A stretch of DNA of 64,000 bases from Coxiellales bacterium (GTDB taxonomy: Bacteria > Pseudomonadota > Gammaproteobacteria > CBDETP01), in contig CBDETP010000003.1 in NCBI GenBank assembly GCA_965242995.1, positions 83,304 through 147,303 on the forward strand, read 5' to 3'. Position numbers and translations under genes: made by a program. Positions 1-64,000 of this stretch are shown here, piece by piece. The first letter of the stretch is position 1. Every line of letters begins with the position of its first letter. The notes beneath the pieces were generated by a model that saw only the letters and a list, made by a program, of their open reading frames with translations, had not been told where the DNA came from and did not search any database.

Positions 1-19773: not shown

Positions 19774-21048
19774 ATGCAACCAATACGCTCCGTACGGGGA
19801 ATGAATGATTTTAAACCGGATGAAACGCCTAGCTGGCTGTATGTGGAAGAGATTTGTCGGCATTTATGCCAAAGTTATGGTTACCACGAAATACGATTTC
19901 CTATTGTTGAGCAGACGGATTTATTTCGTCGCACGGTGGGAGAGGTAACCGACATTGTTGAAAAAGAAATGTACACCTTCTCAGATCGCAACGGTGATCA
20001 GTTAAGTCTACGACCAGAAGGCACGGCTGGCTGTGTTCGAGCTGGGGTTGAGCAAGGCTTGTTGTATAATCAAATACAGCGCTTGTGGTACATGGGCCCC
20101 ATGTTCCGTCATGAGCGTCCACAAAAGGGTCGTTATCGGCAGTTTCATCAGCTAGGGGTTGAGGCTTTTGGCATTAAGGGTCCTGAGCTGGATGTCGAGT
20201 TAATACTTATTTGTGCGCGTTTATGGCGTGAGCTAGGCATAGCCAACCAGCTTGTGTTGCAAATTAATAGCCTTGGCACAACAGAAGTTCGAGCGTCGTA
20301 CCGCGAAAAACTAGTTGCTTATTTTAAACAGCACCATCATTTACTAGATGCTGATTCAGTTAAGCGCCTAGCATCTAATCCGCTACGTATTTTAGACAGT
20401 AAAAATCCAGCGATGGCTGACATGCTAGCTGGTGCGCCGGCATTATTAGATGAGCTTGATGAGCCAGCGCGAGCTCACTTTGATACGGTGTGTCGCTTAT
20501 TAAAAGAGGCCGGTGTTGAATTTCAAATTAATCCTCGCTTAGTCAGAGGCTTGGATTATTACAATCAAACTGTCTTTGAATGGGTGACCGATGCTTTGGG
20601 TGCTCAAGGTACGGTAGCAGCTGGTGGGCGTTATGATGGCTTGGTTGAGCAACTGGGTGGCAAAGCAACGCCAGCAGCAGGTTTTGCTATTGGTCTAGAA
20701 AGATTGATTGGTTTAGTGTCACATCAACAGGAAATGAATTATTTCCCTCATGTTTATATGGTGTTGGGCGGCGATTTTGCTTATCATCACGGACTGGTTT
20801 TAGCCGAGTCGTTGCGCGACCAGGTGCCGGGTCTTCGGGTGGAGGTGGATTTAAGCGGAGCCTCAACTAAGGCGCAGTTTAAGCGCGCTGATAAAAGTGG
20901 TGCAGCATATGCTGTTGTACTAGGTGATGCTGAAGCGGGCAAAGAGGAAGTGACATTAAAGGCGCTGCAAAAAAATCAGGCGCCGCAATACTTTTCGGAG
21001 TTGGCATTGGCCAGTTTTTTATATGAAAAAATAATATTGGAGGCATAA
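19774..21048 (+). CDS. hisS: histidine--tRNA ligase
   Basis: Class II aaRS motifs and a HisRS-specific N-terminus (MQPIRSVRGMNDF...) are present. GAGAGGA RBS lies before ATG 19774. Confidence 0.9.
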   Translation: MQPIRSVRGMNDFKPDETPSWLYVEEICRHLCQSYGYHEIRFPIVEQTDLFRRTVGEVTDIVEKEMYTFSDRNGDQLSLRPEGTAGCVRAGVEQGLLYNQIQRLWYMGPMFRHERPQKGRYRQFHQLGVEAFGIKGPELDVELILICARLWRELGIANQLVLQINSLGTTEVRASYREKLVAYFKQHHHLLDADSVKRLASNPLRILDSKNPAMADMLAGAPALLDELDEPARAHFDTVCRLLKEAGVEFQINPRLVRGLDYYNQTVFEWVTDALGAQGTVAAGGRYDGLVEQLGGKATPAAGFAIGLERLIGLVSHQQEMNYFPHVYMVLGGDFAYHHGLVLAESLRDQVPGLRVEVDLSGASTKAQFKRADKSGAAYAVVLGDAEAGKEEVTLKALQKNQAPQYFSELALASFLYEKIILEA

Positions 21049-21050
21049 AC

Positions 21051-21713
21051 GTGGCAGATTTTTCGAGTGATCAGGATCAAGTCGAGCAGTTAAAAAAATG
21101 GTGGCATAGCTATGGAAAGGTGCTTATTACTGCAATTGTTATTGGTTTGGCTGCAGGTTACGGCTGGAAATATTGGCAGGCGCAAAAGCTTGTTAATGCT
21201 GAGTCGGCATCAATGATGTATCAAGAAGTTTTGATGGCTGAAATGAGTGTGACTGAAAATAAAACGGCGCCCCTAATTAAAGCATTAAAAACAGAGTATC
21301 CCTCAACACCGTATGCCGCATTAGCGTCACTAATGGCAGCTAAAAATGCAGTTGCTGAAAAAAAATTACCCGAGGCATTGGCGGCTTTAGATTGGGTAAT
21401 TACTAAAAGCTCGGTGAAGGAGTTTAAGCAGATTGCTTATTTGCGTAAGGCTCGAGTACTGTCAGCACAGAAGAAATATGATCAAGCATTAGCAATATTA
21501 AAGTTAGTTAATGATGATGTTTTTTCTCCAGCAGCTGATGTTATTCGTGGAGATGTTTATGTTGCAAAGGGTGATATGCAGTTGGCTAGTCAGGCATATT
21601 TGGCGGCAAAAGATAGCTTTAACGCGCAAGACATGACGGATCAAATAACGCAATTAAAGTTGGCACGTTATGGTACTGCAGCACAGAATGGAGAGAAAAA
21701 GCATGCAAAATAA
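21051..21713 (+). CDS. yfgM: YfgM-like TPR membrane protein (UPF0070)
   Basis: Single N-terminal TM followed by a TPR-like periplasmic domain. It sits between hisS and bamB, as in E. coli. Confidence 0.55.
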   Translation: MADFSSDQDQVEQLKKWWHSYGKVLITAIVIGLAAGYGWKYWQAQKLVNAESASMMYQEVLMAEMSVTENKTAPLIKALKTEYPSTPYAALASLMAAKNAVAEKKLPEALAALDWVITKSSVKEFKQIAYLRKARVLSAQKKYDQALAILKLVNDDVFSPAADVIRGDVYVAKGDMQLASQAYLAAKDSFNAQDMTDQITQLKLARYGTAAQNGEKKHAK

Positions 21714-22869
21714 AATTCATTATTTTCTTAAGCCTATGCATCAAATGTTTGTCGCAGTAATGGTTCTCTTGCTTACTGGGTGTGCGCAACCAAACACTAA
21801 CTTAACGCCGCTGCCAAAAGTAAAGTCGGAGTTGCAGCTAACAAAAGTGTGGTCGAAATATTCTGTAGCAAGTACGGATGATCAATACTTACGACTACAG
21901 CCTGTTTTACAAAATGGCATTATTTATGCAGCAAGTGCAACAGGTCAGGTAAGTGCTATTGATGCCAAAAGCGGGAAAGTATTATGGAAAAAAGCAACTC
22001 GGACCGCAATTACTAGCGGCGTTGCTGTGGATTCACAGGGTGTTTTTGTTGGAACCTCTGCAGGTAATTTATTAGCCTTAAATAAAAAAAACGGCCAATG
22101 GTTATGGTATCAGCCGACTGCGGCGAGCATTGTATCAGCGCCATTAGTTTATGACGGTGATGTTTTTGTAAAAACAGAAGATGACTCTATGGTTGTGTTT
22201 AAAGCAGACTCTGGGCACTTAGTTTGGAATGCTCGAGCTAAAAGCCCCGACTTAGCGATACGCCTTGGTGGTGCGCCAGCAGTTGCTCAAGGTATTTTGG
22301 TTGTGCCAATGGCCGATGGCGAGTTAACTGCTTTTTACGCAAAAAGCGGTCAGCAAGCTTGGTCAATAGCCTTATCGTCTTCAGTCGGTGCGAGTGATGT
22401 GCAAAGAATGATTGATGCGGTTGTGACGCCAAAAGTTTATAAGGGTGTGGTCTATGCAGTAAACTATCAGGGTAACCTGGTTGCAGTAGCACTAAAAACA
22501 GGTAAGGTGCTATGGCAACGCAAGTTGTCAAGCTTAAGTGGGTTGGTTGTTGCAAATAATACCGTATATATCAGTGATGTTGCTGGACGAGTTTGGTCGC
22601 TAAATGCAAAAAGTGGTGCAGTTAATTGGCAGCAGAAAGCATTGGTCGGACGTAGTTTAGGAGCGGTTTCATTAATGGGCAATAGCCTGGTGGTTGGAGA
22701 TGCTGGTGGTTATTTGCATTGGCTATCGTTGACTGACGGCCATTTAATGGAGCAAATTCAAATAAGTGGACGAGCAATTATTGCCGCACCATTAGTTCAG
22801 GGTGATCGAGTTTATGCCACAGCTATTAATGGTCGCTTAGTTGCTTATCAGGTCAAACCTATTCTTTAA
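21703..22869 (+). CDS. bamB: outer-membrane protein assembly factor BamB (PQQ beta-propeller lipoprotein)
   Basis: Lipobox LLTGCAQ with repeated PQQ-like blades (G.VYA...DG.L.ALDAKTG..LW). Confidence 0.8.
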   Translation: MQNKIHYFLKPMHQMFVAVMVLLLTGCAQPNTNLTPLPKVKSELQLTKVWSKYSVASTDDQYLRLQPVLQNGIIYAASATGQVSAIDAKSGKVLWKKATRTAITSGVAVDSQGVFVGTSAGNLLALNKKNGQWLWYQPTAASIVSAPLVYDGDVFVKTEDDSMVVFKADSGHLVWNARAKSPDLAIRLGGAPAVAQGILVVPMADGELTAFYAKSGQQAWSIALSSSVGASDVQRMIDAVVTPKVYKGVVYAVNYQGNLVAVALKTGKVLWQRKLSSLSGLVVANNTVYISDVAGRVWSLNAKSGAVNWQQKALVGRSLGAVSLMGNSLVVGDAGGYLHWLSLTDGHLMEQIQISGRAIIAAPLVQGDRVYATAINGRLVAYQVKPIL

Positions 22870-23668
22870 TGAAAATATAGATTTGGTTCATAAGTTTTTT
22901 ATAGCTTCATGCCCTCAGTATTGATTTATGCTGGGGGTTTTTTTTAACCTTAAGTTCTTTATTTTGAGGTATGTGTCATTTCTTTGCAGCAGGATCCCAT
23001 CTGCCACCAAACGCCTTGGCTTCATCTTTTTCAGGGGGTGGAACACTTAGTCAAAAAAATTATTATGAATATATGTTTTGCAAAATAGCTAAACATAAGC
23101 GTAATTTAATGGTTTTTGTTACAAAGGAAAAAGCTAGACAATAAGATAGTCAGCGCTGATAGTGGTGCTATCCATAGAAGATGAACAGCTAGGTGAAGCT
23201 CTTGAGTCAATGAATTATCCGTGATTCGAGAATAAAATAATAGACCGCTTAAGGTAGTGGCTATGAAAAAGCATAATAGACTACTGATTGAGATGATTTT
23301 GAGATGATTTTGAGATTCTAGGATAAATAACCGGATATGGATGAAGGATCATTTTTTCTTAAATATTGAGATAAGAAGCGACGGGAGCTTATATTTATTC
23401 CTAGTAAAACAATTGTTGATGCAATTCCAAGGACGCGCAGAGCAAGAGAGATGTCACCGTATAGACTGGCTGACATATTTCTTGCAAGGTATATGTTGAA
23501 TGAAATTCGAATAAAATAGCCAGTAGTGGCAAGTAAAAATAAATAAATTAGAGTCTTGGTTCAAAATTAATTTTTTTGCATGCTGCGTTTCCCCAATTTA
23601 TTTTATTGGAATAACTGATTCGTAGCCTCTAATTATTTCATCCAATAGTTGAACGTAATAACAAGTAA

Positions 23669-25690
23669 TTATTTTAATTTTATCAGTGTCACAGAGCCAT
23701 CCCAAGGTCGAGAAATAATTTTGACTGGTGCTTGCAGGCGTTTTTGTTGCCAGGATTGTAAGTCTTTGTTTAATTGGCTCATGATACCTTTAGTGCTAAA
23801 AGTGTCTTGCTGATCAGCTTTAATAGCCAATAACGCTGTGGGGCCGTGGTGATAAGTCATGTTGCCTAGCCAAACGGGCATGCCGTTAGGCGCTAATTTC
23901 ACTCCGGATTGCCATAGCCGTATTTCAATTTCACTATTTTGGCCAGCAATATGTTTGATGAAAATAATTTTAGGCGCTAGGTTTCTGTATAGTCTTGGTA
24001 GTATTGGCATGTGATATTCTGGGTTTAGGGAGCCGAGTCGCTGCAGTCTATCTTTTAAGCTTTTAGGGCGTTGATATATTTTCCAGTCATCTTTTAATAA
24101 AGAAGCTTTAATAGTTGGAAGTGTCCCGGCCCATTGAATGTTGAAAGGTTCGGCAGGTTGGCCAAAACGGTTCGTGCGATAAACAGGTAATTTGCTGAAA
24201 GGATTTTGCCACCAGCTATTGCTATGGACAGTATAGCTTGGCCAATAGGGTTTATAATTATGTAATTGTTGGTTAAATTTGAAAAAGCAAAAAACAGACC
24301 AAGGAAGCAAAAAGCTAATGAGTACAACTACGTTGTATTGTTTGATAGGCACGGCAATGTGTGATCGACGTCGGTGAGAGCAAATAACAACGAGTAGAAT
24401 GCTCGTTCCTAAAAACAATGAGCCAACAACATCAGACAGCCAGTGAGCACCCAAGTAAAGACGAGAGAGGGCGACAGATAAAATGGTCACCGTTGCAACC
24501 GTGTAAATAGCATAGTGCCATTTACCCTTAATAGATCGAGAAAATAAATAAGCCAGAAAACCAAAAATAGTATAGGCCAATAAGCAGTGACCACTGGGAA
24601 ATGAGTGTGTTAATGCTTGGTGAGTAATGCCGTGTGGTCTTTGTGAATGAATAGCCCACTTAAAAAAGCCGATGCACAGAACCGATAGTGTCACTAAAAT
24701 GAGCCAGTGAACCAAGGTGTAGATGTTTTTATTATAAGCTAGCCATAAGCTGAAAATAGCTGCGCCAACCAGAATAACGCTTTTTTGGGCCAGCAAGGTG
24801 ACGCCCAAAGCGAGGTAGCTTAACCAAGTTGTGTGAAAGCTTTGGAGTGTATAGAAAATTTCATTGTTAAGGTGAGTCAGCTCGCCATGAGATAAAACGC
24901 TGCTGCCTAGTGCTATAAAGCAAATAAAGCTAAGGCCTGCAATAATTACCATTGTTAGTTGTGAGTGATCATTGCGATCAGTTTGGTTGGTGATTAAATT
25001 AATTAAAAAGTGCGTAGGTTTTTTTGCTTGTAGCCAAGACCATAATTTATCAATGCTGTTGTTAGTCATGCGAGTGAGGTGATTTAAGCTGCGTTTGATT
25101 AACCAGATAACTAGCCAAAATAAAACCAACAAGCCAAGAATGATTAAAATAAATTTTGTGGCCTGACCTTTGGGTAGCTCCATAGAAAGCGCGCCGACTA
25201 AAATACCTGGGAAAATATAGAGCATAGCCCAGAGAAACGCAGAAGGAATGACTGAAAAAACAAAAATAGGTGTTTTCACTCGAAGAGCACCGGCTACCAA
25301 AGGCATAGTGCTGCGTAAAGGACCGACAAAGCGGCCTAATAAAATACTTTTTCCGCCATGTTTTTTTAGAAAACGCTCACCGTAGTTTAGCCATTCTTTC
25401 TTTTTATTAAACGGCCAGATATTGCGAATTTGCTCATGATAAATTGAGCCTAAGACAAAGCCCAGGGTGTCACCGGCTAAAGCGCCAATGACGGCAAATA
25501 AAAATGTACTATCAAAAGGAATAACGGCTGAGCCAATAAGTGCACCAAGGGCAGTCATGGTGACAGAGCCTGGAATAATAGTGCCAACCACCGGCACCGA
25601 CTCAAGAAAGGAAATAACAAAGGCAGCAATTTTACCTGCATTAGGGTGGGTTTTTAAATAACCAATAAGCGGCTCAATGCTAAAATACAT
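23669..25690 (-). CDS. three-domain membrane protein: DedA/SNARE-associated N-domain + PAP2 phosphatase + LssY_C-like C-terminal domain
   Basis: The DedA region reads VPVVGTIIPG...FVGPLRSTMPLVAG. PAP2 motifs are present (KxxxxxxRP: IHSQRPHG; PSGH; SRLYLGAHWLSD). The C-terminal ~240 aa are soluble and resemble the domain found C-terminal to PAP2 in LssY-family proteins. Confidence 0.6.
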   Translation of the reverse strand: MYFSIEPLIGYLKTHPNAGKIAAFVISFLESVPVVGTIIPGSVTMTALGALIGSAVIPFDSTFLFAVIGALAGDTLGFVLGSIYHEQIRNIWPFNKKKEWLNYGERFLKKHGGKSILLGRFVGPLRSTMPLVAGALRVKTPIFVFSVIPSAFLWAMLYIFPGILVGALSMELPKGQATKFILIILGLLVLFWLVIWLIKRSLNHLTRMTNNSIDKLWSWLQAKKPTHFLINLITNQTDRNDHSQLTMVIIAGLSFICFIALGSSVLSHGELTHLNNEIFYTLQSFHTTWLSYLALGVTLLAQKSVILVGAAIFSLWLAYNKNIYTLVHWLILVTLSVLCIGFFKWAIHSQRPHGITHQALTHSFPSGHCLLAYTIFGFLAYLFSRSIKGKWHYAIYTVATVTILSVALSRLYLGAHWLSDVVGSLFLGTSILLVVICSHRRRSHIAVPIKQYNVVVLISFLLPWSVFCFFKFNQQLHNYKPYWPSYTVHSNSWWQNPFSKLPVYRTNRFGQPAEPFNIQWAGTLPTIKASLLKDDWKIYQRPKSLKDRLQRLGSLNPEYHMPILPRLYRNLAPKIIFIKHIAGQNSEIEIRLWQSGVKLAPNGMPVWLGNMTYHHGPTALLAIKADQQDTFSTKGIMSQLNKDLQSWQQKRLQAPVKIISRPWDGSVTLIKLK

Positions 25691-25723
25691 AAGAATTTTC
25701 CTTATTCTTTGGTTGTTGTCATG

Positions 25724-26671
25724 CTAGGAGACTTCTTCTCCTTGTGCCTGTAGGTCTGCATGGTAGGAGGATCTGACCAGAGGCCCACTGGCAACTTGGC
25801 TAAAGCCCATTCTGAGGGCTTCTTGCTTGAATATTTTGAATTGGGCAGGTGGAACATAGCGGTCAACTGGCATATGGAAGCGACTGGGTTGTAGGTACTG
25901 ACCGAGAGTCAGCATGTCAACGTCATGCTCACGTAAAGCTTGTAGCACCTCGATGACTTCTTGGTCGGTTTCACCAAGGCCGAGCATCATGCCAGACTTG
26001 GTTGGAATGCCAGGATAACGCTCTTTGAATTTTTGCAGTAAAAGCAATGACCAGTTAAAGTCTGAGCCAGGGCGTGCCTGTTTATAAAGGCGGGGAGCGG
26101 TTTCAATATTGTGATTAAAAACATCCGGTAGAGCAGGCTGCATCGCATCTAAGGCTTTTTCCATTCGGCCGCGATAGTCGGGCACAAGGACTTCAATTTT
26201 TGTTTGAGGTGTTTGTTTGCGGATTTCATCAATGCAGGAGGTGAAATGGCCAGAGCCACCATCACGAAGATCATCACGATCCACGGATGTGATGACGACG
26301 TATTTCAAATTCATTGTGGCGATGGTGTCGGCTAACTTTTTAGGCTCATCGGTGTCTAGCGGATCCGGACGACCGTGACCAACATCACAAAAACTGCAGC
26401 GTCTTGTACACTTATCACCCATGATCATGAAAGTGGCGGTGCCATGAGAAAAGCATTCGCTCAAATTTGGGCAGCTTGCCTCTTCACAGACGGTGACCAT
26501 GTCGTTTTTGCGCAGTAAGGATTTTAGCTCACCAACTTTACTGTTAGTGGGGACCTTAATTCTAATCCAGTCAGGTTTCGCGATGGGTTCTCTTTGTTCA
26601 ACCTTAACGGGGATTCGCGCTAATTTATCAGCACCTTTAGATTTTTTTAATGGATCGATTTTTCTACTCAT
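25724..26671 (-). CDS. lipA: lipoyl synthase
   Basis: Radical-SAM motif CxxxCxxC ([10 protein letters not shown]) and an N-terminal Cys cluster ([12 protein letters not shown]). Confidence 0.9.
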
Positions 26672-27336
26672 GATAGATGACTTGTTAACTCATTAAGATT
26701 GGTTTGAACGGGCTTGACAGCAGTATAACCGAAATTTTGACAAATTGTTTTAATTATTTGTTGAATCACATCATTTTTATTAGGTTCTGGTAAATAATCA
26801 GCCAGCTGTTTGATGTTTAGCTTGTTGAAACCGCAAGGGTTAATGCAGGTGAATGGTTTTAGGTCCATTTGTAGGTTAAAAGCAATACCATGATAGCTGC
26901 AAAATTTTCTGACTCGCAACCCGATGGAGGCAATTTTGCCATCGTCAGTGTAAACGCCCGGCGCATCACGACGGCTAAAAGCGGGGATATTGAAGTGTTG
27001 AAGTGTTTTGATAATACTTTCTTCAAGCCCTACAACCAGCTCTCGAGTATTGATTTGCAGACGTTTTAAATCCCATAAGGTGTAAATGAGCAGTTGGCCA
27101 GGCCCGTGATAAGTGATTTGTCCGCCCCGATCAGTTTGTATAATAGGAATCTCGCCGGTCTCACTGATGATGTGTTTTGCTAAACCGGCCTGCCCTTGAG
27201 TGAAGACTGGCTTATGTTCCAGCAGCCAAATTTCATCGATGGTTTCTTTATTGCGAGTGCCCGTAAAATGACGCATGGCCTGCCAAATTGTTTGGTAAGG
27301 CTGGAGCTCTGTAAGTTGGCGAATAATAAGTTGCAT
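26668..27336 (-). CDS. lipB: octanoyltransferase (lipoyl(octanoyl) transferase)
   Basis: 222 aa with LipB-like sequence. Overlaps lipA by 4 nt. Confidence 0.85.
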
Positions 27337-27741
27337 AATTAAGTCGTGAGTGTCTGTGAAGACAATGAATACGTGGTTAAGCGCTATTGTTAATTATTTT
27401 TGCTTTTTTATCAATGGTTTTGATCAAGGTCTTTAAGTGCTAGTTAATACGCGTAGTAAACTTGTGACTAATATTGAATAGAATTGAAGGATTTTTTTTT
27501 GTTTAATGGTATTTTTATCATTATCTTATCTTCTTTTCTTTAAGTTAATTGTTATTGTTTTTTTGTCTGGCTAGCTATGCTTGACCAATTAAGGTTCAAT
27601 GAGGCGTTTTATCGCTGAGGCTGTCTCATATTTGATCGGTGAAGATCTTGTTATCGCAGAGACTCTGGCTATCTGGAAATAAAAATAATACTTTTTAATC
27701 AATGACTTTTTAGTGTTTGATAAAGTATAGGTTAGGTTTTT

Positions 27742-29184
27742 TTATTCACCCTTGAGCTTTTGCTTAAGTAAATCATTAACCTGCTTTGGATTAGCTTTAC
27801 CTTTGGTTGCTCGCATCGCCTGACCAACAAAATAACTGAAGAGTTTTTCTTTTCCAGCGCGAAAGTCAGCAAGTTGTTCTGGGTTGTTTGCAATGATTTC
27901 ATCAATGACTTTTTCAATAGCATCGCTGTCAGTAATTTGTTTTAAGCCTTGCTTGTCAATAATCGTGTCTGCATCACCTTCGCCATTTAACATGGCGTGG
28001 AAAACTTTTTTAGCAATACTGTTAGAGATGGTATTGTCATCAATTCTTGCTAGCAATTCAGCGAATCGTTCCGGTGTGATAGGGCTCTGGGATAAGCTTA
28101 AGCCCTGCTTGTTTAGCGCAGCATTTAGTTCCCCTAGAATCCAGTTGGCAGCGGCTTTAGGACTGATTTTTAAATCATCAAAACCAATGCTGTTTTCAAA
28201 GAATTGAGCAAGAGAGATCGATTGTGAAAGGGTGCGGGCCTCTTCTTCGCTCAGCTGATAGCTCTGTTGATAACGAGATTGTTTTTCCCAGGGTAGCTCC
28301 GGCATGTCAGCCTTGACAGCAGAAACCAGATCTTTTTCAAGAATGACGGGTAATAAATCTGGGTCGTTAAAGTAGCGATAATCCATGGCTTCTTCTTTTT
28401 CTCGCATAGAGCGTGTTTCATTTCTATTGGGATCGTATAGGCGTGTTTCCTGAATAATTGCGCCATTATTTTCAAGGATATCTTGTTGGCGCTCTATTTC
28501 GCAGTGGATAGCTTGTTCAACAAAACGGAAAGAGTTGAGATTCTTGAGCTCTACCCGAGTGCCAAAGGCCGCTTGTCCTTTAGGTCGTAATGAAATATTG
28601 ACATCACAACGGAATGAGCCTTCCTGCATGTTTCCGTCAGAAATACCCAAGTAGCGAACGAGTGTGCGCATGGTCTTTAAATAGGCAACAGCCTCTTCGG
28701 CATTACGCATGTCTGGTTCTGAGACAATTTCTAATAATGGTGTGCCGGCTCGGTTAAGGTCGATACCAGTTTGCCCTGGCAAAATGCCATGAATGGATTT
28801 TCCAGCATCCTCTTCAAGGTGGGCTCGGGTGATACCAATGGTTTTTTGCTGGCCACCGACCATAATGTTTATTTGACCCTGGCCAACAATCGGTAAGTTG
28901 TGTTGGCTAATTTGGTAGCCTTTTGGCGAGTCTGGGTAGAAGTAATTCTTTCTGGCAAAAACAGAGCAATGATTAATATCTGCATTAACACTTAAGCCAA
29001 ATTTAACAGCCATGGCCAGCACCGCCTTATTTAAAACAGGCAGTGTGCCAGGCAAGGCTAGATCAATATTACACGCTTGCGTGTTGGCCGGCTGGCCAAA
29101 TTCACAAGGCGCCGATGAGAATATTTTTGATTCGGTCGCTAATTGAGTGTGAACTTCAAGACCAATAACAGTTTCCCAATTCAT
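27742..29184 (-). CDS. gatB: Asp-tRNA(Asn)/Glu-tRNA(Gln) amidotransferase subunit B
   Basis: 480 aa. N-terminus [15 protein letters not shown] is typical GatB. Confidence 0.9.
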
Positions 29185-29195
29185 GATGATATCCT

Positions 29196-30653
29196 TTATT
29201 TAAACGCTTCTGGGCAATGTTTGTGCCAATCAGTTTCTTGTTGGTAAACATGAACAGCGTTCAGCAATAACGCTTCTTCAAAAAAATTACCAATTAATTG
29301 AAAGCCTGTTGGTAAGCCTTTGGGGTTAAAGCCGTTAGGAGCAGTGATAGCTGGAATGCCAGCTAAACTAGCGGCAACCGTATATACGTCAGATTCGTAC
29401 ATTTTTAGTGGGTCGGCTGATTTTTCACCAACCTTGAAAGCAGCCGTTGGTGTGGTGGGTGTTAAAATAAAATCAACTTGTTTGAATGCTTCAACAAAAT
29501 CACTTTGAATCAGACGGCGGGCCTTTTGTGCTTTTAGGTAGTAGGCATCGTAAGAGCTGGAAGATAGTACGTGGGTACCAATAATAATTCGTCTTTGGAC
29601 TTCTTCTCCAAACCCTTCGGAGCGACTTCGAACATAAAGATCTTCCAGTGAGCTAGGGTTTTCGCATCGGTAGCCGTAGCGAACACCGTCATAGCGCGAC
29701 AAGTTGGAGGAGCATTCCGCTGGAGCAATAATATAATAAGATGGTGCTGCAAGGTGTGTGTGTGGCAAGTTAATGTCAACGAAAGTGGCTCCTTGGCTTT
29801 TATAAAAATCCATGGTGGCTTCTAATTGCTTGCCCATTGCTTCGCTAGTTTCAATCGCAAAATATTCTTTGGGAAGGCCAATTTTTAGCCCTTTTAGTGG
29901 TTTGCTTAGTGTTGCTGTGTAATCTGGCACGGGCTCTTTTGAGGTGGTTGAGTCTTTTTCATCGTATCCTGCCATGGCATTTAGCAGCAAAGCCGCATCT
30001 TCTGCTGTTTGGGTCATTGGGCCGCCGTTATCGAGACTTGATGCAAAGGCGATCATGCCATAACGAGAGGTTCTACCATAAGTAGGTTTGAGGCCAGTAA
30101 TACCGCAAAACGCGGCAGGTTGTCGGATGGAGCCGCCGGTGTCTGTTCCTGTTGCAGCAGGAGCAAGTCTTGCTGCAACAGCTGCAGCAGATCCACCAGA
30201 AGAACCGCCAGGTATCATTTCAATGTTCCAGGGGTTTTTGCATTCGCCATAATAACTAGTTTCATTGGAAGAGCCCATCGCAAACTCATCCATGTTTGTT
30301 TTGCCAAGCATAATGCAGCCGGCCTCTTTAAGTCGACTAACGGTGGTAGCATCATACGGTGAGATAAAATTATCCAGCATTTTTGAGCCACAGCTTGTTT
30401 TAACACCCTCTGTGCAGAAAATATCTTTTTGAGCAATGGGGATGCCAGTCAGTGGTGATGCTTCGCCACGAGCAATCCTTTCATCAGCTTTTTTTGCTTC
30501 TTGAATGGCGTGTTCTGCTGTGACCGTGATATAGCTGTTTATATTTTTATCGAGTGTCTCTATGCGATTAAGAAAATGACGGGTGATTTCTTCACTACTG
30601 TATTGTTTTTTTTGTAGGCCTATGCTGATTTCAGCCAGTGTTTTTAAGTGCAT
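29196..30653 (-). CDS. gatA: Asp-tRNA(Asn)/Glu-tRNA(Gln) amidotransferase subunit A
   Basis: Amidase signature ([12 protein letters not shown]) is present. Start is taken at MHLKTL, 4 nt after the gatC stop with a GGAGA RBS. The longer ORF to 30674 overlaps gatC. Confidence 0.9.
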
Positions 30654-30657
30654 AACA

Positions 30658-30969
30658 TTATTCTCCATTATCAATAACTTGAGGCACTAGGTAGAGGTTT
30701 TCAGTTGTGCTAGGTGCAAGTGCTTGAAATTTATTCCGTTGAATGTTGTCATTTTTGATATCTTCTCGCAGTGGTTGAATTTGTTCTAAGGGATGCAGTA
30801 GTGGCTTTATTCCAGTGAAGTCGGTCCCATCCATTTGATCAACAAATGAGATGATTCGTTCCATTTTTTCTAGCAGTTTAGGTTGTTTGTCTTTAGGGAT
30901 GTTAAGTTTTGCAAGTTCCGCTAGTTTGCTGAAACGGTTTAAACTTAACTCATTTATTGGTTTTGCCAT
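30658..30969 (-). CDS. gatC: Asp-tRNA(Asn)/Glu-tRNA(Gln) amidotransferase subunit C
   Basis: About 100 aa. gatC-gatA-gatB operon order. Confidence 0.75.
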
Positions 30970-31095
30970 AATAAGCTCCTCGTAAGACCGGCCATTATAA
31001 CGGGTACGAGGGGTGTTTGGTCAAGTTTCTTTTTCTCGACAGTTTTTAATATTTCAGTTAGAGTGTCTTTCGGGTTTAATTTTTTGCAGGCTTAG

Positions 31096-32190
<1,095 letters not shown>

Positions 32191-32300
32191 AGTAACGCTT
32201 CAATTGATTGGTTTAAGCTCTGTAAGTTTTTTGAGGTGATGTCATTAAGTTTATTTTTTCACGTAAATCATCGGCCGGTTTTCGAGCCTTTGTTTTTGCG

Positions 32301-33104
32301 TTGGTGTCTTGTTTTTTTATGTATGCTGATCATCACTGGTCCTCTTTCCATCAGTTTCGTTCAAAGCTGTCTAATGTTGTCGTGCCTTTTCAGCTAGTGG
32401 TGACAACACCCATTAAATTATTTCATGACGCCAGTAATTATATCGTCAGACAGAAGACACTAGTAGCCGACAATGAAGTTCTAAGAGGGAATAAGCTGGT
32501 GTTGCAGTCAAAGTTGCAGCAATTGCTTTTGTTAGAGAAAGAAAATTCGAATTTGCGGGCTTTATTGCAGGCGGGGCCACACATCGATGGTAAGACTATG
32601 GTTGCTGAGCTGGTTGCTGTCGGCGTTGACCCAAATAGAAAAGAGTTAGTGCTAGATAAAGGCAGCAATGACGGTGTATTTGCTGGGCAGCCGGTCATCG
32701 ATTCTACGGGGGTGGTTGGTCAGGTTGTTGAGGCAAACCTGTTTGCCAGCAGAGTGCTGTTAGTTACAGACTCAAGAAGTGCTACTCCAGTACAAAACAG
32801 TAGAACAGATTTTCGTGCAATTGCAGAGGGCTCAGGATCAGACAGCTTAGTATTACTGCACGTTGCTAAAAACAGTAATATTCAACAAGGTGATTTGTTT
32901 GTAACTTCTGGTTTAGGGCTTCGCTATCCAGCAGGATATCCAGTTGCAAAGGTTGTCAGTATTGCTAATAAAGGCGACAGTCAATTTTTAACGGTAACAC
33001 TTAAGCCACTGGCTTATTTGGAAAATGAGCGAGAGGTTTTGCTAGTGTGGCCAGGAATAAAGCAGCTTAAAAAATCAGTCGCTAATTTGCTTGATGGTTC
33101 TTGA
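32301..33104 (+). CDS. mreC: rod shape-determining protein MreC (5' end anomalous, see findings)
   Basis: MreC similarity runs through the whole length. The first canonical in-frame start (TTG 32301) lies inside the TM segment, and a conserved N-terminus (IKFIFSRKSS) is encoded upstream in the same frame from 32244. Confidence 0.75.
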   Translation: MVSCFFMYADHHWSSFHQFRSKLSNVVVPFQLVVTTPIKLFHDASNYIVRQKTLVADNEVLRGNKLVLQSKLQQLLLLEKENSNLRALLQAGPHIDGKTMVAELVAVGVDPNRKELVLDKGSNDGVFAGQPVIDSTGVVGQVVEANLFASRVLLVTDSRSATPVQNSRTDFRAIAEGSGSDSLVLLHVAKNSNIQQGDLFVTSGLGLRYPAGYPVAKVVSIANKGDSQFLTVTLKPLAYLENEREVLLVWPGIKQLKKSVANLLDGS

Positions 33105-33145
33105 TGCTTTTGTTGATGAGGTTTTTATAGTTAGAGGATTGCTTT

Positions 33146-33652
33146 ATGCAGGATTTTTTTTCTAATCGAGGGTCTATCTTTTTGACATTTTTGGTCGCTG
33201 TTTTGTTGTTCATCTTTCCGTGGCCGAACATTATTTTATGGGCTCAGCCCGTATGGCCTTTACTTGTTCTGGTTTTTTGGTTGTTAGTTATGCCGCTGCA
33301 AATAAGTTTTTTTACAGCTTTTTTGCTGGGCCTTATTCTTGATTTGCTTACCGGGAGTTTGTTGGGTCAATATGCTTTTGCCTTTATAGTGATTACCTAC
33401 GTTGTGTTAAGATTAAAGCCAAGACTCAGGGTTTCTTCTGAATGGCGGCAAGGCATGGTTGTTGCTTTATTTTCAGCATTTTTGGCAGTATATAAGATGC
33501 TTATAATGTTATTGGTTGGTCAAAGCATAGTAAATCTTTGGTTGGGCTTTTTGCCAGCCTTAAGTTCTTTTATTGTTTGGCCGTATTTTTTTAGGTTGAT
33601 GAGGAAGTGTCGTTATCGATTCTTTGGCAAGTTTGCTGGTAATGCACTATGA
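33146..33652 (+). CDS. mreD: rod shape-determining protein MreD
   Basis: 168-aa polytopic membrane protein following mreC. Confidence 0.7.
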   Translation: MQDFFSNRGSIFLTFLVAVLLFIFPWPNIILWAQPVWPLLVLVFWLLVMPLQISFFTAFLLGLILDLLTGSLLGQYAFAFIVITYVVLRLKPRLRVSSEWRQGMVVALFSAFLAVYKMLIMLLVGQSIVNLWLGFLPALSSFIVWPYFFRLMRKCRYRFFGKFAGNAL

Positions 33653-36600
33653 GTGTAAAGCGTTTTTTATTGAAGCTAATGTATTTTTTTGCCACACTTT
33701 TGGTTTTTTTTGCAATACTAGTGAATGCAGCTAGAATATTTTTACCAAAACTTGACAGGAGTGCATATTATTTAGAGGCTTGGGCGTCTAAAGCGGTTGA
33801 CCAACCGGTTGAGATTAAAGAAGTAAAAGTGCAGTGGCGTGATTTTTTTGAACCTGAAATAAGTTTTAGTGACGTTAGATTTTTAAGCAAAAATAAAAAG
33901 CAAGTTTTGTTTCATGTTGACCATCTTGCAATTGGTATTGATGTGGTGAAAAGTCTTTTTAATAGGAAGCTGTATCCTAGTAATTTTATTTTAGATGGCT
34001 TGGATCTGACGGTTAGGCATACGGCAAGCAAAGGGTTCTTTATTGAAGGAATAAGTGCTAGCAATAAAAATGCCTTCTCTTCATCTTCTTTTGAGGGAAG
34101 TTTTTTTAATTGGTTGGCTGCAAAATCCAATGTTTTGTTTAAGAATGTTAGGCTAAATGTTTTTAATGATGGAGAAAAATCTTTTTCTATTTATAAAAGC
34201 CAGTTTGAGTTGAGAAACACAGCCTTTGATCATTATTTGCTGGGAGAGGTTTTTGTTGAGAATAAGGCTGAGTCTACATTCAGCTTTGTTGTGAACTTTG
34301 ATGATTTTAGTGATATTAAGAGTGATTTTTCAGCGCATGCTTACTTTAATGTGCATAACTTTTCGCCAGATGTTTTGAAGAGCCTCTCTTCTCTTGGTGG
34401 TTATTTTAAACAGATGAATTTGCAGTCTGGGTTGGTTAGCTTTCGATCCTGGGTTGATGTTGATAATAGTCAGCTTGTTGGTGTGAAGGTTTCGGTTAAA
34501 TCGGGCTCGGTTAAATTATATTTGCAGAAATTGAAAAAACTTATTGATTTTGATAGAATTTCAGGCGATTTTTTTTGGAAAAGGAGAGGTCAGGGTTGGG
34601 AGGCTTCTGCAGATAATGTTGATCTTGGTTGGGGTGATGGCCGTTGGTTTGAGAAGCAATTGGCGTTTAGTTCTGAAGAAAATGGGACTGTTCAAAACCT
34701 GTTTATAAAGTCAGGTTCTTTTCAAGCAGTTCAAGATTTAGCTCGTCATTTTGGCGTACTTTCTGCGGAGGTTAAGAATAAACTTGATGATCTTCAGCTT
34801 AAAGGTAAGTTCAGTGATTTTTTTTCTAGTCGAGCAGTTAAAAATAGCATTATTAGTTATTCGGTTAAAACAAAGGCAAATAATATCTCATTACATGATA
34901 AAAAGGATGGTGTGGATTTTTCAGGTTTATCTGGGAGTTTTTATTACTCCCCGGTTTTAGGTTATTTCGATGCAAAACAGAGCACCTTGGCTTTCAGCTA
35001 TCCTAAGATTTTTTCTCGAAAAATGAGTTTTGATAAGATATCGGGATTAATTTTTTGGAAGAAAAAAAGTAAAGGCTATGAAATAGGCGCAGATAATTTT
35101 TTAATAAGGGATGATAATTTTGGCTTGTTGAGTAATGGTCGTGTTTGGCTTCCGCGTAAAGGGGGCCCTGTGTTTGACCTGCTGGCGAGTTTTTATCTTA
35201 ATGATTTAACCAAGATTAAATATTATTTCCCTGGTCCAGTTATGAATAAGCCGCTAAAGGCCTGGCTTTTAACGGCTTTTAAGTCAGGCAACATGAAGCA
35301 GTCAACACTGTTGCTAAGAGGGCCTATTAGTAAGTTTCCTTTTAGGCACCATGAGGGAAGGTTTGAGATTTCGTCAAACATTCAAAATCTTGGCTTGCAA
35401 TATGCTCCAGGTTGGCCTGTAATCAAAAATACAAAAGCCCATCTATCATTTGATAATGCAGGTTTGGGGATTAAATTGCATTCAGGTAATATTTCTGGCA
35501 TCAATATTGTTACTGCAAATGGGGGGTTCTCAGATCTTGTGTCTTCTCCTCTAGTGCTTAAGGCTAATTTAGAAGGTGATCTCTCTAATGCGCAAAAGTT
35601 TGTAAATAACAGCCCGATGCTTTTGAAAGAGCAGCTTGCTGACATGAAATTATTTGGCTCTTCTGCTATCTCATTAAACATGAATGTTCCTTTGCACTCA
35701 AAAAAAGCACAGATGAGCATGAAAGGAAGTCTTGCGTTCAAGGGTTCAAATATTCAAATGCCATTATGGGGTGTGGATTTAACTAATGTATATGGCAGCT
35801 TAGGCTTTACTAACAGCGCGGTTTTTTCTAAGTCGATCGCAGCAAAATCTTTTGGTTATCCTGTAAGTACGAGTGTTTCTACGAGCTTTAACAACAAAAA
35901 AGAGAGAGAAGTAAAGATAGATTTTAAAAGCTCAATTGATATGGCTAATCTATATAAGACCTATTCCTTTCCAATTTTGAGTTTTTCTAAAGGGGTGGTC
36001 AATTATAATGGTCGGCTATTGCTGCATGATGCTAATGATCCTCTAGGAAATACATTAACTATTTCTTCTGATTTAAAGGGTGTTTCTTTTGATGTTCCTA
36101 AGCCATATGCTAAAAAACAGCCAAGTAAAAAAGACTTTTCAATAGTAATGCATGCAGGAGCTTCTGGTAAGTTTCCTTTGTATTTTGAGGTGAATTACGG
36201 AAAGCTAATCAGAGTTGTTTCATCATTCACTAAAGAAAACAGGAAATATAATTTTTGGGGTGGCAAGCTGTTGTTTGGATCTCGCCTAGCTTCACTACCA
36301 GAAAGCAAAGATTGGTCTGTTTCGGGCGTTGTTGATGAGCTTGATTGGCCGGTTTGGCAAAAGTTTTTAGCAAAGTTGTCAAAAAAACAAAAGGGAGTGG
36401 CAGAGCCTAGCAAGGGGTTTTTTAACGATATTCAGTTGAGGATAAAAAAACTGTTAATTTTTAATAAAAAAATTGACAATGTAAATGTAAACATTAAGCC
36501 TTATGAAGTTGCTGGTTATGATATTGATTTTTTAAGTAGTGTTGCTGCCGGTAATGTTAAGATACCAGCGCACTATGAAGTTTCTCCTGTTTTAGTTGAT

Positions 36601-37494
36601 TTGAATTATTTTCATTATAATCCTTCTGGAAAAGAACAAGGTTTTACTAATTTAAAGCCAACCGACTTTTTCCCTGTTAATTTCTCGGCAAAGGATTTTT
36701 TTTATAAAGGTAGTTCAATTGGTGCTGTTAGTTTTAAGTTGAAAAGCATAAAAGACAGGTTGCGAATTGAAGATGCGCTTATTGAATCCAATAGCTATAA
36801 GTTAGCGTTTAATGGTGATTGGTTGAGCAAGGTGGGGCACGCTGTGTCTTCTATTGATGGCAGTCTTTCAATGGCTGATCTGGGTAATTTTTTAAGTAAG
36901 TTTGATTTATCTTCAGCTGTTGCCAAAGGAAAGGGCGCTATTAATTTTTCTTTGTCTTGGCCGGGTTCAATATTTAAGCCTAGTGTAAAAGGATTAAATG
37001 GTGGGTTTTCTTTGGATTTTAGTGATGGGCGTATTGTAAATTTAAATAATGAAACAGAGTCGGAGCTTGGACTAGGTAAATTGTTGGGGCTATTTAGCGT
37101 GAGGTCTATATCAGAAAAATTATTATTAAATTTTGGCGGCCTAGTTGATTCGGGGTTTCCTTTTAGTAGGATGGCCGGTGATTTCCAAGTAATTGACGGA
37201 TTGGCTAAAACACAAAACTTTTCATTAGATGGCTCTATTGCTGATGTTTTGGCTGAGGGGAGTTTAGATCTGCCTAAGAAAACATATAATATTGCTGTGA
37301 CAGTAAGGCCTTATTTAACATCGAGTCTTCCTGTTATTGCGGCTGTTGTAGGAACACCGATTATTGGTGCTGCAGCATGGGTAGTAAATAAGGTGATCGT
37401 AGCGCCGTTGACTGGAAAAATTGCGGAATCAAAATATCAATTAAAAGGTTCTTGGGCAAAGCCAAAGCTGCTAGACTTACCTAAACCACAATAA
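33649..37494 (+). CDS. yhdP: YhdP/AsmA2-family large periplasm-spanning protein (TamB-like)
   Basis: 1281 aa with an N-terminal TM and long beta-rich repeats. Position between mreD and tldD matches E. coli yhdP. Confidence 0.7.
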   Translation: MSVKRFLLKLMYFFATLLVFFAILVNAARIFLPKLDRSAYYLEAWASKAVDQPVEIKEVKVQWRDFFEPEISFSDVRFLSKNKKQVLFHVDHLAIGIDVVKSLFNRKLYPSNFILDGLDLTVRHTASKGFFIEGISASNKNAFSSSSFEGSFFNWLAAKSNVLFKNVRLNVFNDGEKSFSIYKSQFELRNTAFDHYLLGEVFVENKAESTFSFVVNFDDFSDIKSDFSAHAYFNVHNFSPDVLKSLSSLGGYFKQMNLQSGLVSFRSWVDVDNSQLVGVKVSVKSGSVKLYLQKLKKLIDFDRISGDFFWKRRGQGWEASADNVDLGWGDGRWFEKQLAFSSEENGTVQNLFIKSGSFQAVQDLARHFGVLSAEVKNKLDDLQLKGKFSDFFSSRAVKNSIISYSVKTKANNISLHDKKDGVDFSGLSGSFYYSPVLGYFDAKQSTLAFSYPKIFSRKMSFDKISGLIFWKKKSKGYEIGADNFLIRDDNFGLLSNGRVWLPRKGGPVFDLLASFYLNDLTKIKYYFPGPVMNKPLKAWLLTAFKSGNMKQSTLLLRGPISKFPFRHHEGRFEISSNIQNLGLQYAPGWPVIKNTKAHLSFDNAGLGIKLHSGNISGINIVTANGGFSDLVSSPLVLKANLEGDLSNAQKFVNNSPMLLKEQLADMKLFGSSAISLNMNVPLHSKKAQMSMKGSLAFKGSNIQMPLWGVDLTNVYGSLGFTNSAVFSKSIAAKSFGYPVSTSVSTSFNNKKEREVKIDFKSSIDMANLYKTYSFPILSFSKGVVNYNGRLLLHDANDPLGNTLTISSDLKGVSFDVPKPYAKKQPSKKDFSIVMHAGASGKFPLYFEVNYGKLIRVVSSFTKENRKYNFWGGKLLFGSRLASLPESKDWSVSGVVDELDWPVWQKFLAKLSKKQKGVAEPSKGFFNDIQLRIKKLLIFNKKIDNVNVNIKPYEVAGYDIDFLSSVAAGNVKIPAHYEVSPVLVDLNYFHYNPSGKEQGFTNLKPTDFFPVNFSAKDFFYKGSSIGAVSFKLKSIKDRLRIEDALIESNSYKLAFNGDWLSKVGHAVSSIDGSLSMADLGNFLSKFDLSSAVAKGKGAINFSLSWPGSIFKPSVKGLNGGFSLDFSDGRIVNLNNETESELGLGKLLGLFSVRSISEKLLLNFGGLVDSGFPFSRMAGDFQVIDGLAKTQNFSLDGSIADVLAEGSLDLPKKTYNIAVTVRPYLTSSLPVIAAVVGTPIIGAAAWVVNKVIVAPLTGKIAESKYQLKGSWAKPKLLDLPKPQ

Positions 37495-37502
37495 GGGTTA
37501 AT

Positions 37503-38939
37503 ATGAGTGATGATTTTCAATTAGCAAGAAAATTTTTATTATCCGCAGATTCTTTAACTGAAAACAAATTATTGTCTTCGTTAAAAAAAGCAATGGGTGC
37601 TGGCGTCGATTTTGCTGATATTTTTATGCAATATTCTGTTGAGGAAAGTTGGTATTTAGAAGATGGTGTGGTTAAGAAAAGCAATTACAGTGTGGACCAA
37701 GGTTTTGGGCTTCGCGCAGTCAGTGGAGACAGGTCGGGATTTGCTTATTCCAGTGATTTAAGTTTGGATGCGCTAAATTATGCGGCTAATTCTGCAAAAA
37801 GCATTGCTAGTCTGGGGGGAGATGGAAAAATTATTGTGCCGACAGAAAAAAAAGTTCCTCGACTTTATTTAAATGATAATCCGCTTATTTCCATTGATGA
37901 TAATCAAAAAGTTAAATTGCTTCATAATTTAGATAAAAAGATAAAAGCAAAAGACCCAAAAATTAAAGATGTTTTTTTGAGCTTGTCTGCTGAGTATGAT
38001 GTTGTTTTGCTTTGTGGAAGCGATGGTATTATTGCAACGGATGTCAGACCAATGGTTCAGCTGCAAATAAGAGTACTTGCCGAGCAAAATGGCCGGCGTG
38101 AAACGGGTCGTTCTGGTGGTGGGGCAAGAGATGATTATGGTTATTTTACGCCAGAAAGGTTAGATGGTTTTGTTGATAAAGCCGTGCATCAAGCACTAAT
38201 AAACTTAGAGGCAAGACCCGCGCCAGCGGGTGAAATGCCAGTTGTTTTAGGCCCTGGTTGGCCGGGTGTGCTTTTACATGAGGCGGTTGGCCATGGGCTG
38301 GAAGGAGATTTTAACCGCAAAGGAAGTTCAATATTTTCTGGTCGAGTTGGCGAGCAAATTGCCAATAAGCTATGCACTATTGTGGATGATGGAACTTTGC
38401 GTAATAGGCGTGGTTCATTAAGTGTCGATGATGAAGGGGTTGCAGGCCAATACACGACATTGGTTGAAAATGGTGTTTTATGTGGCTATATGCAAGATAA
38501 ATTAAATGCAAAATTAATGGGTGTTTCATCTACTGGGAATGGACGCAGGGAATCTTATACAGATTTACCTTTGCCTCGAATGACAAATACTTATATGTTG
38601 CCAGGAGAAAGTGAGCCGGAAGAAATTATTTCATCACTAGAGCGAGGACTTTATGCTGTGGATTTTTCTGGTGGCCAGGTTGATATTACCTCGGGGCAGT
38701 TTGTTTTTACAGCAAGTGAGGCATATTGGGTTGAGAATGGTAAAGTGCAGTATCCTGTTAAAGGGGCAACACTCATTGGGTCTGGACCGAATGTATTGCC
38801 ATTAATATCAATGGTGGGTAATGATTTGGCATTAGATTCGGGTATTGGTGTGTGCGGTAAGGCTGGGCAGTCCGTGCCGGTTGGCGTCGGTCAGCCAACG
38901 ATAAAGATCGAAAAATTAACAGTTGGCGGCGCTAAATAG
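37503..38939 (+). CDS. tldD: metalloprotease TldD
   Basis: HEAVGHGLEGD zinc-binding motif; TldD length. Confidence 0.85.
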   Translation: MSDDFQLARKFLLSADSLTENKLLSSLKKAMGAGVDFADIFMQYSVEESWYLEDGVVKKSNYSVDQGFGLRAVSGDRSGFAYSSDLSLDALNYAANSAKSIASLGGDGKIIVPTEKKVPRLYLNDNPLISIDDNQKVKLLHNLDKKIKAKDPKIKDVFLSLSAEYDVVLLCGSDGIIATDVRPMVQLQIRVLAEQNGRRETGRSGGGARDDYGYFTPERLDGFVDKAVHQALINLEARPAPAGEMPVVLGPGWPGVLLHEAVGHGLEGDFNRKGSSIFSGRVGEQIANKLCTIVDDGTLRNRRGSLSVDDEGVAGQYTTLVENGVLCGYMQDKLNAKLMGVSSTGNGRRESYTDLPLPRMTNTYMLPGESEPEEIISSLERGLYAVDFSGGQVDITSGQFVFTASEAYWVENGKVQYPVKGATLIGSGPNVLPLISMVGNDLALDSGIGVCGKAGQSVPVGVGQPTIKIEKLTVGGAK

Positions 38940-39011
38940 TCTTAATTTTACTCAAGATGGAGTGATCGTCGAGTATTTTGTTAGGAAAACGCCCATTTCC
39001 GCTCCTATGGC

Positions 39012-39041
39012 TTGACATGAGCGTTATTCAATTGGTATAAC
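39012..39041 (+). promoter_or_regulatory. sigma-70-like promoter for hupB (TTGACA-18 nt-TATAAC)
   Basis: Direct reading shows a consensus -35 and a near-consensus -10 with 18-nt spacing, about 85 nt upstream of hupB. Confidence 0.5.
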
Positions 39042-39126
39042 AAAATGGCGAAAGAGGGGGAAAAGCAATTTTTTGCTTTTTGTATTGAACTTTAAAATAA
39101 AGGAATAAAAATGAACAAACAAAAAC

Positions 39127-39402
39127 TTGATTGATGTGATGGCAGAAGCTGCTGACATTTCTAAGTCTGCAGCAGAAAGAGCATTAAATGCTTTTACAAC
39201 ATGCGTTACTGATGCTTTATCAGAAAAAAAGGACGTCACTTTAGTAGGCTTTGGTAGCTTTACTACATCTAAGCGTGCTGCTAGACAAGGCCGTAACCCA
39301 CAAACAGGTGATCTAATGCAGATTCCATCTACCATTGTTGCTAGATTTAGAGCAGGTAAAAGACTTAAAGATGCAATTAATGATGAAAATGAAGAAAGTT
39401 AA
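39127..39402 (+). CDS. hupB: DNA-binding protein HU-beta
   Basis: HU fold (GFGSFTTSKRAARQGRNPQTGD...RFRAGKRLKDAIN). Only a TTG start is in frame. An ATG MNKQK start at 39111 is out of frame by one base within an A5 run. Confidence 0.85.
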   Translation: MIDVMAEAADISKSAAERALNAFTTCVTDALSEKKDVTLVGFGSFTTSKRAARQGRNPQTGDLMQIPSTIVARFRAGKRLKDAINDENEES

Positions 39403-39430
39403 TTTACTTTCCATTTTGTTATGCTATACT

Positions 39431-39465
39431 CGGCCCAGAATTTTAACTGGGTCGTTTTTTTTTGA
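39431..39465 (+). terminator. rho-independent terminator after hupB
   Basis: GGCCCAG...CTGGGTC hairpin followed by T9. Confidence 0.6.
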
Positions 39466-39489
39466 TCTGGAAAAGTTTTATGAAGTTTT

Positions 39490-39565
39490 GGGTGCTTAGC
39501 TCAGCTGGGAGAGCGTCGCCCTTACAAGGCGAATGTCGGGGGTTCGATCCCCTCAGCACCCACCA
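39490..39565 (+). tRNA. tRNA-Val (anticodon TAC)
   Basis: Cloverleaf with GGGTGCT acceptor stem, CTTACAA anticodon loop, GGTTCGATCC T-arm and encoded CCA. Confidence 0.9.
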
Positions 39566-39587
39566 CGATGCTGAGTCAGGGTAGCGC

Positions 39588-39664
39588 GGAGTGGTAGTTC
39601 AGCTGGTTAGAATACCGGCCTGTCACGCCGGGGGTCGCGGGTTCGAATCCCGTCCACTCCGCCA
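39588..39664 (+). tRNA. tRNA-Asp (anticodon GTC)
   Basis: GGAGTGG acceptor stem, CTGTCAC anticodon loop, GGTTCGAATCC T-arm and encoded CCA. Confidence 0.9.
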
Positions 39665-39693
39665 ACACCAAGTTTTTTTAAGGAAGTTGCGCA

Positions 39694-41580
39694 ATGCTGC
39701 AAAATATTAGGGAACACGTTCAAGGTGTTGTTGCTATTATTGTTATTGTTTTAGTTGGAATTTCTTTTGTTTTTTTTGGGGTGTCTTCTTATTTTGAATC
39801 CGGAGGCTCAGGCAGGGAAGTTATTGCCAAAGTGGGTTCAATAAAAATTTATCAACCACAGTTTGATAATCAATTAAAAAACTCACAGCAGCAGTTGAGT
39901 AAGTTGTACCCAGAAAGCAGTATGTTACAAAAAAAGCAAATCGTTTTGCAAAAGATGATTGAAGAGTCAGTGACCAGTCAGGCACTGCATAATAGTTGGT
40001 TCAGAGTTAGTCCATTTCAACTGCAAGCAGTGATTGCTTCAGAGCCTTTTTTGCAAGAGAATGGTCATTTTTCTAAAGAAAGGTTTATGCAGTTTTTACA
40101 AATGACTAACATGAATGAACAGGATTTTTTGAAAAGCATTTCAACCCAAGTGAGTGTAACTCAGCTCCAGCAGGGAATTGAAGGTAGCTCATTTTTATTG
40201 CCTGCTGAGTTATCACTTAATTACGAATTATTAAATCAAACGAGGAATGTTGGTTATTTTCAATTATCTGCAAAATCGTTAGAGAATAAAGTTAAGCCAA
40301 AAAATGATGAGGTAGATGGCTATTACAGCTCACACAGTAAAGACTTTGAAACGAAAGAGAAGGTCGCTGTTGATTATATAGTTTTGTCACCAAAACTTAA
40401 TTTATCATCAGTAAGTGATGAAGACGTTTCTCGCTATTATAAAGATAATATTGCTAATTATACTGTGCCGACTAAGTGGAAAATATTGACACTATCAGCC
40501 ACTCTTGGTGGCGGTGAAGCAGGTTTGAGGCAGGCGAATAAAGAAATTACACAATGGCAGTCAGCGCTAGCGAAGGGCACTCCTTTTTCTGATTTGATCG
40601 AAAAAGCAGGTCAAAGCACTAAGTCTCGTTGGGTAATACAACAAGATCTACCAGCAGCCCAAGCAAATGCGCTGTCTACTTTGGCGGTTAAGCGCGTTTC
40701 TGCGCCAGTTAAAACAAATAATGCGATTACCTTAATTAAACTACTAGCGTTTAATAAAGCAACGACGAAGCCTTTGTCTGCTGTTAGTAAGCAAATTAAA
40801 CAGATGTTGGCACAGCAAAAAGCGCAAAAAATATTTTCAGATCAAAGTAATACTTTGAACAATCTGGTTTACACGAATCCAGACAGCTTACAGCCAGCCG
40901 CTAAAAAGCTAGGTTTAACCGTACAGAAGTCCACTTTATTTAATCGCTCTGGCTTAAGTGACGGTATATTTTCTGATCCTAAAGTGGTTGCGGCAGCTTT
41001 CAGTGATGTTGTTTTGAAGCAAGATAATAACAGTGATCCTGTTAGTTTGGCTGATGGTCGTTTGGTTGTGCTGCGTGTAGCCAAACATGTGGCTAGCCGA
41101 GAGTTGGCCTTGACTGAAGTTCGCGCAAAAATTGAAATAATTTTAAAAAAACAATTAGCGGAAAAAGAACTGCAAAAGCAAGCGGAAAGTATTGTGAAAG
41201 ACCTTAATTCAGGTGAATCAGCTCAAGTAGTGGCTAAAAAATATCGTCTTGTGTGGCAGACTAAAGATAATGTTTCTCGCTCTGAGCGTGCACTAGATCC
41301 TATGTTGGTTGCTGTGGCATATCATGATGCATCGGGTTATAAAGATGGAAATTACCATGCGGTATCAACAAAGCTAGTAGGTGGTGATATGGCGGTAGTA
41401 TCTGTTTTAAAGATTAATTACCCAAGCTTTTCTAAGGCATCATTAACGCAACAGGAAAGCACAACAGCACAGATGGAGCAATATTTAGGTCAACTAGACC
41501 TTAGTTTGTATTTTAAGGCGATGACTAAAAAAGTTAAGGTTAAAGTTTATGATAAAAGCCTGCAATCTGCCTGGAAATAA
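39694..41580 (+). CDS. ppiD: periplasmic chaperone / peptidyl-prolyl isomerase PpiD
   Basis: 628 aa with an N-terminal TM, a SurA-like N-domain and a parvulin-like region. hupB-ppiD synteny. Confidence 0.75.
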   Translation: MLQNIREHVQGVVAIIVIVLVGISFVFFGVSSYFESGGSGREVIAKVGSIKIYQPQFDNQLKNSQQQLSKLYPESSMLQKKQIVLQKMIEESVTSQALHNSWFRVSPFQLQAVIASEPFLQENGHFSKERFMQFLQMTNMNEQDFLKSISTQVSVTQLQQGIEGSSFLLPAELSLNYELLNQTRNVGYFQLSAKSLENKVKPKNDEVDGYYSSHSKDFETKEKVAVDYIVLSPKLNLSSVSDEDVSRYYKDNIANYTVPTKWKILTLSATLGGGEAGLRQANKEITQWQSALAKGTPFSDLIEKAGQSTKSRWVIQQDLPAAQANALSTLAVKRVSAPVKTNNAITLIKLLAFNKATTKPLSAVSKQIKQMLAQQKAQKIFSDQSNTLNNLVYTNPDSLQPAAKKLGLTVQKSTLFNRSGLSDGIFSDPKVVAAAFSDVVLKQDNNSDPVSLADGRLVVLRVAKHVASRELALTEVRAKIEIILKKQLAEKELQKQAESIVKDLNSGESAQVVAKKYRLVWQTKDNVSRSERALDPMLVAVAYHDASGYKDGNYHAVSTKLVGGDMAVVSVLKINYPSFSKASLTQQESTTAQMEQYLGQLDLSLYFKAMTKKVKVKVYDKSLQSAWK

Positions 41581-41630
41581 TCCCCTGTCTATATTAATAA
41601 AAAAACAGATAGAAAATTGACATAAAAAAA

Positions 41631-41663
41631 GGCAGAAAGTGCGTCACACCTCTGCCTTTTTTT
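41631..41663. terminator. bidirectional rho-independent terminator between convergent ppiD and fabI
   Basis: A7-GGCAGA...TCTGCC-T7 hairpin flanked by A and T runs. Confidence 0.6.
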
Positions 41664-41674
41664 GTAGCTGTTTT

Positions 41675-42457
41675 TTATTCTTCAGCCATACCAATAATAT
41701 GGTAGCCTGCGTCGACATGAACAACTTCACCGGTGATGCCAGATGCTAAGTCTGAGCACAGAAATGCAGCAGCATTACCGACTTGCTCAGTGCTAATGTT
41801 TTCACGCAGGGGGGTTACTTTTTCATTGCGATCGAGCATGCTGCGAAAGCCCTTAATGCCAGAGGCGGCAAGTGTGCGAATAGGGCCGGCAGAGATTGCG
41901 TTAACACGAGTGCCTTTAGGGCCAAGGCTAGCAGCCATGTATTGTACATTAGCTTCTAAGCTGGCCTTCGCAACACCCATGACGTTATAGTTAGGGATGA
42001 CTCGTTCAGCACCAAGGTATGTCATGGTCAGTAGGGCGCCTTTTCGGCCTTCCATCATTGGCATTGCCGCTTTTGCTAAGCCTGCGAAACTGTAGCTGCT
42101 GATGTCATGTGCCATTAAAAAGCCTTCGCGAGTAATGTTTTCCATGAAGTTGCCCTGAATCTGCTCTGCAGGGGCATAAGCAACCGAGTGGACTAAAATA
42201 TCTAGTCCGTCCCACTTTTTATTCAGCTCGCTAAAGACATTGGTGATTTGCTCATCAGACGTAACGTCGCAAGGAATGATAATGTCTGAACCCCATTCAG
42301 CAGCCATTTTGCCAATACGGTCTTTGAATTTTTCATTTTGATAGGTGAAAGCAAGTTTTGCACCAGCTTTATGTAAAGCGTCGGCAATGCCATAGGCAAT
42401 GGATCGGTTACTAAGTAGTCCAACAATTAAAGCTGTTTTTCCTTGTAGGGTAGACAT
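41675..42457 (-). CDS. fabI: enoyl-[acyl-carrier-protein] reductase (NADH)
   Basis: Near full-length collinearity with E. coli FabI (SIAYGIA..., [19 protein letters not shown], catalytic Y/K). Confidence 0.9.
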
Positions 42458-43096
42458 GGGTGTATGCTCCTTTGGTTAATTAAATTCGATCCAGTGTAGG
42501 CTATAACTATTATTTTGTACAGCCGCCATGTGTAGTAATTCTGTGGTTTTTTTAGGTGCTTTTATCGAATAAAAAAAGACGCCCTACAAGCTTGACCTAC
42601 GTAATAGGCGCGCAGATACGTAAGATATTTCTTACTAAATCGTAGGACAACCTGGCTTATTTTTCACCATTAACTTTCAGGTTTGCCGTCTAATGTGTTG
42701 ATTTAAAATAATAAAACACTGACCCAGCCAGTATTTATTTTAACCAGCAAGAAATAAAAATGCGCAAGTGGTTTTTTTTTGTTAAATTTTTGGTAAATTA
42801 GGAAACAGGTGGTTTTAAAAATGATCAATCAAAGGGGGGGGATAACTTTGAGGAAATGAGTGTTGTGCTAATAGATAACCGTCTACTATAAACAAATAGA
42901 TCGTTAAAATAAAGCACAATAACAATTTTGAAGTTTGCTATGACAAGGATGTTGTAAATAGGCAAGGATGCCTTAAGAGGCTTCAAATCATAAGATCATT
43001 TTTCAAGACCGCCATTGGCGGTCTTTTTTTTTATTAAAATTATGAAAAATATCTGGTAGACTCGTTCTATATTTTTTAGCTATTGGTGGTTCTTTT

Positions 43097-43606
43097 ATGC
43101 GCATTTTTTGGATTTTCGTCTGTTTACTTTGTCTTTCGGGTTGCGCAATCAAGCCTACAGATTTGGGTTTTAATCACCAGCATTGGGATCAGCTCGGTAA
43201 AATTAAGCAGCAGCAGTTAATTGAACAATATAAGCAAACACAAAAATCGTCTTTTAATTTAGGCCAGCCAGTTGCTGGCTCTGCAATTGAAGTGCGAGTT
43301 AGCAATGGCCAAATGATGATGCCCCCATTTCTTGACTACAATGATTATCAACCAGTTTCTTTTGTTTTATTTGAAAATCAATGCAAAAAAACAAAGGTGT
43401 TGTCGCTGACTGGCAAGCAAAAAATAAATTTATCAGCGTGTTATTACGAAAATATTTTAAGTTTAGATGGCAGTGAGTACGACATGAAAAAAAGAATGGG
43501 TACTTTGTTTATTCATTCTAGTCCGTCTGTGGAAAAAGGGTTTTACCTATTATGGATTGTTCAGCGAAGGTTATGTTCGTTTGAAGCAGGTCAGTATTTA
43601 CATTAA
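43097..43606 (+). CDS. lipoprotein of unknown function
   Basis: Lipobox LSGCA; 169 aa; no recognisable domain. Confidence 0.4.
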   Translation: MRIFWIFVCLLCLSGCAIKPTDLGFNHQHWDQLGKIKQQQLIEQYKQTQKSSFNLGQPVAGSAIEVRVSNGQMMMPPFLDYNDYQPVSFVLFENQCKKTKVLSLTGKQKINLSACYYENILSLDGSEYDMKKRMGTLFIHSSPSVEKGFYLLWIVQRRLCSFEAGQYLH

Positions 43607-43633
43607 AACTCAGCCAAGTTTGACATCCTCATC

Positions 43634-44335
43634 ATGAAATGTTTAGCATTTGACTGTTCTTCTTCTTCTTTTACGGTTGCTTTAAAATCAGAAGATAAAA
43701 TAATTCAAGTGCATAAGTCAGCTGTTAATCAGCATGCAGAATTAATATTGCCGTCTATTGAAGAGCTGTTGCAAAATAATAATATTAAGTTAGCTGAAAT
43801 AGATGCCATTTTTTATGGTAGGGGTCCCGGTAGCTTTATGGGGATTCGGACAGCGGTGAGTGTGGCGCAAGGCCTGTCTTTTGCTGAAAATATTCCGCTC
43901 ATTGCTTTGTCTAGTCTGCAAATTATTGCTCAAGTTGCCTGCAAAGCACGGGCTTGCTCTAGAATAGTAGTGGCAACAGATGCGCGTTTGGGAGAAGTTT
44001 ATTTGGCAGCTTTTCAGGTCATTGATGGTGGCTCTTTACAGCAGGTTGGGGAAGAGAAGGTTTTAGCACCAGAAGCGATTAATCTGCCTGATGGTGATGA
44101 ATGGTTTTTAGCTGGAAATGGCTGGTCAACTTACGCTGATAAAATAACAATAACACAGTCGAGTAATGTGGTTTTAGTGGAAAATATTATTTATCCAGAG
44201 GCAAAACATATGTTTAGCCTTGGAGAGAAATTATTAAAAGCAGGTTATAAGCATTTTTCAGAGCAAGCTGAGCCTTGTTATGTTCGTAATAATGTTGCTA
44301 AAACGAAAGCGCAACAAAAAAGAGGTAATTTATAA
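43634..44335 (+). CDS. tsaB: tRNA threonylcarbamoyladenosine biosynthesis protein TsaB (YeaZ)
   Basis: Kae1/YgjD-like N-terminal fold (FDCSSSSFTVAL..., GPGSFMGIRT); 233 aa. Confidence 0.75.
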   Translation: MKCLAFDCSSSSFTVALKSEDKIIQVHKSAVNQHAELILPSIEELLQNNNIKLAEIDAIFYGRGPGSFMGIRTAVSVAQGLSFAENIPLIALSSLQIIAQVACKARACSRIVVATDARLGEVYLAAFQVIDGGSLQQVGEEKVLAPEAINLPDGDEWFLAGNGWSTYADKITITQSSNVVLVENIIYPEAKHMFSLGEKLLKAGYKHFSEQAEPCYVRNNVAKTKAQQKRGNL

Positions 44336-44697
44336 TGTCAAAGATAAGTAAGCAAGAAGAGGTGGTTTATAAAAAAAGAAGTAAGTTGGTGGTGTTTGCT
44401 TTGATTTGTGTTTGCCTTGCAGTTGCTTTTGGACACATGTTGTTTCCTGTTGCGCTGGGTGCTTTTGTTCTGACGGGAGGTGTTTGGGGCACATTGCTTG
44501 CCTCTATTTGCTTTATTGGTGTGGCCTGTTTGCTGGCATTTATTTTCACAGGAGTGGGTTTGCTGCTGCTTGGGGTCTTTGCTTTTGCATGGACATTAGT
44601 TGTGATATTTTTGTTTCCTTTTTTCTTTCCTGTGTTAGTGCCGCTGTTAATTGTATTATTGTTTATTTCATTTCTTAGGCGTCGATCTAAACGCTAA
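44335..44697 (+). CDS. small integral membrane protein
   Basis: 120 aa with 3-4 TM helices and a basic C-terminus. Confidence 0.35.
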   Translation: MSKISKQEEVVYKKRSKLVVFALICVCLAVAFGHMLFPVALGAFVLTGGVWGTLLASICFIGVACLLAFIFTGVGLLLLGVFAFAWTLVVIFLFPFFFPVLVPLLIVLLFISFLRRRSKR

Positions 44698-44720
44698 ATA
44701 TTCATATCAAGGAGTTGCTG

Positions 44721-45134
44721 GTGAAAGTTTTTTTATGGATGTTGCTGTTTTTTTCTTGTTTTTTTGAAATTAACGCATTTGCGGTTACGCCAAAATTGAG
44801 TAAAGAAGTTGTTTATACCGATCCCAATAAGTCTATTCGAGTGAGCGCAAAAAATCCTGAAATAGTTTTAACGCTGCAATCTAATGCAACCACAGGTTTT
44901 TCTTGGTTTTTATTAAGAAGTCCAGAGAGGTTTATTAAATTTGTATCTCATCGCTTTGTCGCACCAAATAGTAAATTAATTGGTGCCCCCGGCCATGAAG
45001 TTTGGACGTTTAAAGCAATGCCCGCAGCGTTTGTTGCGCCGCGGGTGATGAGAATTACAATGCTATATGCCCAGCCCTGGAGCTTAAGTGGCGCGCAAAA
45101 AACAAAGTTTTATATCGCAACAGAATCTAATTAA
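44721..45134 (+). CDS. secreted chagasin-family (I42) cysteine-peptidase inhibitor-like protein
   Basis: Signal peptide plus an NATTGFSW motif, which corresponds to the chagasin NPTTG(Y/F)xW signature. About 120 aa mature, of beta type. Confidence 0.5.
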   Translation: MKVFLWMLLFFSCFFEINAFAVTPKLSKEVVYTDPNKSIRVSAKNPEIVLTLQSNATTGFSWFLLRSPERFIKFVSHRFVAPNSKLIGAPGHEVWTFKAMPAAFVAPRVMRITMLYAQPWSLSGAQKTKFYIATESN

Positions 45135-45143
45135 CTAGCACTT

Positions 45144-46847
45144 TTATTCTTCTATTTTTTTATAAGGAAGATAAGCCGGTTGCCATTGGTGTTGTTTAAT
45201 CGCTTCTTCAACACCTATTTCAGGCTCTTTTGCTACACCCTCTTTAATGGCTTGTTTGGCAACGGCACAGGCGATGCTAAAGCTAAATTCTTCAGCTTGG
45301 TCAATGCGAGGCAGCAATAGATGAGGATCATCTTGAATGAATTCGCAAAGTGTTAAGCTGGCAATGTGCAGCATATCATCAGTAATGCTTTCTGCTTGAA
45401 TAGCACTTGCACCCAAGCCAATGCCAGGAAAAGCCAGGTAATTATTGCACTGACTGAAGTGAATGGTTTTACCATTTTCTTCAATACCAGGAAATGGGCT
45501 GCCTGTTGCGGTGAGAACCTTGCCATTTGTCCAGCGGTAAAGCTCTGCAGGATTGGCCTCTGATTTTTCATTGGGGTTGGATAAAGGGAAAATAATAGGG
45601 CGATCAACGTGGTTGGCCATCTCTTTTACGGTGGCTTGATTAAAAGCATTGTGGTGGGTGGAGCAACCGATAAGAATAGTTGGTTTAACGTGCTTAACGG
45701 TTTCAAATAAAGTGATGAGGTGCTTGTCTGAGCAGCTCCAATTAGCAACCTGTTCGGTTTTTTTCAAGAATGGTTGCTGGGAGTAAGTAATGCCGGGTGA
45801 GCTTTCTAGCAATAGTCCGTGACGATCAATGATCCAAATTTTATCCAATGCTTCTTGCTCGGATAAACCTTCGCGCAACATGGCTTCATAAACAACATTA
45901 ATCACACCAATGCCTGCTGTTCCTCCGCCATAAACGATAATTCTTTGTTCTTTTAATGTTTTAAATTCCGTTTTTTGAATGGCGGATAAAATTGCAGCCA
46001 AACAAACTGTGCCAGTGCCTTGGATGTCATCATTAAAGCTGAGTATTTTGTCCCGATAGGTGGTTAGATTATAGTGAGCATTGTCTCGGCCGAAATCTTC
46101 CCAGTGTAGTAAAACCTTCGGGAATTTTTCTTTCACGGTTTCAACAAATAAAGCGATAAATTTTCTATATTCGTCACCTTTTATTCGAGGGTGACGCCAG
46201 CCTAAATACAGTGGATCATTTAATAGCTCTTCATTGTCAGTACCAACATCAAGAACAATGGGAATGTTTTTTAAAGGATTAATATTAGCAAAGGCAGTAT
46301 AAACGGTTAATTTGGCAACAGGAATGTCCATCGCACTAATGCCTTGGTCACCAATGCCTAAAACGCCTTGGCCATCACTAACAACAATTAATTCCACAGT
46401 TGGATGCGTTCGGTTATCAAGGATTTCACTTATTTTATCTCGGTCTGGATAGCTGATGTAAAGTCCGCGAGGTTGCCTGAATTTACGGTTAAATGATTGC
46501 ACAGCAGTGCCAACAATGGGTGTGTATACGGTTGGCATCATTTCTAAAAGATATGATTTTATGAGTTTGTAATATAAGGTCATATTTGTATTAAGAATAT
46601 TACATAAATAAATATTACGATTAAGTTGTTCATCATAAGACCGGAATTGTTGATAAGCGCGTTCGACTTGTTCGTCCAGTGTTTCAACGTGGTAGGGGAG
46701 CTTGCCGATTAAATTAAAGTTTTCACGCTCTTCTTGAGTGAAGGCGGTGCCTTTATTTAATTGCGCAATAGATAGCAGTGATTTGCCATGCACATTCGTC
46801 TCAAGGACTTTTTTTCCTTGTTTTTTTTTGATTTCATAATTAATCAT
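45144..46847 (-). CDS. maeA: NAD-dependent malic enzyme
   Basis: 567 aa with strong malic-enzyme collinearity (FNDDIQGTG..., GAGTAGIG). Confidence 0.85.
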   Translation of the reverse strand: MINYEIKKKQGKKVLETNVHGKSLLSIAQLNKGTAFTQEERENFNLIGKLPYHVETLDEQVERAYQQFRSYDEQLNRNIYLCNILNTNMTLYYKLIKSYLLEMMPTVYTPIVGTAVQSFNRKFRQPRGLYISYPDRDKISEILDNRTHPTVELIVVSDGQGVLGIGDQGISAMDIPVAKLTVYTAFANINPLKNIPIVLDVGTDNEELLNDPLYLGWRHPRIKGDEYRKFIALFVETVKEKFPKVLLHWEDFGRDNAHYNLTTYRDKILSFNDDIQGTGTVCLAAILSAIQKTEFKTLKEQRIIVYGGGTAGIGVINVVYEAMLREGLSEQEALDKIWIIDRHGLLLESSPGITYSQQPFLKKTEQVANWSCSDKHLITLFETVKHVKPTILIGCSTHHNAFNQATVKEMANHVDRPIIFPLSNPNEKSEANPAELYRWTNGKVLTATGSPFPGIEENGKTIHFSQCNNYLAFPGIGLGASAIQAESITDDMLHIASLTLCEFIQDDPHLLLPRIDQAEEFSFSIACAVAKQAIKEGVAKEPEIGVEEAIKQHQWQPAYLPYKKIEE

Positions 46848-46916
46848 AGGAGGGTCGCCTTACTGTGGTTTTAGCAGCAGTCTAGCATGATTGAAGGCAG
46901 TAAGTTAAGGAGCTTG

Positions 46917-47768
46917 TTAATTGTTTTGGCTATCTGGAAGATCTTTGTTGGCATGGTAAATGCCTTGGTGATCATTGCTGTAAATGCGCTCAGGATGCCA
47001 GGGTAGATCACGAAAGCTACCAGGATTATCAAGTGGTAAAATAGGGTATTTAATAATATTGAAATAGGGTGAATAATCAAAATCACAAGGTGCATATAGC
47101 TTAGGATTTCGCTGGATTAGCTCTAAGTTTTTTTCAGTGTTTTCTTGAATTAAAGGCAGAATGGGGTAATGAATTGAGCCAAAAGCCTCGGCAATCATGG
47201 TTGAACAAATATCTTGAGTCGCCTGCCCTGGATTGTATTCAAATAAAGTCGATTGCCAGCGCCAAGAAAAAAATTTACTGGAGGATAAAAAGCGCCATAA
47301 ATCTAAAATTTGTCTTATATTATAGGGCCTGCCTAGGCGATTTAACGCAAAGCTAACCACTTTTTTGGCGTCTTCTTTCGGTAGATTGCGAGCTCGGCAA
47401 ATACGAAGATGCTCAAGATGGTAGTTTTTTAAAGGAGCAACCAGCGTGCCCCGACCGACAATGCTTTCAATAACCAAAGGGGTATCATCAATATCGGAAT
47501 GGTATGGATGTATCAGCTTAAGTAATTTTTCATCCTGAATTTCACTGGGGCGTCCAATAAATAATGCCGCATGAGTCCAAGGGCTATGCGTTATGTTTTT
47601 AATGATTCGACTGATGCGATTGCGCCCTTCGACAAGTAGCACATCACTGGGTTGAATTTGATCGCTGAGTTCTTGAAAGTTTGAGTAATAAGGGCGGGGC
47701 GCCATAACTTCTTTAGTAAGATAGTTATAAAAAAAATCACTCAAACTTTTTGTAATTTTCTTAATCAT
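46917..47768 (-). CDS. hypothetical protein, possible YiiX/YebB-like permuted papain-fold enzyme
   Basis: Weak pattern match: GDVLLVEG..., WTHAALFIG (His), and a later Cys (QDICSTMIAEAF). Confidence 0.3.
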   Translation of the reverse strand: MIKKITKSLSDFFYNYLTKEVMAPRPYYSNFQELSDQIQPSDVLLVEGRNRISRIIKNITHSPWTHAALFIGRPSEIQDEKLLKLIHPYHSDIDDTPLVIESIVGRGTLVAPLKNYHLEHLRICRARNLPKEDAKKVVSFALNRLGRPYNIRQILDLWRFLSSSKFFSWRWQSTLFEYNPGQATQDICSTMIAEAFGSIHYPILPLIQENTEKNLELIQRNPKLYAPCDFDYSPYFNIIKYPILPLDNPGSFRDLPWHPERIYSNDHQGIYHANKDLPDSQNN

Positions 47769-47771
47769 TCT

Positions 47772-49142
47772 TTAGGCTTTTTGCTGGCATTGCTTATGAG
47801 CATTTCCGGTGTAATTATGCGGGGTCATGTCCAGTAGTTGTTTTTTCGCAGTTTCTGGGATGGGAAGCGTTTGAATAAAGTCTCCAAGAGACTCTTTATT
47901 GATTTGCTTGCCTTGGGTTAATGTTTTTAGCTTTTCGTAGGCATTAGTGACACCATGACGGCGCAAAATGGTTTGAATGGCTTCGCCTAAAACTTCCCAG
48001 TGCTGATCTAAATCTTGATTCATTGCCTCTTCATCGGCTGAAACTTTACTTAAACCCTGGGTAATAGACTGATAACCAATCAGTGTGTGAGCAAAAATGA
48101 CGCCTAAATTTCTAAGCACGGTTGAGTCACTTAAGTCTCTTTGCCAGCGCGAAATAGGCAGCTTTTCAACAAAATGTGCGGCTAATGCATTGGCAATGCC
48201 AAAATTGCCTTCGGCATTTTCAAAGTCAATTGGGTTAATTTTGTGTGGCATAGTTGAGGAGCCAACCTGGTTGCCCATTTTTTTCTGACGTAAATAACCC
48301 AAGCTAATATAGCCCCAAACGTCACGACATAGGTCAATTAAAATATTATTAATGCGCATAATACAGGCTAATAATTCAGCCAAATTGTCATGTGACTCAA
48401 TTTGTGTGGTGTGCGGATTCCAAGTTAGACCAAGCTGACTGACAAAATGCTCAGAAACTGCGGGCCAGTTTACTTTGGGGTAGGCCGCATAAAGCGCATT
48501 GTAATTGCCGACTGCACCATTGCATTTGCCATAAATTGGCATGCCTCTTAGTTGGTCAAGTTGCAAGCCTAAGCGATGGTGAAAGACCATGCATTCTTTG
48601 CCTAAAGTGGTTGGTGAGGCGGCTTGTCCGTGTGTTCTGGACAGCATCGGGGTGTTGGCGTGTTGGTCACGGAAGTCCGCCAGTAGTGCTAAAACTTCTT
48701 CAAAAGCAAATTGCAAAACATTATCACAACCTTCTTTGAGCATAAGGCCGTAGGCAAGGTTGTTAACGTCCTCAGACGTTAGGCCAATGTGTATAAAAGG
48801 TATTAATGATTTTAATTCTTTTTGTTCGGTGAAAATATCGCGCAAATAGTATTCAACTGCTTTAACGTCATGATGCGTTTGAGCTTCTAGTGCTTTTATT
48901 TTTTTAGCCTCATCCACTGAAAAGTTAGTAATGATTGCCTGGAGTGATGCTTCCTGCTCAGTTTCCAGGGTCTTTGGTGCCTCTATGGTTGGATCTGCTG
49001 CAATGGTCATTAGCCAGCAAACTTCAACCACCGTGCGATATTGAATTAAAGCAAATTCACTGAAAGTGGGTTTGAGTAATGCAGTTTTCTGATGGTAGCG
49101 ACCATCGATAGGAGAGATAGCAGTTAGTGGTGAGAATTCCAT
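47772..49142 (-). CDS. purB: adenylosuccinate lyase
   Basis: 456 aa; fumarate-lyase family; PurB-like throughout. Confidence 0.9.
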   Translation of the reverse strand: MEFSPLTAISPIDGRYHQKTALLKPTFSEFALIQYRTVVEVCWLMTIAADPTIEAPKTLETEQEASLQAIITNFSVDEAKKIKALEAQTHHDVKAVEYYLRDIFTEQKELKSLIPFIHIGLTSEDVNNLAYGLMLKEGCDNVLQFAFEEVLALLADFRDQHANTPMLSRTHGQAASPTTLGKECMVFHHRLGLQLDQLRGMPIYGKCNGAVGNYNALYAAYPKVNWPAVSEHFVSQLGLTWNPHTTQIESHDNLAELLACIMRINNILIDLCRDVWGYISLGYLRQKKMGNQVGSSTMPHKINPIDFENAEGNFGIANALAAHFVEKLPISRWQRDLSDSTVLRNLGVIFAHTLIGYQSITQGLSKVSADEEAMNQDLDQHWEVLGEAIQTILRRHGVTNAYEKLKTLTQGKQINKESLGDFIQTLPIPETAKKQLLDMTPHNYTGNAHKQCQQKA

Positions 49143-49324
49143 GGTATTAGAAAATCCTTATCTGTTTGGGTCGTAAATTATCATACCTGATTAATGCTGT
49201 TGAGGAAAAGTAATTGAGCAATTTTAATCTGTGTGGGTTTTTTTCTTGCTGGAAAGATCGGCTAATCTCCTATAATATGACCGGCACAACTGAAATAATA
49301 AGCTTTTAAAAAAAGGTGGGTTCT

Positions 49325-50413
49325 ATGAATTTTATTGATTTATCCAAGCAATATGCCCGCATGAAGAGCGAAATTGATGCTAATATTCAAAAAGTTTTAG
49401 ATCATGGTCGCTATGTGATGGGGCCAGAGATTACTGAGGTTGAACAGCAGTTAGCTGACTTTGTCGGCGTGAAGCATTGTCTTGCTGTTTCGAGCGGCAC
49501 CACAGCACTGCAAATAGCATTAATGGCACTTGAGATAGGGCCTGGCGATGAAGTAATTACCACAGATTTTAGCTTTTTTGCCTCCGCTGAGGTCATTTTG
49601 CTGGTTGGTGCAAAGCCGGTTTTTGTCGATATTGATCCGGTCACCTACAACATAGATCCAGACAAGTTAGAGGCAGCAATCACCGAGCGTACTAAAGCGA
49701 TTGCACCGGTCAGCCTTTACGGGCAGTGTGCCGACATGACGGCTATTAACGCAGTGGCTGCCAAGCATGGTCTTGCGGTTGTTGAGGATGCAGCACAAAG
49801 TTTTGGTGCCTTGCACCACGGCAGGCGCTCTTGTGGTTTGAGCACAATCGGTTGCACCAGTTTTTTCCCAACCAAGCCTTTAGGTTGCTATGGTGATGGC
49901 GGTGCTTGTTTTACGGATGATGCTGAGTTGGCGGAAAATATCAGGCAAATTCGTCAGCATGGTGAGGCTTCACGGTATAATCACGTGCGGGTAGGTATTA
50001 CAGGTCGATTAGCAAGCATCCAAGCGGCGGTTCTGAAAGTGAAGTTAAAATACTTTCCTGATGAAATTATTCAGCGTCAGCAAGCCGCAGCTATGTATAC
50101 GGAAAAGCTTGCTGGTGTGATTAAAACGCCACAAGTGGTTGATGGGAATGAGAGTGTGTTTGCTCAATACACAATTGAAGTTGATGATAGGGAAGCCTGG
50201 CAGAAAAAACTACAAGAGCGCGGCATACCAACGGCGGTTCATTATCCTAAAACACTGCATGAGCAAAAAGCGTGTGAGGGTATAGAATGTGTCACGCCCC
50301 ATGCGCTGTCAGCAGCAAGACGAGTCATGAGCTTGCCTTTTGGTCCGGATATTGCTGAATCAGAAATCAATGAGGTGGTGAAAGCCATTAAGCAGGTGGT
50401 GGTGAATGGCTGA
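49325..50413 (+). CDS. DegT/DnrJ/EryC1-family PLP-dependent sugar aminotransferase
   Basis: Aminotransferase fold with a conserved Lys region. AAGGTGG RBS. Overlaps rfaH by 8 nt, consistent with an operon. Confidence 0.75.
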   Translation: MNFIDLSKQYARMKSEIDANIQKVLDHGRYVMGPEITEVEQQLADFVGVKHCLAVSSGTTALQIALMALEIGPGDEVITTDFSFFASAEVILLVGAKPVFVDIDPVTYNIDPDKLEAAITERTKAIAPVSLYGQCADMTAINAVAAKHGLAVVEDAAQSFGALHHGRRSCGLSTIGCTSFFPTKPLGCYGDGGACFTDDAELAENIRQIRQHGEASRYNHVRVGITGRLASIQAAVLKVKLKYFPDEIIQRQQAAAMYTEKLAGVIKTPQVVDGNESVFAQYTIEVDDREAWQKKLQERGIPTAVHYPKTLHEQKACEGIECVTPHALSAARRVMSLPFGPDIAESEINEVVKAIKQVVVNG

Positions 50414-50927
50414 GTCAGAGTCACACGCTAAGAGGTGGTATTTAGTTCAGACCAAGGTTCGGCAAGAGCAAGTGGCGGTGGATAATTTAGAATATCAGGG
50501 CTATGAAGTTTATCTGCCAATGCTGGAGGTTCGTCGGCGTCGAAGACTAAAAATGACTTGTGTTGTTGAGCCAATGTTCCCCCGTTATTTGTTTATTCAT
50601 TTAGACACTTCTGCTGACAATTGGTCACCGATTCGCTCAACGCGCGGCGTTAGCCATATAATCCGATTTGGCCAGCAGCCAGCTTTTATTGCTGATGAGC
50701 TAATTGAATTGCTACACTTAAGAGAGCAGGGCAAGGATACTAAAAAAGAGTCGGCATCAACTTTTGAAAAGGGCGAAAAGGTACAGATAATTGCCGGTGC
50801 TTTTGCAGGGCATGAGGCGATATTTAACGCCGAATCCAGTGATGAGCGCGTTTGTTTGCTACTTGATATCGCCGGGCGGCATACCCAAATTAAAATTCAC
50901 CAAGATCAGGTTGACTCAGCTCAGTAG
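50406..50927 (+). CDS. rfaH: transcription antiterminator RfaH (NusG paralogue)
   Basis: WYLVQTK..., TRGVSHIIRFG (versus E. coli RfaH TRGVSHFVRFG), and a KOW-like C-terminus. Confidence 0.75.
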   Translation: MAESESHAKRWYLVQTKVRQEQVAVDNLEYQGYEVYLPMLEVRRRRRLKMTCVVEPMFPRYLFIHLDTSADNWSPIRSTRGVSHIIRFGQQPAFIADELIELLHLREQGKDTKKESASTFEKGEKVQIIAGAFAGHEAIFNAESSDERVCLLLDIAGRHTQIKIHQDQVDSAQ

Positions 50928-51058
50928 TTTTGTTGCTTTTGTTGCTTTTGTTGCTTTTGTTGCTTTTGTTGCTTTTGTTGCTTTTGTTGCTTTTTGTTGC
51001 TTTTTGTTGCTTTTTGTTGCTTTTTGTTGCTTTTTGTTGCTTTTGTTGCTTTTGTTGC
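50928..51058 (+). repeat. tandem microsatellite: (TTTTGTTGC)6-(TTTTTGTTGC)5-(TTTTGTTGC)2
   Basis: Direct reading. The array starts at the rfaH stop codon. Confidence 0.9.
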
Positions 51059-51129
51059 CATATCTGTTTGATGTTTAAGTCAAGCTCCCGCAGCTTTGAT
51101 TGGTGCGTCAGCCCCCTTAAAGCTGCCTT

Positions 51130-51142
51130 GATAAAGGCTCCC
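51130..51142 (+). repeat. homopolymeric C13 tract
   Basis: Direct reading. Lies about 250 bp upstream of the first LPS-cluster gene. Confidence 0.85.
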
Positions 51143-51294
51143 CCCCCCCCCCTGAAATGCCCAGTGCTTTTTTTTAGTTCAAACTTGTATTTACCTTAGC
51201 GTTTGGTACCATGTCCGCTCGATAACTTTTTGGTGTAATGTGGTTTTTTGCCCGTAACACCCACGCTTTTTAAGATGCCTAACTGACACGGTAG

Positions 51295-51306
51295 GGCGGT
51301 AGCGTG
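51295..51306 (+). promoter_or_regulatory. ops element (GGCGGTAGCGTG), RfaH recruitment site / JUMPStart core
   Basis: Exact 12-mer match to the ops consensus, 88 nt upstream of the TTG start of 51394. Confidence 0.75.
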
Positions 51307-51393
51307 TTTGGGATCTTGAGTACGACGAATTATTGTGACAAAAAAATAATGTGCTTTTTGAAAGGTTTTGAGTAAAATGAAGAGGTTGTTACA

Positions 51394-52386
51394 TTGAAAA
51401 AAATATTTATTACGGGAGCAGATGGATTTATCGGCTCACATTTAGCTGAACGATTAGTTCGTGATGGTTATCAAGTTAAAGCACTTGCGCAATATAATTC
51501 ATTTAATTCTTGGGGATGGCTTGACTCCTCATCATTAAAAAATGATATGGAAGTTGTTACGGGTGATGTACGCGATCCTTTTGCGATGAAAACGTTCATG
51601 AAAGGTTGTGATGCCGTATTGCATTTAGCGGCACTTATTGCAATCCCTTATTCCTATCATGCGCCAGCAAGTTATGTTGATACGAATGTATCAGGGACAT
51701 TGAATATTGTTCAAGCTGCACGTGAATTAGGTATTTCAAAAGTCGTACATACATCAACAAGTGAAGTTTATGGTACGGCAAAATATGTGCCTATTGATGA
51801 ATTACATCCACTACAGGGTCAATCGCCTTACTCAGCGTCAAAAATTGGTGCTGATCAAATGGCCATTTCTTATTACAACTCCTTTGAAACACCTGTTGCG
51901 ATTATTAGGCCGTTTAATACTTACGGGCCACGGCAATCAGCCCGCGCGGTGATACCAACAATTATTTCACAAATAGCGAGCGGTAAACGTGAGATTAAGT
52001 TAGGCGCATTAACACCAACACGTGACTTTAATTATGTTGCAGATACCGTAAGTGGTTTTGTTTCAATGCTTGAGTCTGAGAAATCAATTGGTGAAGTTAT
52101 TAATATTGGTAGCAATTATGAAATATCGATTGGCGATCTCGTTAAAACTATTGCGCAAGTGATGAATGTTGATGTGAATGTTATTGAAGACGACCAACGT
52201 ATTCGCCCTGCTAATAGTGAAGTTGAAAGACTTTGGGCAGAAAACAAAAAAGCTAAAGAGCTCACTGGCTGGGTGCCTGAGTTTTATGGAATCGAAGGCT
52301 TGCGTAAAGGGCTAGTCGAAACAGTCGAATGGTTTACACAAGAGCAGAATTTAGCCCACTATAAAACAGATATATATAACGTATGA
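51394..52386 (+). CDS. NAD-dependent sugar-nucleotide 4,6-dehydratase/epimerase (LegB/PseB-like)
   Basis: Rossmann GxxGxxG (ITGADGFIGSHL) and a YxxxK active site. TTG start with AAGAGG RBS. Confidence 0.6.
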   Translation: MKKIFITGADGFIGSHLAERLVRDGYQVKALAQYNSFNSWGWLDSSSLKNDMEVVTGDVRDPFAMKTFMKGCDAVLHLAALIAIPYSYHAPASYVDTNVSGTLNIVQAARELGISKVVHTSTSEVYGTAKYVPIDELHPLQGQSPYSASKIGADQMAISYYNSFETPVAIIRPFNTYGPRQSARAVIPTIISQIASGKREIKLGALTPTRDFNYVADTVSGFVSMLESEKSIGEVINIGSNYEISIGDLVKTIAQVMNVDVNVIEDDQRIRPANSEVERLWAENKKAKELTGWVPEFYGIEGLRKGLVETVEWFTQEQNLAHYKTDIYNV

Positions 52387-53564
52387 CTTCTAAGAAGGAA
52401 CATATTGACATAGAGTTGTTGAAAGTATTAGATTCAGTTTTACCTCAGTCTATAACAAGGCCAATTGCTCTGCACGAGCCGGCATTTTTTGGCAATGAGT
52501 TAAAGTATGTCACTGAATGCATTGAAACCGGTTGGGTATCATCTGTTGGCAAGTATGTTGATTTAATCGAAGAAAAGCTTTGTGCAATTACAGGTGCTAA
52601 ATTTGCTATTGCAGTTGTCAATGGCACTGCGGCTTTGCATCTTGCCTATATCATGGCAGGCGTCAAACTAGGCGATGAAGTCCTTGTGCCAGCCCTTACT
52701 TTTATTGCGACGGCCAATGCGGTAGCTTACTGCGGCGCGACACCTCACTTTGTAGATTCCAGTGAAAATGACTTAGGCGTTTGTCCAATCAAATTAGATG
52801 TATACTTGTCTGAGATTTCTGAAGTTCAAGATGGTGTGTGTGTTAATAAAAACACCGGAAAAGTTATACGTGCTTTATGTGTCACACATATTTTTGGTTT
52901 GCCAGCTCAGCTAAAACCATTAAAAGCAGTTTGTGATAAATATAAGATTGCCTTGATTGAAGATGCTGCCGAGGCATTAGGTTCCTATTATCAGGGTGAG
53001 CATGTAGGCCACTATGGACTATGCGGCATTATCAGTTTCAATGGTAATAAAATAACAACCACTGGCGGTGGCGGCGCACTATTAACCGATGATCCTGAGC
53101 TTGCAAAACGGGCAAAGCATTTATCAACCACAGCAAAAATACCTGCAGAAAGCTGGGAATATCGCTACGATGCTATTGGCTATAATTATCGCATGCCAAA
53201 TATCAATGCAGCTCTTGGTTGTGCACAGCTAGACAATTTGCCTATTATGCTAGAGAAAAAGCGTGAATTAGCTGGTAGATACAGAGAGTCAATTTTAAAA
53301 ATAAAAGGCATCGAATTTATTTCCGAGTCAGAAGACACTCAAAGTAACTATTGGCTTAACGCTGTGAAATGTGATTTCCAAAGTATTGAAGAAAGAAATG
53401 CTTGCCTGAAAATATTAAATTCTCAAGGCTATGGCTGTAGGCCCGTTTGGGATTTGCTGTGTGAGCAGAATGTTTATCAAGGCAATCCGAAAATGAATTT
53501 AGAAGCTGCTAAAGTACTCGCTACAAATGTTATTAATTTGCCAAGTAGCTATTTGCTGAGTTAA
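52383..53564 (+). CDS. DegT-family aminotransferase (LegC/PglE-like)
   Basis: PLP sugar aminotransferase; 4-nt overlap with the upstream gene. Confidence 0.7.
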   Translation: MTSKKEHIDIELLKVLDSVLPQSITRPIALHEPAFFGNELKYVTECIETGWVSSVGKYVDLIEEKLCAITGAKFAIAVVNGTAALHLAYIMAGVKLGDEVLVPALTFIATANAVAYCGATPHFVDSSENDLGVCPIKLDVYLSEISEVQDGVCVNKNTGKVIRALCVTHIFGLPAQLKPLKAVCDKYKIALIEDAAEALGSYYQGEHVGHYGLCGIISFNGNKITTTGGGGALLTDDPELAKRAKHLSTTAKIPAESWEYRYDAIGYNYRMPNINAALGCAQLDNLPIMLEKKRELAGRYRESILKIKGIEFISESEDTQSNYWLNAVKCDFQSIEERNACLKILNSQGYGCRPVWDLLCEQNVYQGNPKMNLEAAKVLATNVINLPSSYLLS

Positions 53565-53576
53565 GTGATTTAAACA

Positions 53577-54761
53577 GTGTCAAATGTTAAAAGAAAAATC
53601 GCAGTTGTAACCGGCAGTAGAGCCGATTATGGCCTTCTGTACTGGCTATTACATGAGATAAAACAAGATCCAGTGTTAGAGTTGCAAGTAATCGTAACCG
53701 GCATGCATTTGTCATCAGAGTTTGGCAACACTTATAAAGAAATAGAAAAAGATGGGTTTGAAATTACTTGTAAAGTAGATTCATTAATATCTTCAGATTC
53801 ATCTATTGCCATTACTAAATCTGTGGGTTTGGGTGTGATTGGATTTGCCGATGCTTATGCCGCATGCAATCCAGATATAATTGTTTTATTGGGCGATCGT
53901 CACGAAATATTAGCTGCCGGCATGGCCGCGTTGACGATGAGAATTCCAATGGCTCATATTCATGGTGGTGAAACAACGCCAGCGATGTTAGATGATCCAA
54001 TAAGGCACTGTTTAACTAAAATAGCACATTTGCATTTTCCTGCTGCAGATGGCTATGCAAAACGTATATGTCAGCTTGGCGAAGAAAAAAAACGAATTTT
54101 TTGTTTCGGCGGGCCAGGGCTTGACCACTTAGAACGCTTGGAGCTGTCAAGTAAATCAGAGTTAGAGCAAGATTTAGAAGTTGATTTATCCAAACCATTT
54201 TTTGTGATTACCTATCATCCTGTGACTTTGCAAGCTGGATCCATTGTAGAGCATTACCATTCTTTGCTAGAAGCTTTGAATGAGTTTGTAGATTATACAT
54301 TAATTTTTACCTGCTCGAATGCTGATCATGAAGGGCGTGAAGTTTTTAGTATTTTAAATGAATATAAAGCTAATAGCTCTAGAAAAAACATACACGTATT
54401 TACGAGCCTTGGGTTCAAGCGATATATTTCTTTAGTGCGATTTGCTAGTGCAGTGATTGGAAATTCATCAAGTGGATTAATAGAGGTCCCACATTTGGGC
54501 GTGCCGACAGTTAACATCGGTGATAGACAAAAATCCAGGCTAAAAGCAAACACGGTTATAGACTGTAAAAATTATTCAGCATCAATTTCTTCAGCTATAA
54601 AAAAAGCTTTATCTTCTGATTTTAAAAAATATTTATCTAAAGTTAAGTCGCCTTATAAAAAAGGCAATGTATCTTTTCAGATAAAAGAAGCACTCAAATC
54701 ATATTCTTTAGATTCAATTTTAGAGAAAAATTTCATAGATATGGATATTGAAAATGTATAA
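53577..54761 (+). CDS. neuC: UDP/GDP-N-acetylglucosamine 2-epimerase (hydrolysing), NeuC/LegG-like
   Basis: N-terminus KIAVVTGSRADYG and the HGGE motif are typical of NeuC. Confidence 0.8.
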   Translation: MSNVKRKIAVVTGSRADYGLLYWLLHEIKQDPVLELQVIVTGMHLSSEFGNTYKEIEKDGFEITCKVDSLISSDSSIAITKSVGLGVIGFADAYAACNPDIIVLLGDRHEILAAGMAALTMRIPMAHIHGGETTPAMLDDPIRHCLTKIAHLHFPAADGYAKRICQLGEEKKRIFCFGGPGLDHLERLELSSKSELEQDLEVDLSKPFFVITYHPVTLQAGSIVEHYHSLLEALNEFVDYTLIFTCSNADHEGREVFSILNEYKANSSRKNIHVFTSLGFKRYISLVRFASAVIGNSSSGLIEVPHLGVPTVNIGDRQKSRLKANTVIDCKNYSASISSAIKKALSSDFKKYLSKVKSPYKKGNVSFQIKEALKSYSLDSILEKNFIDMDIENV

Positions 54762-55839
54762 TACCTTGGATGGAAAAACATTTATTATTGCAGAAGCAGG
54801 TGTTAACCATAATGGTTCGCTTGATTTAGCAAAGCAGTTAGTTGATGTTGCGGTAAACGCAGATGCTGATGCGGTTAAGTTTCAGACTTTTAAAGCAGAA
54901 AGTTTGGTAACAAAATCTGCGGTGCAAGCTGAGTATCAAACAGTCAATACTGGTGTAAGAGAAAGTCAGTACGATATGCTCAAGCGTCTTGAGTTAAGTT
55001 TTGATGATTTTATTGAGCTGAAAAATTATTGTGATTCTAAAAATATTGAGTTTATGACAACTGCTTTTGATCATGAAAGTTTACATTTTATTGTAAAGGA
55101 CTTAGGTGTTAAGCGCTTTAAAATACCATCAGGTGATATTACGAATGGGCCTTTAATTTTGGAGCATGCTAAATACAAGCTCCCCATTATTCTATCGACA
55201 GGAATGGCGACACTTGCTGAGATTGAAACTGCACTTGGGGTCATCGCATTTGGGTTGTTGCGTCGAGAAAATCCTTCATTAAAGGCATTCGAGGCAGCTT
55301 ATTATTCTGATGAAGGACAGACTATACTAAAAGAGTATGTTACTGTTTTGCATTGTACGTCTCAATATCCGGCGCCGTTTAATGAGGTTAATTTGCGCTG
55401 CATGAAGACGTTTAAAACAGCATTTAGCCTACCTTCAGGTTATTCAGATCATACTAACGGTATAGCTATACCAGTTGCAGCTACTGCTATGGGGGCAGCT
55501 GTTATAGAAAAACACTTCACTTTAGATAAAACTATGGAGGGCCCTGATCACAAAGCATCGTTGGACCCTACTGAACTAAAGCAAATGATCTCCAGCATTC
55601 GTCAAGTTGAAATGGCAATGGGTGATGGAGTTAAAAAACCCACTGTTTCTGAGTTAAAAACTAGAGGTGTTGCTAGAAAGTCCTTAGTTGCTGCGTGTGA
55701 TATTAAGAAGGGTGAAAACTATAAATCAAAACTTGCGGTTAAAAGACCGGGTACAGGAATGTCACCGATGCGATATTGGGAAGTTCAAGAAAGAATTGCA
55801 ATAAAAGCTATGAATGAAGGTGAGCTCATTGAAGACTAA
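54748..55839 (+). CDS. neuB: N-acetylneuraminate/legionaminic acid synthase (NeuB/LegI-like)
   Basis: IIAEAGVNHNG motif, a TIM barrel and a C-terminal SAF domain. Confidence 0.85.
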   Translation: MKMYNTLDGKTFIIAEAGVNHNGSLDLAKQLVDVAVNADADAVKFQTFKAESLVTKSAVQAEYQTVNTGVRESQYDMLKRLELSFDDFIELKNYCDSKNIEFMTTAFDHESLHFIVKDLGVKRFKIPSGDITNGPLILEHAKYKLPIILSTGMATLAEIETALGVIAFGLLRRENPSLKAFEAAYYSDEGQTILKEYVTVLHCTSQYPAPFNEVNLRCMKTFKTAFSLPSGYSDHTNGIAIPVAATAMGAAVIEKHFTLDKTMEGPDHKASLDPTELKQMISSIRQVEMAMGDGVKKPTVSELKTRGVARKSLVAACDIKKGENYKSKLAVKRPGTGMSPMRYWEVQERIAIKAMNEGELIED

Positions 55840-56413
55840 TGCAAAACCTGTTTTATTGTTAGGCCTTGGTGGTCATGCAAAAGTCTTGATTAATATTCTA
55901 AGACTTACTGGGCACGATATTAAAGGAGCTTTGTCCCCAGACCCATTGGGTACAGCAGTGTTGGGTGTGCCTGTTATAGGTAATGACAGTGATTTAGAGA
56001 GCTTCAGTCCAAATGATATCGAGCTAGTGAATGCATTAGGTCATTTGCCAAATAATAATACTCGCGAAATGTTGTTTAAGCTAGGTAAAAAAATTGGCTT
56101 TACTTTTGCAAATGTGATCCATCCGAGTGCAATTATTGCTAATGATGTGAAACTTGGTGAAGGTGTGCAAGTTATGGCTGGCACTATACTAGAGCCGGCT
56201 GTTGAAATTGGTGATAACTCGATTGTGAATACTGGGGCAAGTATTAATCATGATACAATAATAGGTGAGCATTCACATATAGCGCCAGGTGTTGTGGTTT
56301 GTGGTGGAGCTAATATTGGTAGTGGCGTATTTGTCGGTGCTGCCTCATCGTTAATGCCAGGTGCTATTGTCAATGATAATGCTTTTATAAAAGCCAATGA
56401 GCTTGTGAAGTAA
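55814..56413 (+). CDS. hexapeptide-repeat sugar N-acetyltransferase (PglD/NeuD/LegH-like)
   Basis: N-terminal Rossmann-like LLGLGGHAKV plus left-handed beta-helix repeats. Confidence 0.65.
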   Translation: MKVSSLKTNAKPVLLLGLGGHAKVLINILRLTGHDIKGALSPDPLGTAVLGVPVIGNDSDLESFSPNDIELVNALGHLPNNNTREMLFKLGKKIGFTFANVIHPSAIIANDVKLGEGVQVMAGTILEPAVEIGDNSIVNTGASINHDTIIGEHSHIAPGVVVCGGANIGSGVFVGAASSLMPGAIVNDNAFIKANELVK

Positions 56414-56445
56414 GGTAAATTAACTATCCCAGATGAGTAAATTTG

Positions 56446-57492
56446 ATGAACGATAAGAATTGTATTTCAGAAAAAATCACCATTAAAGAAGCTATTTCAA
56501 CGTTAGATGCAGTTGAAAAGAAGATACTTGTTGTGTTAAATGATGCTAAGAAAGTTGAAGGAACAATTACAGATGGTGATATACGACGTAGTTTGTTAAG
56601 CGGGCTCGGGTTAGATTCAACTGTTTTTGATGTTATGAATAAAGCGCCCATTCTTATGCATGAGAAAGAAAGTGAGGCCAAAATTATTGAGAAAATGGAG
56701 CAAGAATTGATTTTTTACGTTCCACTTGTAAATAATAATGACGAGTTCATTGATTTGGTTTCATTAATCAGTCTAAAAGAAAACCTGTATAGTGATTACG
56801 GTGTTTTTATTCTAGCAGGTGGCTTAGGGTCTAGGTTAAAGGATCTTACGCAAGATACACCAAAACCGATGCTACCTATTAATGGAAGGCCAATGCTGGA
56901 ACGATTAATTTTATCTTTCAAGGAACAAGGGTTTCACAAATTCTATCTCGCGGTAAATTATTTTAAAGAGCAGATTATAGATCATTTTGGCGATGGTGCT
57001 GACTATGGTGTTGATATTAGATATATGGAAGAGGACAAGCGCCTGGGTACAGCAGGGCCTTTGTCGTTACTCGATAAGGATTTAGTGGAAACTGACTTGA
57101 TCATTATCAATGCCGATGTATGCATTAAGACTAATTATCGAGCATTGGTTAATTATCATAAAAAACAAAAAAACATGTTGACAGTCTCTGTGAAAGAATA
57201 TTCACATAAAATACCTTATGGTGTAATACGTTTTGATGGTGATGAATATGTTTCAATGGAAGAAAAGCCAGTTATATCCTATTATGTTAATGCGGGTATT
57301 TATGTGGTTAATAAAAGTATACTGGGTCAGATAAAAGAAAATGCATATTTAGACATGCCTGATTATGTTGATCAAGTCAAATCAGGTGGAAGTAAGACCG
57401 GAGTTTATCCGCTACATGAAGATTGGCTCGATGTTGGTGCTATTAAAGATTATAACGTCGCAAATAACCTAAAAGCTGATGATTTAAAATGA
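56446..57492 (+). CDS. CBS-domain sugar-phosphate nucleotidyltransferase (PtmE-like)
   Basis: Tandem CBS region followed by a nucleotidyltransferase GxGxR motif (LAGGLGSRLK). Confidence 0.65.
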   Translation: MNDKNCISEKITIKEAISTLDAVEKKILVVLNDAKKVEGTITDGDIRRSLLSGLGLDSTVFDVMNKAPILMHEKESEAKIIEKMEQELIFYVPLVNNNDEFIDLVSLISLKENLYSDYGVFILAGGLGSRLKDLTQDTPKPMLPINGRPMLERLILSFKEQGFHKFYLAVNYFKEQIIDHFGDGADYGVDIRYMEEDKRLGTAGPLSLLDKDLVETDLIIINADVCIKTNYRALVNYHKKQKNMLTVSVKEYSHKIPYGVIRFDGDEYVSMEEKPVISYYVNAGIYVVNKSILGQIKENAYLDMPDYVDQVKSGGSKTGVYPLHEDWLDVGAIKDYNVANNLKADDLK

Positions 57493-58394
57493 AAGTTCTA
57501 TTAATTGGTTATGGTTCAATTGGTCGAAAGCATTATAAAGTACTGGATAGCCTAAAAAAGCAGATTGAATCAATTGACATTGTTACTAAACAAAGTTTAA
57601 CAGGCGACTTTATTACATATAAAATGTTAGAGGATGTGCCAAATTTAAATATTTATGATTATTTTATTATAGCATCTGAAACAGTTAAGCATTATGTGCA
57701 ACTAAAGTTTTTGTGTGCACGCGTCAAGAATAAAAAAATACTGGTAGAAAAACCATTGTTTGAAAAGATTCATTCAAAACTAAATTTAAATCAAAATCAG
57801 GTTTTTGTTGCTTATAACTTGCGATTTCATCCTATCATTCAAAAAATAAAAAAACTAATGCTGCGCGAAAAATGCCTAAGCGTACATATTTATTGTGGGC
57901 AATATCTACCAACTTGGCGTCAAGGTGTTGATTACCGACAATCGTATAGCGCATCAAAAGAGCAAGGTGGTGGCGTGCTTCGTGATTTGAGTCATGAGTT
58001 GGATTATATGTCTTGGCTGTTTGGAGATTTAGATGAGTATTTTTTTATTAATGAGAAGATATCAGGTTTAGAGATAACGTCAGATGATACTTATCATTGT
58101 ATTGGTAAAACTAAAGCAGGTGTTATTGTTGATTTGTCGATAGATTATATTAGCAAAAAACCAATAAGAACTATCATGATACACTTCGAGGATTTGTCTT
58201 TATATTCAGATTTAATTGCAAGTACTCTAGAGTGTGTAGATAAAGATGGCATCAGTACCATGCATAGTTTTGAAAAATCACCAATGATACCCTATCAGAA
58301 AATGCATCATGACATACTGTCAGATCAAGAGTATATGTGCACTTATAAAGAAGGTTTAAAAACACTAGAAGTTTTCCCATTGGATCATCAATAG
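57489..58394 (+). CDS. Gfo/Idh/MocA-family oxidoreductase (PtmF-like)
   Basis: N-terminal Rossmann fold (LLIGYGSIGRKH); 4-nt overlap with the upstream gene. Confidence 0.55.
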   Translation: MKVLLIGYGSIGRKHYKVLDSLKKQIESIDIVTKQSLTGDFITYKMLEDVPNLNIYDYFIIASETVKHYVQLKFLCARVKNKKILVEKPLFEKIHSKLNLNQNQVFVAYNLRFHPIIQKIKKLMLREKCLSVHIYCGQYLPTWRQGVDYRQSYSASKEQGGGVLRDLSHELDYMSWLFGDLDEYFFINEKISGLEITSDDTYHCIGKTKAGVIVDLSIDYISKKPIRTIMIHFEDLSLYSDLIASTLECVDKDGISTMHSFEKSPMIPYQKMHHDILSDQEYMCTYKEGLKTLEVFPLDHQ

Positions 58395-58410
58395 CTTTAA
58401 GGAATTATAA

Positions 58411-59121
58411 ATGGACCATAAAACAAATGTCCTATGCACTATATGTGCAAGGGGGGGGTCAAAAGGTGTGCCTAAAAAGAACATTAGAGAAGTTAATGGT
58501 AAGCCATTGATTGCTTATAGTATCGAGCAGGCGTTAGAGTCAAGTTTATTTGATCATGTGGTGGTTAGTACGGATTGCGATGATATTGCTAACATTGCTA
58601 AACAATATGGTGCTGAAGTGTTTTTCAAAAGGTCTAATGAGCTAGCTTCAGATGATTCTGGTAAATTACCGGTTATTAGAGATGCGTTCATACGTTCTGA
58701 AAAACAGTTTAATAAGAAGTTTGTTATATTGGTTGATATTGATGCAACGTCGCCGCTAAGGACTGTTGATGATATAAAAGAGTCAGTTAATCAATTTATT
58801 CAAAATAATAATAGTAATTTAATTTCTGCTTGCTTGAGTCATCGAAGTCCGTATTTTAATCTTATTGAAGAAGATAAAACGGGTAAGATTGGTTTGTCTA
58901 AGTCTTTGTCGGGGGCGGTATTAAGAAGACAAGATGCTCCAAAAACCTATGATATGAATGCTTCTATCTATGTTTGGAAAAGAGATGCTATATTGCATCA
59001 AGATTCACTTTTTTTAGATGATACAGGTTTGTATGTTATGCCTGCCTCTAGGTCTTTCGATATTGACTCAGAGTTGGATTTTAAAATCGTTAGTTTTTTA
59101 TTAAAGACAAATGGCAATTGA
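58411..59121 (+). CDS. neuA: CMP-N-acylneuraminate/legionaminate cytidylyltransferase (NeuA/LegF-like)
   Basis: ICARGGSKGVPKKN motif typical of CMP-sugar synthetases. Confidence 0.8.
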   Translation: MDHKTNVLCTICARGGSKGVPKKNIREVNGKPLIAYSIEQALESSLFDHVVVSTDCDDIANIAKQYGAEVFFKRSNELASDDSGKLPVIRDAFIRSEKQFNKKFVILVDIDATSPLRTVDDIKESVNQFIQNNNSNLISACLSHRSPYFNLIEEDKTGKIGLSKSLSGAVLRRQDAPKTYDMNASIYVWKRDAILHQDSLFLDDTGLYVMPASRSFDIDSELDFKIVSFLLKTNGN

Positions 59122-59144
59122 AGACACTAAGGAATTAAAGGCAT

Positions 59145-59921
59145 ATGAGACAACTGGAAAATAAAATTATATTTATAAGTGGTGCAGCCGGTTTGATAGG
59201 AAAGGGTTTTGTAGAAGCTGTTATTAAAGAGGGTGGAGTTGCGATCATTGCAGATATTGATATAGATAAAGCTAACCAATTACATCATGACCTGATTAAT
59301 AAATATGGTGAATCTAACTCATATGCTGTTTATTTGGATATTAATAATTTATCTAGCATTACAAGTGCTATCAATATGGTAAGCAAAAAATATGGAAAAA
59401 TTGATGCAATAGTAAACAATGCTTATCCGAGAAATAAACAGTATGGATGTGATTTTTTAGATGTCGATTTGAAAGATTTTAATGAGAATGTTTCGTTACA
59501 TTTGGGAGGTTATTTCCTTATGTGCCAACAATTTATAAAATTTTTTCAAACTCAAGGTTTTGGGAATATTATAAATATGGCTTCTATTTATGGATGTATA
59601 GCTCCAAAATTTGAAGTCTACGATGACTCTTCTATGACGATGCCTGTCGAATATGCTGCTATCAAATCTGCTATCATCCATTTAACTAAATATATAGCTA
59701 AATATGTCAAAGACCATAAAATCAGATTAAATTGCCTCAGTCCAGGTGGTATTTTAGATGGCCAGCCTAAATCTTTTTTGTCCAAATACAACGCTCAATG
59801 TGTCAACAAGGGGATGTTGGGTGTTGAAGATTTGCTGCCAACTCTTATATTTTTGTTATCAGATGGTAGCACCACTATTACAGGACAAAATATTGTGGTT
59901 GATGATGGATTTTGCTTGTAA
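59145..59921 (+). CDS. short-chain dehydrogenase/reductase (PtmA-like)
   Basis: SDR motif TGAAGLIGKG with a YxxxK active site. Confidence 0.65.
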   Translation: MRQLENKIIFISGAAGLIGKGFVEAVIKEGGVAIIADIDIDKANQLHHDLINKYGESNSYAVYLDINNLSSITSAINMVSKKYGKIDAIVNNAYPRNKQYGCDFLDVDLKDFNENVSLHLGGYFLMCQQFIKFFQTQGFGNIINMASIYGCIAPKFEVYDDSSMTMPVEYAAIKSAIIHLTKYIAKYVKDHKIRLNCLSPGGILDGQPKSFLSKYNAQCVNKGMLGVEDLLPTLIFLLSDGSTTITGQNIVVDDGFCL

Positions 59922-60177
59922 TTATTAAATTGTCATATCACTATCTGTTTGTTATGATAGCTTTAATATATTTCAATTTTATTTATTATTGGCTCTAGTA
60001 TTGCTTTGCTAGATTCCAAGTTGAAATTGGTAACCGTCTCTCGGCGCTGTGCCATACTTATACATATATACAAAAATAAAAAAGTTATCAGAGTTCAATG
60101 CTTAATGTAAATCGTCTATAAGTAAGATACATTTTCAATGCCAGACACATTTTTATTTGTAAAAAAAGGAGGAAAAA

Positions 60178-61494
60178 ATGATAAAATATCCATCACAGGT
60201 TGATTTAAATGCTTATAAAGTAGATGCTACTGATTTGGAAGCGAAGTATGGTTTACCATCTGATGTTCAATATTGTAAAAAATGTGTTATTTCTAACCAA
60301 AGACCTAACTCAGCTGTTGAATATAAACATAAAAAAGGTTCGCTAAAAAAATCTATTAATTTTGATGAAAATGGAATTTGTGATGCTTGTCGATTGGCTG
60401 ATCAAAAGCATAATAGTATTTCTTGGAAAGATCGAGAAAAACAACTCAAAGAGCTTTGTGATAAATATCGTAAAAATGATGGCAGTTATGATTGTTTAGT
60501 GCCAGGTTCTGGTGGTAAAGATAGTGTTTATGCGGCACATATATTGAAATACAAATATAACATGAATCCATTGACAGTCACTTGGGCGCCACATTTGTAT
60601 ACCACATGGGGGTGGGCAAATCATCAAGCATGGATACAATCTGGCTTTGATAATTATTTGATGACACCTAATGGATTAGTACATCGTCTTTTAACCAGAT
60701 TGTCAGTGGAGAATCTATTGCACCCATTTCAAGCCTTCATGATTGGTCAAAAAGCTTTAGCACCTAAAATGGCAAAATTATTTAATATTCCTTTGGTGTT
60801 TTATGGTGAAAATGAAGCTGAATATGGCAATCCAATTGCTGATACATCGTCTGCATTACGTGATCCAAAATATTTTTCTATGAGTGATAAGAACGATATT
60901 TATTTAGGCGGAACCAGTGTCGGTGAATTGGTGCAAGATTTTGGTTTAACGCATAATGATCTAGACCCTTATTTTCCTATTACCAGTGGTGATGTGCATG
61001 ACAAAAAAATCGAAGTACATTATTTGGGCTTTTATTTAAAGTGGCATCCACAAAGTTGTTATTATTATGCTGTAGAAAACTGCGGTTTTGTAGCTGCTCC
61101 TGAGCGAACTCCCGGTACGTACAGTAAGTACAATAGCATTGATGATAAAATTGATGACCTTCATTATTATACAACAGGAATTAAATTTGGATTAGGTCGT
61201 GCTACTTACGATGCGGCACAGGAAATACGTTCTTTAGATATTGAGCGTGATGAGGGAGTTGCATTAGTTAACCGCTTTGATCATGAGTTCCCTGAAAGGT
61301 TTATTGACGAATTATTGCAATATTTATCAGTAGATAAAAAGCTGCTACCAAAAGCAGCTAGTTGTTTTGAACAGCCTATAATGGATAGGCAGTATTTTGA
61401 TACTTTATGTGATACATTCCGTTCGCCGCACCTTTGGATGTATGATAATGGTTGGAAATTAAGACATCCTATTACGAATAACACTAAAGGTTAG
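60178..61494 (+). CDS. N-acetyl sugar amidotransferase (PP-loop ATP pyrophosphatase; WbpG/WbuX/PseA family)
   Basis: PP-loop VPGSGGKDS plus an N-terminal Cys cluster. In other systems this family forms the acetimidoyl (acetamidino) group with HisH/HisF paralogues. Confidence 0.7.
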   Translation: MIKYPSQVDLNAYKVDATDLEAKYGLPSDVQYCKKCVISNQRPNSAVEYKHKKGSLKKSINFDENGICDACRLADQKHNSISWKDREKQLKELCDKYRKNDGSYDCLVPGSGGKDSVYAAHILKYKYNMNPLTVTWAPHLYTTWGWANHQAWIQSGFDNYLMTPNGLVHRLLTRLSVENLLHPFQAFMIGQKALAPKMAKLFNIPLVFYGENEAEYGNPIADTSSALRDPKYFSMSDKNDIYLGGTSVGELVQDFGLTHNDLDPYFPITSGDVHDKKIEVHYLGFYLKWHPQSCYYYAVENCGFVAAPERTPGTYSKYNSIDDKIDDLHYYTTGIKFGLGRATYDAAQEIRSLDIERDEGVALVNRFDHEFPERFIDELLQYLSVDKKLLPKAASCFEQPIMDRQYFDTLCDTFRSPHLWMYDNGWKLRHPITNNTKG

Positions 61495-61500
61495 GTTAAA

Positions 61501-62250
61501 ATGAAACCTAGAATAATTGCACGTTTAGATATTAAAGGATCCAACTTAATTAAAGGCATTCATTTAGAAGGATTGCGTAAAATTGGCAATCCTAATGAAT
61601 ATGCTTTGAAATATTACAATCAGGGTGCCGATGGTTTAATTATGATGGATATTGTGGCCAGCCTTTATGGTCGTAATAATTTGCTTCATATCGTAGAAAA
61701 AGCCTGTGAAAATGTTTTTATTCCAATTACCGTGGGTGGTGGTGTGCGTTCACTGGAAGATGTCCAAGCAGCATTGAATTCAGGTGCGGATAAAGTTGCC
61801 ATTAATACTGGCGCTTTAAACAATCCAGAGCTTATCAACGAAGTTGCTAATGATTTTGGTTCACAATGTATGGTTCTTTCTATTGAAGCAAAAAAGACTC
61901 CTGATGGATGGGAATGTTACACAGATAATGGTAGAGAGCGAACAGGTAAAGGGGTGTTAGAGTGGGCAAAAGAAGCAGTTGATAGAGGCGCAGGTGAAAT
62001 ATTACTAACATCTGTCGATCAAGAAGGGACTAAAAAAGGTTTTGATTCTGAGCTAACAAAATTAATTGCAACAGAAGTGAGTGTTCCGGTTATTGCCAGT
62101 GGTGGTTTTGGTGAATTATCGCATTTAACGCAAGTTGTTAATGAAGGTAAAGCAGATGCTATTGCGTTTGCCGATGCTTTACATTACGATCGCTATAATA
62201 TTCAGCAAATAAAAGAGCATATGGAGAATGTAGTCGGGGATAATACATGA
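61501..62250 (+). CDS. HisF-like cyclase subunit paralogue (imidazole glycerol phosphate synthase-like, LPS-associated)
   Basis: HisF (beta/alpha)8 motifs (ARLDIKG..., VGGGVRS). Located in the LPS cluster, not a his operon. Confidence 0.8.
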   Translation: MKPRIIARLDIKGSNLIKGIHLEGLRKIGNPNEYALKYYNQGADGLIMMDIVASLYGRNNLLHIVEKACENVFIPITVGGGVRSLEDVQAALNSGADKVAINTGALNNPELINEVANDFGSQCMVLSIEAKKTPDGWECYTDNGRERTGKGVLEWAKEAVDRGAGEILLTSVDQEGTKKGFDSELTKLIATEVSVPVIASGGFGELSHLTQVVNEGKADAIAFADALHYDRYNIQQIKEHMENVVGDNT

Positions 62251-62861
62251 GTCAATCAATTGTTGGGATATTAAATTATGGCCTCGGAAATTTGTTGAGT
62301 ATCACGAGGGCTTTTGAACAAATTGGTGTTCAGGTGAAGCAAATTACTAAGGCATCTGAGATGGAGCAATGTACGCATTTGGTTTTGCCTGGAGTAGGTG
62401 CATTTGCGAATGGTATGGCTAAATTACAAGCATTTGGCTTTATCGAACCTTTAAAAAAATGGCACAAAGAGAATAAACCCTTACTGGGAATTTGTTTAGG
62501 TATGCAAATGATGTTGTCGACAAGTGAAGAGTTTGGTGAGCATGAAGGTTTGGGATTGATTCCAGGAACAGTTAAGCCACTACAGTCTTTATATAAAAGT
62601 GCCACTTTTCACAAAATTCCTCATATTGGTTGGGTCGATGTTTTTAGTACAAAAACAAAGGAAAACTTAGGTCATTTTTATTTGGTGCACTCCTTTGCTT
62701 GTTTTACAGATAAAATAGAAGATACAGCTGCTATTTACAAGCATAATTATCAAACGATATCTTCTATTATACGCTCAAATAATACAATTGGTGTTCAGTT
62801 TCATCCTGAAAAAAGTAAAAATGACGGCATTTCATTTTTGAAAGATTTTATAGCCTTATAG
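62247..62861 (+). CDS. HisH-like glutamine amidotransferase subunit paralogue
   Basis: Class-I GATase with a catalytic Cys (LGICLGMQ) and a C-terminal H..E. Has a 4-nt overlap with the HisF-like gene. Confidence 0.8.
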   Translation: MSQSIVGILNYGLGNLLSITRAFEQIGVQVKQITKASEMEQCTHLVLPGVGAFANGMAKLQAFGFIEPLKKWHKENKPLLGICLGMQMMLSTSEEFGEHEGLGLIPGTVKPLQSLYKSATFHKIPHIGWVDVFSTKTKENLGHFYLVHSFACFTDKIEDTAAIYKHNYQTISSIIRSNNTIGVQFHPEKSKNDGISFLKDFIAL

Positions 62862-62867
62862 TTAAAT

Positions 62868-64000: not shown

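Follow-up and report, generated by a model that had tools for sequence, protein, structure and literature searches.

RfaH/ops (JUMPstart) leaders are known from enterobacterial LPS, capsule, and haemolysin operons, and the literature searched contained no description of simple-sequence tracts within them. Tracts of variable length that act on surface structures have been described in other contexts. The C-stretch of Bordetella fim2, fim3, and fimX is found as alleles from C10 to C18, with interrupted forms such as C6TC3 in sister species, and its length varies between strains and correlates with the transcript level (PMC1891110). The T-tract of Helicobacter pylori sabA is located upstream of the core promoter and gives a multiphasic output through the axial alignment of a UP-like element with the core promoter (PMC4081817). 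Among arrays of longer units, the copy number of the 7-bp (ATCTTTC)n array of Haemophilus influenzae hmw1A/hmw2A grades expression, and the array is transcribed in the 5′-UTR, where base-pairing with a G-rich region gives rise to an RNase III hairpin (PMC12721329). In Campylobacter, poly-G/C contingency tracts are common in the loci for pseudaminic- and legionaminic-acid glycosylation (PMC8355987, PMC3068675). As a kind of control, the tuning of surface-sugar loci by slippage is already well known.

Here, we describe a locus within a 64-kb stretch of DNA (the window), in which the 466-bp spacer between rfaH and legB houses two simple-sequence tracts, namely a compound array of 9- and 10-nt units and a run of 13 C. 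Like the Bordetella C-stretch, the C run is a long, non-coding poly-C upstream of a surface-structure gene, reading CT plus C13 in the window versus C9 in a related contig; the fim tract, however, is located within the promoter beside a conserved "fim box", whereas neither an activator site nor a suitably spaced −10 element was found here, and its target is a fimbrial gene rather than an ops/RfaH-led O-antigen operon. With sabA, the locus shares a tract outside the −35/−10 spacer, and we propose the same mechanism for the C tract, although the sabA T-tract adjoins the −35 element whereas the C tract here stops 15 bp before a run of eight T. The hmw array is the closest case with a long unit, being likewise a tandem array of units above 6 bp upstream of a surface-factor gene, while the array described here is unpaired in RNA folds and is located upstream of the predicted transcription starts. 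The Campylobacter tracts resemble the present ones as homopolymers at nonulosonic-acid surface-glycan genes (an in-frame G8 is likewise present in a legF-like gene of the window) but are mostly intragenic frameshift switches in flagellin glycosylation islands, in contrast to the intergenic tracts of the LPS/O-antigen-type cluster examined here. Finally, the locus has in common with the RfaH/ops leaders an RfaH orthologue and an exact 12-nt ops that is located, in coding-strand orientation, within the untranslated leader preceding a long polysaccharide operon, and differs from them in having no relevant Rfam family match. Taken together, the locus comes closest in putative function to the Bordetella fim C-stretch and the H. 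pylori sabA T-tract.

Two pure tracts between rfaH and legB

The rfaH gene (50406–50927, plus strand) was assigned by NCBIfam TIGR01955 (179 bits against a cut-off of 144.5) and by a Pfam NusG domain, and in the ORF list it overlaps by 8 nt with the upstream gene of a DegT-family aminotransferase (49316–50413). Downstream of the spacer, the plus-strand legionaminic-acid genes from legB to the legF-like gene (51394–59121; NCBIfam and Pfam) stand at the head of a polysaccharide cluster in the order LegB, LegC, NeuC, NeuB, NeuD, nucleotidyltransferase, oxidoreductase, and LegF-like, with NCBIfam matches of 529 bits for LegB, 494 for LegC, 457 for NeuC, 485 for NeuB, and 177 for NeuD, plus a PseF-like cytidylyltransferase. 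The G+C content drops from ~0.43 to 0.31 along the cluster, and the G8 run of the legF-like gene is located at 58451–58458. The 12-nt ops consensus GGCGGTAGnnTG is matched exactly 88 nt before the legB start by the plus-strand (coding-strand) element GGCGGTAGCGTG at 51295–51306, within GGTAGGGCGGTAGCGTG; this is the sole exact match in the window and, judged by its sequence, the predicted RfaH recruitment site. Both tracts are located upstream of this ops site, in the non-coding DNA leading into the legionaminic-acid/O-antigen operon, where an earlier note on this DNA had placed them. No intrinsic terminator was found between rfaH and legB. A search of 50300–51700 against Rfam at E ≤ 10 returned nothing relevant, i.e. 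only weak matches at chance level and no leader or riboswitch family, and over the entire window the gathering score was reached by tRNAs only.

The first tract is a compound tandem array at 50928–51058 (131 bp), in which exact parsing and Tandem Repeats Finder (score 217, period 9, 14.0 copies, 98% matches) delineate 14 units, one more than had been counted before. It is composed of seven copies of TTTTGTTGC (50928–50990), followed by five copies of TTTTTGTTGC (50991–51040) and two further copies of TTTTGTTGC (51041–51058), with zero substitutions in the units by exact parsing. The array begins one base past the TAG stop codon of rfaH (50925–50927), i.e. directly after the gene as originally described, and its Tandem Repeats Finder score is unapproached by other non-coding arrays in the window. 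The order of the blocks, T4, then T5, then T4, is what the spread of a variant unit through slippage would be expected to leave. The T4 and T5 calls in the units and the exact C count of the second tract are each uncertain by a base or so, because hupB in the window carries a homopolymer error. In this respect, the homopolymer indel that the earlier note had reported in hupB (from 39113) is borne out by an extra A in an A5 run, while the anomaly in mreC, which concerns the start of the gene, is not at a homopolymer.

The array has more G than C, contains zero YC dimers, and is unpaired in RNA folds, essentially so in the centroid fold, with a z-score of −1.2. A/T-tracts produce macroscopic curvature of DNA only if they recur in phase with the helical repeat. 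In a wedge model (values indicative only), the 9-mer block comes out as straight, with a bend of ~12 degrees per 63 bp, whereas the 10-mer T5 block is predicted to be curved by ~75 degrees, a value at the window's 99th percentile; the predicted difference between the blocks fits the phasing rule.

Several other identities were considered for the array and rejected. The small ORFs that run over it, a 46-aa QQK-repeat frame on the minus strand and Leu/Phe/Cys-rich frames on the plus strand, were taken as by-products of the 9-nt repeat. A CrcZ-like sRNA on the minus strand that titrates Hfq/Crc was not supported by the RF01675 score (17.6 bits versus a gathering score of 95), and a repeat hairpin of the hmw type was ruled out by the unpaired state of the array in the folds. 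The direct-repeat sites of a PhoP-like regulator (TGTTTA-N5) were compared by eye and misfit in both the half-site and the spacing. In a metagenome scan for a dispersed family, 104 loci with three tandem 9-mers were found (arrays of 27–99 bp), none of them with homologous flanks, and the array thus does not belong to such a family.

The second tract is a C13 homopolymer preceded by C-T. It comprises 13 C at 51140–51152, in agreement with the original count, and is separated from the array by 81 bp of unique sequence rather than by the 70 bp given previously; the end coordinate formerly assigned to the whole feature, 51142, takes in only the first 3 bases of the run. Elsewhere in the 64 kb, C runs do not exceed 5 and G runs reach at most G8 (two cases), and from the base frequencies fewer than 1e-3 runs of C13 or G13 are expected per 64 kb. 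Since the array and C13 are outliers in the window for Tandem Repeats Finder score and run length, both are far beyond chance. The unique segment between them (51059–51139, plus strand) contains an inverted repeat with 10-bp arms, GCAGCTTTGA at 51090–51099 and TTAAAGCTGC at 51117–51126, which folds as a hairpin (51090–51126) in both the MFE and the centroid folds, and a −35-like TTGATA at 51128–51133.

Promoter candidates and the leader

The two best sigma-70-like candidates in a position-weight scan of the plus strand are both located downstream of the tracts and upstream of ops. The first, P1 (score 10.7), combines a −35 element TTGCCC (51248–51253), a 17-nt spacer, and a −10 element TAAGAT (51271–51276), with a predicted start at ~51283; only 20 sites on the 64-kb plus strand score at the level of P1. 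The second, P2 (score 8.1), combines TTGTAT (51185–51190), a 16-nt spacer, and a TG-extended −10 element TACCAT (51207–51212), with a predicted start at ~51219, and the position of a UP-like T8 run (51168–51175) fits a UP element of P2. The end of the C tract is 15 bp before the T8 run and ~32–33 bp before the −35 element of P2, the P1 candidate begins 96 bp downstream of the C tract, and the array is located ~160–290 bp upstream of the predicted P2 start. Together with ops and the ribosome-binding site of legB, the two candidates and the T8 run fall in a conserved plus-strand promoter/leader block at 51153–51393.

In the promoter scan and the terminator search, neither tract was located inside a recognisable −35/−10 spacer or a terminator. 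The role in promoter spacing or terminator strength that the earlier note had envisaged is thus not supported, the tracts being in no recognisable spacer and no intrinsic terminator having been found. The same note had regarded a transcription start downstream of both tracts as an argument against regulation, and the promoter predictions point to such a start. This position would not be fatal to a regulatory role, because tracts located upstream can act, as exemplified by sabA (PMC4081817) and fim (PMC1891110).

A second allele and other relatives

The sole comparator that carries the same spacer is an ENA metagenome contig (L185), whose protein P0242 is the closest LegB relative (96% amino acid identity) and which aligns with positions 50904–53458 of the window at ~90% nucleotide identity. 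The array of L185 reads TTTTGTTGC, CG, TTTTTTGTTGC, and then five copies of TTTTGTTGC, adding up to 7 units in 67 bp, compared with the 14 units and 131 bp of the window, and the C run changes from GG-CT-C13-TG in the window to GG-C9-TG, with its flanks GATAAAGG and TGAAATGCCCAGTGC kept. These differences in unit number and C count between conserved flanks bear out the suggestion that the tracts are prone to slippage. The L185 contig is itself error-prone, with ~4 indels per kb in legC, which break the gene and several of which are at short homopolymers; its C9 is therefore unreliable, and the difference between C13 and C9 is possibly in part an artefact of base calling. The 63-bp difference in array length is robust despite these errors.

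Conservation against L185 is distributed unevenly along the alignment. The segment between the tracts (51059–51139) is 89.9% identical (8 mismatches in 79 aligned positions), the legB CDS 89.7% (102 substitutions, 87 of them at third positions), and the aligned part of legC 90.2%, whereas the leader (51153–51393) is 97.9% identical, with 5 mismatches and 1 gap in 241 positions. The leader is significantly more conserved than legB, both across all sites (Fisher p = 9e-6) and relative to third codon positions, of which 87/331 are changed (p = 2e-17), which argues that 51153–51393 is a functional promoter/leader under purifying selection. Its high identity could in principle also reflect a short patch of recent recombination, which would be less parsimonious. 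Within the leader, P2 is identical in L185 and the −35 element of P1 is TTACCC. The segment 51059–51139, in turn, has fewer changes than legB third positions (p = 0.002), and the single stem difference of its hairpin, a C to T change at 51126, leaves a G-U pair; nowhere in the spacer is conservation lower than in the segment adjacent to the array. The predicted curvature is not conserved, the units of L185 being nearly all 9-mers.

In L185, only fragments of rfaH are left, with 5′ fragments of legB-like and neuC-like genes in front of them, but array, C run, and leader have all been kept. The retention of the tracts beside a remnant of rfaH implies that they travel with the leg leader and not with RfaH function. 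The array core is free of substitutions in both the window and L185, which would require ongoing homogenisation by slippage, and the degenerate 5′ edge of the L185 array together with the T5 block of the window fits what is expected of an array that turns over. From these comparisons we infer that both tracts have persisted since the ~10% divergence of the legB CDS and now differ in length.

Outside L185, relatives are more distant. Among 5.8 billion proteins, nothing else exceeds 58% identity to the window PurB or 55% to the window RfaH, which points to an orphan gammaproteobacterial lineage, and no contig was found with exact copies of the window RfaH, PurB, and LegB proteins. Among species-representative genomes (L001–L080), the best RfaH homologues are ~50% identical and the spacers are unalignable. 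LegB proteins with 88–90% identity are present in the contigs L186, L187, and L189, in all of which rfaH is located upstream of polysaccharide genes, and the ops 17-mer upstream of legB is common to L185, L186, and L187. Gene order in the L187 contig follows that of the window (purB, DegT, rfaH, and legB, with one extra gene between DegT and rfaH), and its 197-bp rfaH–legB spacer contains an identical GGTAGGGCGGTAGCGTG without an array or a C run; in L186, ops is present and both tracts are absent. Neither tract is found in the 202-bp spacer 3′ of rfaH in L189, where a (TGTTTG)×3.5 repeat begins 18 nt past the stop codon, and L187 carries TGTGTTTGTTGG at the place of this repeat, 3′ of rfaH. 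The T/G-rich 3′ flank of rfaH thus looks ancestral from these sequences and may have seeded the array. In more distant LegB relatives (L189–L193), legB is located inside the operon, without an equivalent spacer. The 7-mer arrays found beside rfaH in four metagenome-assembled genomes (L018, L072, L065, and L068) were set aside as unrelated, because such arrays are a genome-wide habit of these genomes and fill successive intergenic regions, e.g. before gltX in L072. On this sequence comparison, both tracts, which border a putatively constrained promoter/leader on its 5′ side, are best described as specific to their lineage and evolutionarily labile.

Possible roles of the tracts

A graded effect of slippage on operon transcription is plausible. 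In our tentatively preferred reading, whose chances we judge to be only just short of evenly balanced, replication slippage would alter the length of both tracts, and the length changes would act not as a clean ON/OFF switch but as a stochastic, heritable "volume control" on transcription of the leg operon, with the C tract as the main effector through spacing and helical phase. The leader in question would drive the RfaH/ops-dependent legionaminic-acid O-antigen operon. The C tract is the likelier effector, with the inverted repeat and TTGATA upstream of it and T8 and P2 downstream; since it is embedded between conserved sequences, the gain or loss of C would shift the spacing and the helical phase between the upstream elements and the promoter. 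The effect of the array would probably be weaker and exerted through DNA shape, as only the 10-bp T5 block is in helical phase and predicted to be curved. In support of this notion, the tracts are pure, stand out from the rest of the window, and are polymorphic in length between flanks conserved at 90–98%. Of the features of contingency loci, long pure tracts and a length difference between genomes (with one comparator) are present. As for position, which points neither way, the tracts are outside ORFs, the C tract between conserved non-coding elements and the array at the less conserved distal edge. Against the preferred reading, the tracts are located outside the −35/−10 spacer of any good promoter candidate, and the rfaH–ops–legB arrangement stands without them in related lineages.

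The same observations could be read without any regulation, and we regard it as a doubtful but substantial possibility, and as the main rival, that both tracts are neutral products of slippage, the array being a microsatellite seeded by T/G-rich sequence 3′ of rfaH and free to grow or shrink, and the C run being tolerated junk at the edge of the leader. Such neutrality would be in line with the T/G-rich or short-repeat sequence found at the same place after rfaH in L189 and L187, with the retention of ops and the operon in L186 and L187 in the absence of the tracts, and with a two-fold difference in array size between the window and L185 while the operon and the leader are otherwise conserved. 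That the segment beside the array is the least conserved in the spacer and that the predicted promoters are downstream of both tracts would also be expected. Neutrality accounts less readily for the C tract, as conserved sequence on both of its sides means that its length changes the geometry of a constrained region, and a long pure C run is present in both lineages despite ~10% divergence of the legB CDS. The locus is, moreover, a surface-glycan locus, the kind at which such tracts are known to act (PMC8355987, PMC1891110).

The C tract might instead act on RNA, as a rut-like patch for the loading of Rho. Poly(C) is the classical activator of Rho, and RfaH suppresses Rho-dependent polarity. 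Transcripts from DegT-rfaH or from an upstream start would then run through a long, C-rich, untranslated stretch and be terminated unless RfaH loads at ops, ~150 nt downstream, and the length of the tract would tune termination and the RfaH dependence of the operon, a model that we consider improbable. It is compatible with the lack of an intrinsic terminator found between rfaH and legB, with the largely unstructured array and C region in the RNA folds, and with the composition of 51080–51217 on the plus strand, where C/G is ~2.1–2.3 (window median 0.73) and YC dimers number 18–23 per 78 nt, which exceeds the window's 99.9th percentile. Likewise, the pairing of the 51090–51126 hairpin is kept by a change from G-C to G-U in L185, as compatible with a transcribed plus strand. 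A rut site, however, is ~70–80 nt of C-rich, G-poor, unstructured, and untranslated RNA, with YC dimers typically spread over ~60–80 nt, whereas the C and YC excess of 51080–51217 is owed mostly to the single C13 run, and the array, with more G than C and no YC dimers, does not contribute to it. Furthermore, transcription of the region is an assumption of the model, good promoter candidates are located downstream of the C tract, and the tract is kept in L185 though rfaH is only a remnant. In its specific form, in which the C tract is a hypermutable Rho-loading site upstream of the ops pause and slippage tunes the dependence on RfaH antitermination, the proposal is quite unlikely; if true, it would represent phase or graded variation by way of termination and antitermination, instead of promoter strength or frameshifting.

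A classical spacer switch, in which TTGATA (51128–51133) and TGAAAT (51153–51158) would serve as −35 and −10 elements around the C tract and only some C lengths would give a working spacer of 16–18 bp, seems to us very unlikely. Both hexamers directly flank the C tract and are identical in L185, and their spacing is 19 bp in the window (AAGGCT plus C13) and 13 bp in L185 (AAGG plus C9), such that the loss of 1 or 2 C from the window allele would yield 18 or 17 bp. Nevertheless, TGAAAT has no A at position 2, where −10 elements nearly always carry one, the pair is missing from the scored candidates of the promoter scan, and a functional spacer length is found in neither observed allele. Lastly, an artefact of assembly or base calling, to which the homopolymer frameshift of hupB, the several indels of L185, and the resemblance of the T4/T5 and C counts to typical errors of long-read assembly might point, is given hardly any credence here, as two assemblies that are independent and come from different samples both have the array and a long C run at this position, the T5 units are grouped in a single unbroken block instead of being scattered, and the 63-bp array difference exceeds homopolymer error.

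The analysis is most useful for having revealed a second allele, in L185, and a sharply conserved leader of 241 bp. The latter (51153–51393), conserved well above the CDS, is a sturdier by-product and a target for the mapping of the promoter and of RfaH recruitment. This is also a locus at which assemblies will disagree, and O-antigen expression may be heterogeneous. If the preferred reading of a graded, tract-length-dependent control is true, an RfaH/ops-led O-antigen leader would be a context for which the literature searched holds no such report, and the compound 9/10-nt unit would be added to the known tracts as one in which both the unit number and the internal T-run can slip. Slippage-based control of surface glycans would then reach an uncultured, deep-branching gammaproteobacterium with eukaryote-like proteins.

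Repeats and homopolymer runs around the leg operon

Long 7-mer tandem arrays were found to occupy successive intergenic regions in several uncultured gammaproteobacterial genomes, as seen at L018 (2961-4580), L072 (2800-4594), L065, L068, L011 and L042, which are loci of RfaH homologues elsewhere. At L072, a (CACTAAT)17 array extends right to the rfaH start codon. These 7-mer arrays were rejected as kin of the window array (50928-51058), as they reflect a genome-wide habit of those genomes, in which they fill one intergenic region after another.

In L185, the metagenome contig that is the closest relative of the window in this region, a scar of gene fragments lies 5' of the array (3269-3704). 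The scar comprises the 5' ends of a legB-like and a neuC-like gene together with two rfaH pieces, and no intact rfaH is present there. The contig bearing L187, a relative lacking both the array and the C run, and L188 (ENA ERZ26869290 ctg335936, 13.6 kb) has two copies of the purB region, inverted relative to each other, with an identical rfaH-legB segment readable from either end; this duplication looks like an inverted-duplication assembly artefact. In JGI sample 3300072015, the leg cluster on the 47-kb contig encoding the protein P0361 adjoins a divergent RNase E gene. Their 818-bp spacer, on whose minus strand a 34-aa ORF lies 400-504 bp upstream of legB, may hold a third allele of the array.

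Within the operon itself, an in-frame G8 run (58451-58458) was identified in the legF-like gene (58411-59121), where the codons that contain it, AGG GGG GGG, specify the Arg-Gly-Gly conserved in the cytidylyltransferase motif; in L186, a further relative lacking the array and the C run, the same three residues are encoded by AGA GGA GGC. Besides the tracts of the rfaH-legB spacer, the G8 run may be a second site in this operon that is prone to slippage. Another G8 run (42834-42841) is situated in the 640 bp of intergenic DNA that separate two divergent genes (41675-42457, minus strand; 43097-43606, plus strand).

Downstream of the C run, TGGTACCATGTCCGCT (51203-51218) displays a GG and a GC that, judged by eye only, are spaced like those of a sigma-54 -24/-12 promoter. 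This segment is unchanged in L185 and overlaps the -10 element of the candidate promoter P2, and the sigma-54-like spacing may be due to chance.

Reading-frame anomalies in hupB and mreC

The HU gene hupB (39113-39386) meets a stop after seven codons (ATG AAC AAA CAA AAA CTT GAT TGA), and the normal HU N-terminus (MNKQNLIDVMAEAADISK...) is regained if the A5 run is shortened by one A; the break is either a homopolymer indel of the assembly or a genuine frameshift. At the start of mreC (32236-32400), the frame of the canonical MreC N-terminus (IKFIFSRKSSAGF...) offers no ATG, GTG or TTG start, and ATT at about 32244 may therefore serve as the start codon. The nearby ATG at 32239 lies in a different frame, and the frame shift is not located at a homopolymer.

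Lineage, lifestyle and origin of the leg cluster

In a collection of 5.8 billion sequences, the best identity of the window PurB to any other protein was 58%, and that of RfaH was 55%; judged by sequence identity, the lineage is an orphan. Two eukaryote-like proteins are encoded in the window, namely a DUF4116 repeat protein made of a 75-bp x8.4 tandem repeat and a protein rich in Ser that bears an IQ calmodulin-binding motif (10368-11654 and 12425-13558), and jointly they hint at a host-associated lifestyle. LegB, unlike PurB and RfaH, has a 96% relative, and the G+C content of the polysaccharide cluster declines along its length from 0.43 to 0.31. Taken together, this disparity in protein identity and the fall in G+C suggest that the leg cluster was acquired or passed on by horizontal exchange.
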